Shown: piece after piece, positions 1 to 64,000 of the stretch | Layout: every line of letters begins with the position of its first letter | Numbering within the stretch: position 1 is the stretch's first letter | DNA from: an uncultured Chroococcidiopsis sp. | Lineage (GTDB): Bacteria > Cyanobacteriota > Cyanobacteriia > Cyanobacteriales > Chroococcidiopsidaceae | Length of the DNA: 64,000 nucleotides | Assembly (NCBI GenBank): GCA_964248365.1 | Contig: CAXTYC010000024.1 | Location: 15,932-79,931, forward strand | Direction of reading: 5' to 3' | Notes under the pieces: model-generated | The model's database searches: none | Told to the model about the DNA's origin: nothing | Seen by the model: the letters and a program-made list of their open reading frames with translations, nothing else | Translations under genes and position numbers: made by a program

Positions 1-205
1 AAGAGTAATAAGTAATTTAAAATCAGACTAAAAATTGGATTGTTTTTTAAAAAATATATTGAAAAATTTCTGGTTATTTGATAGCAGCAGTAAAAAGTAT
101 TAGTTGTAAAAAAAAGTACTTCCTTTATGCACTAACTGACTGTAAGATGCTTAGAGTTGTTAACTCACGCGAGCTTCTTTTAAAGGTTTGAGGAGTAATT
201 TTTTC

Positions 206-1084
206 ATGGCTAAAATTCTCTACAAAGTTGTGTATTACTACGTTCACGCTCTTAGTACGCGCTATATTTTGACACCGTTATTTTTAGCTTCAGTGATAAC
301 TGGGATAATGTGTGTGCGATCGCCCATTGCCAAAGCAGATCCGCCAAAAAATAGTTGCAATTGGCAGTTAACGTTCAACGATGATTTCAACACAATTGAT
401 CGAACTAAGTGGAGTACAGTATGGCCACAATACTATAACGGCAAGGTTAATCTTGATGGTCGCGTACGCCGCCAAGCGTATTATCCTGACTCAAACGTGC
501 AAACAGTCTATGACCCTGATGCTAACAGTAACGTCCAGGCAATTAGAACTGCTCGTGAAGATACAATAGTAGATTGGTTGGACAATAAGCGTTACAATTA
601 CACCAGTGGTATCCTTACTACCGAGGGTAAGTTTAGTCAGAAATACGGCTACTTTGAGGTCAGAGCAAAGCTGCCTAGTACCTTTGGTACTGCTCCTACG
701 ATTTGGCTGATGAACTTCTCAAAAACTCCCACTGAGGAGATAGATATTGTTGAAGTTTCAGGTCGTGAGAAAGGACTACAGGTAGTTCAGAACGTCCACT
801 GGGGAGATCAGGAGAATTACAACTACCACACGCTAAGCGATGGTGACTCAGGCTCGAAGTACCGTAATTATGGAGTATTGTGGGAACCGAATCAGATAGT
901 TTGGTATATCGATGGACAAGAAGTGTTTCGCTCCCCTAAAGGCTCGCCATCAGATAGTTTGTCCCTGGTACTTAGTAATGAAGTAGATGGTGGTTCTGGT
1001 AACACGTTCTATGAAGATCCAGCAAAAGGTAAACTACCACTCTTAAGCTCGTATGACTCTGTGAAAGTTTGGTCATGCAAATAA
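206..1084 (+). CDS. Glycoside hydrolase family 16 (beta-glucanase-like), probably exported
   Basis: GH16 catalytic motif EIDIVE, FSQKYGYFEVRAKLP, YGVLWEPNQIVWYIDG; hydrophobic N-terminal segment; ATG at 206 after AGGAG RBS at 191-195. Confidence 0.85.
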   Translation: MAKILYKVVYYYVHALSTRYILTPLFLASVITGIMCVRSPIAKADPPKNSCNWQLTFNDDFNTIDRTKWSTVWPQYYNGKVNLDGRVRRQAYYPDSNVQTVYDPDANSNVQAIRTAREDTIVDWLDNKRYNYTSGILTTEGKFSQKYGYFEVRAKLPSTFGTAPTIWLMNFSKTPTEEIDIVEVSGREKGLQVVQNVHWGDQENYNYHTLSDGDSGSKYRNYGVLWEPNQIVWYIDGQEVFRSPKGSPSDSLSLVLSNEVDGGSGNTFYEDPAKGKLPLLSSYDSVKVWSCK

Positions 1085-1260
1085 AGAGCTTGGTAAATAG
1101 GAGTATTGTATCCGGCGCTTCAAAAAGGTAAAGCTGTTAGCAGGCGTGCTAATCCACAGTTTCTAACTTTTTGGTATTTTTAATCCGAGAGCGTGTCAAT
1201 TGTATTACTACTAGCGCTCTCGCGCTCAAGCTAAAAGTAGGGTTATGACGAAGCCATACC

Positions 1261-2106
1261 TTACTCACACAAAGCAGCGGCATGATGGCGGATGTGATCT
1301 GCAATGAACGAGGCGATGAAATAATAACTGTGGTCGTAACCCTCATGGAAGCGTAAAGTCAAAGGTTGATTCGCTTTACCACACGCTTGCTCAAACACTT
1401 GGGGAAGTAATTGATCTAAATATTGATCGGCACTACCCTGATCAATTAAAATCGGACGGTTATAGTTAGCCTCTAGGACTAATTCACTTGCATCGTAGGT
1501 TCGCCAGCTGTCTCTATCTAATCCAAGGTATTTGGTAAATGCTTTATCAACCCACGAAGAACGCAGGGGGGCAACAATGGGTGCAAAGGCTGAAACAGAT
1601 TTATAAGAATTTGGGTTGCGTAGCGCACACACAAGCGCCCCATGACCACCCATAGAATGACCAAAAATGCCAGATCGTTCTGGTAGAACTGGGAAATGCT
1701 CGGCAATCACAGCGGGTAATTCGTGGACAATGTAGCTGTACATTTGGTAGTGCGATCGCCAAGGTTCCTCTGTCGCATCTACATAAAAACTAGCACCACT
1801 ACCATAGTTCGATTCTTTGTCTTCATCTTCAATCCCAGTGTTACGGGGGCTAGTATCTGGGGCTATTATTATTATACCATACTCAGCCGCATATCGTTGC
1901 GCCCCAGCTTTAATTATAAAGTTCTCTTCCGTACAAGTTAAACCAGAGAGGAAATAGAGAACAGGAACTTGTTTTGATCTTGCTTGTGGCGGTTGGTATA
2001 CAGCAAATCTCATCTCACCATTACAAGACTGGGACTGATGGCGATAAAAGCCGACAGTACCGCCAAAGCATTTATATTCACTGGTGACTTTAAGAGATGT
2101 AGACAT
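1261..2106 (-). CDS. fghA: S-formylglutathione hydrolase (esterase D family)
   Basis: LSGLTCTEENF, GHSMGG nucleophile elbow, GYDHSYYFI C-terminal motif. Confidence 0.95.
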   Translation of the reverse strand: MSTSLKVTSEYKCFGGTVGFYRHQSQSCNGEMRFAVYQPPQARSKQVPVLYFLSGLTCTEENFIIKAGAQRYAAEYGIIIIAPDTSPRNTGIEDEDKESNYGSGASFYVDATEEPWRSHYQMYSYIVHELPAVIAEHFPVLPERSGIFGHSMGGHGALVCALRNPNSYKSVSAFAPIVAPLRSSWVDKAFTKYLGLDRDSWRTYDASELVLEANYNRPILIDQGSADQYLDQLLPQVFEQACGKANQPLTLRFHEGYDHSYYFIASFIADHIRHHAAALCE

Positions 2107-2176
2107 GAACTTGATACAGTTAAATGTATAGTGTGTTAGCGATAGCCTAACGCAACACTACCCAATTAGTTGGTAC

Positions 2177-2560
2177 TTACTTGTCTTTTTGTCCGATTAT
2201 CTGTTCTCGTAGCCTGTTACGTAAATTACGCTTAGTTTGGGTTTCTCCCAACGTATTGCACTGCGCTAAAAATTCATAAATCATAGTTTTAGTTAATAAA
2301 GGAAAAGTAGCGCTAGTTTCAGATTCTTGATATTGATTTTGATTTAATAGATAAATAGTCAAAGTTTTACCGTTATAACGCCAAAATTATGGCACTTTCA
2401 TTTCTTGATAGAGTTGATTTTTATTAATATCTGTGTGAGTAATATCTACTTCTAAAATCAAGTCAGGTAGCGGATCAACAGCCAAATCTACCGTTTTACC
2501 GCGTACAACAGGCTCATTTTGAATGTAGTAACATTTATCTGGTTCTGCACCAATAAAGAT
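2177..2560 (-). pseudogene. Uma2 family endonuclease, 5'-truncated with internal stop
   Basis: EPDKCYYIQN..PDLILEVDIT..KVP*FWRYNG reads in one frame across the TAA at 2387-2389; N-terminal half absent. Confidence 0.8.
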
Positions 2561-2646
2561 ACTAAAAGCCAAACCCGTTTCTCTTCGTTTCTCTTAGCGA
2601 CTTTGCGGCTTTGCGTGACACTAAAAACCAAACTCTGCGCAAAGCC

Positions 2647-2686
2647 AAAAAAAAAGATTTTAGCCCCGATATCGAGGCTAAAATCT
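2647..2686 (-). terminator. Rho-independent terminator
   Basis: AGATTTTAGCC(TCGATATCGG)GGCTAAAATCT followed by a T run on the minus strand, just downstream of 2708..3232. Confidence 0.8.
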
Positions 2687-2707
2687 GTAACTGAGATGAC
2701 TTATAAT

Positions 2708-3232
2708 TTATTTGCGCTGGTTCCCTAGCCACTTAGCAGCTGCAATTCCCAAAACTGCTGCTACTAGAGGATTGCTGAGGAACTTGATCAGTGCTGGTTG
2801 CTCAGCCATCACTTCTTGGAAGATATCGGGGTGATTGTGATAGACAAAAGATGCTAATTTGGTAACATCATCAGCATTCATCCGATTAGGATTGTGGGTA
2901 GAAAGACCAAGCTGTTGTTCTAGATCGCGATCGCGTAGTCCTCTTTTGCTCAGGTGTTGGAAAAATGCACGGGCTACGTCGTCTCGCTCATTTGGTTTAA
3001 TTTGCGCGATCGCTTTTTGTAGTTCCGGCTCCATTTGAGTCGCTGGGATGCGCTCTGGATGTAAGGAGCGACCAAATAATTGACGGCGTTCTTCATGGGA
3101 TGAGCGCTGTGCAAAATCATCAAAGTTTTCGTATTGTTGCTCCAAATTCACTGGAGCATCATCAAGCTTTTCGACATTACCTTGAGCTAGATCATTCATG
3201 ATCTGGTGTCTGTACTGATCGCTACTAGACAT
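2708..3232 (-). CDS. Hypothetical protein (174 aa)
   Basis: Clean ORF, AGGAGA RBS, C-terminal hydrophobic helix, followed by terminator. Confidence 0.75.
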   Translation of the reverse strand: MSSSDQYRHQIMNDLAQGNVEKLDDAPVNLEQQYENFDDFAQRSSHEERRQLFGRSLHPERIPATQMEPELQKAIAQIKPNERDDVARAFFQHLSKRGLRDRDLEQQLGLSTHNPNRMNADDVTKLASFVYHNHPDIFQEVMAEQPALIKFLSNPLVAAVLGIAAAKWLGNQRK

Positions 3233-3321
3233 TCTTTTTATCTCCTTTTTTCAAAGCTGTTATTATTTAGCTGTTACCAGTCACCAACTACCAACTACCA
3301 ACTACCAGTTACAGCTAAAAG

Positions 3322-3762
3322 CTATTTGTATTCAATCTGATTTGATTGAACATCATACCGAGCAGTCAAAATCAATTTTTTGTCAGGAGCGTACATCAAG
3401 ATATTTAAGTCTTGATTGGGGAAATTTTTATGAAAGCCCTGAGCTAGTGACTTTGCTAGTGGCTTCACTTCATTGGGACGCACTTGAGATGTAATGACAA
3501 CACCTAACTTATTGTTGTCACGCACATATGCATCTTGAATTAAACCCTTACCAGTTTGGACAACCCAGCTACCAAAATCTTGTCCAGCGTTAGTGTTTCC
3601 CAGTGCTATTTTCCCATAATCAACACCACGGCTGATTGTTGGTACATTGGTGGTGTTGGGCTGCTTTGCTTGAACACTACTGCTACAAGCAGCAGTCGTA
3701 GTTAGGATAAATATCAACGAAAAGACAGTCAAAATTTTGCGAAAATGCCGCAGTAGACTCAC
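3322..3762 (-). CDS. Putative lipoprotein
   Basis: Signal peptide with lipobox-like TAAC; GTG start preceded by GGAGG. Confidence 0.7.
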   Translation of the reverse strand: MSLLRHFRKILTVFSLIFILTTTAACSSSVQAKQPNTTNVPTISRGVDYGKIALGNTNAGQDFGSWVVQTGKGLIQDAYVRDNNKLGVVITSQVRPNEVKPLAKSLAQGFHKNFPNQDLNILMYAPDKKLILTARYDVQSNQIEYK

Positions 3763-3891
3763 CTGAGTGCCTCCATTAACGATGTATAGGTAACAGAATT
3801 TCAAATTGATTTTTGGTCGATTTAATTGATTTTTATCTCAGGAAGGTAAGCAACCTTTCGGCTGCTTTTACCTCCTTAATTAATTATTACT

Positions 3892-4074
3892 TTAGTCAAT
3901 CGCCTTTTTAACATTGTCTTTTACATCTTCAACGCCTTGACGTACTTGTGCTTCACCTTGCTTGGCTTTACCTTCTGCTTGATCTTCAGGATCGCCAGTC
4001 ACATTTCCCAAAGCTTCTTGGGCTTTACCTTCAATATTTTTAGCAGCAGCTTTGGCTTTATCTTCTAAACTCAT
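3892..4074 (-). CDS. CsbD family general stress protein
   Basis: IEGKAQEALGNVTGD..QAEGKAKQ pattern typical of CsbD; AAGGAG RBS. Confidence 0.9.
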   Translation of the reverse strand: MSLEDKAKAAAKNIEGKAQEALGNVTGDPEDQAEGKAKQGEAQVRQGVEDVKDNVKKAID

Positions 4075-5043
4075 TTTCTTTCTCCTTACTTTTGCAAAAT
4101 TGATCTCAAAGTGTTAAACAACTTTGTAGATTATTTGTGTTTATATTTACAATTTAACCGTTACTTTAGCTCTAGCCTTCTGCCACAAGGTATATTAGTT
4201 TCCTCTACTAAAAGGCTGACAAACAAGGGGTGAGGGCTGGGTTTTTCAACAGTTGTCTATCTAAGGATAGCTATTTCTTGTAAATCTAACCTACTAAGTT
4301 TGAAGTTAGAGGTTTTAATTTAAAAACAAAAAACCTGGATTGTTAGAGAACCCAAGTTATTAAAATTCTGAATCTTTCTCCCTTAGTCGAGAAAGCCAAT
4401 TAAAGGCAGATCTGGGGGGCTGGGGAAGCAAAGCGGAGAAAAATCACCCGTTTGAAGGAGAAGAACTGCTTTTCAAAAGTACGTTAGCTTAGTATCAAAA
4501 ACTTTGACATCGCAGAACTGCAAGCGGACGTAACCCAGCTATATTAAGTGGATCAAAAACTTCCAGACGCTAGCAACAATCAGACAAATTGGGGCTTGAT
4601 TAACTGTATAAGCATTTAGTAATTCTACTTGGACAGAGACACGCTTGGTGTATCAATTTTACCACTATTAAGATGCGAGTTCTCTTACTTGAGTATCACC
4701 GTTAGGCGTTACACTTTACTTGTGATGACTTTCTCTTATCATCTTCGCGTCTTTGCGCGACATTATTATCCAGACTATTGTGGACACCAATAGCCAAGAA
4801 TTCAAGTATTGAAGTTAGGATTTTTTCTCTGTTTTGAGTTTAACTTTAAACAAGGTGTTCTAAGTATAAATATCTAATTGGCTCTGGATAGAAAAACTTC
4901 AATATGTTACAATATATAAAGTAAATTCGGCTTAGCGGTCAGCTTTTTGAAAGTCGCGTCAGATGTGTAATATAATATTATCCAGGGCTGATAGATGAAG
5001 GCTGATAGCTGATAGGTAATAGCTGATAGCTTAAGAAAACTTT

Positions 5044-7044
5044 ATGTCGCAATTTAGTCTTCAAGCTCCTTTTGCACCAACAGGCGATCAACCAAAAGCG
5101 ATCGCCTCCCTGGTTAATCATCTCAAAAGCGGTGATCGTTACCAAACTTTACTAGGAGCCACAGGTACTGGTAAAACATTCACCGTCGCCGCCACAATTG
5201 AAAAAATCGGGAAACCTACCTTAGTACTAGCTCACAACAAAACTCTCGCTGCCCAACTGTGTAATGAGTTGCGAGAATTCTTTCCTCATAACGCAGTAGA
5301 ATATTTCGTCAGCTACTACGATTACTATCAACCAGAGGCTTATATTCCAGTCACAGACACATATATAGAGAAAAGCTCATCAATCAACGATGAGATTGAT
5401 ATGCTGCGCCACTCAGCCACGCGATCGCTATTTGAACGGCGGGATGTAATCGTGGTTGCTTCGATCAGCTGCATATATGGACTTGGTATCCCATCAGAAT
5501 ATCTCAAAGCTGCTATTCCCCTACAAATGGGTATGGAAGTGAATCAACGGAAGATTCTACGGGATTTAGCCTCAGTACAGTATAGCCGCAACGATCTCGA
5601 AATAGGGCGAGGACGCTTTCGGGTGCGGGGTGACGTATTAGAAATTGGTCCCGCCTACGAAGATAGAATTATTCGAGTGGAATTTTTCGGTGATGAAATT
5701 GACGCGATTCGTTATGTCGATCCGGTAACAGGGGAAATTCTCAAGAGTGTAGAAGCGATCAATATATATCCAGCGCGTCACTTTGTCACACCGGAGGAAC
5801 AGTTAGAAAGCGCTTGTTATGCAATTGAAGACGAATTAAAGCAGCGCAAAGCCGAGTTAGAGCAAGCTGGGAAATTACTGGAAGCGCAACGGATAGATCA
5901 GCGAACTCGGTATGACTTGGAAATGTTGCGCGAGGTGGGATACTGCAACGGCGTTGAAAACTATTCTCGTCACTTAGCAGGGCGCAAAGCAGGGGAACCA
6001 CCAGAGTGTTTAATTGATTATTTTCCCAAAGATTGGCTGCTGGTGGTGGATGAATCTCACGTCAGTGTCCCCCAAATTCGCGCTATGTACAACGGCGATC
6101 GCGCTCGAAAAATGGTATTGATTGAGCATGGCTTTCGTTTACCTAGTGCAGCTGATAACCGTCCGTTGAAAGCAGACGAGTTTTGGGGAAAGGTAAATCA
6201 GTGTGTGTTTGTTTCTGCTACCCCTGGAGATTGGGAATTAGAACTTTCACAAGGGCGGGTAGTAGAACAAGTGATTCGTCCAACAGGGGTGATCGATCCA
6301 GAAATCTTTGTTCGTCCGACAGATGGACAAATTGATGATTTGCTGGGAGAAATTAAGGATCGAGTTGATCGTCGGGAACGGGTTTTAGTCACAACTTTGA
6401 CTAAGCGGATGGCGGAAGATCTGACAGAGTATTTGCAAGATCACGGCATTCGCGTCCGCTATCTGCACTCGGAGATTAATTCGATTGAAAGAATTGAGAT
6501 TTTGCAGGATTTGCGAGATGGGAAGTTTGATGTCTTGATTGGAGTGAACCTGCTGCGGGAAGGGTTGGATCTGCCAGAAGTGTCACTAGTGGCGATTTTA
6601 GATGCTGATAAAGAAGGGTTCTTGCGGGCAGAGCGATCGCTCATTCAAACGATTGGTAGGGCGGCGCGAAATGTCCGAGGACAAGCGATTTTGTATGCTG
6701 ATAATCTGACAGATAGCATGGCAAAAGCGATCGCAGAAACCGAACGTCGTAGAGCAATTCAGTTGGAATATAACGAAAAGCATGGTATAATACCTCAGCA
6801 AATCGTGAAAAAATCGAGTAACGCGATTCTGTCTTTCTTGGAAGTCTCCAGGCGGCTAAATGCCAACCAGCTAGAAACAGCTTATGAGCAAGCGGATGAG
6901 CTACCAATAGATGCAATCCCGCAGCTAATTACTCAACTCGAAGGGCAGATGAAAGAAGCAGCCAAGAGTTTAGAATTTGAGGAGGCAGCAAAATTGCGCG
7001 ATCGCATCAAGCATCTGCGAGATAAATTGCTAGGACATCACTAA
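5044..7044 (+). CDS. uvrB: Excinuclease ABC subunit B
   Basis: GATGTGKT Walker [11 protein letters not shown] beta-hairpin, VDESH, C-terminal UVR domain ([11 protein letters not shown]). Confidence 0.99.
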
Positions 7045-7160
7045 GTCACCCAAGGGAGAGGGGGCGAGGGGGAGAAAACAGCCTCTGGACCTCTTGCCCT
7101 CTGGATCTCTTGCCCCTTTTCTCTTTACCTTTTCCCTTTTCCCATCTTCAAAAAAGAAGT

Positions 7161-7898
7161 CTACAGTTGTTCTGGATCGATTCCTTTTTCTTGCAGTCGC
7201 GCCAACAAATCTTGATAGCGCTGTCGTTCTTGTTCTAATTGGAGGAGGGCAGCTTCCTTTGACTGACGCTCAGCTTCGGCACGTTGACGCTCAGTTTCGG
7301 CGCGTTGACGCTCTTGTTCTCCTATCTGATCGAGTTCTACAGGTGTGAGAAACCGTATTCCATCAGGACGATAAATTTCTAGAGTGTCTGCTGTAAGTTC
7401 AAACCGCACCCCCAAGCGAGGGCTAACCCAGCCATTGATATCCTCAATCTCTTCTAGCTACTCTTGGGAACGCACCAAACCAGTGAATTCCACTGCGTCT
7501 GGATCGTAAATGTAATATTCCAACACTCCATGACGTTGATAAAAGAGTAGTTTATTTGCCATATCTTTAGTTGTGTTTTCTGGAGATAAGATTTCAAATA
7601 CTACCTGTGGAGGAATATTATTTTCTTCCCACTGCTTGTATGAACCCCTGTCTCCTTTTGGTCTACCAAAAACAACCATTACATCAGGAGCTTGGCGAAT
7701 CTTGTTATTTCCCTGGACAGGATACCAGAGGAGATCGCCTGCGACAAACACATCATCTTGTGATGCAAACAAAATCTCTAAGTTTTCTTTAATAGTTACA
7801 ATCCATCGAAATTGTTTAGTATTGTCTGACATTGGTTTCCCGTCGCTATCGGGATAGATGATGTCTGGTGCAGTGTTTGGTGTTAGTTGTTGTACCAT
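7161..7898 (-). pseudogene. Uma2 family endonuclease with coiled-coil tail, split by one in-frame TAG at 7458-7460
   Basis: IIYPDSDGKPM, APDVMVVFGRPKG, VVFEILSP; frame continues LEEIEDINGWVSPRLGVRF and ERQRAE repeats. Confidence 0.85.
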
Positions 7899-8048
7899 AC
7901 GATACGATTCCTCCCATCTTGAGGTAATTAGGCTGCTGGGGTGACTACTTGATACTCGTAGTTTAGAAGGCAGATGTTGCAGTCTCCCCCAACGCTATTT
8001 AATTATGTAGAGACGCGATATATCGCATTTTTACAGCAGCAATTAATT

Positions 8049-8525
8049 ATGACTAGCGATCGCCTATTTCCTTGGCAACAACAAGCAATTATTCATCACA
8101 GTCAACGCCTACTGCACAGTTTTGAGCATTGGACTGGGCGTTCTCTGCTTGATGAGGGTGATTCACCAATGGAAGCGGCACAGGCATTATTTGAAGCGCC
8201 TTTTGTCTTAGTCTCTCACGGCACTCAACCAGATCCGATTTTTAACTACGGTAATCGCCTAGCGCTGGAATTATGGGAGCTTGATTGGGAGGATTTTACC
8301 CGAATGCCTTCTCGTAAAACAGCCGAACAGGTGGTGCAGGAGGAACGCGCGAACCTCCTAGCACAAACTGCAACCAAAGGCTTTAGCAATTTTTCCGGCG
8401 TTCGCATTTCTAGTACTGGCAAGCGATTTAAAGTCGAAGACGGTATCATCTGGAACGTCCTAGATGAGCAAAATCAACGCTGTGGACAAGCCGCAGTTTA
8501 CTCCAAGTACATATTTATTAAGTAA
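8049..8525 (+). CDS. MEKHLA domain-containing protein
   Basis: LFEAPFVLVSHGTQPDPIFNYGN, PSRKTAE, GVRISSTGKRF motifs. Confidence 0.9.
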   Translation: MTSDRLFPWQQQAIIHHSQRLLHSFEHWTGRSLLDEGDSPMEAAQALFEAPFVLVSHGTQPDPIFNYGNRLALELWELDWEDFTRMPSRKTAEQVVQEERANLLAQTATKGFSNFSGVRISSTGKRFKVEDGIIWNVLDEQNQRCGQAAVYSKYIFIK

Positions 8526-8539
8526 TGTAGGCAATACCC

Positions 8540-9118
8540 GTGCAGTCTATGAACGCCATCACTTTGAAAATCCCTCATTTGACAGCAAAAGGCTTTGACG
8601 AACTTTGCCATGCTAACCAAGATTTGCGGCTTGAACGTGCTGCGACGGGAGAAGTCATTGTTATGCCTCCAACATACTCATGGACAGGTAAGCAAAATTC
8701 TGGACTTATAGGTCAACTTTGGGCTTGGAATGACTCGATAGGCTTGGGTATTGTCTTTGATTCCTCCACAGGCTTTACACTACCTAATAGAGCTGTGCGA
8801 TCGCCCGATGGTTCTTGGGTGAGTAATGAACGCTGGGAGGCTTTAACAGAAACTCAACAAAAGGAAGAGTTTTCCCCTATAGCGCCTGATTTTGTAGTCG
8901 AGTTACGCGAGCAAAGTGACTCGCTCAAAAACTTGCAAGAAAAAATGCAAGAATACATCGACAACGGTGTACGTTTAGGCTGGCTGATTGACTCTAAAAC
9001 CAAAACTGTGGAAATTCACCGTCTAGGGCGAGATGTAGAGGTGTTGCAGCATCCTACAACTTTATCAGGTGAGGATGTACTGCCACAATTTGAGTTGAAT
9101 TTGAATAAGGTTTGGTAA
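8540..9118 (+). CDS. Uma2 family endonuclease (intact)
   Basis: FDSSTGFTLP, RSPDGSW, APDFVVEL, GVRLGWLID, LSGEDVLP. Confidence 0.92.
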   Translation: MQSMNAITLKIPHLTAKGFDELCHANQDLRLERAATGEVIVMPPTYSWTGKQNSGLIGQLWAWNDSIGLGIVFDSSTGFTLPNRAVRSPDGSWVSNERWEALTETQQKEEFSPIAPDFVVELREQSDSLKNLQEKMQEYIDNGVRLGWLIDSKTKTVEIHRLGRDVEVLQHPTTLSGEDVLPQFELNLNKVW

Positions 9119-9123
9119 AGTCT

Positions 9124-9606
9124 TTAAGCAATATCAGGCGGTATTTGGTTGAAAGGCGAATTTTGTCTAGACGATTGTTGTAGCTGCAATTGAATTAAGT
9201 TTTGCAGATCAACACGGCGGATTTCAATTCCAGTATTTGAATCCCCAGGTGTATCAAAGAAGATGACACTATCAACGCTTTCTAAGGCAAATAGTTGAAA
9301 CAAAATGTGAGTAATAGGAATAGGTACAGCAACCACCTGTGGATCTTCAGCTTCCCTTGCGGCTGAGACATCTTTGAGAGTGGGAAAAGCGTAAATAACA
9401 CACTTGGTATTTTGGCGGTTTGCTCTTTCGCTCAACGTGGTAACAACCCAGTCTTGATCTAGGCTTTGCAGGATATAGTACTGCAAATGACGTAACTTGG
9501 CTGCCAGCAACTTGAGTGGGGGCGCGATCGCTGCTACTACTTGCGGTGTTACCTGATCTGGGGGTGCATTGTCAATTAGGACTTGAATTTGTTCGTCTAA
9601 ATCCAT
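9124..9606 (-). CDS. Conserved cyanobacterial hypothetical protein
   Basis: 160-aa ORF with ATG start and globular composition, downstream of tRNA-Leu. Confidence 0.75.
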   Translation of the reverse strand: MDLDEQIQVLIDNAPPDQVTPQVVAAIAPPLKLLAAKLRHLQYYILQSLDQDWVVTTLSERANRQNTKCVIYAFPTLKDVSAAREAEDPQVVAVPIPITHILFQLFALESVDSVIFFDTPGDSNTGIEIRRVDLQNLIQLQLQQSSRQNSPFNQIPPDIA

Positions 9607-9674
9607 ACTGACTCTTAAAAAGCTGCTTTCCTCCCCAGTCTAGCCGAATCTGAGCAAGCAATTGAAAATAAAAA

Positions 9675-9756
9675 TGCGGATGAAAGGACTTGAACCTTCA
9701 CTCCTCTCGGAACTAGAACCTAAATCTAGCGCGTCTGCCAATTCCGCCACATCCGC
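9675..9756 (-). tRNA. trnL: tRNA-Leu (anticodon UAG)
   Basis: GCGGATG/CATCCGC acceptor stem, D arm GGCGGAATTGGCAGACGC, anticodon arm CTAGA-TTTAGGT-TCTAG, long variable arm, GGTTCAAGTCC T arm; CCA not encoded. Confidence 0.97.
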
Positions 9757-9840
9757 TTGTCGGCTTTACTATGATAGCAGAGACACAAGCGAAAGAATTG
9801 CTATGTTTGGAAAAAAGTTTTTTGATTTTTAATGGAGGTT

Positions 9841-10404
9841 ATGATGTCTGTACAACTGCCCCGCCGACGATTTACGGTAAAAGACTACTACAATATGGCA
9901 AAGGCAGGTATCCTTACAGAGGATGAGCGAGCTTGTGCTGATAGATGGAGAGATCATTGAAATGTCGCCTATTGGTAGATTCCATGCAGCACAAGTAAAG
10001 CGCTTAAACAAACTATTTCTTTTGCTGCTAGGCGATCGCGTCTTGGTGGGTGTGCAACATCCTATTGAATTAAGCGCGCGTCTCACAACCCCAACCCGAC
10101 TTAACATTACTTCAAAATAGCGATGATTTCTACGCCACCAGACATCCTCAGCTAGACGATATATTGTTATTAGTAGAAGTAGCAGACACCACTGTTGAAT
10201 TTGACCGCCAGGTGAAAATTCCTCTTTGGCTAGAAGTCAACTTTCTGAAGTTTGGTTAGTAAATATTAATGAACAATCTATAGAAGTTTACCCCAACCTG
10301 CAACTAATGGTTATGGAAATGTACAGAGTTTCCAGCGTGGTCAGAGTTTCTCCTTGTCAGCTTTTCCTGATATTACTGTAACTGTCGAAATGTTGCGATT
10401 ATAG
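9841..10404 (+). pseudogene. Uma2 family endonuclease, several frameshifts
   Basis: MSVQLPRRRFTVKDYYNMAKAGILTEDER / LIDGEIIEMSPIG / DILLLVEVADTTVEFDRQVKIP / EVWLVNINEQSIEVY spread over different frames. Confidence 0.85.
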
Positions 10405-10815
10405 GTGTGCGACAGCGAGTTTATAACTTATGTACATATCTATAGAACTGCGCTTTATATAAAAATCTATCTAACATTTTTAATTTTTTAAATATAATTT
10501 TTATCATGTATTTTAGTTTAAGAATAACTGTATTTTTAATATTCCGTTTTTTACCAACAATCATAATTGAGTAGGTTTTAATTTTAAAGTATAGGTTGTA
10601 ATATTTTTTATTATTTAACCTATTATTTAAAATAAACTTAATAAAGATATTTTGAGAAGTATAATATTTAAATTACTTGTCTAGCATAAGCAGAGAGTTA
10701 AAAGCAAATGTTAAGCTAATATGCTATAATTGTATGACTTTCTGCCAATAAAATTGGTCATATAAATGATATTTAGTAGTATAATTGCATTATAAAAACG
10801 TGGCATGAGAGAATT

Positions 10816-11928
10816 ATGGATTTGAATCGAAAACCTTACTACCAAACTGCTTTTGGTAGTGCATATTTAGGAAACAGCTTAGATTTAATGGCAGAAATTC
10901 CAGATGAAAGCATTGATCTAATCTGCACTTCACCACCCTTTGCACTAGTACGTAAAAAAGAGTATGGCAACGTTGAGGCGGAGCAATACGTAGAATGGTT
11001 TAAAGATTTTGCTGCACATTTTTATCGGATTTTAAAGCCAACTGGTTCACTCGTTATTGATATTGGTGGAAGCTGGATTAAAGGTTATCCAATCCGCTCA
11101 CTCTATCACTTTGAACTAGTTATCAATCTTTGTAAACCCAAAAATAAAGGTGGACTCGGCTTCTATTTAGCTCAAGAATTGTATTGGTATAATCCTGCCA
11201 AACTACCTACTCCTGCCCAATGGGTTACGGTGCGAAGAGAAAGAGTTAAGGATGCTGTCAATACTGTTTGGTGGCTTTCTAAAGATCCTCACCCAAAAGC
11301 CAACAATAGAAAAGTATTAAAGCCCTACAGTAATGCAATGAAAAATCTGTTAAAAAATGGATATAAAGCAAAACTGCGACCCTCTGGGCATGATATTTCT
11401 AGTAAATTCCAACAAGATAGAGGAGGTGCTATCCCCCCAAACATTATTGATGCAAGAGAAAATAAAGATAATACACAAATAGGCGATCCTATTGTGTGCA
11501 GTGTAGAAAGCCTAAATAATGAAGAGATGATACAACAGGGCAATGTTATTTCGGCTTCTAATACTGCTTCAAATGATTATTATCAGAGAAGATGTAAACA
11601 AGAGGGTCTGAAGCCACATCCTGCAAGGTTTCCTCAAGCTTTACCTGAATTTGTAATTAATATGTGTACTGATATAGGAGATTTGGTTTTAGATCCCTTC
11701 GCTGGTTCTAATATGACTGGTCGAGTTGCAGAAACATTACAAAGGCGTTGGCTAGCTTTTGAAATTGATGAACAATATATTGTAACTTCAAAATTAAGAT
11801 TTGAGGAAAATGCCCCTCTTGTTGTTGTCGCTGTAGATTTAACTGGTCAAGGTACTTCAGAGCCTTTAGCAGAAAGCGACTTATCAGAAATACCAATTCT
11901 TAAACAACACCTGTCTGGGGAAAACTAA
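10816..11928 (+). CDS. Site-specific DNA methyltransferase, beta class (probably N4-cytosine, M.PvuII-like)
   Basis: Catalytic TSPPF before SAM-binding VLDPFAGS; HPARFP motif. Confidence 0.92.
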   Translation: MDLNRKPYYQTAFGSAYLGNSLDLMAEIPDESIDLICTSPPFALVRKKEYGNVEAEQYVEWFKDFAAHFYRILKPTGSLVIDIGGSWIKGYPIRSLYHFELVINLCKPKNKGGLGFYLAQELYWYNPAKLPTPAQWVTVRRERVKDAVNTVWWLSKDPHPKANNRKVLKPYSNAMKNLLKNGYKAKLRPSGHDISSKFQQDRGGAIPPNIIDARENKDNTQIGDPIVCSVESLNNEEMIQQGNVISASNTASNDYYQRRCKQEGLKPHPARFPQALPEFVINMCTDIGDLVLDPFAGSNMTGRVAETLQRRWLAFEIDEQYIVTSKLRFEENAPLVVVAVDLTGQGTSEPLAESDLSEIPILKQHLSGEN

Positions 11929-11981
11929 TTATGAAACAGCTAGGCTGCTGATTTTAGATTAATAAAACTTCAAATAGGGAT

Positions 11982-13397
11982 ATGGAAACTAGAAATCTGA
12001 AAAAATTTACTTATGGTCATTAGTTTGAAGTTGAAAATTTTTATTTAAAAGAAATAATACGTCTCTGCAAAGAATGTGAGCCAGAGAGGAATACACTAGA
12101 AGCGGGGATAGCAGAACGATATTTTTCTAGGCATTCAAAACATACAGATTATACGCAGGCATCTGCAAACATTAGAAAGCTAGCAATGAATTGTTTTTTG
12201 TCTCTAAGAGCCTACCAGCTTATTGAAGATATACAAGGAGAACGCCAGTATAGAGTTACTGATTTAGCAGATAAAATTCTCAAGATTACGGACAATAATG
12301 AAGTTTCTCGGCTCTTTGCTGCTTATATACTAACTAATTTATCAGGAATGTCACTCTTAAAAGCTATAGAGGCAATCAATACTAGACGAGAAAAACCACA
12401 GCTAGAAACAATAGCGTATGAATTACAAGAGATGGGTTTCTCAATCTCACCAAATTCTATATATATTAGTACAATGAGAAGCAAAGCTAGCTTTGGCAGG
12501 AGTGGTTGAAGGGGAGTATGAAATAAATTGGGATGTAGTTTACGAAATTCTTGGATTAAACAAAGATTTTATAGATGAACTCTATACTCTAATACCCGCC
12601 CAAAAGCATTTTTTATTGAGCTTATTAAGTCTAGATGTAAAAGAGTTTACCCCTTGGAATAAAGTTGCTGAGCATACGCGAAGTATATATAAAATTAAAC
12701 TTACCGCTAAAACTTTTGTTAAAGACATTATAGAACCAATTGTCAAGGCTAATCTGATTGAAACAGAGAAAAGCACAGAGGGTAGAGGCGCAAAGCCAAA
12801 GCAAATCAAGCTCAGATATCTGAAACTGAACTTAATCGTAGCTTTAGTGATGTAGTTAATGATTTTACTCATGAAGATAAACACATTAAAGGTAAGGCAC
12901 TAGAGCTTTTAGCAATATGGATGATTCGCTTAACTAGTTTACGTTTTACAAAATGGAGAAGTAGAGAGGATGGTAAGGGCGAAGTTGATGTCCTTGCCGC
13001 CTCAGATAGATTTGTTTATCATAGATGGCAAATTCAATGTAAAAATACAAAAAAAGTTGACATAGATGTTCTGGCAAAAGAAGTTGGTTTAACCTTTGTT
13101 ACTGGTGCAGACGTAGTTATGGTAGTTACTACTGGAGAATTTACAAGAGATGCTTACCAGTATGCCTATCGTATGATGGAAGTTTCTTGTTACTATATGA
13201 TTCTTCTTCAAAGAGATGATATTGAGGCTATTAAACAAGATAAAACTAATATTATTGAAATCCTAGACAGAAAAGCTAGAAGAGTTTTTGCCAAGAAAGA
13301 GCTTAGTATCTCTAATGAAGAAATAGACGAAATTGAGTACGAAGAGGATACTGTTATTAACAGTAATATAACAAATGGTCTAGATGAATTGGAATAA
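11982..13397 (+). pseudogene. Restriction endonuclease with C-terminal Mrr-like PD-(D/E)xK domain, disrupted
   Basis: ATG 11982 is in frame with ORF 12186 but has TAG at 12021; frame breaks near 12480 and 12850; C-terminal EVDVLA..WQIQCKN..VVTTGEFT; next to MTase. Confidence 0.75.
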
Positions 13398-13525
13398 AAA
13401 ATAGTGGGTGCGTTCACTATCGCCTTGCAATTTCTGCTCTTGCAATTCGCACATAAACATCGAGCTGCATTACTTTTGTATCTGATACACAATTAGAGTC
13501 GCTCAATGTTTTAATACAGCACCTA

Positions 13526-13849
13526 CTACCTCTTTTGAATTATTTCACTGGGAGGGAGAGTTTCACAAGCGATCGCAAACAAATCTGTAGTTGCCAGCGG
13601 CTTACCCGTAACTGGATGGATCATGTACCCCGTCGCCGCCAGAATAGCCAACGTGTTCCACTTGGGTTCAGTATTCCCTCTTTCCAATTCACTAATCGTA
13701 GCTCGGCTGACTGTGAAGCCCGTCACCCTGTTTATCTCTACAAACAGATCGTCCATCGACCAGCTTTTAGCTGTTCTGAAATGCTTCAGGACTTGCCCCA
13801 AATCTTTTCTGCCTTTGTCGGTAATCAGGCAAACTGTTTCAACGGACAT
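13526..13849 (-). CDS. XRE/Cro-CI family HTH transcriptional regulator
   Basis: LKHFRTAKSWSMDDL..VSRATISELERGNTEPKWNTL. Confidence 0.85.
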   Translation of the reverse strand: MSVETVCLITDKGRKDLGQVLKHFRTAKSWSMDDLFVEINRVTGFTVSRATISELERGNTEPKWNTLAILAATGYMIHPVTGKPLATTDLFAIACETLPPSEIIQKR

Positions 13850-13978
13850 AATATCTCTTGGCTCTATGTCTATTGTATAACACGTTGGATAAAAATAGCT
13901 TGCCTAACTCTTGTTATATTATATGCTATATGCTATATTGAAATAAACCATTTTGAAATAGCAATCAAGAGGTGTCAG

Positions 13979-14596
13979 ATGTCCACTTGCCTAATTGAAC
14001 TGATTAAGCCCTACATCGAATCAATTAACCTGGAGGAAGTGGCGGCACATCTGAAAGTAGGCGTTGGGGATATTCTCAAAAGTGAGTTTTGGGCGTTTGC
14101 CTTGTGGTTCAAGGTAAGTGGTAGGGGTGGAGTGTTAGTTAGTCCTCGGAAAATGTCATTTTGGCTAGTAGCAATCAAAAAAGCGATTCAAGCTTGCCTC
14201 GATTTGGAAAGTATAGAAAAACTCAAAACTGCCCTGGAAGTAGAATTTTTAAGGGTAGGCATCCGCTCAAAGCAACAACAGATATATTCCGAGCCAGTTG
14301 TCGCGCAATTACGGCAGCTAGTAACGCAAAGATTTCGACAGATTGAAATAGAAACGGCGGCGTGTCGTCAAGCACAAGCCTTAACAGAATCTTATAAACC
14401 GATAATTAAACAGTGTGGAGATCAAGAATCTCTGGATGCGGTAGCACAGCTAATCAGGAAAAATAACTCCTTTTTTGCGCCATTTCCCCACCTGCTGCAA
14501 CAACTGCGACAAGTTTGGGCGCGGCGGCGCTCTGAAATTGGGGGTAAGGGTGGGTTGATTAGCCAGATAACTGTAGGGGCGGGTTATCTGCCATGA
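13979..14596 (+). CDS. Hypothetical protein divergent from the XRE regulator
   Basis: ATG 13979 after GAGGTG; the longer 13535 start would overlap the XRE gene; the 3' end runs into a REP-like element. Confidence 0.65.
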   Translation: MSTCLIELIKPYIESINLEEVAAHLKVGVGDILKSEFWAFALWFKVSGRGGVLVSPRKMSFWLVAIKKAIQACLDLESIEKLKTALEVEFLRVGIRSKQQQIYSEPVVAQLRQLVTQRFRQIEIETAACRQAQALTESYKPIIKQCGDQESLDAVAQLIRKNNSFFAPFPHLLQQLRQVWARRRSEIGGKGGLISQITVGAGYLP

Positions 14597-14639
14597 TTGT
14601 CACACAATTCAAGGTCAAACCTGCCCCTAAGCTTTTATC

Positions 14640-14924
14640 CTACGACTCGACTTTTACACCTCGCCAGAAAGCAATATAACCCTCAATATTTTTGGCTTTC
14701 TCCTTAGCTGTAGGATAGTACCAAGCAGCATCCTTATTAACTTGCCCATCGACTTGGATGTTGTAGTAGCTAGCAACTCCTTTCCAGGGACAAGTTGTGT
14801 GGGTGGAGGATTCTTGGAAATACTGCTGATTGATAGTTTCAGGTGGAAAGTAATGATTGCCTTCCACAACGACGGTGCGATCGCTTTGGGCTATAACCGT
14901 TCCATTCCAGATTGCTTTTGCCAT
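14640..14924 (-). CDS. DUF427 domain protein
   Basis: VVEGNHYFP, TTCPWKGVASYY, DAAWYYP. Confidence 0.93.
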   Translation of the reverse strand: MAKAIWNGTVIAQSDRTVVVEGNHYFPPETINQQYFQESSTHTTCPWKGVASYYNIQVDGQVNKDAAWYYPTAKEKAKNIEGYIAFWRGVKVES

Positions 14925-14977
14925 AAGTTGCAACAGATGAGACTTTCTATATATCTATTATTAATTGGGCGTTTGAA

Positions 14978-15511
14978 TTAATCTGACTCATACTCGGTAT
15001 CATCGAGATAATAAGATGGCGGTGATTTGAGACGATTTTTTTCTAAATTTGTTAATGCCTCTGTGTTTGCTTCCCCATTGCCTGGGTACAGATGCATTGC
15101 CTGCCTTTGATTAGGTGGAAGACGATCAATACTGCGGCGATTGGATGGCGAACGGGTAAAGGTTTTCCAGGCTGCTTTCACCCCAGTTAAAATGCTCTTG
15201 GTGTTGACTTGAATATTTTGAGTTTGTTGCTTAGCTTGTTCCAGGCTTTGATCGACTTTTTTAACTACTTGCCCAGCACTTTGGACACCCTCACTGACAT
15301 CATCAGTTAACTGGGTGATTTCCAAGCCAGTTAGACGGATAGCATCTAAAGTAGGTGGTAAATCTCGCCTGAGAGTATCAAATAACTTTTCAGCACTACG
15401 AGCTGCCCGTGCTAACTCTTGTATTGCTGGCAAGGCAGCCACCAACACCGCCGTCAGACTAACAGCGACTAGTAGAATAGACAGTCCGAGCCAAAACAGG
15501 GGATCAATCAC
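14978..15511 (-). CDS. DUF948 family membrane-anchored protein
   Basis: N-terminal TM helix plus coiled coil; downstream of YtxH-like gene. Confidence 0.75.
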   Translation of the reverse strand: MIDPLFWLGLSILLVAVSLTAVLVAALPAIQELARAARSAEKLFDTLRRDLPPTLDAIRLTGLEITQLTDDVSEGVQSAGQVVKKVDQSLEQAKQQTQNIQVNTKSILTGVKAAWKTFTRSPSNRRSIDRLPPNQRQAMHLYPGNGEANTEALTNLEKNRLKSPPSYYLDDTEYESD

Positions 15512-15522
15512 GACAAAGGAAC

Positions 15523-15873
15523 CTATAAGCGATCGCTTAGAGTTGGATGAGATTCGGGGGGAAGCTCAGCACTTTGCCGCTTGAGTACTTGACGTTCTTG
15601 CCCACTAGCTTCTATCCCAGCAGCTAGAGCCTCCCTTAATCGCTCTAGCGTCTCATCCCAACTGCGTAGAGCCGATTCTGAAAGGCGATCTGCCTGTAGC
15701 TGCACACTTGTCGATAAATCCTCTGCCAATTCTGGTAGGGCGTCGGCAGATTTTTTTAAGATCTGCCGCGTTTCTCGACCTGAGCGCGGAGCCATGAGCA
15801 ATCCGGTAAGAGTCCCAACGGCAGCACCTAGTAATACACCGCCAATAAATACTCCTGAACGGTTGTTAGACAT
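15523..15873 (-). CDS. YtxH domain-containing protein
   Basis: FIGGVLLGAAVGTLTGLLMAPRSGRETR; AAGGAG RBS. Confidence 0.9.
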   Translation of the reverse strand: MSNNRSGVFIGGVLLGAAVGTLTGLLMAPRSGRETRQILKKSADALPELAEDLSTSVQLQADRLSESALRSWDETLERLREALAAGIEASGQERQVLKRQSAELPPESHPTLSDRL

Positions 15874-15991
15874 ATGCGGGGTTTTCTCCTTACACCCATT
15901 GTAGGCAGGTTTTAACCCCTTGTCAGACGATGCCATTAATGCACCACGTTTTGCTTACCATACCACGCACGGAGTTACCTTTATCATTTGG

Positions 15992-16312
15992 TTAAAGGCG
16001 GCTTCTGATTAATGTGGATGGGCGGAGGCGCTGCCAAGCTTGTCGTCCGAGAACAAGGAGAGATAAAACCTGTCGTACTTGTTGCAGTTGTAATTGTAAC
16101 GGTTCATTACCCTGTCGCAGTCGATAAATTCCTGCTTGACCTAAAAAAATAGAATTAGGAGCGCCCCACAAAACGGCATGGGTACTACGTTCAATCGCAC
16201 TTAAAGTATTTGCTACTCGTGCCAGTCGCTGCCTCAAAAGCCTAAGCCGCCACGCTACATAGAGAAGCATCAAGGCTATGGCTAAGTTAATAACTACAAC
16301 GACCGTCACCAT
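15992..16312 (-). CDS. Hypothetical membrane protein
   Basis: N-terminal TM helix; co-oriented with ytxH/DUF948. Confidence 0.7.
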   Translation of the reverse strand: MVTVVVVINLAIALMLLYVAWRLRLLRQRLARVANTLSAIERSTHAVLWGAPNSIFLGQAGIYRLRQGNEPLQLQLQQVRQVLSLLVLGRQAWQRLRPSTLIRSRL

Positions 16313-16452
16313 AGGGGCAACTCCCTCCCAACTCAAATTATATTTTAATCAACCACTGATAACATTTTGATATTAAACAGCTATACATCGTTGGGCTGAA
16401 GATTTTTAGTAGAAACACAATAATTTCATCCCCAGGGAGCAAGAACACAGCA

Positions 16453-17994
16453 TCAAATTACAGATTTAAGTTTTTGGGCTGCTTCGTTGAGTAGCCCAGT
16501 GCTGACTTTAACTTGAGTAATACCACTAGCAGTTTCACTCGCCCCTAAATTGAGCGCGTTCATTGCTGTCACCACCTGTTGTATGGCACAAGCTTGTTGA
16601 TCCGCATTGAGAGCGATTTGTTGGGTGTTGAGATAAACATTATTGATCGAATCGGCAACACCTGAGAACTTTTCGGCTGTCTGGTAAGTCAACTTCATTC
16701 CAGAGTCTACTGTTTTAGTACCTTCATCTGCTACCATCACGGTGGTATTGATTGCCGCCCCAATATCGGCGACTAAGGCACTAATTTCCTGAGCCGATTT
16801 TTTGCTTTGATCAGCAAGTTTACGAATTTCACTAGCAACAACACCGAATCCCTTGCCATGTTCGCCAGCACGAACTGCTTCTACTGCTGCGTTGAGTGCT
16901 AGCATATTCGTTTGGTTAGCTAAGTCTCCGACTAATCCAGAAATACCACCAATTTGATTGGTCTGTTCGCTCAGACGTAGAATCTGCTCAGCAAGTGCGC
17001 CAACTTTCTCTTTGAGCGTGGACATTCCCTCGATAGTTTCTTGGACGGCAAAAGTGCCTTCTTCAGCTAGAGATAATGCCATCCGCGCTCCCTGTGCTGA
17101 AGCTTCGGCTTGGAGGGCTGATTGACGCGAAGATGCATCTAGCTCATCCATAGTAGTAGTAGTTTGATTGACTGAACTAGCTTGCATTGTAATTGTACGT
17201 TCTTGCTCCTCTAGGGTAGTAGCAATTTCATTGGAACTTGTAGAGATAGCTATTCCAGCATCGTTAATTGCCTGAATATACCGTTTCATCATCCGCAGTA
17301 CAGCTATCCAAGCAAACAGTAAAATTCCCAGAGTTACCCCAATTATCACGAGCGCTGAAAATGCCTGCTGAGATCTTGCCTTGATATTTGCTTCCACATA
17401 CTTCTTCAAAGCAGTTGTAGCCTCTGACAATCCTTGGGAATAAATTTTCTTTTGCTTTTCGTACTCAGAACTTAGTAGCAAAGATGTTGCCGCTTCGTGA
17501 TGCCCTTGGTGTACTAAGTCGAATGCTTGTTTCTCCATTTCAACCAATTTATTGTTAGCGGCATTCGTCTTAGTAAATGCTTCACTTTTAAAGATACTAG
17601 GTACAAGTTTCTGGGCTTCAAACAGGGCAGCATCTAATTTTGGTACAAAGTTGAAATAACGTTCTTCCCATCGCTTGTTGCTAGTAGTGGCGGCAAGACG
17701 AGCGCTAGATGTCAAAACTTCATCTAGATAAGTAATTTCATTACTCAAGTCCTGAATTCGCAAATCTTGAGAGGATATCTTTTTAAAAGCGCTGTACAAA
17801 TCCCAAACGTACCACCCCATACCTGCACATAGAAAAATAGTAAGAGTTAAGGGAATCAGGAGGATATTGAGGCGACGTGAACCGTTAGAGGAAGTTTGGT
17901 TTTCCAAAAAAGATTTTGGAGTTGGGATGTGTTTTCCTTTAAACTTTTGAGTCATAACTTGCTTTGATATGGGTAGGCTCTTTGGGTTCGACAA
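16453..17994 (-). CDS. Methyl-accepting chemotaxis protein
   Basis: Two TM helices around a helical periplasmic domain; [34 protein letters not shown] signalling hairpin; start uncertain. Confidence 0.95.
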
Positions 17995-18087
17995 TTTAAC
18001 TAGAAAGTTTTAGTCCAAAACATGGGATAACGTGGAACGCACATTATGTATAGCGTTCATCCCTGACAAAATCTAGTATTCCCAAGA

Positions 18088-18106
18088 TTTACACAAGATT
18101 TACAAA
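18088..18106. promoter_or_regulatory. HLR1-like (RpaB) 11-bp-period direct repeat upstream of the MCP gene
   Basis: TTTACACA-AGA-TTTACAAA against the (G/T)TTACA(T/A)(T/A) repeat consensus. Confidence 0.5.
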
Positions 18107-18526
18107 CGAGTAACTAATCTTGGCTATTTATGTTGCCAAAAATTATTTAAATACTGCTTGACTTCTGCTACAAATTGTATATATTTTCAGATCTTGCGCC
18201 TACCCGATGACCCGCCTGCAAATTAATTTGCACGAACCAATAGCGAAAGTCCTCTCTCGAGAGGACTGGCAAACACATCTAGTCTACCAATGTGAATTTA
18301 AGCTTAAGCTACGGAAATTTATTTGCTTGCTGGTAGGAGCGTTAGTGTAAGATATGAATATTGCTTTTTAAAATTTTTGCAACGCCGATTAGCCCAAGCC
18401 TTCTTTTGAAGCTTCTTAGTCCTTTAGAGACAGACTCCTTTTGCACCTTAGCGACGAGCGCGTCTACTCTTCGAGAAGCCTCCCTTCGGTCGTCTATGCG
18501 CGACAAAAATCCAAAATATAACTGAT

Positions 18527-18826
18527 TTAAGCCAAAAGCTTGTATAAACGAATATCTGGCTCAGACGCTATCAAGCCTTCTAATTTGTCTGATGCCGCCT
18601 CAATGTGGGGTGAAGCAAGGTGTGTATCGAGAGCAGCCTGAGAAGTCCATTCTTCTACAAAAGTAAAATCGGTTGGCTCGGTATGATTTTGCAACAGTTG
18701 ATATTGAATGCAGCCATCTTCGGCGCGTGTTGGCTCGATTAATTCCATGAGGATCGCTCTTACCTCCTCTACATTTTCAGGCATAGCGACAACACGAGCA
18801 ACGACGCGAACGGTTTGATTAGTCAT
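18527..18826 (-). CDS. Putative quinol monooxygenase (ABM domain)
   Basis: PTRAEDGCIQYQL, FTFVEEWTSQAALDTHLASPH. Confidence 0.9.
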   Translation of the reverse strand: MTNQTVRVVARVVAMPENVEEVRAILMELIEPTRAEDGCIQYQLLQNHTEPTDFTFVEEWTSQAALDTHLASPHIEAASDKLEGLIASEPDIRLYKLLA

Positions 18827-18941
18827 TTCACCCAATAATTAATAAAATAAAACTGTTGCCATTGTAAGGGCTGGTTTATTCGAGGTATCTGTAGAACATC
18901 AAAATTATCAATAAACCAGCCCGTACCCACGTCATAATAAT

Positions 18942-19580
18942 TTAGAATTTAGAATTTATCTGACGAGCTGCTACCTGGTAACGAAAGATGTATTCTACCA
19001 ACTCTATGTAATTACGTGCGGCGGGGAGTGAAGATCCCCAAACAGTGATGCCGTGATCTCGGATGAGCAAAGCTGGTATTCTAGGGGGAGTAGTGCAAAA
19101 GCGATCGCTAATTTCGGCTGCAATCCTGGGAACTTCTAGATGGTTCTCAAACACAGGCATTCCTACCTGTGGCTTTTCTTCCCACACCCCTAAACCTTTA
19201 AGCATTTCTAGAGAAGGCAATGGTAGCTCATCCCCACTCGTAAAGTGAGAGACTAAATTTGCTTCTATTGAGTGGACATGATAGCAAGCTTGAGCAGAGG
19301 GAAATAGATTGTAAATCGTTTGATGAATTATAGTTTCAGCCGAAGGCTTTACGTCAGCAGATGCTTGCTCTAATACCTTACCGTCAATAGTGACACGGAC
19401 AAAATCGTTTTCTGTTAATTCACCTTTAGATTTACCACTGGCTGTAATCCAAAAGCTATCGTCGGCTTGACGTGCAGACAGATTCCCCGCAGTTCCCACC
19501 ATCCAGTAATGCTTATAGAAATGACGGGCGGCTTCAATTAGTTCAAAGCGTGGATCTGCTTTCTTTAATTCATAATTCAT
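18942..19580 (-). CDS. mtnB: Methylthioribulose-1-phosphate dehydratase
   Basis: Class II aldolase motifs GTAGNLS, ITASG, KPSAET, HVHS, DHG; ATGA overlap with mtnX. Confidence 0.93.
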   Translation of the reverse strand: MNYELKKADPRFELIEAARHFYKHYWMVGTAGNLSARQADDSFWITASGKSKGELTENDFVRVTIDGKVLEQASADVKPSAETIIHQTIYNLFPSAQACYHVHSIEANLVSHFTSGDELPLPSLEMLKGLGVWEEKPQVGMPVFENHLEVPRIAAEISDRFCTTPPRIPALLIRDHGITVWGSSLPAARNYIELVEYIFRYQVAARQINSKF

Positions 19581-20200
19581 AATTGTTTTAAATAATCGCG
19601 CACCTGAAAAAAATCGTTCCAAGGAATGTAGGGCTTTTGTTGTTCATCGAGATATTCTGCTAGGCGATCGCGCGCAAAAACAACAGGTGTTTCAAGAGCC
19701 ATGTTAAGATCAGTAATTGAGTCACCAATAGCAATTTTCTCATCAGCTCGATATTGTGCCATCACTTGCACCTTATTAACCAGTTCCGTACCCCCCTCAT
19801 ATTCAGATACCACCCGTAAATGAGAGCCATTGGTATCAACATCAACAGCATGGATAGCATGAATTCTTGGCAATAAGCTTGCTAAGACAACTTCAACTAT
19901 CCCTCTTAATCCGCCAGAAATCACTACTATAGGCACTTGCTCAGACTCTAGCCAGTTTAGCAATTCTATAAATCCTGGTCGAATTGGCTGGAATTTTGTA
20001 AATTCGATCATTTTGGGGTATGATGCCGACGGTATCGACTCTAAAATTTGCCGAACTCCTTGGCGCAAAGTTAATTGCTGCGCATACATTTGAGGAATTA
20101 TTCTCGCTGAAATTTCCGGCGCAAATCGTTTTAGTACGGCAACAAAAGTTTCTTCTGCTGTAATTGTGCCATCAAAGTCGCAAAAAATAATTCGCTTCAC
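19577..20200 (-). CDS. mtnX: HAD-IB phosphatase (HK-MTPenyl-1-P phosphatase)
   Basis: FCDFDGTIT, ISGG, IGDSITD; position in mtn operon; GTG start at 20200. Confidence 0.88.
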   Translation of the reverse strand: MKRIIFCDFDGTITAEETFVAVLKRFAPEISARIIPQMYAQQLTLRQGVRQILESIPSASYPKMIEFTKFQPIRPGFIELLNWLESEQVPIVVISGGLRGIVEVVLASLLPRIHAIHAVDVDTNGSHLRVVSEYEGGTELVNKVQVMAQYRADEKIAIGDSITDLNMALETPVVFARDRLAEYLDEQQKPYIPWNDFFQVRDYLKQL

Positions 20201-20428
20201 TTCCGCCCTCAAATTCAGTAGATTAGTAATTTTAAGCTGATGTACCTTTAATTTGTAGTGATGATATGCAAGAGGTCCAGAGGCAATTTTTATATGCAAT
20301 AGCTTAGTACTAAAAATCGGCGTTGCACAATATGTTAATAATCTTCCTTAAATCTTCCTTTAGATATTAAATTAGCCTTGGTTTTTCTTAGCGCCTTTGC
20401 GCCTTTGCGTGACACTTCCCATTCAAAT

Positions 20429-21535
20429 TTATCTGGTTCCACTAGTTCCACTAAAACGCGCCAATGCTTCAAAGAACGCCTTGACACCTGCTGCTGCACC
20501 ATCGGGATGATCCATAATACCAGTGCCAGAGTTGAGAATTACATCTTTACCGTAGTCGGCTAGTACTTGGGGAACTATACCAGGATGAATGCCAGCTGAA
20601 GGAACGGGAAAGACATGACGCGATCGCAACTCATCCCGAATTTTAGCTTCCTGGGCAGCCTCAAAGGGCAAACTACCATAGTGCGCCGGATAAAGTACAG
20701 CATCCGCCCCAGCCCTCGCCATCAATGTACCCAAAATGACTGAATATGCAAAACCGTAATCTGGTGCTGCACACAGCGCCCCTGCTAACGCAGGATGAGC
20801 AAAGATTGGTACATTAATTTCCTGATCAGATGCCAAAGCTTCTAAAACAGAAAAGCCGTAGGAAAGTACATTTAGTAGCAGTGCATTTGCCCCTTCGCGC
20901 ACGAGTAGACGCGCCCGCTCTTGTAACTTGTCGGCTCTACCCGTAACATTAACCGCATATAATACCTTTCTACCTTTTTGCTGCTGCAATTCCAGCACTT
21001 TTCGGCAAGCATGGAGACGTTCTAAAGTCGGTGCGACTTCAAGATCGCCCAAAATTTCATCATCTTTGATAATATCAAGTCCCGCCTGGGTTACTTCTTG
21101 TAAAATTGCTGCGTGATCGGTGGCGGTTAATCCCAGTGCTGGTTTAAATATTGCCATCACCAGGGGACGATCAAATACTCCCAAAATATTGCGAATTCCC
21201 CCAATTCCAAACTTGGGTTGTATTCCATAAGTTTCTGGTAGTCGCACCGCTATTACTTTTGCCGCACCTGCCATAGAATATTTGCCAAAGATCATCGTCA
21301 GCAAGCTGGAATTGTCGCCCTCTACATTTGCTAAAGGGAAGCCAATAGTAGCAATGCTATATCCATCAGATTGGGTGTAAACTGATAGCACTTCACCTAG
21401 ATGGGAGCGCAAAACATCTTCTCTATGGGCAAAGCGAGCATTCCAAGTACCAGCCGTTTGCCCAATAGCGATCGCCTTAGCCCCACGCCCTGCATCTGTA
21501 CCTGGAGGAAAGCGGTAATCGACCTCTATTACCAT
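20429..21535 (-). CDS. mtnW: RuBisCO-like protein (form IV), 2,3-diketo-5-methylthiopentyl-1-phosphate enolase
   Basis: IFGKYSM, IFKPALG, DIIKDDE, FAHPA, PVPSAGIHPG, HPDG; mtn operon context. Confidence 0.93.
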   Translation of the reverse strand: MVIEVDYRFPPGTDAGRGAKAIAIGQTAGTWNARFAHREDVLRSHLGEVLSVYTQSDGYSIATIGFPLANVEGDNSSLLTMIFGKYSMAGAAKVIAVRLPETYGIQPKFGIGGIRNILGVFDRPLVMAIFKPALGLTATDHAAILQEVTQAGLDIIKDDEILGDLEVAPTLERLHACRKVLELQQQKGRKVLYAVNVTGRADKLQERARLLVREGANALLLNVLSYGFSVLEALASDQEINVPIFAHPALAGALCAAPDYGFAYSVILGTLMARAGADAVLYPAHYGSLPFEAAQEAKIRDELRSRHVFPVPSAGIHPGIVPQVLADYGKDVILNSGTGIMDHPDGAAAGVKAFFEALARFSGTSGTR

Positions 21536-21538
21536 TTG

Positions 21539-22090
21539 CTATGCAACCACAACTGGACGAAAGTGAATTTCTTTACCTATGTATTCAGGTGTCCAGCCTT
21601 GAGTTCCACTGAAGTAACGTACTGCTTTAACTCGCCCTTCTGGAGTTAAATAAAACCAGTGTTCTGTTCCTGCTGGTACATTAATATATTCCTCTGGCTG
21701 CACTGTCAATTCCACTTGGCTTCCATCAGGTCGCACAAAGCCAAAAATTCCCTCACCGTCAACGATGTAACGTACTTCGTCCTCAGCGTGAGTGTGGATT
21801 TGATTAAACTTAGCCAGCAGTGCATCAAGGTTAAGTAATGGATGCAACACGATTAAGTCACGGGATTGATACCCTAGAGTGCGTTGCAGTTCCTCAAAGT
21901 AATTATCTAAAGCCGTAAGTACTTGTTCTTTCTCCTCCTCATTGAGGTTTTCCTGTGCCAGTAGAGAATGCAACCGAGTATTATCCCCTATACACCAGTG
22001 CTTGATCTGAATATTCAGGGGAGCAAGTTCACGGGCAATATCAACAAGTTGGGTGTAAGTAGTACCGTCTTCAAGTCGTAAAATCGCCAT
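21539..22090 (-). CDS. mtnD: Acireductone dioxygenase (cupin)
   Basis: HTHAEDEVRYIVDGEGIF, VPAGTEHWF, AVRYF. Confidence 0.93.
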   Translation of the reverse strand: MAILRLEDGTTYTQLVDIARELAPLNIQIKHWCIGDNTRLHSLLAQENLNEEEKEQVLTALDNYFEELQRTLGYQSRDLIVLHPLLNLDALLAKFNQIHTHAEDEVRYIVDGEGIFGFVRPDGSQVELTVQPEEYINVPAGTEHWFYLTPEGRVKAVRYFSGTQGWTPEYIGKEIHFRPVVVA

Positions 22091-22202
22091 ATCAGTTATC
22101 AGTTATCAGTTATCAGTTATCAATTTCGGTCAGAGGTTTACTGTTCACTGTTCACTGGACAAGAGTCATTGGTGTTAAACAAATGACAAAAAACAAAATA
22201 TA

Positions 22203-23084
22203 TCATGCAGTTTTGTTAGTTAGTTTAACCCAGCTAAAAACAGTTACAAATAGCAAAAACTGTAGAAGTACAATGCTAGGACCAGAAGCGAAGTTGAAAA
22301 GACCAGATACCAGCATTCCTGCCATACTACTTATCACCCCTAAGATCATTGATGTTGCTAGAAAGCGACTGAAGTGATGACTCAGTAGCTTAGCAGTAGT
22401 TGCCGGAATTACCAAAAACGCATTTACCAATAAAACACCTACAGCTTTAATTGCTACGGCAACAGCAAGGGACAGTAGTACAACAAAGACGTAGCGATAT
22501 AATCCAACCGGAATGCCTTGTACTAGTGCTACAGATGGATTGAGCGTTAGCAAAATTTGCTGGCGTAGGGTTGACAGCAAAAAAACGCTGCCAGCCATAA
22601 GCACAAGCAGAGTTAAAATCAGATCGGTCTGGTCGATCGCTAGAATATCACCGAACAGCACCCCCATCAAGTTGCCGCGATAACCTTGGATTAAACTAGT
22701 CAGAATCACACCGAATGCCAATGCTCCAGACAATACAACACTTAGAACACTGTCACTTGCCAAATGGGAGGAGTCAATTAGGTAAAGGACGACTAAGCCA
22801 AAGACTAAAGTAAAAGGTAGCAGCATCCAAGTTGGATTTAACTCAAGCAAAACCCCCAAAGCCACCCCCACTAAAGCAGCATGACCCACAGCATGACTAA
22901 AAAAAGATAATTGCCGCAAAGTCACAAAAGTGCCAAGTAAGCCGCCGAGTAATCCCATTAACACAGCACCTGCGATCGCACGCTGCATAAAGGGAAACTG
23001 TAGCAGATTCACCAGATTATCAATGCCAGTCGTGGCAAGCGTACTGCAAGAATAATTGAACAAATTCATACTTGATTGGGTCAT
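22203..23084 (-). CDS. znuB: Zn/Mn ABC transporter permease
   Basis: FPFMQRA, SHAVGHAALVG, LFGDIL, VGVLLVNAFLVIPA; start uncertain. Confidence 0.9.
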   Translation of the reverse strand: MTQSSMNLFNYSCSTLATTGIDNLVNLLQFPFMQRAIAGAVLMGLLGGLLGTFVTLRQLSFFSHAVGHAALVGVALGVLLELNPTWMLLPFTLVFGLVVLYLIDSSHLASDSVLSVVLSGALAFGVILTSLIQGYRGNLMGVLFGDILAIDQTDLILTLLVLMAGSVFLLSTLRQQILLTLNPSVALVQGIPVGLYRYVFVVLLSLAVAVAIKAVGVLLVNAFLVIPATTAKLLSHHFSRFLATSMILGVISSMAGMLVSGLFNFASGPSIVLLQFLLFVTVFSWVKLTNKTA

Positions 23085-23158
23085 ATCATCAACCCACGCT
23101 ATACTTGGGGTGTTGCGAAGATTCAACAAAAGCAAAAATTCAAAAACCGATTTCTCAA

Positions 23159-23587
23159 ATGTCAGTTTACTCTGCTGCTAATCAGGCTAAAACTAATTCA
23201 AATCAAAAGGCAGAGCGTCTTAATTGTAATCCGCCCCACCCTGTTGATGTAGATGGGGTTTCTCACATACAAAGTCATATCCTCAATACCGAAAAAGCTC
23301 AGCGGATGGCTGAGTTTTTTAGCCTTTTAGGAGATGCCAACCGCTTACGAATTCTCTCTGTATTGGCACAAAAGGAACTTTGTGTTTGCGACTTGGCAGC
23401 TGCATTGGACATGAGTGAATCAGCTGTTTCCCATCAGTTGCGGACATTACGGGCAATACGACTTGTCAGCTACCGCAAGCAGGGACGCAATGTTTTCTAT
23501 CACCTCCAAGATAGTCATGTCTTAAGTCTTTATCAATCCGTCGCCGAACACCTTGATGAGCAAGAGGGGCTAGAGGCTAGGGGCTAG
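23159..23587 (+). CDS. smtB: ArsR/SmtB family metal-sensing repressor
   Basis: AEFFSLLGDANRLRI, ELCVCD, SAVSHQLR, alpha5 site DSH..EH. Confidence 0.9.
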   Translation: MSVYSAANQAKTNSNQKAERLNCNPPHPVDVDGVSHIQSHILNTEKAQRMAEFFSLLGDANRLRILSVLAQKELCVCDLAAALDMSESAVSHQLRTLRAIRLVSYRKQGRNVFYHLQDSHVLSLYQSVAEHLDEQEGLEARG

Positions 23588-23794
23588 AGGCTAGAGGTTA
23601 GAGGCTAGAGGCTAGAGGCTGGAGGCTAGGCGCTAGAGGCTAGAGGCTGGAGGAAGCGCGAAAAAGTTTAAGGGAAAAGAGGATTTTGGAGCTATAGATT
23701 TTGGAGCCTTGGATTAGAATTTCTCCTCTGCCCCTGAAGCCCCTGAAGCCCCTGAAGCTCCCCCTAGCCCCTAGCCCCTAGCCCCCAGCCCCTA
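23569..23794. repeat. Heptameric STRR tracts (GAGGCTA)n and (GCCCCTA)n in opposite orientation between convergent smtB and znuC
   Basis: About 11 GAGGCTA-like units at 23569-23650; CCCTGAAGC and CCCCTAG units at 23731-23794. Confidence 0.9.
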
Positions 23795-24550
23795 GTTATG
23801 GTGATGATGGTAGCGGCTGAAGCTTGGACCATAGGTAGCTAGAAGGTTTTGGGGAGAAAGAGCAGTATCAGGTGTGCCAGTGCAAACAACTGTTTGGTTG
23901 AGGCACAGGACGCGATCGCAATGGCGGCTAACCATGTCAACATCATGGGAAATCTGCAACACTGTCCAACCTTCCTCGCTTTTAAGTTGATGCAGCAAGG
24001 CATAAAAATCAGCTGCACCTTGCATATCTACACCTGCAAATGCTTCATCTAATACCAATAGTTGACGAGGCATTACCAAGCAGTAAGCTAGTAACACTCG
24101 CTTTAATTCGCCTCCGCTGAGGCTACCGACTGCTTGATGTCTAAGATGGTAGGCATTCACTCGCTCTAATGCCAGTGCGATCGCCGCTTGCTTGTTTCTT
24201 ACCCCTCGAAGCTCCACATATCCCAGCCCCACCAACTCGCCCACACAGATAGGAAAGCTGCGGTCAAAGATAAAATTTTGCGGCATATAGCCTATTTGAT
24301 GGGATAAATCCCCCAACCGTTTGATTGGGCGACCAAAAATTTCAATTCTCCCTGATGTGTGTGGTATTATACCTAAAAGGGCTTGCACCAGGGTACTTTT
24401 CCCCGCTCCATTTGGACCTACTACAGCTGTATCTGTCCCTGGTAACAATTCAAACGAAACATCTCGGACAGCTAAATATTTGTTGTGATAAACTGTTAAA
24501 CCCTCTACCTTCAGGATCGGGTATTGGCTGTTAAATAATTCATTTGGCAT
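23792..24550 (-). CDS. znuC: Zn/Mn ABC transporter ATP-binding protein
   Basis: GPNGAGKST, LSGGE, LVLDE, SHD, His-rich tail. Confidence 0.92.
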   Translation of the reverse strand: MPNELFNSQYPILKVEGLTVYHNKYLAVRDVSFELLPGTDTAVVGPNGAGKSTLVQALLGIIPHTSGRIEIFGRPIKRLGDLSHQIGYMPQNFIFDRSFPICVGELVGLGYVELRGVRNKQAAIALALERVNAYHLRHQAVGSLSGGELKRVLLAYCLVMPRQLLVLDEAFAGVDMQGAADFYALLHQLKSEEGWTVLQISHDVDMVSRHCDRVLCLNQTVVCTGTPDTALSPQNLLATYGPSFSRYHHHHN

Positions 24551-24555
24551 CACGA

Positions 24556-25551
24556 CTACCGACAAGCTGATTCTAAAGTTTGCAGATTGGCTTTCATCGC
24601 CGTGAAGTAATGCTGCGGATCGGTTGACCCTTTTTCCAAGGAATCTAAAGGACGTAGGGTTAAATTCAAATCTTGGGAAAGACTTTTAAGCAACTTATTA
24701 TCCACTCCTGGTTCTCCAAATAATGCCTTGACTTTGTACTGTTTCACAGCCGCTATAGCTCTTTGCACGTCTTGGGGTGACAATTGATCTTCTGGAATTT
24801 CTACTACGGCAACTTGCTTGAGTTGATAGCGTTTAGCTAGGTAAGGATAAGCGTCATGGAAGGTAACGAAAGTGCAGTTAGGATACTGTTGTAGCCTCTG
24901 CTTAAACTCTTTGTCTAAAGCCTGCAACTGCTGGATATAAGCCGTTGCATTCGCCTGGTAAGTTGCTTTGTTTTTCCCATCGGCTGCTATCAAGCCGTCA
25001 CGAATATTTGCCACCTGCTGTTTTGCTAGAAGTGGATCAAGCCAAACGTGAGGATTACCAGCTTTATGTTCGTGTTGTGCCTCTAAAGCAGTGTTTACAA
25101 CGGGTGAAATTGCCTCTAAAGCTTGAATTCCCGAACTTGCATCAATTTGTTTGAGTTGAGAATTTCCGGCATTTTTGACAGTATCATCGAGAAATTCCTC
25201 CAACCCTAAGCCATTTTTAACTAATACATTAGCCGTTGCGATCGCACTCACATTTGCTGGTGTCGCTTGGTATTCATGTACTTCTGTTCCTGGTGGCACT
25301 AAAATTTCTACCTTCGCGGATTCTCCCGCCACTGCTTTGGTAAACCAATACATCGGCAAAAAAGTAGTTACTACTTCGAGTTGCTTTGATGGTGATGCTG
25401 TTTCCCCCGCCCCAGATGTAGGCGACGAATTTGATGAATTGCAGCCAGTGGTAGCTGACAACACTAGTATTGGCAGTAGGGCTATCCTCTGCCTACCCGC
25501 TTGATGCCAACTCTTGCGGCTCAAATTTCTCCTTTGATTGGCGATCGCCAT
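24556..25551 (-). CDS. znuA: Zn/Mn ABC transporter substrate-binding lipoprotein
   Basis: EVHEY, NPHVWLDP, FHDAYPY; lipobox TTGC. Confidence 0.92.
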   Translation of the reverse strand: MAIANQRRNLSRKSWHQAGRQRIALLPILVLSATTGCNSSNSSPTSGAGETASPSKQLEVVTTFLPMYWFTKAVAGESAKVEILVPPGTEVHEYQATPANVSAIATANVLVKNGLGLEEFLDDTVKNAGNSQLKQIDASSGIQALEAISPVVNTALEAQHEHKAGNPHVWLDPLLAKQQVANIRDGLIAADGKNKATYQANATAYIQQLQALDKEFKQRLQQYPNCTFVTFHDAYPYLAKRYQLKQVAVVEIPEDQLSPQDVQRAIAAVKQYKVKALFGEPGVDNKLLKSLSQDLNLTLRPLDSLEKGSTDPQHYFTAMKANLQTLESACR

Positions 25552-25577
25552 CGCTGTTTTTTCACCCACTCACCCCA

Positions 25578-25592
25578 TGATAATGAATATCA
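25578..25592. promoter_or_regulatory. Zur box upstream of znuA
   Basis: TGATAATGAATATCA, one mismatch from the cyanobacterial 7-1-7 TGATAATNATTATCA. Confidence 0.75.
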
Positions 25593-25677
25593 TTTTATCT
25601 AAAAATCAAATATATTCTTGCTTTATTTTTCTCTCCTACGGGGGATGTTTAATCATAAAATTTGAGGAATAGAAGTT

Positions 25678-25874
25678 TACTTGTAAAGCTCGCCTGTACG
25701 AGTAGGGACTGGTTGTTTGAATCAGTTACCAGTTACCAGTTACCAACTACCAACTACCAGTTCTATTACTGACATTCAATTATCTTGTGAGTTAAGGTAT
25801 TGTAGCGAACAATGTTTATTAGTACATTAGTACTATAATACGCCAAAAGCTTCGCTACTTTTACCTATCAAGTA
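25678..25874 (+). ncRNA. Candidate retron msr-msd non-coding RNA
   Basis: Short flanking IR TACTTG (25678)/CAAGTA (25869); AAGC with candidate branch G25688; hairpins CTCG..CGAG and ACTGGTT..AATCAGT; long hairpin AGGTA-TT-GTAGCGAA..TTCGCTAC-TTT-TACCT (25795-25866) abutting the RT start. Confidence 0.5.
25821..25839 (+). promoter_or_regulatory. LexA-box match overlapping a TATAAT -10 element upstream of the RT
   Basis: AGTAC-ATT-AGTACT (25821-25834) fits RGTAC-N3-DGTWCB; TATAAT at 25834-25839. Confidence 0.55.
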
Positions 25875-27277
25875 TGTCCGAGCAGCCCCGTACCCGCCAG
25901 GAACTTTACGATCGCATTCGTTCCACTTCCAAACAAGAATTTATCCTTGAAGAAATGATTCGCTTGGGATTTTGGTCTGCACAAGGTCAAATTCCAGAAG
26001 ATCCAGCAGATGAAATTCGGCGGATAGGAGAACTGCGACGAGAACTAGAGCAACTACGGCAGGAGAATGCCCGTCTTTTCAACGAAAAAGCCCTACGCAG
26101 GCAGTTACTAAAGCAACGACTAGCCGAATTGCGGCATAAGCAGCAGGAAACTAAGGAACGAAGAGAACGGGAAAGACTTGAAAGAGCAGCAGCTTGGCAA
26201 CAAAGAAAACAGCAACAAATCCTTTATCTCGGTGAAAACGTCTCAGGTGGACTCAATCATACCAATTGCAATCAGGAGCGTTTAAATAGCTATGGCTTAC
26301 CAGTTTTAGCCACAGCTGAACAAATTGCCACTGCGATGGGAATTAGTGTGGGACAACTGAGATTTTTGGCTTTTTCTCGCCAGACTTCTACCATAACCCA
26401 CTATATTCGCTTCAAAATTCCCAAAAAAACAGGTGGAGAGCGGTTAATCTCAGCCCCCATGCCGCGCTTAAAAAATGCACAACATTGGATACTTGTCAAT
26501 ATATTAGAAAAACTGGAACTGCACGATGCGGCACATGGTTTTCGACGCGATCGCTCTATCGTTAGCAATGCTCAACCCCATGTAGGGCGTGACATAATCA
26601 TCAACTTTGACCTCAAAGACTTCTTTCCCTCAATTTCCTATCAACGAGTTAAAGGGCTATTCCAATCCTTTGGCTACACTGAAGCAGCAGCCACAATTTT
26701 CGCCTTGCTATGTACCCAACCAGAAATCGAAGAAGTAGAACTAGACGGCAAAACCTACTATGTAGCATTGACACAACGACATTTACCCCAAGGTTCCCCA
26801 GCTTCACCAGCCATTACCAACCTACTATGTCGCCGCCTAGATCGACGCTTAACTCTTATGGCTGAATCACTAGGCTTTATTTATACCCGCTATGCAGACG
26901 ACCTGACATTTTCTGCTTCTGGTGACAGCCTGCGACATATCTGCAATATCCTCAGACGCACCGAGTCAATTGTGGCTCACGAAGGATTTACCATCAACGA
27001 ACAAAAGACGAGAATCTTACGCAAAAATCGGCAACAAGAAGTCACAGGGATTGTAGTCAACACACATCCCAACATATCCAAAGAAACTCTTCATAGCTTC
27101 CGCGCCACCCTATATCAAATTGAAAAAGACGGAATAGAAGGTAAACGCTGGGGAAACTCTACCGATGTGATAGCTGCAATTGCAGGCTTTGCTAATTTTG
27201 TTGCTATGGTTAATCCTGAAAAAGGAGCGAAGTTGCAACAGCAAGTCAAATTAATTAAAGACAAATACAGAACGTAG
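25874..27277 (+). CDS. Retron-type reverse transcriptase with N-terminal coiled-coil extension
   Basis: IPKKTGGERLISAP, AHGF, region X NAQPH, DLKDFFPSI, LPQGSPASP, YADD, region Y VTG. Confidence 0.93.
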   Translation: MSEQPRTRQELYDRIRSTSKQEFILEEMIRLGFWSAQGQIPEDPADEIRRIGELRRELEQLRQENARLFNEKALRRQLLKQRLAELRHKQQETKERRERERLERAAAWQQRKQQQILYLGENVSGGLNHTNCNQERLNSYGLPVLATAEQIATAMGISVGQLRFLAFSRQTSTITHYIRFKIPKKTGGERLISAPMPRLKNAQHWILVNILEKLELHDAAHGFRRDRSIVSNAQPHVGRDIIINFDLKDFFPSISYQRVKGLFQSFGYTEAAATIFALLCTQPEIEEVELDGKTYYVALTQRHLPQGSPASPAITNLLCRRLDRRLTLMAESLGFIYTRYADDLTFSASGDSLRHICNILRRTESIVAHEGFTINEQKTRILRKNRQQEVTGIVVNTHPNISKETLHSFRATLYQIEKDGIEGKRWGNSTDVIAAIAGFANFVAMVNPEKGAKLQQQVKLIKDKYRT

Positions 27278-27319
27278 TGCTTTGCCTCGCTCTCAAGCTG
27301 AGCCTGGGAGCAAGAATAT

Positions 27320-28012
27320 CTCATCATCGTCAGCACTCTTTCAGCCCATTCGAGCAGTTCTGAATTTATCCCTTGAGGTTGGCGATCAAATTGAATACCA
27401 TGCTCTGCCAACACGGTTAGAGCGTGGGACGATATGGAAGTACCCTTAAACTTTTGACACTCCCACCGAGCCTTCGGGGGATTCTTCATTCAACAAGTCC
27501 ACTTAGTTTAAACCCCTTGCGGTATCTAAACCAGAGGTGGTTCTCTCCTGAAGCGTTAACTTTCGGTCTGCCCGACCGTAGTTGCATTACTGCAAAACTT
27601 TGCTTGATTTAGCTACAAAGCTAAGTACTGTTCGTTTGGTGTGGGTGAATCTTTTACCTACTTTCAGGAGCTACTATTGTAGCAACCGGAACAACAAAGT
27701 AGAACCAGCTAGATTCAATTACCAAGGTGCAGCGCGTTAACCGTTTAGGTTACTAGGTTTTTTGAGAGGTTAATTACCTTGCCTGTGTGCCAAAATATAC
27801 AACATAATCGGGTAGGAACGCAAGCCCCTGCCCGATATTCATCCCCCGATCCTTCGGGGTCTTCTATCGGTTGAAAGATAAAGTCCAGCCGATCGCACCT
27901 GAATTTCACCGCAGCTCTGGTCTAACCTATTTTCTTCAATCTTGTGCTGAAATAGCGCCTCTGCCATTGGGTTACGACAAGTGTTACCAGTACAAACAAA
28001 TAGAACTCGCAT
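27320..28012 (-). pseudogene. Low-molecular-weight protein phosphatase (YwlE/ArsC superfamily) split by a mini-IS and 3'-truncated
   Basis: 28012-27878 encodes MRVLFVCTGNTCRNPMAEALF..RSAGLY; continues at 27453 as KFKGTSISSHALTVLAEHGI..LEWAERVLTM; no C-terminal DP motif. Confidence 0.88.
27454..27877 (-). mobile_element. Non-autonomous IS200/IS605-family miniature element with TnpB omega-RNA-like right end
   Basis: Left hairpin AAGACCCCGAAGGATCGGGGGATGAAT; right hairpin GAATCCCCCGAAGGCTCGGTGGGAGTGTCAA; inserted 3' of TTTAT with no target duplication; removal restores the host reading frame. Confidence 0.85.
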
Positions 28013-28062
28013 TTAGCAATTGGTAATTGGTGATTGGTAATTGGTAGTTGGGAAAAGGGAAG

Positions 28063-29159
28063 CTGATCATGTGGTCATTGTCAGTACCACAGCTAGGAGC
28101 AACTTTGGCAGCAACCTTGGTAGGCTACGAAGCTGGGTTGTTAGATCAAAGAATATTAAACAGCGTCATTGTTTTATTGTTGGTAACGGCAACTTTAGGA
28201 CTCCTATTTACTAGTCGCGTAGCCCCAAGTTTGGTCGTAGCGGCAAATAATCTTGAGCCAGAGACAACGCCGCCTGATTGGAATACCCAGCCAGCAGACA
28301 GCCCATTTAAGGTAGTAGTTCCAGTCTATAAACCCCAAGACACAGCAGTATTTGATTGAAATGGCAGCTTTATTCGCACGTCAGGCGGGGGGGGCAGGTA
28401 GTACCATTAGCTGATCGCCAAAGCAACTGCCCATATGGATGCGCCCCAGTTAGAAGCTGCTTTCCAACAAGGAGAGTTACTTCTAGACAATGCCACTGCT
28501 ATTAGCCAACAACAAGGCATGGAGGCTGAACCTGTATTGCGAATTGACGATGCGATCCCACAGGGAATTTGTCGAGCAAGTCGAGAGCAAAAAGCAAGTT
28601 TAATTGTTCTAGGCTGGGGTCAACGTACTGGCTTACGCGCTCGCTTGTTTGGTAATGTAATTGATAGCGTTTTGGCTGAGGCTCATTGTCCTGTTGCGGT
28701 GTCACGCTTAGTGAGTTCCCCCACCCAAATGCGGTGCATTTTAGTACCATTGGAAAATCTCACTTCCCAAGCACTGCGTAAAGTCAAGTTTGCCCATAGA
28801 ATAGCCGCTGCAACTGGAGCATCAGTTACAGTCTTACACATCTGCCCTCCCAATAGCTTGGATGCGATCGCAACTGGCGCTACTATTTGCTAAATTATCT
28901 TTGCCAAATCAATTAGAAATTCAAATCCTTCCTCACGACAATATATTTCAAGCAATTCTAGAGGTAGCCGAAGGATGTGATGAACGTGGTCTTACGTTCT
29001 GTTCGCCCTCGCACCAGTACAAGTAGCGCTTTAGTAGTTGGCGGTGTGACAACCCAACGTGTGAGTGCACTTACCTGTTCCCTCGTCATGCTAGGAGAAC
29101 CGCAACCTGTTGCCACAGCAGCTTTTGCCCTGACTCGCCCCCTAAAAACGTTGCTTTGA
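28063..29159 (+). pseudogene. Cation:proton antiporter with USP-like C-terminal domains, 3' remnant
   Basis: MWSLSVPQLGATLAATLVGY..NSVIVL, RARLFGNVIDSV..HCPVAV; frameshifts near 28335, 28390 and 28880; 5' half missing. Confidence 0.8.
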
Positions 29160-29657
29160 GCAACCGATTGTCCTAAGTACAAGGACATAAAAAAATGGCT
29201 CTTTTGTGCAAAAGGCGAAAGGATTGTGCGGTAAGAGTTATCTAGTTTGACAAGCGCCATTTTTTTGCCTTTCTCCTCCTTAGTAAGTAGGTGGACATAA
29301 TTAAACGTAAAATGCTTAATTCTAAGAAATAAAAAGGTAAAGTACTTACCTTCTGCCTTCTACCTTCTACCTTCTACCTTCTACTTAAAATCTTTGCTAA
29401 ATCTTTAAGGTGGTGTGTATTTACTAAATTTTGAGCGGTAAAAGATACTTTGGGAATAATTGTTTGTTAAATTTTTTAAATTAGGGAATAATCAGTTAAG
29501 CAGTTAGTTGAATAAACAACAAATGCGCCTTGTCAGGCGTTGCTAATATAACAACTGCCTTTCCGTGCTGTAGGGCAAGATTCTCGCAAACGCATACGCA
29601 CTTATTGAGATGCATTGCCAACCCTAATTGAAACACTTGTAACAAACTAGAAAATCT

Positions 29658-30608
29658 ATGAGAATTTTGGTCACTGGTGGCGCTGGGTTTATTGGTTCTC
29701 ACCTAATAGATCGGCTGATGGCTAATGGACACGAAGTTATTTGCTTGGATAACTTTTATACTGGTCACAAACGCAACATCGTTAAATGGTTAGATCATCC
29801 ATACTTTGAACTTATCCGCCACGACATCACTGAACCAATTCGATTAGAAGTCGATCAAATCTATCATCTAGCTTGTCCTGCTTCTCCAGTACACTACCAG
29901 TACAACCCAGTCAAAACCGTCAAAACCAATGTGATGGGAACAATGAATATGCTGGGACTGGCAAAGCGAGTTAAAGCTCGCTTCCTTCTAGCCTCAACTT
30001 CGGAAGTGTATGGCGATCCCGAAGTACATCCTCAAACAGAAGAATACCGAGGAAATGTAAATCCTATCGGCATTCGCTCATGCTATGACGAAGGCAAGCG
30101 AATTGCCGAAACCCTAGCTTTTGACTATCATCGGCAAAATGATGTAGATATTCGGGTAGCGCGCATCTTCAATACCTATGGTCCAAGGATGTTGGAAAAC
30201 GATGGACGGGTAGTGAGTAACTTAGTAGTGCAAGCTTTAAGGAATATTCCTTTAACAGTGTATGGCGACGGTTCTCAAACCCGCAGCTTCTGCTACGTCT
30301 CTGACTTGGTAGAAGGACTAATGCGGCTAATGAATGGCGACTACATTGGTCCTGTCAACTTGGGAAATCCAGAGGAATACACAATTTTACAACTGGCTCA
30401 AAACGTCCAGAACCTAATCAATCCTGATGCCCAAATCAAATTTGCTCCCCTACCTCAAGACGATCCGCGTCGTCGCCGTCCAGATATTACTAAGGCGAAA
30501 ACTTGGTTAAATTGGCAGCCTACAGTTGGGCTGTCACAAGGTTTAAAACTTACAGTAGAAGATTTCAGGCAACGCATTCAAAGTGAGCAGCCAGCTTCTT
30601 TAGCTTAG
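29658..30608 (+). CDS. UDP-glucuronic acid decarboxylase (UDP-xylose synthase)
   Basis: [42 protein letters not shown]. Confidence 0.95.
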
Positions 30609-30811
30609 AAGTCTGGAATTGCTAAGAAAGCAAAACAAACATTGACAAATAAGCTTATTAGTGCCTTAGAGCGAACGTGCAGTGAAGAGTTGCCCTTGCT
30701 GATCTACAACTCATACCATTTTGGGAACCATAGATATTGGATGCCCAGATTTTAGAGACGCACTCATAGAGCGCGTTTCTACACCCTAAACAATAGAGGA
30801 GATATACGAAT

Positions 30812-32200
30812 ATGCGTGTTTGTGTAATTGGTACAGGCTACGTTGGCTTAGTAACTGGTGCAAGCCTCGCCCACATCGGGCATCACGTAATTTGCGTGGA
30901 CAATAACGAAGAAAAAGTCAAATTGATGAAGGCTGGACAGTCACCGATTTTTGAACCAGGGCTGTCAGAAATTATGCACTCGGCAATTCAATCTGGCAGG
31001 ATTGAGTTTACAACAGATATTGGTGCTGGAGTTGCTCATGGGGATATTTTGTTTATCGCGGTAGGAACTCCGCCTTTGCCGAATGGGGAAAGTGATACAC
31101 GCTATGTAGAAGCTGTTGCTCGTAGCATTGGGGCAAACCTTGATGGTGGCTACAAGGTAATTGTAAACAAATCGACAGTACCAATTGGTTCCGGTGACTG
31201 GGTGCGAATGATTGTACTTGATGGAATTGTCGAACGCCAGAAGGTACTAGTCGGAGCGGGTGGCGCAAGTGATATCACAACTTTGGAAAAAGTGCCTGCG
31301 TTTGATGTAGTCAGTAACCCTGAGTTCTTGCGGGAAGGTTCAGCCGTGTATGACACCTTCAATCCCGATCGCATTGTACTGGGAGGAAGCAATCCCAAAG
31401 CGATCGCCATGATGAAAGAACTTTATGCCCCGATTGTCGAGCGCCAGTATGCGGAAGATAAAGCTTTACCACCAGTACCAGTGCTAGTTACCGATATCAG
31501 TTCGGCTGAGATGATTAAGTACGCCGCTAATGCATTTTTAGCAACCAAGATTAGTTTTATCAATGAAGTTGCCAATATCTGCGATCGCGTCGGTGCTGAT
31601 GTTACTCAAGTCGCCAAAGGCATTGGTTTAGACTCTCGCATCGGTAACAAATTTTTGCAAGCAGGCATCGGCTGGGGCGGTTCCTGTTTCCCCAAAGATG
31701 TCTCGGCATTAATTCATACCGCCGACGACTATGGTTATGAAGCCCATCTTCTCAAGGCTGCTGTGAGTGTTAACGAGCGCCAACGTCTGATTGCTATCGA
31801 AAAACTTCAGCAAGTACTAAAAATCTTGAAAGGTAAAACCGTAGGACTGCTGGGGCTTACCTTTAAACCAGATACAGATGATATGCGCGATGCACCCGCT
31901 CTCAACTTAATCGAGCATCTCAACCGTCTGGGAGCCAAAGTAAAGGCATACGACCCAATTGTTGCCCAATCTGGTATGCGTCATGGACTAACTGGCGTAT
32001 TAGTGGAAACCGATCCAGAGCGTTTAGCTGACGGCTGTGATGCCTTAGTACTAGTAACTGACTGGCAGCAGTTCCGCACTCTAGACTATAGCAAAATGGC
32101 GACTCTAATGAATAACCCTGTCGTAATCGATGGTCGCAACTTCCTCGACCGAGAAGCACTGCAACAGGCTGGGTTCTACTACGTCGGAGTGGGACGATAG
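30812..32200 (+). CDS. ugd: UDP-glucose 6-dehydrogenase
   Basis: GTGYVG, KSTVP, SNPEFLREG, GGSCFPKD, FKPDTDD. Confidence 0.95.
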   Translation: MRVCVIGTGYVGLVTGASLAHIGHHVICVDNNEEKVKLMKAGQSPIFEPGLSEIMHSAIQSGRIEFTTDIGAGVAHGDILFIAVGTPPLPNGESDTRYVEAVARSIGANLDGGYKVIVNKSTVPIGSGDWVRMIVLDGIVERQKVLVGAGGASDITTLEKVPAFDVVSNPEFLREGSAVYDTFNPDRIVLGGSNPKAIAMMKELYAPIVERQYAEDKALPPVPVLVTDISSAEMIKYAANAFLATKISFINEVANICDRVGADVTQVAKGIGLDSRIGNKFLQAGIGWGGSCFPKDVSALIHTADDYGYEAHLLKAAVSVNERQRLIAIEKLQQVLKILKGKTVGLLGLTFKPDTDDMRDAPALNLIEHLNRLGAKVKAYDPIVAQSGMRHGLTGVLVETDPERLADGCDALVLVTDWQQFRTLDYSKMATLMNNPVVIDGRNFLDREALQQAGFYYVGVGR

Positions 32201-32352
32201 GAGGGGCTAGGGAAAAAGACGCAGGGGACAAGGGGACAAGGGGAAGAATCAACAGTCGTCCTCTCCTTGTCCCCCATCTCCTTGTTTCCCCCTCCTCTTC
32301 TAGCCCCTAGCCTCTAGCCCCCAGCCTCCAGCCCCTAGTCCTCAGCCCCTAG

Positions 32353-33147
32353 TTAACCATTACCAGGAATCCTCTCAATTTGGGCGTAGCCGCTGAAAAC
32401 AAGGTTTTTGCCTTGAGTTTCTAAGCGGTTAAGCCGCATGGTCACTCCATCGAGGTCAAAGCGATCCAAATCGACCATATTATTTAAAATGTCAGCCATA
32501 GCTTTGGCTAGAGCTAGAGAAATTTCCTGTTGGGATTCTGGTACAGCGTCTAATTCAAACTGAGGATTTTGGAAGGCAAGCCGCCGCCGCCGTTCTATTC
32601 CTATAGTTGCCCTTAAACTAATTGGCACTCGGTTATCATCAGATAAGTCTGCTATAGCCATAATCTGCACTTGGTTTTCAGGCAAAAGTTGCAGTTGGAC
32701 TTGATCGAATGAAACTGGCTTACCTGCAGACAAGTCTGTCAAGGCAGGTAAACTAAGGTTCTGAAGGCGCTTTTTTACCAATTCGGCACTAAAGGCTTGG
32801 TTAATGCCTGTTTCAGATAATGTAACAGAGGCAACAGCTTGAGTGGGTTGCTTCAGTGCTAATTTGCCACTGAGAACCGAACTAAAGTCAATCGCAACGG
32901 CATCTGTTTCAAATGACATTTCTTCTACCCAGAAGTCTTTGCGGATGACTAAACCGCGACCGCTCATTTTGAAGCTATCGATGCTGCCCTGCAAGAGTTT
33001 ACTGGAAGGATAGCAGCGTACAGAGACTTCTACTGATTCGCTTTGAGTAAACAAGTGGCGAATCGTTTTGCTGGCAACGGTATTGAGCATTTTCTCTCCC
33101 CAATCAGTGCCAGTTGGATTGGTTAAACCAGTAAATCCGCCGAACAT
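32353..33147 (-). CDS. DUF2993 (LmeA-like) domain protein
   Basis: SSKLLQGSIDSFKMSGRGL..LKQPTQAVA pattern of cyanobacterial DUF2993 proteins. Confidence 0.75.
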   Translation of the reverse strand: MFGGFTGLTNPTGTDWGEKMLNTVASKTIRHLFTQSESVEVSVRCYPSSKLLQGSIDSFKMSGRGLVIRKDFWVEEMSFETDAVAIDFSSVLSGKLALKQPTQAVASVTLSETGINQAFSAELVKKRLQNLSLPALTDLSAGKPVSFDQVQLQLLPENQVQIMAIADLSDDNRVPISLRATIGIERRRRLAFQNPQFELDAVPESQQEISLALAKAMADILNNMVDLDRFDLDGVTMRLNRLETQGKNLVFSGYAQIERIPGNG

Positions 33148-33581
33148 TGTTGTTTCGCGCTTATAGAAGTTATTTATACTTTTGTAACAAACACTGACAG
33201 TTACAGCAAGCTCCCGTAGATATAGTATTTAAATAGAAGCTGCTAGGAAAACTAATATGCACTCATGAAGCTGGAGACTAGAGGCTAGAGGCTAGGGGAT
33301 CTGGGATTGGAAGAGATGGGGAAAATCATCAATGTCGAAAGTCGAAATTCGACTTTCGACTTCTACTAGTGTGCTTTTGCTATGAGCGATCGCTCATAGC
33401 GCATAAACTTACATAAGCAAGGCTAAACGTGTGACTGCATAAGAGTTTAATCATTGCGGTAAAATATTTTGTGTTAGAGTATTTACTGAGAGTGAGTTCG
33501 GCAGTTGTGTTTGGTTGTGCTAATTCAGACGCTTCTTTCGAATCGACGTCTCTACATCATCAAGATTCGGGAGAAGTTTGA

Positions 33582-33908
33582 ATGTCTATTTATGTGGGTA
33601 ACCTGTCCTTTAAAGTTACACAGGAAGACCTAATGAGCGTTTTTGCCGAATATGGCACAGTTACAAGAGTACAATTACCCACAGACCGAGAAAGTGGTCG
33701 TCCACGCGGCTTTGGTTTCGTCGAAATGGAAACAGAAGCCGAAGAAGATAAAGCTATAGCAGAGCTTGATGGCGCTGAGTGGATGGGGCGAGTAATGAAA
33801 GTGAATAAAGCCAAGCCACGCGAAGACAGAGGCGGTGATAGAGGTGGTCGGTCTGGTGGCGGTAACTGGAAAGGAAATAACCAGCGTGGTTACTCCAAGA
33901 GTTACTAG
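33582..33908 (+). CDS. rbp: RRM RNA-binding protein with Gly-rich tail
   Basis: RNP2 IYVGNL, RNP1 [17 protein letters not shown] box before the start. Confidence 0.96.
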
Positions 33909-33968
33909 TATAAGTTAACGGTTGGTTAAAGTCAAGCGATCGCGCTAAAAGCGTAAACAAAGTTTTAG

Positions 33969-34005
33969 AGTGGGGTGCGTTAAAAAAGCACCCCACTGCT
34001 TTTTT
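33969..34005 (+). terminator. Rho-independent terminator after rbp
   Basis: AGTGGGGTGC/GCACCCCACT 10-bp stem then GCTTTTTT. Confidence 0.8.
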
Positions 34006-34009
34006 ACAG

Positions 34010-34930
34010 TTAAGTCATGGGTGGCGTATAGTCGGGCATTTGTCTTGCTACACCCAGCAGGTAGTCAAAATAGGTACGAGCAACAACAGACAATTGTTTG
34101 CCTGCTGGATATACCATGTACCAATAACGGCGAATTGGAAAGTATTCTACATCCAAAATTGCTAACTGGCTGGGATATCCTTCGGTTGATATGGTATGGC
34201 GAGATAAAACTGAGATTCCTAAACCACCAGCGATTGCCTGCTTAATTGCCTCATTACTACCCAACTCCAGCTTGACTTTGAGAGTAACTGAGTGTTCATC
34301 AAACAGTTTTTGCACGGCTGTGCGAGTACCTGAACCTGGTTCTCGCAAAATAAAAGGCTCTTCACTCAAACGTTGGATTGAGATCTTTTTTTCTTTCGCC
34401 AGAGGATGATTGATTGGTGCTAATACTATCAATGGGTTTTCCAAAAACGGCTGGCAGGTGATATCGAGATGCTCTGGCAGTTGACTCATAATATACAAGT
34501 CGTCCAGATTCTCTTTCAGACGTTCCACAATCCCTGAGTGGTTCGTCACTTGTAAAGCAATATCGATTCCTGGGTAAAGCTGGCAAAATGGACCTAATAA
34601 ACGCGGTACGAAATATTTAGCAGTTGTAATCACTGCTAAGCGTAGTTTTCCCTGCTTCATCCCTTTTAAGTCTGCTACCGTCATTTCAAACTGGGAAATC
34701 CTTTCAAATATTTCCCGACAGGTAGCAAACAGTTCCTGTCCCGCTTGGGTGAGGTAAAGCCGTTTACCTACTTGTTCAAACAATGGCAAACCAACTGCCT
34801 TGGTTAGCTGCTTCACCTGCATAGAGACAGTTGGTTGAGTCAAGAACAGTTCTTCCGCCGCGCGAGTAAAGCTACCATTGCGCGCGGCAGCTTCAAACAC
34901 CTTTAACTGATGGAGCGTCGCCTGTTTCAC
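34010..34930 (-). CDS. cmpR: LysR family CbbR-type regulator (CmpR/CcmR group)
   Basis: ATLHQLKVF..SFTRAAEELFLTQPTVS, REPGSGTR, LGSNEAIKQ; downstream of ccmO. Orthology (cmpR vs ccmR) is inferred from synteny. Confidence 0.8.
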   Translation of the reverse strand: MKQATLHQLKVFEAAARNGSFTRAAEELFLTQPTVSMQVKQLTKAVGLPLFEQVGKRLYLTQAGQELFATCREIFERISQFEMTVADLKGMKQGKLRLAVITTAKYFVPRLLGPFCQLYPGIDIALQVTNHSGIVERLKENLDDLYIMSQLPEHLDITCQPFLENPLIVLAPINHPLAKEKKISIQRLSEEPFILREPGSGTRTAVQKLFDEHSVTLKVKLELGSNEAIKQAIAGGLGISVLSRHTISTEGYPSQLAILDVEYFPIRRYWYMVYPAGKQLSVVARTYFDYLLGVARQMPDYTPPMT

Positions 34931-35058
34931 GGCAATTCACTCAGCAGACTTCGTATATAATTATAACTCTATAACATCTATTAAAAACAATGACTTTTAT
35001 TTATGAAATTTTTAGGTTAGTATCTAAACAACTGAAAGAGCGTAAGATGACTTCCATC

Positions 35059-35164
35059 AAAGCGTTGCACAATTATAGGGGATTTGTTGATTTATATCCT
35101 GTATTTGGGCTGGTTCCAGATAGGGAAAATTGCCCTCATGCCGCCCCATTATGTGCAACGCTTT
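35059..35164. mobile_element. MITE-like element with 13-bp terminal inverted repeats
   Basis: AAAGCGTTGCACA..TGTGCAACGCTTT; related half-ends at ~18379 (GCAACGCCGA) and ~20318 (TCGGCGTTGC). Confidence 0.6.
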
Positions 35165-35263
35165 TTCTTAGGTTTTAGGGGCGTGCGTGAGAGCGGGGGA
35201 AGCGCAGGGAAGCTGGGGGAGAATAATTAATTACGAATTACGAATTACGAATTACGAATTAAT

Positions 35264-36043
35264 TTAAATTTCTTCCTTGAGTGGTACGGGCAAAGTTGTT
35301 AGATCTGGCAATTGCACAAGTTCAGTTTCAGTTTCCTTTTCCTTTTCCTTGATGGTGACTGGCAATTGTAAGGGCTGTGGCTGCTCGATCCAGCAACTAG
35401 CAAGGGGCAGAGTTTGTTCCAAATCATCCAACGGTCTGGGAATTACCATTACGGCATTTAATTCCCCAATCTTTTCTGCCTCAAACATTCCTGCCTCAAC
35501 TGCTACGGCGACATTAGACACAGAGCCGCGAATAATAACTGTACACAAGCCATCTCCAATCCTTTCATAGGATGCTAGCTGGACATCAGCAGCCTTAAGC
35601 ATGGCATCAGCTGCCCCTACCATTGCTGGAAATCCCCGCGTTTCCAACAGCCCAACAGCTTGATTACTCAAACGACTATAACCACCTCTTTGAGTCAATT
35701 GATGCAGGCGATTGCCAATCGGTAGCACTGCCTCTAGATTGGGTAGAGGACGGGGAATGACCAATGTGGAAACTAGCTGACCAAAGCCTTCAGCCGTTTC
35801 TGCACCGATTTTTACAGCGAGGCGGACATCAGCAGTACCACCACGCACGATCGCAGTACAGTAGCCACTACCAATTTTTTCATAACCTACCAGGGTGACT
35901 CCAGCGGTCTTAAGCATCATATCTGCTGTCCCAACGATTGCTGGAAAACTGCGGGTAGATACTAAACCCAAAGCCATGTCCTGAAAGCTATCTCTATGTT
36001 TCTCTTGTCCAGAGAGGACAAGCCCTTGATTTTCTGCCTGCAT
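35264..36043 (-). CDS. ccmO: Carboxysome shell protein with tandem BMC domains
   Basis: Two BMC domains (STRSFPAIVGTADMMLK; ETRGFPAMVGAADAMLK); follows ccmN. Confidence 0.92.
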   Translation of the reverse strand: MQAENQGLVLSGQEKHRDSFQDMALGLVSTRSFPAIVGTADMMLKTAGVTLVGYEKIGSGYCTAIVRGGTADVRLAVKIGAETAEGFGQLVSTLVIPRPLPNLEAVLPIGNRLHQLTQRGGYSRLSNQAVGLLETRGFPAMVGAADAMLKAADVQLASYERIGDGLCTVIIRGSVSNVAVAVEAGMFEAEKIGELNAVMVIPRPLDDLEQTLPLASCWIEQPQPLQLPVTIKEKEKETETELVQLPDLTTLPVPLKEEI

Positions 36044-36239
36044 TTTAGACCTACTCGCTGCCCACACGCCCATTATCAACTAAGAATTTGAGATTTGAGA
36101 TTTGTTTTTTGGTTCACGTCCCAGAATGAACAGAAATAAATTCGGGCATCACCAATTTTGCCTATCCTCAAGCTCCAAAGGGCAACTAGCGTTAGTTTAA
36201 TCTTTGAATGGACAATTTAAAATCTACGCATCGGTTGAT

Positions 36240-36914
36240 TTATGTACTTTCAGGTGGAGATGAACCGTCTTGCCCTTGCTGGCTTAGGGAGCGATTGTAG
36301 GGAAGCAAAGTTGATATTAGCTGTGACAACGAGGCTTTTCCATATACCACTGGAGTAGCAGTAGTTGGGGCTGATTCGGGTTGGGGTTGAATTTGTTCAG
36401 ATTCTAGCTCTGACTGACTGGGAGAGTCAGTGTCGAGGGCTTCTGTATTGGTGGATTGTGGTTGGGCGTTGGAGCCACTAGTATCTTCCTGCCGAGAACC
36501 TGGTGCTACAAGTTGCCCCCGTTCAGGCTGGGTGTGGTTGGTGGATTGTGGTTGGGCGTTGGAGCGACTAGTGTCTCCCAGCAGAGAACCTGGTGCTACA
36601 ATTTGCCCCCGTTCAATTGAACAATTTAGTATTGTTGTGGCTGAACCGATGCAAGCATTTGCCCCAATTTTACCCGCACCAACCACCAAAACCCCTGCCC
36701 CAAGGATTGCCCCTGTCTCGATTTCCAGAGTACCGTCATGAGCGTGTAACACAGCCCCCATGCCGATACACACTCCAGCACAGATGTTAATCCGACTGTT
36801 TGGAGTTGCAATGAGCATCACTCCGCTTGCGATCGCTGCATTTGGATCAATCATTACCTCGCCACTTACGTAGGAATTAAAGTTGGTAATCAGATGTAGT
36901 GGCGACACAGACAT
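36240..36914 (-). CDS. ccmN: Carboxysome assembly protein
   Basis: Hexapeptide-repeat N-terminus, low-complexity linker, C-terminal VYGK..LISTLLP encapsulation peptide. Confidence 0.92.
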   Translation of the reverse strand: MSVSPLHLITNFNSYVSGEVMIDPNAAIASGVMLIATPNSRINICAGVCIGMGAVLHAHDGTLEIETGAILGAGVLVVGAGKIGANACIGSATTILNCSIERGQIVAPGSLLGDTSRSNAQPQSTNHTQPERGQLVAPGSRQEDTSGSNAQPQSTNTEALDTDSPSQSELESEQIQPQPESAPTTATPVVYGKASLSQLISTLLPYNRSLSQQGQDGSSPPEST

Positions 36915-37000
36915 TAGGATTGCAACCTCGTACGTTCCGAAAATAATCGGATGAGACAGTAGCCATTATAGTAGGCATTCATTACGAGCAAGTGTAGATC

Positions 37001-38665
37001 CTATTGACCTGGGCGTTGGATAATTGTTTCCATTACCCGTTTTTTCGCTTTGGGTTCAATACCAAACAAGCGGACATATTCGCCTTCGTGATTTGCTATG
37101 CACTGCTCCACAGCGGCGATCGCTTCTGATTCTGAGCGAGTATCAATTGGACTGCAACTTTGCCATGAACCAGTGCGGAAACGGCGCTGATCTACGTGTT
37201 CTGTGCCAATCTTGTATCCACCAGCCAAGATATTGCGAACTTGCTCTAAAATTTCTGGACTCAGCTGGGAACTTGTACTCGCCCTTGTACTCGCCCTTGT
37301 ACTATTCATTGTACTTTGGCTACTGGTATTCGGATATGCTGTTGCTGTTCTAGCTGAACCAGAAACCTGATCTTCTGGGCGTTGAATAATTGTTTCCATT
37401 ACACGCCGCTTACCTTTGGGATCGATACCAATTAGGCGCACGTACTCGCCAGCGTATTCGGCTAGATTTGCCTCAATTGCTGCCAATACCGTCGATGCTT
37501 GCCCAGAATCAATCGCACCGCAGCTTTGCCAAGACCCAGTACGAAAGCGGCGCTGATCTACGTGTTCTATACCAATCTTGTATCCTGAAGCTAGAATATT
37601 GCGTACCTGCTCGACAATATCTGCACTCAGTCCTGTTGTAGTACTTGTAGTATTACTGAAATTACTTACTGCTGGGGCAGGAACAGATGTTTTAGTAGTG
37701 GTTGGCTGGTAACTGCCGTCTGGACGTTGGATAATTGTTTCTAAAACCCGTTTTTTCGCCTTGGGGTCAATGCCAAATAAGCGGACATATTCGCCTTCGT
37801 GTTCAGCCAGACAAGCTTCTAAAGCGGCGATCGCTTCTGACTGCGAACGAGTATCAATCGGACTACAACTTTGCCATGTACCAGTACGGAAACGGCGCTG
37901 ATCTACGTGTTCTGTCCCAATCTTGTATCCACCTGCCAAAAGATTACGTACTTGCTCTAGGGCATCGGCACTTAGGCGATCGCTTCTCACTGTACCCCCA
38001 TTTCCATTGCTGCGATTTAATCCATTACCTGTATAAGAGCCTGCTAACTGATTGCGGAACGTAGTAATGCTTGCCTCATCTTTAGCAGAAAGATAACTAT
38101 GACGCAAGGCATCATTCATGCCTACTACGTGACGGGCAATTTCTTGGTCTACCTTTTGCACATTGGGTAAACTGTCAGCTTGCTGCTGATTAGTAATAAC
38201 TGCTCCCGAAGCCACATACTTGCCTGGAGGAATTTCTACATCTTGGATCAGGGCGTGCATCATCACAATACAGCCATTACCCACCCGCGCATTAAATACT
38301 GTCGAGCGAAAGCCAATAAAGCAGTCGTCGCCAATATAAGCAGGTCCATAAATTAAAGCCATGTGGGTAATAGAAGAATTTTTCCCTATCCACACTGAGT
38401 ATTGGTTTTTGTCGTCTCCAATTACTTGACCTTGCTCCAAACCTCGAATTACTACACCATCGAGTATGTTAGTGCCTTCACCAATATAAAAAGGACTACC
38501 TTCATCGGCGCGAATTGATGTCCCTGGTGCAATCATCACATTCGGACCTATCCGAACATCCCCAATAATGTTAGCTAAGGAATGTACGTAGGCGGTTTGA
38601 TGAATTTTTGGCTCTGCCAAATTTTTCGACCTAGTCGGCGGGGCAGCAAAGCTGCGGGCTACCAT
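37001..38665 (-). CDS. ccmM: Carboxysome protein CcmM (gamma-CA-like domain plus three RbcS-like repeats)
   Basis: [18 protein letters not shown]; three [11 protein letters not shown](S/T)WQSC repeats. Confidence 0.97.
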
Positions 38666-38750
38666 ACAACAATTCCTCTAAACTGAAAAAGCGTTTCCAT
38701 TCAATTAATCTTCCAACAAGTGGGACACTAATCCCAAGCGCAATTAACAA

Positions 38751-38875
38751 TAGACCTCTTGCAAAAGTTACTTTTGCCCCGTAGGGGAAAGGGAAAGGGG
38801 GACTTGGAAAAGGTAAATTTCTACCCTCTTCCCTTTAACCTAAAACCAGCGTCCCGACTAATGCCACGAAGTCTA
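38751..38875. mobile_element. Degenerate MITE-like element between ccmL and ccmM
   Basis: TAGACCTCTTGCA left end, imperfect TGCCACGAAGTCTA right end, internal purine/pyrimidine inverted tracts. Confidence 0.5.
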
Positions 38876-38922
38876 ATGTACAATTGATAATTATTTAGAC
38901 CATAATTACGAATTGTACATTG

Positions 38923-39222
38923 TTAGCGGTATTGATCTCTTTTGCTGTAGATATTGCGGTTATCAACACTGACAGTATCAATAATACCCACAACTATTGC
39001 ATCAAGCGGACGTTCACTACCACCAACTTGACGGGCTGCACTTCCACGACTAACTAAAACCCACTCATCTATTCCAGCACCTACCTGATCAGCTGCCACC
39101 TCGTATTTTGGCAGCAGCTGACCTTCTAGATCTACAAACTGCAATAGCAGCAGTTTTGATCCTCTCAAAGAGGGTTCTTTCTGGGTACTAACAACAGTAC
39201 CCCGAACAAGGGCAATTTGCAT
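38923..39222 (-). CDS. ccmL: Carboxysome vertex pentamer protein
   Basis: VRGTVVSTQK, VGAGIDEWVLVSRGSAAR. Confidence 0.96.
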   Translation of the reverse strand: MQIALVRGTVVSTQKEPSLRGSKLLLLQFVDLEGQLLPKYEVAADQVGAGIDEWVLVSRGSAARQVGGSERPLDAIVVGIIDTVSVDNRNIYSKRDQYR

Positions 39223-39228
39223 TTAAGC

Positions 39229-39570
39229 TTATGGTCTGTTATAAGGGCGAATGCCGCTAACACTCTCACGGAATTGTTCTACAGCTTCGGTGTAGCGAAT
39301 AGGCAGCACATATTCTAGGTTTTCGTGGGGACGGGCGATGATGTGGGTAGACAATACCTGACCGCCGTTTACACGCTTGACTGAATCAACACCAGCTGCT
39401 ACCGATGCTTGCACTTCCGAAACATCGCCCCGCACAATTACCGTTACCCTTCCGCTACCAATTTTTTCATATCCTACCAATGTGACACGGGCGGCTTTGA
39501 CCATCGCATCGGCGGCTTCCACGACTGCGGGAAAGCCCAAGGTTTCAATCATTCCAACTGCAATTGCCAT
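39229..39570 (-). CDS. ccmK1: Carboxysome shell hexamer with C-terminal extension
   Basis: [24 protein letters not shown]; 113 aa. Confidence 0.93.
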
Positions 39571-39632
39571 TTTAATACTCCGTTGCTGAAAGTCGCGTAA
39601 GGTTGTTAACTGAAAGCTTATCTTCCGAATAT

Positions 39633-39941
39633 TTACATTCGGAATTGTTCAACTGCTTCGGTATAGCGGATCGGCAATACATACTCTAGGTTTTCGTGGG
39701 GACGAGCAATAATGTGTGTAGACAAAACTTCACCACCATTAACCCGTTTTGCTGCGTCAATACCAGCAGCTACTGATGCTTGTACTTCCGAAACATCGCC
39801 CCGCACAATTACAGTTACCCTTGCGCTTCCGATTTTTTCATAGCCCACGAGTGTGACGCGGGCAGCTTTGACCATTGCATCAGCTGCTTCCACAACAGCA
39901 GGAAAACCTTTAGTCTCAATCATTCCAACTGCGATCGGCAT
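39633..39941 (-). CDS. ccmK2: Carboxysome shell hexamer
   Basis: Same BMC motif; 102 aa; first gene of the operon. Confidence 0.93.
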
Positions 39942-40216
39942 TTTTGAACTTCTCCTTAATTATGTCTTGAAAAACCTAGTGGAATCAGTTTTTTGCAATC
40001 TTTGACGGGTATACCCATCATTTAACTTAGAAAAAAGTCATCCTGCATTTAAGCATAGGGAAGCTTTGCCCCCCTGACAATATAAATCACTATGATAATT
40101 TTGAATAAGAAAGTTTAAAAAAACTTAACGGTCTAAACGAGGGCAGGTAGCTCATCTAAACTGCAACGATTTATCGAACAGCTGCTTTTATTTTATAATT
40201 TCTTAATTACATTGGG

Positions 40217-40297
40217 ATAAAACAAACTTATAACCAATCAAATTGCTACTAATGAGTGATTGCCTAAAAGCGCAAAATATGAATAAAGCAATTCTAT
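40217..40297. promoter_or_regulatory. Two LysR-type T-N11-A boxes in the ccmK2/ndhF4 divergent region
   Basis: ATAA-AACAAAC-TTAT (40217-40231), ATAA-AGCAATT-CTAT (40283-40297); AT-rich background lowers specificity. Confidence 0.35.
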
Positions 40298-40735
40298 TTG
40301 AGTCATGAAATACCAGGAGTCGTCATTTGTCATTTGTTGTTGGTTTTGGACAAAGGACAGCCATCTAGGACTACTTCACCATCATGCGCTTGGCTATTGA
40401 AGAGTTCTCACTTGCGTATTAGCTGCAAACAGTCAATACCTTGAGAACCAAGTGATATAATTTCCTTAGAATAAAGTCAGATCAGGCTTAGCTAAACGCG
40501 ATATGAGTCCCAATGGTTGATGAATTTGAATTAGCTTACTTAACTATAACCCGACTACTTACTTCATACATTAGCGAAACTCAAGTTGTGGGTAATTTAT
40601 TTAGCTAAGTAGAAAGCTTGAGGATTCAAACTAAAAGTTTGAGTTGAAGGGAAATAATATTTAAGAGTCACAAATTCAATTGTAGCTGTTAATGAAACAA
40701 TAGTTTTTGATTGTCATTTTTTTAGGAAACTTTCA

Positions 40736-42586
40736 ATGACGCAGTTTTTATTCCTCACAAGTTGGTGGGTGCCATTCTATGGCTTAATCGGTGCGATTTT
40801 GACTTTGCCGTGGACGATGGGAATAGTCAGGCGTACGGGACCACGACCAGCCGCCTACTTAAATTTGGCGATGACGGTTGTGGCTTTTTTCCATAGCTTG
40901 GTTGTCTTAAAAGACATCTGGAACTCTGAGCCACAAAGTTTTCTAATTACCTGGTTAAAAGCTGCGGATTTAGATTTATCGTTTGCTTTGGATGTATCCC
41001 CAATTACTGTGGGAGCAACGGTTTTAATTACTGGATTGAGTTTACTGGCACAAATTTACGCGCTGGGCTACATGGAAAAAGATTGGGCTTTAGCTCGATT
41101 TTTTGCCTTAATGGGATTTTTTGAAGCGGCGCTTTCGGGTTTAGCTCTAAGTGACTCGTTGTTTCTGAGCTATGCTCTATTGGAAATGCTTACCCTTTCC
41201 ACTTACCTGCTAGTGGGCTTTTGGTATGCTCAGCCGTTGGTCGTGACAGCTGCCCGTGATGCTTTTTTAACCAAACGGGTGGGAGATTTGTTGTTGCTGA
41301 TGGCTGTAGTGACACTCTCGACTATGGCTGGAAGTTTGAACTTTTCAGATTTGAACGAGTGGGCGCAAACTGCTGAACTTTCACCTATGACATCCGCTTT
41401 ATTGGGCTTAGCATTAATTGCTGGACCTGCGGGTAAATGCGCTCAATTTCCCCTCCACCTGTGGTTAGATGAAGCGATGGAGGGACCCAACCCAGCTTCG
41501 GTTCTACGGAACTCAATGGTAGTATCTGGGGGTGGATATATACTGTTTAAACTTCAGCCAGTCTTGGCACTGTCGCCCGTCGCTTTGATAGCTTTGGTGA
41601 TATTGGGAACTATGACAGCAGTGGGTGCTTCTTTAGTGTCGATCGCCCAAATTGACATCAAACGAGCCTTATCCCATTCGACCAGTGCTTACATGGGATT
41701 AGTGTTTCTAGCAGTAGGGTTGCAGCAAGGTGGTGTCGCCCTAGTGTTGCTATTTACTCATGCGATCGCTAAGGCACTTCTATTCATGAGTGCAGGCTCA
41801 GTCATTTACACTACCACCAGCCAAGACTTGACAGAAATGGGCGGTTTGTGGTCAAGAATGCCAGCCACTACTACTGCCTTTGTGGTAGGAGCAGCTGGAA
41901 TGGTATTTTTGCTACCACTAGGAAGCTTTTGGGCAATGCTGACATGGGCTGAAGGCTTTTGGGTGATTAGCCCTTGGGTAGTTGGAGTTTTGCTAGTAGT
42001 CAATTGCTTGACTGCCTTAAATCTTACCCGTGTATTCCGGTTAGTTTTTTGGGGGGAGGCGCAGCCGAAAACACGGCGATCGCCAGAAGTTGGCTGGACA
42101 ATGGCACTGCCAATGGTAATTTTAACTGTGATGAATCTTTTAGTTCCCTTGATGCTACAGCAGTCGCAACTGTTGCCTAGCTGGGAAAGTATTGATTTAT
42201 CACTGCTTGTCCTACTGTTTGCCTCCGGTTTACTAGGGTTAACCATTGGTTGCACAATATATTTGCATAAAGCTTGGTCTAGACCAATCCAACTGCAATG
42301 GAGATTTGTGCAGGACTTGTTGGGCTATGACTTTTACGTTGCCGACCTTTACAAAGTGACTGTAGTGTTTGGAGTTAACTTAGTTTCCAAAATTTCAGCT
42401 TGGATTGACCGCTATATCTTAGATGGTTTGGTTAATTTGGTTGGTTTAGCAACAATTTTCAGTGGTCAAACCTTGAAGTACACTATTTCTGGTCAGTCTC
42501 AGGGATATATGCTGACAATCCTACTGGGGGTAAGTTTACTGGGCTTAGCGATCAGCTGGTCGTTGGGATATATCTTTTTTGAATAA
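40736..42586 (+). CDS. ndhF4: NDH-1 subunit F4 (CO2 uptake)
   Basis: RRTGPRPAAY, GKCAQFPLHLWLDEAMEGP; operon with ndhD and cupB. Confidence 0.9.
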   Translation: MTQFLFLTSWWVPFYGLIGAILTLPWTMGIVRRTGPRPAAYLNLAMTVVAFFHSLVVLKDIWNSEPQSFLITWLKAADLDLSFALDVSPITVGATVLITGLSLLAQIYALGYMEKDWALARFFALMGFFEAALSGLALSDSLFLSYALLEMLTLSTYLLVGFWYAQPLVVTAARDAFLTKRVGDLLLLMAVVTLSTMAGSLNFSDLNEWAQTAELSPMTSALLGLALIAGPAGKCAQFPLHLWLDEAMEGPNPASVLRNSMVVSGGGYILFKLQPVLALSPVALIALVILGTMTAVGASLVSIAQIDIKRALSHSTSAYMGLVFLAVGLQQGGVALVLLFTHAIAKALLFMSAGSVIYTTTSQDLTEMGGLWSRMPATTTAFVVGAAGMVFLLPLGSFWAMLTWAEGFWVISPWVVGVLLVVNCLTALNLTRVFRLVFWGEAQPKTRRSPEVGWTMALPMVILTVMNLLVPLMLQQSQLLPSWESIDLSLLVLLFASGLLGLTIGCTIYLHKAWSRPIQLQWRFVQDLLGYDFYVADLYKVTVVFGVNLVSKISAWIDRYILDGLVNLVGLATIFSGQTLKYTISGQSQGYMLTILLGVSLLGLAISWSLGYIFFE

Positions 42587-42816
42587 GTAGGGTAGTGGGT
42601 AAGGGAATCGCGCCCAACACGCGCCGTCATTAAAAAACCAACTATAGCAATCCTATCCCAATTGTGAAATTTGAGCGCGATGGTGGGCATTGCCCACCCT
42701 ACTTTTATCAAAATTGTGAAATTTGATCGCGATGGTGGGCGAAGTGTGGTATTACCACCACACGGAGGGATTGCCCACCCTACTCAAAACCATCTAGCCA
42801 CAAGAAGATTCTATCA

Positions 42817-44325
42817 ATGCTGAGTGCTTTAATTTGGTTGCCCGTCTTAGGTGCTGCTCTGATCGGATTTTTGCCCACAGCTATCTCGCCGATGCGATCG
42901 CGCTATATATCCCTAGTTGTTGCCATTGTCACTTTGATTTTAACTGTTGTGCTGGGAATTGGGTTTAACCCCAGTGATGTCGCCTTGCAGTTTCAAGAAG
43001 AAGTGCCTTGGATTGAAGCTTTAGGCTTAAGTTATCGGCTGGGTGTTGATGGCTTGTCTTTTCCTTTATTGGTTTTAAATAGCCTTTTAACTTGCATTGC
43101 GATCTATAGCACTGATACAAACGTGCAGCGATCGCGTTTTTATTACTCTTTGGTACTGCTATTAAGTGCTGGGGTAGCAGGAGCCTTTTTAGCCCAAGAT
43201 GTGCTGTTGTTTTTCCTGTTTTATGAAATAGAACTGATTCCCCTGTATCTATTAATTGCGATTTGGGGCGGTGCTAGGCGGGGATATGCATCAACAAAGT
43301 TTCTGATCTACACCGCGATTTCGGGAATTTCGATTTTAGCTGCTTTCTTAGGCATGGTGTGGCTATCTGGCGCTGGTTCATTTGCTTACGAACCATTGCG
43401 AAGTGCAGCCATTGGTTTACCACTCACCACACAAATCATCCTGCTATTGGGGATATTAATCGGTTTTGGAATCAAAATTCCCCTTGTTCCCTTTCATACC
43501 TGGCTACCAGATGCCCACGTTGAGGCTTCAACACCAGTTTCCGTACTGCTGGCGGGGGTGTTGTTGAAGTTGGGAACTTATGGTTTACTGCGATTTGGCA
43601 TGGATTTGTTGCCAGAGGCTTGGAATACCTTAGCACCTGGGTTGGCAACTTGGGCAGTGGTAAGTGTGTTATATGGTTCGTCGTGTGCGATCGCGCAAAC
43701 AGACATGAAAAAAATGGTAGCCTATAGCTCAATTGGTCACATGGGCTATGTGCTACTAGCCGCTGCTGCTGCTACTCCTTTAAGTACTTTGGCAACCGTA
43801 CTGCAAATGATCAGTCATGGTTTGATTTCACCACTGATGTTTTTGTTAGTAGGCGTTGTCTATAAAAAGACAGGTAGCCGCGATTTAGGGGTTTTACAAG
43901 GTTTACTCAACCCAGAACGAGGCTTACCCCTAGTTGGTAGCTTGATGATATTGGGAGCAATGGCTAGTGCTGGTACTCCTGGCATGGTGGGTTTTATTTC
44001 CGAATTTTTAGTATTTCGGGGCAGTTTTGCCGTTTTTCCAATTCAAACCCTCATGTGTATGATTGGCACAGTCTTGACTGCTGTGTATTTCTTACTGCTG
44101 GTGAACCGCACCTTTTTTGGCAGACTTTCTCAACAGGCGATCGACTTGCCAAAAGTGTACTGGTCAGATCGCGCTCCTGCCGTAGTTTTAGCTGTCTTAA
44201 TTGTTTTATTGGGCATCCAACCAAGCTGGATGGTGCGTTGGACTGAACTTAAGACAACAGCAATGGCGAGTCATGCAGAAGCGATCGCCACAATTCGCAA
44301 TTCGCAATTTGCCATTCGCAATTAA
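42817..44325 (+). CDS. ndhD4: NDH-1 subunit D4
   Basis: FHTWLPDAHVEASTP, KKMVAYSS, LLNPERGLP. Confidence 0.9.
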   Translation: MLSALIWLPVLGAALIGFLPTAISPMRSRYISLVVAIVTLILTVVLGIGFNPSDVALQFQEEVPWIEALGLSYRLGVDGLSFPLLVLNSLLTCIAIYSTDTNVQRSRFYYSLVLLLSAGVAGAFLAQDVLLFFLFYEIELIPLYLLIAIWGGARRGYASTKFLIYTAISGISILAAFLGMVWLSGAGSFAYEPLRSAAIGLPLTTQIILLLGILIGFGIKIPLVPFHTWLPDAHVEASTPVSVLLAGVLLKLGTYGLLRFGMDLLPEAWNTLAPGLATWAVVSVLYGSSCAIAQTDMKKMVAYSSIGHMGYVLLAAAAATPLSTLATVLQMISHGLISPLMFLLVGVVYKKTGSRDLGVLQGLLNPERGLPLVGSLMILGAMASAGTPGMVGFISEFLVFRGSFAVFPIQTLMCMIGTVLTAVYFLLLVNRTFFGRLSQQAIDLPKVYWSDRAPAVVLAVLIVLLGIQPSWMVRWTELKTTAMASHAEAIATIRNSQFAIRN

Positions 44326-44407
44326 TCTCAAGTGCGTTAATTATGTACGGGCGAATCATATTCGCCCCTCATTTCTACAAAACACCATCTAAAGATAACT
44401 AGCACAA

Positions 44408-45538
44408 ATGGTCAGCATCTCTAAATCGCCTTCTAGCCATCCCTTAGCAGAATATATTCAAAGATTGCAAACAGGCGGAGCCTTACTCGCTGATTCTCCT
44501 GAAAATGTCATGGAAGTAGTCGGCATTCTCAAAAGCTATGGTGTTGTTTTGGATGCCTACTCTCGCAATTTAATCTACATTTCTGAAAATCAATTTCTAG
44601 TATTTTTTCCCTTTTTTAAGTATTTTAATGGGGAAATTTCCCTAATAAAATTACTGCGTCATTGGTGGCATAACCGAATTAATTTTGAATATGCCGAATA
44701 CTGCATGAAAGCTATGTTTTGGCATGGTGGCGGCGGTTTAGATAAGTATTTGGATAGCGAGGAATTTCTTGAGCGATCGCGTCGTGCTATCGAGGCGAAA
44801 TTTAAAAACAATCCTGTAATGCTGGGCATGAACCAGCTATTTCCTGACTTTCTACCAGAACTAGTGCGCCAGCAATCTTATTACAGTGCACTAGGTCAAT
44901 TTTGGCGAGTGATGAGTGATATGTTTATTGCTTTAAGCGATCGCTATGACCGAGGAGAAATCAAATCAATTCCCCAGGTAGTAGAACACATTAAAAACGC
45001 TTTAGTTGCAGCAGCGAATTTACCTATCACCTACGCTGTCAAAATCAAAGGTAAAGTGTATGAAATTATTCCCGCCAGTGTGGGTTTAACTTTCCTAATG
45101 GATACAGCAGTACCTTATGTAGAGGCGGTTTTCTTCCGAGGAACGCCGTTTGCTGGTACAGTTTCATACAACGCCCAAGCACACCAAGTTCCCCCCGATC
45201 AAGCTAGATTTGCTTACGGGGCGCTTTATGCCGATCCTTTACCAATTGGTGGTGCTGGTATTCCACCCACCTTGGCAATGCAAGATATGCGCCACTACTT
45301 GCCAGATTATATGAGTCAGGTTTATCGTCGCAGCAAGCGAGGAACAGATGATTTACGGGTACAGATTTGCATCAGTTTCCAAAAGTCGATGTTTTGTGTA
45401 ACTACAGCAGCAATTTTGGGATTAATGCCTTATCCCCTAGATACGAACGATCCATCACAGCAAAAAGCTAATCAAAAATATTTAGAAGGATGGATGGATC
45501 GGCTTGTAACTTCGCGTTTAGTTGAGGTGAATACATAA
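44408..45538 (+). CDS. cupB: CO2 hydration protein CupB/ChpX
   Basis: LKSYGVVLDAYS, RINFEYAEYC, YADPLPIGGAGIPPT; 376 aa fits CupB rather than the longer CupA. Confidence 0.92.
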   Translation: MVSISKSPSSHPLAEYIQRLQTGGALLADSPENVMEVVGILKSYGVVLDAYSRNLIYISENQFLVFFPFFKYFNGEISLIKLLRHWWHNRINFEYAEYCMKAMFWHGGGGLDKYLDSEEFLERSRRAIEAKFKNNPVMLGMNQLFPDFLPELVRQQSYYSALGQFWRVMSDMFIALSDRYDRGEIKSIPQVVEHIKNALVAAANLPITYAVKIKGKVYEIIPASVGLTFLMDTAVPYVEAVFFRGTPFAGTVSYNAQAHQVPPDQARFAYGALYADPLPIGGAGIPPTLAMQDMRHYLPDYMSQVYRRSKRGTDDLRVQICISFQKSMFCVTTAAILGLMPYPLDTNDPSQQKANQKYLEGWMDRLVTSRLVEVNT

Positions 45539-45547
45539 CGGACTTAT

Positions 45548-46266
45548 CAGCCAGGGGTTAAAACCCCTGGCTGATAGCAAAAGTCATCTTTAGATGACTC
45601 AAAAGCGGATTGAGTCCACTAGTGCGATCGCCCTTGGGGAAATTGCTATTAAAACCAACAAATTTATAGTAGGGTGGGTTCACAGATATATCTGTGGCAG
45701 AACAGATAATTTTAGATAACCCGCTCCTACATCTGCGGGCATAATTTATTTTATGCAATCTAAATTGAAAAACGTGTGATTCACATATTGCACCAGTTTC
45801 AATAACTGCCTCTTACTTATACCGTTTCTCGATAAACTTGCACTTTTTACGATCCCCCTAGCCCCCTTTATAAGGGGGTTGGGGGAGCTTATTTGTCGCA
45901 TCATCTAGGAAAATTGGTATTAAGTTTTGGGCTAATAGCTCAAGTCCATTGAAATGGACTGCAACCCAATGTAGTCTTCTTAAGAAGACTTTGGCTATTA
46001 GCCTGCTAATTAATTAGCAGGCGGACTATGAAAATTGTGCAAGATCTAAGTGTGATCAACCCTGATTGACTGACAAATCTTTTGAGATCCCTTCACACAC
46101 GCCTGTCACTCAAGTGACAGGCTCATAGCGCGCATTCGGTTCAAACCGACTACAACCCTTGATGGTAGTCCGTTTCAACCCACTTGTGCTACGAGCCTTG
46201 GATTTGAATCCAAGCCAGGATGGCAATATGAGGATTGGGCTTTAAGAGTTTTGTCAGTCAACCAGG
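45548..46266. repeat. Stack of palindromic REP-like and MITE-like elements between convergent cupB and CA
   Basis: Multi-hairpin units at ~45550, ~45930 and ~46100; GTAG..CTAC unit 45669-45731; ATACC..GGTAT unit 45819-45920; 23-bp TIR element 46061-46266. Confidence 0.8.
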
Positions 46267-46339
46267 TGATGAACCAGCTAATCATGAAAGCGCACCCTTA
46301 TTAAGGATTAACTGCTTCTATCAAGCTAAGCAACCTTGA

Positions 46340-47077
46340 CTAAGCTTGTTCGATAACGCTTACCTCTCCAGTATCGAGGTCATAGTAACCCCCGACGATT
46401 TTTAACTTACCCTTTAGTATGTGTTGAGCCAAAAGCTCTGTTTGCATCAAATCTGCCACTTGATACTGAACATTGGCAATGACTGCACTCTCAATTAAAT
46501 CGCCTGATTTACCTTTTACCTTGCCTAGTGCAGGTTTGATCGCTTTAACTAAAGAACTAATATGATCTGGGAGTTGCTTAGCTTCTACAGCAGCTGTAAC
46601 TGCGCCACACCGCTCGTGACCCAATACCATAATTAGGGGAGTTCCTAATACTGCTACAGCATACTCCAAACTACCAAGTACTTCAGGGGTAACAACATTT
46701 CCAGCTACGCGGATATTAAACAAGTCCCCAATTCCTTCATCAAACAGAATCTCAGGTGGGACTCGTGAATCTGAACAACACAGTAGAGTTGCAAACGGAT
46801 GCTGAGCTTGGGCAACTTCTTGCAGACGCGCCCGTGATTGGTCGGGATGCTGAGCCTGTTGCTGTGCAAAACGTCGATTTCCATCTAACAGCCTATGAAG
46901 AGCTGCATCAGGGTTGGGAGGTTCAGGGGTTTGTTTAGGTCGTGATTCTACGCCCGTCTGGGCTGGCTGGGCGTAGCAAGATCCACCGCCTGTAACTGTA
47001 CCAGCTAGACAAACACCTCCGACACCAAATAATTTCAGGAGAGTGCGACGACCAATCAATTTTTTGATTCGGTTCAT
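46340..47077 (-). CDS. Beta-class carbonic anhydrase with twin-arginine signal peptide
   Basis: CSDSR and GHERCGA Zn ligands, RVAGN, GSLEYA; N-terminal GRRTLLK plus hydrophobic stretch. Confidence 0.93.
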   Translation of the reverse strand: MNRIKKLIGRRTLLKLFGVGGVCLAGTVTGGGSCYAQPAQTGVESRPKQTPEPPNPDAALHRLLDGNRRFAQQQAQHPDQSRARLQEVAQAQHPFATLLCCSDSRVPPEILFDEGIGDLFNIRVAGNVVTPEVLGSLEYAVAVLGTPLIMVLGHERCGAVTAAVEAKQLPDHISSLVKAIKPALGKVKGKSGDLIESAVIANVQYQVADLMQTELLAQHILKGKLKIVGGYYDLDTGEVSVIEQA

Positions 47078-47113
47078 AACTTGCTAAATTTCAAAGCTGC
47101 GATCGCAGCACTA

Positions 47114-47422
47114 TCACATTGACGCAACACATCTAACCGAGCGGATCTCCATCACATCAGAAACATAGCACGTACCCCCAAATTTATTGAGGATAGGTCT
47201 AATGTTTTCTACGACTGGTTTGATTTTATCTGGATGACAAAAAGCAAGCACATAGACATTATCAAGCATGGTCATGTCAAAATCTTCTGTTCCCCTCAGT
47301 CCTTTGCCTGCAACATCCCGAATCACAGCGTGTCCATGAACGCCTCCCCGCTCTAAACCATCTAGAATTTTGCCAAGTTCAACTGAATTGGCGATAATTT
47401 CTATCTTCTTAACTAGATGCAT
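47114..47422 (-). CDS. sbtB: PII-like regulator of SbtA
   Basis: KKIEII..GHAVIRDVAGKG..GGTCYVSD; directly after sbtA. Confidence 0.88.
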   Translation of the reverse strand: MHLVKKIEIIANSVELGKILDGLERGGVHGHAVIRDVAGKGLRGTEDFDMTMLDNVYVLAFCHPDKIKPVVENIRPILNKFGGTCYVSDVMEIRSVRCVASM

Positions 47423-47426
47423 AATG

Positions 47427-48404
47427 TTATCTCCACAGCATATTAATCCCGTATAAATATAGAGGAATCCCCACAATAATATTAAAGGGAAAAGTTACTG
47501 CCAGGGCAGTAGAAACATACAGACTGGGGTTTGCTTCTGGAACAGTCATCCTCATAGCAGCGGGAACAGCAATGTAAGAGGCACTTGCACACAAAACGGC
47601 AAATAACAGCGCATCTCCCTGCGGCATCCCAATAAATTTGGCAATCAGTAGCCCAATTCCTGCATTTACTATTGGAACTAGTAGGGCAAATGAAATTAGG
47701 AAAAATCCAGTTTTTTGCAAGTCTTTAATTCTTCTAGCAGCAACCAATCCCATATCTAGTAAGAAAAAGGTGAGGATGCCGTAAAACATTCCTTGGGTAA
47801 AGGGTTCTAGAACCTGCCAGCCGTGTTCTCCTGTCAGTACTCCGATTAGCAGGCTACCAACTAAGAGAAAGACAGAGCTATTTAGAAAAGCCTCTTGCAG
47901 AACTTCAGACCAGGAAAAGTCTCGCTTCCCCTGATCGGAGGTGAATACATTAACTAAGATCAGACCAACTATAATGGCTGGAGACTCCATCAAGGCAAGA
48001 GCTGCTACCATGTAGCCATCAAAATTAATCCCAAGCTCGGTCAAAAATGCTCCAGCTGTGATAAAGGTGACAGCACTGATTGAGCCATAAGTTGCCGCGA
48101 TCGCTGCTGCATCATAGATGTCAAGCTTTAGTTTGAGAATAAAAAAGGTGTAGATTGGGACAATACAAGCCATCAAGATCGCTGCTAAGAGCGTTAGTAG
48201 CACTTCCTGATTGATGCCACTTTTGATCAGTTCAACGCCTCCCTTAAACCCAATTGCAAATAGCAGGTAGAGCGAAAGGAGTTTGGGAACTGGTGCAGGA
48301 ATTTCCAGATCCGACTTGACAAAGACAGCTACCATTCCTAGAAAGAAAAATAGAACTGGCGGATTGAGGATGTTAGACAAAATTAGGCTTACATCCATTT
48401 CCAC
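47427..48404 (-). CDS. sbtA: Sodium-dependent bicarbonate transporter family permease
   Basis: IGFKGG, YGSISAVTF, MESPAI, SASYIAVPA, TFPFN. Confidence 0.92.
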   Translation of the reverse strand: MEMDVSLILSNILNPPVLFFFLGMVAVFVKSDLEIPAPVPKLLSLYLLFAIGFKGGVELIKSGINQEVLLTLLAAILMACIVPIYTFFILKLKLDIYDAAAIAATYGSISAVTFITAGAFLTELGINFDGYMVAALALMESPAIIVGLILVNVFTSDQGKRDFSWSEVLQEAFLNSSVFLLVGSLLIGVLTGEHGWQVLEPFTQGMFYGILTFFLLDMGLVAARRIKDLQKTGFFLISFALLVPIVNAGIGLLIAKFIGMPQGDALLFAVLCASASYIAVPAAMRMTVPEANPSLYVSTALAVTFPFNIIVGIPLYLYGINMLWR

Positions 48405-48611
48405 CCCTCCTCGTTGTATCGGAAACCAAAAGTAGTTTTAATCATGCTAGGACTTAGAGAGCTTAATCTAAGCTATAAACATTGGTGTAAAACCACTTTA
48501 GGGTATTAGGGCTACTCAAGATTATGTTTGTTTCCTTCAACTAAGTGTTGCGTATTCCAAGAACCCTTCTACCAAAGCATTTAACATAGATAGAAATTTG
48601 TTTTACTTCTT

Positions 48612-48626
48612 ATAATAAAAACTTAT
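48612..48626. promoter_or_regulatory. LysR-type box upstream of sbtA
   Basis: ATAA-TAAAAAC-TTAT, same form as 40217-40231. Confidence 0.4.
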
Positions 48627-48707
48627 TATCAACGAAGACCAAAAGGGAAAGGGGAAAGGGAAAAGAAATTCATAATTTCTCCCCCTCTCCCCCTCTCCCC
48701 TGCTGCC

Positions 48708-49637
48708 TCAATGGGTATTCGGATGCACGAGAGTAGCCAGTGGGGGAATTCCAGCCAAATCGAGGATTGGAGCAATCAAATCTTCGCGCTTGACTGCCAT
48801 CATATGCACACCCTGACACAGTTGACTTGCAATCTGCACTTGCTCAGCTGCAATTTTCATTCCCTCTTCTAGAGGGTCTTTTGCTCCCGCCAGTCGGTCA
48901 ATAGTATGCTGAGGAATATTTACCCCAGGAACACAGCGATTGATAAAGGAAGCATTTTTAGCTGATTTGAGCAGAAAAATTCCTGCCAAAATCGGTTTGT
49001 TGCAGCCGCAAGCAATTTGATCCATAAACTTTTCTAAGCGCTCAAAATCAGTAATTAGCTGACTTTGGAAAAACTGCGCTCCCGCCTGTAATTTACGCTC
49101 AAATCGGCTTTGCAAACCTGACCAGCTAGCTAATTGCGGATCGATCGCCGCACCAACAAATAAGTCTGTTGCACCATCTGTCAGCGGTTGATCGTTACAA
49201 TCAACACCTTGATTCATTTTGTCGATCAGTTTGAGCAGCCGCACTGATTCCATGTCAAACACACTCTTTGCATCGACATGATCGCCAGCTTTGACCGGAT
49301 CGCCAGTCAAGGCTAAAATATTACGGATACCCAGAGCATGAGCGCCCATCAAATCAGCTTGCAGACCAATTCGATTGCGATCGCGGCAGGCAACTTGACA
49401 AATCGGTTCTATTCCTTCCTGTAGCAAAATTGCCGAAGCTACTACCGAACACATACGTAGAACAGCCCGACTGCCATCGGTAATATTAACACCATGCACC
49501 CTCCCCTTGAGCGTTTGCGCCATTTCGATCATGTGTGACGCATCGCCCCCCTTGGGAGGCGCTACCTCAGCAGTAATTAAAAATTCTCCCGCTTTGACAG
49601 CATCACGGAATGAGGTTAAGGGTTTTGAATTATACAT
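48708..49637 (-). CDS. metF: Methylenetetrahydrofolate reductase
   Basis: EVAPPKG, NITDGSRA, CRDRN, LALTGD, GAQFFQSQ, GVHMM. Confidence 0.92.
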   Translation of the reverse strand: MYNSKPLTSFRDAVKAGEFLITAEVAPPKGGDASHMIEMAQTLKGRVHGVNITDGSRAVLRMCSVVASAILLQEGIEPICQVACRDRNRIGLQADLMGAHALGIRNILALTGDPVKAGDHVDAKSVFDMESVRLLKLIDKMNQGVDCNDQPLTDGATDLFVGAAIDPQLASWSGLQSRFERKLQAGAQFFQSQLITDFERLEKFMDQIACGCNKPILAGIFLLKSAKNASFINRCVPGVNIPQHTIDRLAGAKDPLEEGMKIAAEQVQIASQLCQGVHMMAVKREDLIAPILDLAGIPPLATLVHPNTH

Positions 49638-49697
49638 TATATTTAAATTTATGTCTACATATAGATATAAATATCGACAGGAATCATTTCATTTTAC

Positions 49698-50702
49698 TTA
49701 AAGAGGTACTGAATAACCCAAAGCTGCTTTTACCTTGCCCAGTGTATCATTAGCGATCGCTTCTGCTTTTTCCCTGCCTTTTTGCAACACAGACTCCAGA
49801 TAACCTTTGTCTGCCATAACTGCTTGATACTTATCTTGGATCGGTTTGAGAGCATCGATCGCAGTTTGCGTCAGTAATGGTTTAAATTGTCCCCAGCCCA
49901 TATCCTGACACTCACTGGCCACGTCAGGTTTAGTCTTACCAGACAGCAGCATATAGAGGGTTAATAAATTATTGCATTCTGGGCGCTCTGGATCGTCAAA
50001 AGTTAAACCCTTGATTGGATCAGTTTTGCAGCGTTTAATCTTTTGTTGAATTTGCTCTGGCGTATCTAGCAAATTGATCCGACTCATATCAGAAGGATCG
50101 GACTTAGACATCTTGCGCGTACCATCAGTCAGACTCATCACCCGCGCCCCTTCCTTGCGAATGAGTGGCGAGGGTAATTTTAAGACTGGGTTTTCTCGTG
50201 CAAACAAATAGTTAAATCGTGCTGCAATATCGCGGGTAATTTCCAGGTGTTGCTTTTGATCTTCGCCCACAGGCACTTTATCTGGCTGATAGAGCAAGAT
50301 ATCTGATGCCATTAGCACTGGATAGTCAAGCAAGCCAACACTAACATTTTCTCCTTGCTTGACTGCTTTTTCCTTGAACTGAATCATATCTTCGAGCCAG
50401 TTGAGCGGGGTGATACAGTTAAGCAACCATGTTAGTTCACTATGGGCAGAAACATGAGACTGGACAAAGATAGTAGAATATTTTAAATCAAGACCGCAAG
50501 CTAGATAAAGAGCAGCGAGAGTGTAGGTATCAGCTGCCAGTGTTGCGCGGTTGTGTGGTACTGTAATTGCGTGTAAATCTGCCACAAACAGAAAATTTTC
50601 GTACTGACTCTGCCCTTCCACCCAGTTACGAATTGCACCTAAATAGTTGCCAAGATGTAGATTGCCAGATGGTTGAACTCCAGAGAGAACGCGCGAAGCC
50701 AT
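49698..50702 (-). CDS. trpS: Tryptophan--tRNA ligase
   Basis: SGVQPSG, HLGN, VPVGEDQKQH, KMSKS. Confidence 0.98.
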   Translation of the reverse strand: MASRVLSGVQPSGNLHLGNYLGAIRNWVEGQSQYENFLFVADLHAITVPHNRATLAADTYTLAALYLACGLDLKYSTIFVQSHVSAHSELTWLLNCITPLNWLEDMIQFKEKAVKQGENVSVGLLDYPVLMASDILLYQPDKVPVGEDQKQHLEITRDIAARFNYLFARENPVLKLPSPLIRKEGARVMSLTDGTRKMSKSDPSDMSRINLLDTPEQIQQKIKRCKTDPIKGLTFDDPERPECNNLLTLYMLLSGKTKPDVASECQDMGWGQFKPLLTQTAIDALKPIQDKYQAVMADKGYLESVLQKGREKAEAIANDTLGKVKAALGYSVPL

Positions 50703-51051
50703 AAATTTAAACTTAACTGTATGGAAGAGGAGCGATTGATAGCTCTTTAAAAGCTCATCTACTTAGTTTGACATTTTCAAGTATCGAAGAGATACCCAGT
50801 TTTGCCAGACGTAGGGAAGTTTGACTCTTTGATTTTTAGGTATTCATATACCTGTGTTAAATAGCGCCCCTACAAAAGAGGGCTAGCTTTACAAGATTTG
50901 ATATAAATTAATCTATTTTTACAAATAATAGCAGAAAACCGCTCGTTAAATCAATGATTTCCTACCCCTAAAGTTTCCATAAAGAAGGGCGATCGCTTGG
51001 GAAAATAAGTATTAAAGACGTTTCGTGAATTGCCTATTGGGAGCTGTAAAT

Positions 51052-51378
51052 ATGACTATAAATAAAAAAAACCATAGAAGAGTGCCGCTTGGTAGCCCCA
51101 TTTTCCCCTCGCGCCCCCCTCTTCCCCCAGAAGAGATAGCCAGACTTGAAGCTGACGATGAGGCATTTGCCCAACGGTGTAGAGAGATTTTTTGGCGAGT
51201 ATACCCGAAATTAATTAAAGAGCATTACAACTGGGCAATTATGATTGAACCAGAAAGTGGAGATTATTGCATTGACCCCGACCCAGAAATCGCCTTCCAA
51301 AAAATCTGTCATAAGTACCCTAATGCCAGAATTATGGAAAAACGCCTAAATGAAACAGGCTGTGTTGGCAGAATATGA
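51052..51378 (+). CDS. Hypothetical protein coupled to the downstream protease gene
   Basis: ATG after GGAG; ATGA overlap with next gene. Confidence 0.7.
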   Translation: MTINKKNHRRVPLGSPIFPSRPPLPPEEIARLEADDEAFAQRCREIFWRVYPKLIKEHYNWAIMIEPESGDYCIDPDPEIAFQKICHKYPNARIMEKRLNETGCVGRI

Positions 51379-51742
51379 TTCAAGGCTATTTTGGCAACAA
51401 GGGGGAACTATTTTTTGAAATTGACTTAATAGCTGCTGATAGTTCAATAGTTACAGTAAACGCCTTGCTAGACACTGGATTTACTAACTGGCTGGCGATG
51501 GATATCCAAGATGTGGAAAGTTTAGGATGGTCATTTGTTCGGCAACAAGATATGCGAACAGCACGGGGGAAGTAAGGTTTAATCTCTACCAAGGTAATGT
51601 TTACTTTGATGGTCAACAGTTGATTATCCCCGTTTTAGGTGGGAGACAAATTACAGAGATTTTATTAGGTTTACCCTGGCTAGAAACGCGGCGGCTAGTA
51701 GTAGATAGAAAAGCAGATTTGCTGACATTGGGATCTGATTGA
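51375..51742 (+). pseudogene. Clan AA aspartyl protease, frameshift in a G run at ~51565-51569
   Basis: ALLDTGF in the first frame and EILLGLPWL in the second; one more G would restore TARGEVRF. Confidence 0.8.
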
Positions 51743-51855
51743 AAAACGCGATCGCGCACTTTTAGGGAAAGGGGAAAAGGGAAAAGGAGACAGAAGACAG
51801 AATAGTTAATTCTTTATTTCCCCCACTCTCCCCTTGTCCCACTCTTTGATCGCCC

Positions 51856-54060
51856 CTAACGGGTGATAGTACCGCTCTGTGGAGAGCTGGCACTAGCGTG
51901 AGTTTTAATCGGAATCCGCCCAGCAAGATAGGCAAGCCGTCCAGCAACGGTAGCTAGCTTCATAGCACTAGCCATAGCAGCAGGATTTTTGGCTTGGGCG
52001 ATCGCTGTATTGATTAACAAAGCATCTGCCCCTATTTCCATTGCTTGGGAAGCTTCACTAGGCGCGCCAATCCCCGCATCTACAACTACTGGCACACCAG
52101 CATTTTCAATGATGATTTGAATATTCGCCGTCGTTTTCAGCCCTTGTCCAGAACCAATCGGCGAGGCTAAAGGCATCACAGTTGCACACCCAACATCTTC
52201 CAACCTTTTAGCCAAAATTGGATCGGCATTGATGTATGGTAAGACAGCAAAGCCTTCTTTGACCAACTTTTCTGCCGCTGACAAAGTGCCAATCGGATCG
52301 GGTAGTAGATACTTCGAGTCAGGAATCACCTCTAACTTGACAAAATTGTTATCTTCCTGCCCTAATAGCTTCGCCATTTCCCGACCCAAACGCGCTACAC
52401 GAATCGCCTCATCAGCAGTTTGACAGCCAGCTGTATTTGGCAACATCCAAATTTTTGTCCAATCTAGGGCTTCGGCTAAACCCTCGTGTCCTGGTGCAAG
52501 AGTTTGCACTCTTCGCACTGCCACAGTTACAATCTGACAACCGCTGGCGGCAATGCTTTGTTGCATCTGCTCTATGTTGCGATACTTGCCTGTACCAGTC
52601 ATCAAGCGAGATTGGAAAGTCCGACCAGCAATTGTTAAAGGTCGGTCAAGCGATTGCTCTAGGGCAAGATTCAAGGTTTGCATTTTGGGTGAAAGGTGTT
52701 GTGAGGGGCTAGGGGCTAGGGGCTGGGGGCTAGAACAGGAGGGGGTGAGGGGTAAGGAGCTAGAAGAGGATGGGGGGATGGGATGATAAGGTGATGGGGG
52801 GATTTCTCCCCAGCTGCCCAGCTGCTCAGATGCCCAGCTGCCCAGATGCCCCAGCTCCCCCTGCCCTCTTCTACCTGAGTAAAACCGCGAATAATGGAAA
52901 TGCTCTAGTAGGGGGTCAGATTTTTGCTCCCAGATCAAGTCTGCAATCAAGTTAGCTGTGATTGGGGCAAGCAAGATACCATTACGATAATGACCAGTAG
53001 CCAAGGTGAGATTTGGGCAGGAACTAGAACCCAAAATGGGTAACTCATCAGGTGTAGCAGGACGGAAACCCCACCATAATTCGTGAATGGGATAGTTTTG
53101 TAGCTGAGGAATTAGGCGGATGGCGCGTTGTAGTAAGGTTTGAACTCCAGCCGGAGTATTGTAAGGGGTAAATCCTACGTCTTCGCTGGTTGCGCCGACT
53201 ACGATCAAGCGATCGCCCTGCTGGGAACCTGCATAGCCACGCGGTACAATGTATATATCTGGTGCATATAAAATCCGTTGCAGAGCCAAATCATTGTAGC
53301 TATGCTCAGGTACTCGCACTGATAGCATTTGTCCTTTTTTAGGACGCACAGGCATGGGTATCAATTCCTGTGACCAAGCACCAGCTGCTAAAACATAGTG
53401 TGCGGCGTGGAATACTCCACCGGATGTCTGAACACCAACAACCTGACCCTGCTGCTGCAAAATACCCTCTACCACAACACCGTCACGGATGTCAACACCA
53501 ACAGACTCGACAGCTGACCAAAGTGCCAGTGCCAAAGCACGATTGTCTACCTGTGCATCTTCAGGATACCACCAGCCGCCGACAACGGCTTCACCCAATC
53601 CTGGCTGATAGAAATTAATTGCTTGTTTGTCTAGCCAGTAGGATGGAGCAGGGGAGCCAGTTGCGTGCCTCTGTTCCCCCCGTTGAGCAAAGGAGCGTGG
53701 AGCTGGGGAGGCTGGGGGATCTGGGTGAGAAAAGCCTGGGACAACTTGCCCCTCGCCTTCAGCCTCTTCATAAACTGGTGCTAAAATGCCACAAGCTCGA
53801 TAACCTGTGTGCCTACCGCTAATTTCTTCTAGTTTGCGCGTCCATTCCAGGTAGAGCGATCGCGATCGTAAGCACAAATCCAGCATTGGACTTGGGGGAA
53901 TTTTTTCTGCTTGGGGAGCTAACATACCTGCGGCGGCATGACTTGCCCCGCCATGAAAATCTCGGCAGAGTAAGGTTACAGATGCCCCGCGTAATTTCAA
54001 ATCGAGGGCGATCGCCAACCCAATGACACCGCCACCAATAATTAAAATGTCATTTGTCAT
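51856..54060 (-). CDS. thiOG: Fused glycine oxidase ThiO / thiazole synthase ThiG
   Basis: [25 protein letters not shown] (ThiO); [29 protein letters not shown] (ThiG). Confidence 0.95.
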
Positions 54061-54075
54061 ACGTAATGAATAAAT

Positions 54076-54156
54076 AACAGCTTCCCTCCGCTGGCATTAC
54101 CCAGTCTCAGGTTCTAAGGGACTATCTCAGCCTGGTTGTAGGCACCCCTAGCTATT
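54076..54156 (-). promoter_or_regulatory. TPP riboswitch
   Basis: AGCTAGGGGTGC..GGCTGAGA..CCCTTAGAACCTGA..GGGTAATGCCAGCGGAGGGAAGCT upstream of thiO. Confidence 0.95.
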
Positions 54157-54423
54157 AGTTAACACTTATAGCATTTAAGTTTGTGCCGACTCGAAGCAAG
54201 TAAACAAATCTTAAACTGCACATTGGATAATATTGACAAAGAAGAGAGTAGGGAGTAGAGGAGCAGGGGAGAGGGGAGAGTGGGGGAAATGAAGAATTAA
54301 CTATTCTGTCTTCTTTCCCCTAGCCCCTAGCCCCTAGCCCCTAACCCCTTTTATGTTTTATACTTAAGAATTGCCTTGCTAGTTGTTCTTTTGGTGTTCT
54401 TTGCCGCGAAATCTTGTCTGACT

Positions 54424-56085
54424 ATGACTCACGACTCCTCAACTCGGCTTTGGATTTATGACACTACCCTCCGAGATGGTACACAACGGGAAGGGTTATC
54501 AGTGTCGATTGAAGACAAATTGCGAATAGCCAGACAATTAGATCAGCTAGGTATTCCCTTTATCGAGGGCGGCTGGCCTGGGGCAAATCCCAAAGATGTA
54601 CAATTTTTCTGGCAGCTCAAAGAACAACCGCTGCAAAATTCTGAGTTGGTTGCCTTTTGCTCTACCCGTCGCCCCAACATGGCAGCGGCAGAAGATCAGC
54701 TATTGCAAGCGATTCTCGCTGCTGGAACTCGTTGGGTAGCCATTTTTGGCAAATCTTGGGATTTACACGTTACCGAAGGGCTGAAAACCACGTTAGAAGA
54801 AAACCTGGCGATGATTCGGGATACGATTGAGTACCTGAGAAGCCAAGGACGACGTGTTATATACGACGCTGAACACTGGTTTGATGGTTACAAACACAAT
54901 CGGGATTATGCACTCAAAACGTTAGAGGCTGCGATCGCAGCCGGTGCACAATGGCTAGTTCTGTGCGATACCAACGGCGGCACTTTACCACATGAAGTAG
55001 GTGAAATTGTTAGAGATGTTGTCACGACAGTAGGCAAGTTGCCCGAGGCAAGAGGCGACAACAATACCGCCTTGCCACAAATCGGTATTCACACTCACAA
55101 CGATTCAGATACAGCTGTTGCCAATGCTCTAGCCGCTGTCATCGCAGGAGCCAGAATGGTGCAAGGTACGATCAACGGCTATGGAGAACGCTGCGGAAAT
55201 GCCAATCTCTGCTCTTTAATTCCTAATCTGCAACTCAAGCTAGGCTACAAATGTCTTGAGGAGCAACAGTTAACTCAACTTACCTCGGCTAGCCGCTTCA
55301 TCAGTGAAGTAGTAAACCTTGCCCCTGACGAACACGCAGCCTTTGTCGGACGTTCCGCCTTTGCCCACAAAGGTGGAATGCACGTATCCGCAGTTGAACG
55401 CAATCCCCTGACATACGAACATATTCAACCGGAACAAATAGGTAACAGCCGCCGAATAGTCATTTCCGATCAAGCAGGAATAAGCAATGTATTGGCAAAA
55501 GCCCGTACTTTCGGAATTGAATTGGATAAGCAAAATCCAGCTGCCCGCCAACTCTTGCAAAAGCTCAAAGATTTGGAGAGTCAAGGCTATCAATTTGAAG
55601 CCGCTGAAGCCAGTTTTGATTTACTAATGCGCGAGGTTTTAGGCAAGCGACAACAGTTATTTGAAATCAAAGGCTTTCAAGTTCATTGTGACTTGGCGCA
55701 AGGAAAAGAAAGTCAAACCAGCAATGCCCTAGCAACAGTTAAGGTAGCTGTTAACAATCAAGACATTCTAGAAGCTGCCGAAGGTAATGGTCCGGTTGCA
55801 GCCTTAGATGCAGCGCTGAGAAAAGCCTTAGTCAACTTCTATCCGCAAATTGCCTCTTTTGAACTGACTGATTACAAAGTTCGGATTTTGGATGGCAATA
55901 GCGGTACGGCAGCAAAAACTCGCGTTCTCGTAGAATCCAGAAATGCTCATCAACGCTGGACTACAGTAGGGGTTTCAACTAATATTTTAGAAGCTTCCTA
56001 TCAAGCTGTAGTCGAGGGATTAGAATACGGTTTGTTGCTGCAATCTCCTGCCGAAGTCTTGCTAACCCTAGGTACTAAAGAATAG
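54424..56085 (+). CDS. cimA: Citramalate synthase
   Basis: YDTTLRDGTQ, EGGWPGANPKD, YDAEHWFDG, HTHND, GERCGNAN, C-terminal regulatory domain. Confidence 0.93.
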   Translation: MTHDSSTRLWIYDTTLRDGTQREGLSVSIEDKLRIARQLDQLGIPFIEGGWPGANPKDVQFFWQLKEQPLQNSELVAFCSTRRPNMAAAEDQLLQAILAAGTRWVAIFGKSWDLHVTEGLKTTLEENLAMIRDTIEYLRSQGRRVIYDAEHWFDGYKHNRDYALKTLEAAIAAGAQWLVLCDTNGGTLPHEVGEIVRDVVTTVGKLPEARGDNNTALPQIGIHTHNDSDTAVANALAAVIAGARMVQGTINGYGERCGNANLCSLIPNLQLKLGYKCLEEQQLTQLTSASRFISEVVNLAPDEHAAFVGRSAFAHKGGMHVSAVERNPLTYEHIQPEQIGNSRRIVISDQAGISNVLAKARTFGIELDKQNPAARQLLQKLKDLESQGYQFEAAEASFDLLMREVLGKRQQLFEIKGFQVHCDLAQGKESQTSNALATVKVAVNNQDILEAAEGNGPVAALDAALRKALVNFYPQIASFELTDYKVRILDGNSGTAAKTRVLVESRNAHQRWTTVGVSTNILEASYQAVVEGLEYGLLLQSPAEVLLTLGTKE

Positions 56086-56237
56086 CTAATAAGTAATTCG
56101 TAATTAAAAACCAACTACCAACTACCGTACGCGCGGGTTTATCAGATATACTTGTGAGGCGCAAGATAACTCGTTTAAAGAGCGCCCCTACCAATTACCA
56201 ATTACCAAATCAAACTCCAAAATAAGATGAGGGAATT

Positions 56238-57086
56238 ATTATTTATTGGTACAACGGCAACCTAGTACAGGGAAATACCCTAAAGTTATCAATTGACGAT
56301 CCTGGGTTACTATATGGGGCGACCGTCTTTACAACGCTGCGAGTTTATCACCAGTCGCTTGACAATGCTTTGACAAATTGGTCGGCGCACTGCGATCGCC
56401 TACGAAGCACTATCCAATCCTTTGGTTGGCATCAACCACAACCGAATCGACTACGCGAGGGTGCAGAAATATTAATCACACACTTTCCCATCCTCAGAAT
56501 TACTGTCTTTCCAGATGGTAGAGAGTGGATTACTGGGCGGTTGTTACCAGTAGATTTGACAGAAAAACAACATAATGGTATAGCAGTTTTGCTGGCAGCA
56601 GGGAAGCAATTTGAGCGATATTTACCTGCTGATAAAACAGGCAACTACCTGAGTGCTTGGATGGCAAAAAATACAGCCCAACAGATGGGAACTGGTGAGG
56701 CGATATTGGTAGATGCAAACGGTAACTGGTTAGAAACGAGTGGAGGCAATCTTTGGGGGTGGCTTGATGGTTGCTGGTGGACACCACCCCTAGAGGCGGG
56801 AATTTTACCAGGAGTTGTGCGTCGTAGGCTAATTAACTGGCTTAAAAGCCATAATTACCAGGTAAAACAAGAGCCTTGGTTGCCCGATATCGTCAAAAGA
56901 TTTGAAGCGATCGCCTACACAAATAGCGTAGTAGAAGTTATTCCCATTCACACCGTAATTGAGGCGCAAGGAGGGAGTAGGGGGGAACAAGCTGGGGCGA
57001 CGGTAAATCAGTTAAAATACGATCCTTACCATCCAGGTTTCCAACTCTTAAGAAAAGGATTAACCGATGAAAGCGTTATATATTAA
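56238..57086 (+). CDS. Aminotransferase class IV (PabC/IlvE-like)
   Basis: Frame is open upstream of ORF 56370: IYWYNG..DPGLLYGATVFTTLR; KTGNY, ETSGGN, ILPGVVR, TNS; only ATT is available as start. Confidence 0.85.
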   Translation: MIYWYNGNLVQGNTLKLSIDDPGLLYGATVFTTLRVYHQSLDNALTNWSAHCDRLRSTIQSFGWHQPQPNRLREGAEILITHFPILRITVFPDGREWITGRLLPVDLTEKQHNGIAVLLAAGKQFERYLPADKTGNYLSAWMAKNTAQQMGTGEAILVDANGNWLETSGGNLWGWLDGCWWTPPLEAGILPGVVRRRLINWLKSHNYQVKQEPWLPDIVKRFEAIAYTNSVVEVIPIHTVIEAQGGSRGEQAGATVNQLKYDPYHPGFQLLRKGLTDESVIY

Positions 57087-57249
57087 CATAATAAGTAAAT
57101 AAAGTCAATTGGATCAAAAGATCAACATCTATTAGTGATTATTCTTCATACCTGACAAGTAGCAGGATTTTCAGTTAGATTAAGAATAATTAACATAGTC
57201 TCTCACAATTAAAAGCCCTCGCACTTGAGATTTAGGAGGATAGAACCCG

Positions 57250-59088
57250 GTGAATAAACGGTGGAGAAACGCGGGGCTGTACGCACTGCTAGCAATTGTT
57301 GTCATTGCTCTGGGAACAGCATTCTTTGACAAGCAACCCCAAAGCAGAGAAACATGGCGATACAGCGATTTTATTCAAGCAGTTGAAAAAGGTAGAGTTG
57401 CACAGGTTAGGCTTAGCCCTGACCGTACAAGAGCTTTAGTCAAGCCCCAGGACGGCAGCCAAGTGATCGTAAACTTGCCTGACGACCCCGATTTGATTAA
57501 CATTTTGACTCAAAATCAAGTTGATATTTCTGTTTTGCCACAAACCGATGAAGGTTTCTGGTTTAAAGCATTAAGCAGTTTATTTGTTCCAGTTCTGCTT
57601 TTAGTTGGTTTATTTTTCTTGCTGCGACGCGCCCAAAGTGGTCCTGGCAGTCAAGCGATGAACTTTGGCAAATCCAAAGCTAGGGTACAAATGGAACCAC
57701 AAACCCAAGTAACGTTTGGGGATGTGGCAGGGATTGACCAAGCAAAGCTGGAATTGAACGAAGTTGTGGACTTTTTGAAGAATGCTGATCGCTTCACCGC
57801 AGTCGGAGCAAAAATTCCCAAAGGTGTATTATTGGTAGGACCACCAGGAACAGGTAAAACCCTACTTGCTCGTGCTGTAGCTGGTGAAGCGGGTGTTCCC
57901 TTCTTCTCTATCTCTGGTTCGGAGTTTGTCGAAATGTTCGTAGGTGTGGGTGCATCTCGTGTGCGCGACCTATTTGAACAAGCAAAATCTAACGCCCCTT
58001 GCATCGTATTCATCGATGAAATTGATGCGGTAGGTAGGCAAAGAGGTGCTGGTTTAGGTGGTGGTAACGATGAACGCGAGCAAACCCTTAACCAGCTATT
58101 GACGGAAATGGATGGTTTTGAAGGCAATACTGGCATCATCATTATTGCGGCAACAAACCGCCCAGATGTACTAGATGCGGCATTGCTGCGTCCTGGACGC
58201 TTTGATCGCCAAGTAGTAGTAGATCGCCCAGACTATGCCGGAAGACTAGAAATCCTCAAAGTTCACGCTCGTGGTAAAACACTAGCCAAGGATGTGGATC
58301 TAGACAAAATTGCTCGTCGTACACCAGGGTTTACAGGTGCAGACTTGTCTAACCTGCTGAATGAGGCAGCAATTTTGGCAGCACGGCGGAATTTGACCGA
58401 AATCTCGATGGATGAAGTCAATGATGCGATTGACCGCGTGTTAGCAGGTCCAGAGAAGAAAGACCGCGTGATGAGCGAGAAGCGCAAAACTTTAGTCGCC
58501 TATCACGAAGCAGGTCACGCCTTAGTTGGTGCTTTGATGCCAGACTATGACCCTGTGCAGAAAATCAGCATCATTCCACGTGGTCGTGCAGGTGGTTTAA
58601 CTTGGTTTACACCCAGCGAAGACCGCATGGATACAGGGCTTTACAGCCGCTCTTATCTAGAAAATCAGATGGCTGTAGCTTTGGGTGGTCGAATTACTGA
58701 AGAAATTGTCTTTGGTGAAGAAGAAGTAACGACGGGGGCATCAAATGACCTGCAACAAGTGGCGCGAGTAGCACGGCAAATGGTGACTCGCTTTGGTATG
58801 AGCGATCGCCTGGGTACAGTTGCTCTCGGTCGTCAGCAAGGCAATATGTTCCTCGGTCGGGATATTGTCGCTGAACGCGATTTCTCAGAAGAGACAGCCG
58901 CTATCATTGACGAGGAAGTTCGTCAACTAGTCGATGTTGCATATCGTCGGGCGAAAGAAGTTTTGGTAAACAACCGCCCCGTTCTAGATCAGCTAGCTCA
59001 AATGCTGATTGAGAAAGAAACAGTAGATGCCGAAGAACTGCAAGAGTTGTTGGCAACTAATGATGTCAGAACAGCCGCACTGGCATAA
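57250..59088 (+). CDS. ftsH3: ATP-dependent zinc metalloprotease FtsH3
   Basis: [11 protein letters not shown]-terminus, [27 protein letters not shown]. Confidence 0.93.
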
Positions 59089-59150
59089 CTTACAACAGCT
59101 AAGGGTGCGATCGCATCCAATCAATTGAAAATTGAATATCAACTCAAGAG

Positions 59151-59193
59151 CGGGGTATTTCTGAAATTTTATTAGATTGCCCCGATTTTTTTT
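59151..59193 (+). terminator. Possible terminator after ftsH
   Basis: CGGGGTA..TGCCCCG stem with a large loop, then a T run. Confidence 0.4.
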
Positions 59194-59411
59194 ATTAAAC
59201 ACAATTCCAAGTTTTTACCCCTCCTGCTTGTCAGGGCAACAAGATGGGTTTGCCTTGACTACAATGAAGCCTAGAAATAACAGACCGAGGGAACCCAGTA
59301 GACTATCCGTTGTGCATAACAGATATCTCACCAGCTGTGTCCGTTATACCAATTCGCCAAAAGAAGACAACAGATGATAAGCTAAGTATAAATGCTTAAG
59401 AGGAAGCTCAA

Positions 59412-59748
59412 ATGTCAGGAGTCTATCGTCTTGAGATTCACGAAAGTGCACAAGAACTCAAGCAAATGCTCTTAAAGGTCAGCTTGAAAATAAAAGTCTG
59501 AGCGTGTGTTTAGTTTATTGGCTAGGAACTATCGATGTAGGTGTGACGCTCAGACTTTTATTTTTTGCGCTAAATGTAATGTTGAAAAAGTAGCAAGTAT
59601 AAAAGAAAAAGTGCAGCTACTGTACTTGCTCAAAACTGAATATGCAAAAACTGTAACGAGTGCAGCACAGATGCTTGGTCGAAATCGTTCAACATCACAG
59701 CAGTGGCTTCAAGTGTATCGTCGCGGCTGGAATAAAAAGATTACTTGA
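59412..59748 (+). pseudogene. IS630-family transposase HTH fragment interrupted by a small inverted-repeat element
   Basis: MSGVYRLEIHESAQELKQML | VEKVASIKEKVQLLYLLK..LGRNRSTSQQWLQVYRRG; insert carries a 19-bp IR at 59487-59505 and 59546-59564. Confidence 0.75.
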
Positions 59749-59752
59749 TAAG

Positions 59753-60010
59753 CTAATCGGCATTTAAGTTGCATAATGAGAAAATAAAAGTCTCTGCAAT
59801 TTCCTATGCCACCACCGAGCAAGCATTTCCTAACCTCTGGGCAGATTAGTAAGCTGCAAAAAGCCCTTAAGGATAGTAAACTACCCCACGTAAGAGAAAG
59901 AATTTTGATTCTTCTCCTTCAGAATGATGGCAAACCTCAGCGCGAGATTGCTCAGTTTTTAGGCTGTTCACCCAGAACGGTTGCTTACTGGTGTGTGCAT
60001 GGAGACTTGG
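59753..60010 (+). mobile_element. IS630-family transposase 5' fragment
   Basis: KLQKALK..VRERILILLLQNDGK..EIAQFLGCSPRTVAYWCVHGD, then loss of similarity. Confidence 0.75.
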
Positions 60011-60559
60011 AATATTGCCTTGAAAAAAATGGGGAAGGTTTTATGAGTTATCTGTTGTGCATTACTCGTAATCTGTTTTGTTTGAACCTTCCCACAGGTA
60101 AGACTTGAAAAATTGGCACTTAGTAAACACAACACGACAACTCGTTATCCACAACAGCAACTCAAATAAGCTTCCGCCAATTTTTTGTTGCCATATTCCA
60201 GCCCCATTTTTTTGGCATCGGCTCCCATTGTAGATTGGCTCAAACGAAACAGAGGCATCACGGCTAAATATAAAACAGTCGATCAACTCGTAGGAATGGA
60301 ATGGACAATGGCAAGACGCCGTCCTGGAAGCTCTAATTGGTGCAGCATGAAGCTAACTGTAGCACAATAATCTATTCCGCTTCCTTATGTTTTAAGGTTC
60401 CCCATATTTTTTCTGGCTAATTTTCGTGACAAATTACCCTAAACATCCGACGATCTCCCTACGAGGGGGGTCCTTTATTTTTAGAGGTTACATCGGATTC
60501 CCAGGCTTTTGTGTTGAGACAATAATTGGCATCATCCACCACTAGGGTAAGAGCGTAAC

Positions 60560-60752
60560 CAACGCTCTGAGTGTAACGAGGGTTGGGTCCCACAATTCCT
60601 GCGCTTATGTTGTACTGTCTCGACTTGCTTTGTCTGAGGCAGATATAACGCCTGTACCCTTTCCTTACCACTCGCTGTTTTTTGTGCTGCTAATAACGTT
60701 TTGAGCACTTCAACAGATTCGACGAGCTCAATTTTAACAACGCGCCTTCATG
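60560..60752 (-). pseudogene. IS630-family HTH fragment
   Basis: Minus strand VVKIELVESVEVLKTLLAAQKTASGKERVQALYL, similar to the 59412 fragment. Confidence 0.65.
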
Positions 60753-60804
60753 GCACTTCACCTTGAGCTAATACTCTCTACTATCTGTAGCATGATTAAA
60801 GTAA

Positions 60805-60997
60805 AATGGTATTACTCCCAAAGCGTTCGGTCGTAGAGCGTACTTTTGGTTGGTTGAACTGGTGCCGACGGCGGAAGCAAAGAGTATGAGCAATTACCCG
60901 AAACGACGGAAGCGTTGATTTACCTTGCCTATATCCGTGTCATGGTCAGGCGATTGGCAGAAAAACTGACTACCTCATAACTTCTCAAACATCCTCT
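60805..60997 (+). mobile_element. IS5-family transposase 3' fragment with right end
   Basis: LLPKRSVVERTFGWLNWCRR / SKEYEQLPETTEALIYLAYIRVMVRRLA; terminal TTCTCAAACATCCTCT. Confidence 0.8.
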
Positions 60998-61413
60998 TAG
61001 ATGAGATGTGGAGCTACGTAGGAAATAAAGAGAATCCTCGTTGGCTGTGGCACGCAATTGATCGTAATAGTGGCAAAGTTTTAGCTTACGTTTTTGGGAG
61101 ACGTAAAGACGAAGTATTTTTGCAACTCAAGACACTATTGGAACCATTGGCAATTACTCGCTTTTATACGGATGATTGAGGTGCGTCTGAACGTCATCTA
61201 GAAGCAAACCAATATGAAGTCGGCAAGAAAAATACTTAAAAAATCGAAAATAAACACTTGAATTTCCGAACTCGTATTAAGTGACTTGCGTAGGAATTCA
61301 ATTTGTTTTTCTAAATCTATTGTTATGCACGATATTATAATTGGGTTATTTATTAATCGCTATGAATTTGAACAAGCGATTTAAAAATAAATCAACATAT
61401 GTATAACATTTCC
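60998..61413 (+). mobile_element. IS1-family InsB 3' remnant with several stops
   Basis: DEMWSYVGNKENPRWLWHAIDR..YVFGRR..FYTDD*..NT*KIENKHLNFRTRIK. Confidence 0.85.
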
Positions 61414-63263
61414 AACAATTGATTCAAACTAGCAACAAATTCCTCTACCTCTGCTTTGTCCATCTCGTGCCACCCATCAAAAAATCCCAAACTAGATGTG
61501 ACACCTTCTTTCGTTGCTGGGTAAAATTCAGCGCTCGCCCTCGGCGACACCCATATTTGCACTTTTCCCGCATCCGTAGGCTGTGCCGAAACGATAAACA
61601 GGCAGCGAGACTGATTGCTAGGTAAGGTAAATACAAGGTTATTTGCGAGCGTAAACATCAGGTTAGTAGGCATGGGAATCAAGCCAAGGTTGTATCTCTT
61701 GGCTACTTCCAGCACCTGCTGAAATTCTTCACCAATGCCGTTAGATTTAGCCATTGCCATTAGCGCTTCTACACCCAGTCTTTTCCTATTGTCCAATTCA
61801 GTTCTCTTTGAACGAGCTACAAACGTATTTGCAGCTATTTCAGTCTCCAGACTTTGTAGTACATCAGTCTTTTGCTTTAGTTCGCTCATCTGCTGCTGCA
61901 TCTGTGTAAAATTCTCAAACAATTGTGGTATTCTGGCAATTTCAGAATTGAATTCCTGAGAACTTAAGGCTTGTAACTCTTGTAACTGTTGCTTTATAGA
62001 TTGGATTTCTGCTTTGAGCTTTTGATTTTCTTGCTCTAAATAACTGGGATTAAATGGTAGTTGTGCGGGAGAAACAGAAGATACCTTTTGAATTGACTCT
62101 ACGATTTGCCTTAACTCTTCTATTTCCTGTTGCTCTTTACGGGTTTGAAGCTCTGCATTTAATGAGGCTATAGAAGCTTGCAGTTTCTGTATTTCTTGCT
62201 CTATATTACTAGGATCAAACTGCGTTTTTGTAGTTGCAACTGCTAACAGTTTCTGTTGAATTGACTTTGTGATTTGCCTTAACTCTTGTATTTGCTGTTG
62301 CTCGTGGCGACCTTGAAACTCAGAGTTTAATAAGGAAAGGTTTCTTTGTAGTTCTTGAATTTCCTGTTTGCATTTTTCTAGTTCCTGCTTATTCGTAGTT
62401 TCAGAGGTAGTCTGCTGCTTGTTGAGCAGTGCGGTTTTCAGTTCCTCAATCTGTTGCTCTAGGTAAGTCGGGTCAAAGCTAGTTGTAAGTTCAGCCGTTT
62501 CCTTATTTAATGAGGCTACAGAAGCTTGCAGTTTCTGTATTTCTTGCTCTATATTACTAGGGTCAAACTGCGTTTTTGTAGTTGCAACTGCTAACAGTTT
62601 CTGTTGAATTGACTTTGTGATTTGCCTTAACTCTTGTATTTGCTGTTGCTCGTGGCGACCTTGAAACTCAGAGTTTAATAAGGAAAGGTTTCTTTGTAGT
62701 TCTTGAATTTCCTGTTTGCATTTTTCTAGTTCCTGCTTATTCGTAGTTTCAGAGGTAGTCTGCTGCTTGTTGAGCAGTGCGGTTTTCAGTTCCTCAATCT
62801 GTTGCTCTAGGTAAGTCGGGTCAAAGCTAGTTGTAAGTTCAGCCGTTTCCTTCTGGGAATTGCTGTCAGTGATCGTGAACTTGAGGCTGCTTATAGCTCC
62901 TTCGAGGTTGTCAAATCGCGTTCGCAGCTGGGAAATTTCTTCCTTAATAGTATCAAAATTTACAAGTTTGGGTGCAAGAGATACTTGAATCGAGGCTTGC
63001 AGCGATCGCATTTGCTCTGCTAGTTCCCGATCTAATTGCGCGACGCTACTGTTCATCTCAGACACAACAGCGGTGATATTACGCTCCAACTTCTGCTCAA
63101 ATCGGCGTCGGTTGCTTAAGTTTAACAACAGCGCTAAAGACATAGGAGCAGTCGCATAGATCGTTTGCTTGGCAACAACTGCAATTAGGGTTCCTGCAAC
63201 AGAACCCCAAACTAAAAGATTCTCGGCTATCTGCAACTCTTTACTTTGAATGATGTCTCTCAT
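61392..63263 (-). CDS. Hypothetical membrane-anchored coiled-coil protein with 116-aa tandem duplication
   Basis: Two N-terminal hydrophobic segments (..PMSLALLLNLSNRRR), Q/E/L heptads, globular C-terminal ~130 aa. Confidence 0.8.
   Translation of the reverse strand: MRDIIQSKELQIAENLLVWGSVAGTLIAVVAKQTIYATAPMSLALLLNLSNRRRFEQKLERNITAVVSEMNSSVAQLDRELAEQMRSLQASIQVSLAPKLVNFDTIKEEISQLRTRFDNLEGAISSLKFTITDSNSQKETAELTTSFDPTYLEQQIEELKTALLNKQQTTSETTNKQELEKCKQEIQELQRNLSLLNSEFQGRHEQQQIQELRQITKSIQQKLLAVATTKTQFDPSNIEQEIQKLQASVASLNKETAELTTSFDPTYLEQQIEELKTALLNKQQTTSETTNKQELEKCKQEIQELQRNLSLLNSEFQGRHEQQQIQELRQITKSIQQKLLAVATTKTQFDPSNIEQEIQKLQASIASLNAELQTRKEQQEIEELRQIVESIQKVSSVSPAQLPFNPSYLEQENQKLKAEIQSIKQQLQELQALSSQEFNSEIARIPQLFENFTQMQQQMSELKQKTDVLQSLETEIAANTFVARSKRTELDNRKRLGVEALMAMAKSNGIGEEFQQVLEVAKRYNLGLIPMPTNLMFTLANNLVFTLPSNQSRCLFIVSAQPTDAGKVQIWVSPRASAEFYPATKEGVTSSLGFFDGWHEMDKAEVEEFVASLNQLLEMLYIC
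62157..62852. repeat. 348-bp near-perfect tandem duplication
   Basis: 62157-62504 matches 62505-62852; visible differences at 62171/62519 and 62214/62562. Confidence 0.93.
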
Positions 63264-63365
63264 TTACTCTGTTCTCGTCTCCCTACCAGGTAAAAGTTAT
63301 CACATTAGCAGTTACGCTGTAGTAAACGAGTTTTTATCACAAAATTAAGCACGGCTTATATCTAC

Positions 63366-63443
63366 AGGACTTACGCAGGTTCTGTTGCAAAAAATATTTG
63401 AAGTAATAAAATCTCTGTGGTTCGAGATTAATTTATGCGTAAG
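63366..63443. mobile_element. MITE-like element (AGGACTTACGCA type), right end cut by the adjacent IS
   Basis: AGGACTTACGCA..TGCGTAAG then unrelated sequence. Confidence 0.55.
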
Positions 63444-63558
63444 GACTGGAGTTTAGACTAAATAGCCACCTTCAAAGGAAAAAATAGGAGGTGTGATTGA
63501 ACACAGTCCCCCGATTAGCAGAAGCTCACAGAAGAACCACCTACTCTCACCTGCCAAT

Positions 63559-63945
63559 ATGAAACGTGCCAGACTCGAAGAATTTCGTCAAGCCGCCTAT
63601 AGACATTTAGGGAAAGCCCATGATGCAACATTTGCACTGACAGATGCGATACTGCTGAGGCGTAATGTCTACAGTTTGGCAGACTTATCTTGATCGCCAG
63701 TGTTTAGACGCAAATGGCCAAGTATTTATGAAGCGATATAAGATACCAAACCAGATCGAGATAAATTGATGGATTTATACATCAAGCAGATACCAACACA
63801 AGGGCGTGTATTGTTGGCGGGAGACCATACGGCTTGGTCGCGCCCAGATGCAGTGACGCTAAAAGAACGTACAATAGAGCATACTAGCACGGCGATCGCC
63901 GCAAATAAACCGATAACGATTGGGCAGGCATATAGTACAATAGCT
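63559..63945 (+). pseudogene. IS701-like DDE transposase 5' part with two in-frame stops
   Basis: LEEFRQAAY..ADLS*SPVFRRKWPSIYEAI*..LAGDHTAWSRPDAVTLKER. Confidence 0.8.
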
Positions 63946-64000
63946 CGATCTGTAAAAAATCCGTTGATGTCGGTAGACTGAGAGATATGCCCTAAAAGGG

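Follow-up and report, generated by a model that had tools for sequence, protein, structure and literature searches.

A type XIII retron reverse transcriptase and its flanks

The window, meaning the whole stretch of 64,000 nucleotides of contig C24 that was analysed, carries an intact reverse transcriptase (RT) gene of 467 codons at 25874-27277 on the plus strand, without internal stop. The region X motif NAQPH (26567-26581, aa 232), the catalytic YADD (26891-26902, aa 340) and the VTG that starts region Y (27041-27049, aa 390) were all located on the plus strand in a frame open throughout, as the preliminary description of the locus had reported for an intact retron-type RT. NAxxH of region X is kept in 91 of 91 aligned RT sequences and YADD is invariant in RT alignment A5, while region Y is given as the msr-recognition region of E. 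coli retrons in the available text of PMC6868368. Profile searches with PADLOC settled whether the RT belongs to the retron clades, since RT_XIII matched residues 1-465 (E 9.7e-201, 666 bits) against 333 bits for the next-best family and 210 bits for the RT_Ec107-like profile, identifying a type XIII (clade 10) retron RT. The predicted core has the RT of retron Ec86 as its best Foldseek match (7v9x, E 5.9e-24, 34% identity). A genome-wide search revealed a single copy of an RT_XIII-type RT in the host, and this gene is the sole retron part within the window.

The N-terminal extension, about aa 1-130 (25874-26263, plus strand), lies within the RT_XIII profile, and the span of that profile over residues 1-465 indicates that a long N-terminus is normal for type XIII RTs. 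AF2 secondary structure places one long helix of about 70 residues at aa 44-114. The RT was thus rightly described as a long-N-terminus enzyme of the myxobacterial kind, but the suggestion that its N-terminal domain substitutes for an effector fails on the same profile, of which the N-terminus is a standard part. In the accessible part of Simon et al. 2019 (PMC6868368), an extended N-terminus is reported for the myxococcal RTs, which cluster there with those of cyanobacteria; the Mx162, Mx65, Sa163 and Ne144 RTs are cases of such an extension. The dN/dS of the extension is 0.07-0.20 against six relatives, and we consider it likely to be a partner-binding arm.

The divergent neighbour of the RT gene is znuA (24556-25569, minus strand; Pfam ZnuA, E 7e-80), as stated before, and we place it outside the system. 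A link of the RT to the zinc operon was considered and rejected, as no znuA homologue stands beside the RT in the 18 related loci compared. The earlier statement that no WGR, SWIM or HEAT gene adjoins the RT also holds within the window, and so does the contrast between the intact RT and its decayed right flank, where a repeat remnant cuts an LMW phosphatase/ArsC-type gene (27452-28012, outside the system). The repeat, at about 27452-27882, has a 76% copy on contig C53; the LMWPc fragment (27875-28012) matches Pfam with E 9e-12 over 46 aa and its frame stops after 57 aa; and a 152-aa Usp ORF lies in the same flank. The stretch 27452-29260 also holds fragments of a probable antiporter-Usp gene, the antiporter label being our assumption. 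Farther away, the window contains what we take, from the translations, to be a methionine-salvage-type cluster with a RuBisCO-like protein (18942-22090) and, at 34010-38665, carboxysome genes preceded by a LysR regulator. The host is a cyanobacterium, as the carboxysome and related genes of the window indicate.

The region upstream of the RT gene

The 200 nt upstream of the RT had been proposed as msr/msd, flanked by TACTTG (25678) and CAAGTA (25869) and containing AAGC (25686), with G25688 as the branch point. The letters are indeed present, but their meaning as a non-coding RNA is unsupported. Positions 25660-25890 (231 nt) fold with z -1.10, which 33 of 200 shuffles equal, and 25676-25825 with z -0.05; moreover, a 6-bp inverted pair of comparable layout precedes 668 of 2756 long ORFs of the genome (24%). 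On these and the further grounds below the msr/msd reading was rejected, and G25688 is left without support as a branch point. A covariance model of the msr-msd RNA found on contig C3 (see below) had no match in the window at E ≤ 1, and an Rfam scan of 24000-30000 returned two chance eukaryotic matches, far below threshold. An array of five YTACCAR heptamers at 25726-25760 (plus strand) belongs to a genome-wide repeat outside the retron, with 226 arrays of at least three units in the genome and blastn matches on many contigs.

The hairpin described close to the ATG does exist (25800-25872, z -3.38, a window chosen after the fact), with arms at 25802-25809 and 25851-25858 on the plus strand, but its conservation in homologue leaders fails. 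When eight homologue RT leaders were folded, a comparable structure was seen in one of them, that of L035 (z -5.2), and the other seven gave z -0.1 to -1.6. Conservation upstream of the RT consists instead of a palindrome at 25821-25834, enclosed by this hairpin, which runs into a TATAAT hexamer (25834-25839), with nothing conserved beyond the promoter motif.

These data bear on a self-contained, effector-less retron, in which the msr/msd would be the 200 nt upstream or the N-terminal domain would be the effector. The local hairpin (z -3.4) and the 6-bp flanking inverted pair are real, the L035 leader folds at the same place, and stand-alone msr-msd-RT cassettes have been described for clades 2 and 11 (PMC7736814, as far as its accessible text goes). 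We nevertheless judge this reading very improbable, and with it the stand-alone option of the preliminary description, as the whole region folds like its shuffles, a quarter or so of upstream regions hold such a pair, conservation ends at the promoter motif, the N-terminus belongs to the family profile, and the cognate RNA and both partner genes lie on C3.

The palindrome is a LexA-type box, 53 nt before the RT ATG and overlapping the TATAAT hexamer. It fits the cyanobacterial LexA consensus AGTACWNWTGTACT given in the available text of Li et al. 2010 (PMC3091678), and a box of the AGTAC-N4-GTACT type is present within about 150 nt of the RT start codon. Perfect AGTAC-N4-GTACT sites number seven in the genome, one of which is the box before the RT. 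The host lexA (-45) and ssb (-27) genes are preceded by boxes of the same type and recA by one with two mismatches; no LexA-type box was found upstream of uvrA. Allowing one mismatch, the box occurs in seven of eight members of the RT's own clade, and in 6 of 80 related RT loci versus 14 of 2762 background upstream regions; by this distribution across sequences, the box before the RT is a subclade trait. A sigma-70 promoter scan upstream of the RT found no complete site. We infer that the RT has its own promoter, with a LexA operator at 25821-25834. The stretch CTGACA-18 nt-TAAGGT at 25769-25798, upstream of the box and common to L035 and L071, may be a second promoter.

Partner genes and msr-msd RNA on a second contig

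Among the first 11 full-length RT homologues, four have WGR-HEAT and SWIM genes just upstream. A genome-wide search for such partners, which the preliminary description had suggested as a check, found both intact on contig C3 of the same genome (70% and 87% identity to the orthologues, respectively), so that the epithet 'effector-less' has to be dropped and the option of a distant partner, mentioned in the same place, turns out to be the apt one. The WGR-HEAT gene occupies C3:49367-52537 (minus strand; WGR_XIII, E 0; Pfam WGR and HEAT_2; cluster 216 type) and the SWIM gene C3:47629-49263 (= L049:9630-11264; minus strand; SWIM_XIII, E 6.7e-248; cluster 114 type). They are unlinked to the RT on C24, at least 84 kb apart as a lower bound from the contig extents. 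The unit ends convergent with recF (L049:8133-9627) and sits among housekeeping genes, presumably IF2-like and rodA-like from their translations, not in a defence island.

An element of 240 nt follows the SWIM stop codon immediately; it is conserved in 9 of 11 SWIM loci and found elsewhere in the genome for the other two. Its layout is that of an msr-msd RNA, bounded by inverted arms and containing a short hairpin in the msr and a long, fully paired msd stem (core C3:47412-47597, outer arms 47605-47619 and 47389-47406, minus strand), an assignment based on fold and covariation. The host RNA folds with z -5.93, equalled by none of 200 shuffles. In an alignment of nine sequences, 94.4% of cells are paired and 26 of the 54 pairs have compensatory changes, which none of 500 shuffles matched, pairing dropping to 30-42% when the structure was slid; the structure was derived from the same alignment on which it was scored, which favours the score. 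The RNA model has a single match in the host genome, on C3. In the host RNA the outer a1/a2 arms match imperfectly, and the 3' arm could instead fold into a hairpin that resembles a terminator. The G of a TTGC motif, just inside a short covarying stem, is invariant in 51 of 51 listed RNA matches, and the motif reads TAGC in three Nannocystis records. In view of this invariance, the neighbouring covarying stem and the TAGC rule for the branch G cited in PMC6868368 (partial text), we take C3:47593, the G of TTGC, as the candidate branch G.

The SWIM protein has the DEDE acidic motif and Zn finger described by Mestre et al., Dx7Dx4Ex30-32Dx37E plus CxCx12CxH, with D139, D147, E152, D185, E223, C516, C518, C531 and H533 invariant in 34 sequences. 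Its predicted model (pLDDT 57 overall, a low-confidence model) places a winged helix at 382-448, and the part at about 142-364 resembles PCNA and other sliding clamps (Foldseek E 4e-4; Z 10.7, rmsd 3.1 over 132 residues). We treat the clamp likeness as a lead only, because half of 142-364 has pLDDT below 50. A sequence search of solved structures returned nothing significant for SWIM, structure searches with the model gave no transposase-like fold among the matches listed, and Atlas look-ups returned SWIM or unnamed clusters only. The RT-SWIM complex prediction scored 0.29 (mark 0.32), which speaks neither for nor against such a complex.

A LexA-type box with one mismatch lies before the WGR gene here, at C3:52566-52579, and before that of two close relatives; among 29 other loci it was found in one, which is one of these two relatives. 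With boxes before both RT and WGR, the two halves may be co-induced.

The split layout among relatives and the proposed working of a dispersed retron

The ancestral order WGR-HEAT, SWIM, msr-msd, RT persists in many relatives. Among 80 related RT loci the RNA was present in the fetched DNA in 45, adjacent to the RT in about 25 and up to 8 kb off, with inserted genes, in about 20. Leaving out 13 loci with less than 6 kb of upstream DNA and no RNA match, and counting L127 (RNA 6.7 kb downstream) and L110 (partial match at a contig end) as having RNA in the locus, 22 of 67 informative loci were without a nearby ncRNA although 6 kb or more of DNA upstream was available. All 22 of these split genomes hold SWIM and WGR elsewhere, with two SWIM genes cut by contig ends and one interrupted, and 20 hold the RNA elsewhere; in the two remaining genomes the SWIM gene breaks off just where the RNA would be expected.

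Joint retention recurred in other samples; all these counts, those above included, are tallies rather than independent observations, the genomes being akin and some recurring between searches. In 40 genomes selected for an incomplete SWIM/RNA unit in the RT locus, SWIM, WGR and an RNA match were each detected in 39 (two RNA matches partial). A set of 61 genomes had SWIM and WGR in 11 of 12 with a full-length RT and in none of the 49 others. In an even sample of 301 genomes, SWIM occurred in 12 of 12 with a full-length RT and in none of five with an N-terminally different RT, and one of 284 without such an RT gave a weak SWIM match (27%). In G037, a genome of 500 contigs, RT and RNA are present but neither SWIM nor WGR gave a match.

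In the ten genomes whose only RT_XIII-like protein lacks the N-terminal arm, searches for SWIM and WGR found nothing, and the RNA model gave two weak partial matches but no full one; this links the arm with the partners, though purely as an association. Five same-genus genomes (L044-L048, in G001-G004 and G006; L042) encode an RT_XIII-like protein of 348 aa that lacks the arm, always at the same site, flanked by genes for a HAD hydrolase and a Band 7 protein, and one copy is broken; SWIM, WGR and type XIII RNA were not found in these five genomes. Another RT_XIII-like open frame, of about 570-620 aa, has a different N-terminus with a weak TPR match in L043 (8779-10482, genome G033) and recurs in G110, G135 and G333; the four genomes showed no SWIM or WGR.

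Could the split stem from assembly or binning, the RT contig coming from another organism or a join having collapsed? The assembly is a draft of 102 contigs and the halves lie on different ones, yet the RT is found 37-42 kb into a contig of 80 kb and the other unit 47 kb into one of 274 kb, completeness is 99.97 with contamination 0.84, and the host RT and SWIM have the same nearest relatives. In addition, the split is also seen on complete chromosomes, which argues directly against an artefact. On the complete chromosome of L091 the RT maps near 3.63 Mb, the WGR-SWIM-RNA unit at 5.19 Mb; in G012, G031 and G286 the RT and the unit are separated by 0.6-3.4 Mb on one contig, and gaps of 0.6-3.4 Mb are found on complete or near-complete chromosomes in L091, L111, G012, G031 and G286. 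The four parts lie on four contigs in G053. We give an artefact next to no credence.

On the RT tree, split RTs fall in many places, interleaved with linked ones (FastTree, modest support of deep nodes), and from this topology the split layout appears to have had repeated origins. The RT dN/dS was 0.08-0.18 in seven split-split pairs and 0.07-0.15 in eight linked pairs, ratios by which split RTs remain under purifying selection; against the nearest relatives of the host RT, dS exceeds 1.2 and the ratios there average over pre-split time. RT and SWIM distances correlate with r 0.62 in 21 split genomes versus r 0.84 in 36 linked ones, a correlation of the sort that shared descent alone yields.

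Selection speaks to a further alternative, that an operon broke apart recently and left two silent or decaying remnants, and that the RT does not work with the C3 RNA. The right-hand neighbours of the RT have decayed, and most same-genus genomes are without the system (SWIM in 0 of 6). Against this stand three full-length ORFs, the fully paired msd stem, dN/dS near 0.1 kept in sister pairs that are both split, and both partner genes kept in 22 of 22 well-flanked split genomes. We hold such decay to be unlikely.

The reading that we favour, with good though not complete confidence, is that the RT is a type XIII retron RT separated from its unit, a dispersed architecture acting in trans. The RT would be expressed from its own promoter, bind the msr of the C3 transcript, prime at the invariant G of TTGC (C3:47593) and reverse-transcribe the long hairpin to yield a branched msDNA of some 130-150 nt, after which RT-msDNA would join the SWIM and WGR-HEAT proteins, probably via the N-terminal helix. 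A box before the RT is also present in the linked relatives L031, L076 and L090, between RNA and RT, which suggests that the internal promoter probably preceded the split. Such a promoter could have permitted the RT to move without loss of expression, and in this lineage may have made separation harmless. In another locus (L033 of G037) a gene for an SOS-response-associated peptidase (SRAP; L033:486-1499) lies between RNA and RT, and the promoter of that RT carries a perfect LexA-type box.

For the job of the complex we lean slightly towards a retron toxin-antitoxin sensor, in which msDNA would be the bait, SWIM the effector, as its invariant DEDE acidic motif, winged helix and Zn finger would suit, and WGR-HEAT a scaffold or DNA sensor. 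In characterised (Ec86-type) retrons, the effector needs the RT-msDNA as its antidote. Genomes that have SWIM and no RT are nearly absent, as would fit an effector with this need. A housekeeping role in DNA damage or stress is the less probable but still serious candidate, and some other function has a small share of our expectation. Broader and rather doubtful is the proposal that in filamentous and related cyanobacteria the type XIII retron has turned into a dispersed, host-regulated module, whose four parts can each have a locus of their own and are held by function alone and wired to LexA here, and that its msDNA complex would act in DNA-damage sensing or processing rather than, or besides, phage defence; the clamp-like middle of SWIM and the DNA-binding domain of WGR are the grounds on which the complex may sense or process DNA damage.

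The closest known systems are the type XIII (clade 10) retrons Retron-Nex2 (Ne144), Mxa1 (Mx162), Mxa2 (Mx65) and Sau1 (Sa163) (clade 10 as type XIII: Mestre et al. 2020, PMC7736814, partial text). They share with the host the RT profile with its extended N-terminus, a WGR/HEAT partner, a SWIM partner that bears the DEDE motif and the CxCx12CxH finger, and an msr-msd that is bounded by inverted repeats and contains a short msr hairpin and a long msd stem; our RNA model also matches beside the RT in four Nannocystis records (151-159 bits). Unlike in these cassettes, the RT gene of the host lies apart from the RNA and from both partners, with a putative promoter of its own that includes a LexA-type box. 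In the accessible text of PMC7736814, retrons are contiguous msr-msd-RT cassettes with a partner gene up- or downstream of the RT; as the host RT is neither contiguous with the msr-msd nor linked to the partner genes, we file the system as a dispersed variant, not as a canonical type XIII cassette. Stand-alone cassettes of clade 2 (Ec107-like) and clade 11 likewise have no effector gene beside the RT, but they keep the RNA beside it, whereas that of the host lies elsewhere, with the effectors; an msr-msd directly upstream and a lack of partner genes, by which such retrons are recognised, were not found here. Retron-Eco1 (Ec86), a tripartite defence system, offers the closest solved RT fold and the model for an RT-msDNA that restrains an effector; it differs in clade, RNA and effector, in being one operon and in having no N-terminal arm.

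Surveys have sought RNA and effector near the RT, in keeping with the definition and cataloguing of retrons as contiguous cassettes. The accessible text of PMC7736814 reports a search near the RT and vertical inheritance of type XIII; that of a SPIRE survey of 2026 (PMC13712802) counts 50 type XIII RTs out of 143 with SWIM next to them and uses neither the word 'orphan' nor 'in trans'. Khan et al. 2024 (PMC10849725, likewise the available part) tested several cyanobacterial type XIII retrons, with clade 10 among the best RT-DNA producers, and raised a distant RNA for clade 3 and 4 RTs without a detectable one. Our literature search, covering journals outside subscription and partly in excerpt, returned no description of naturally split type XIII or LexA-controlled retrons and, in the text consulted, no type XIII phenotype, a negative limited by the supplement of PMC7736814, which may list cyanobacterial RTs without RNA or partners. 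The present analysis adds how often the split occurs, that it seems to have arisen repeatedly, the dispersal over four contigs and the boxes of LexA type.

If about one third of cyanobacterial type XIII RTs (22 of 67) act from a distant locus, neighbourhood-based tools would call them orphans, and retron RTs without a detectable RNA would deserve a genome-wide re-search. That the four parts are kept together almost without exception, although unlinked, is an argument for a single functional complex made of them and for a system that acts as a host gene set, not as a mobile island. Since split strains are naturally occurring and culturable, each part can be deleted separately, making the role of type XIII (myxobacterial-type) msDNA directly testable.

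Some relatives carry additional genes or copies. VWA-domain and WGR/beta-propeller genes lie downstream of the RT at L031:4937-8420, L032:3347-8247 and L035:10409-14434, the WGR/beta-propeller gene having no match in the host genome. A second WGR-like gene is found in some of the genomes, and L139, L143, L118, L138, L137, L109, L103 and L060 hold two msr-msd RNA copies per locus, the second more divergent.
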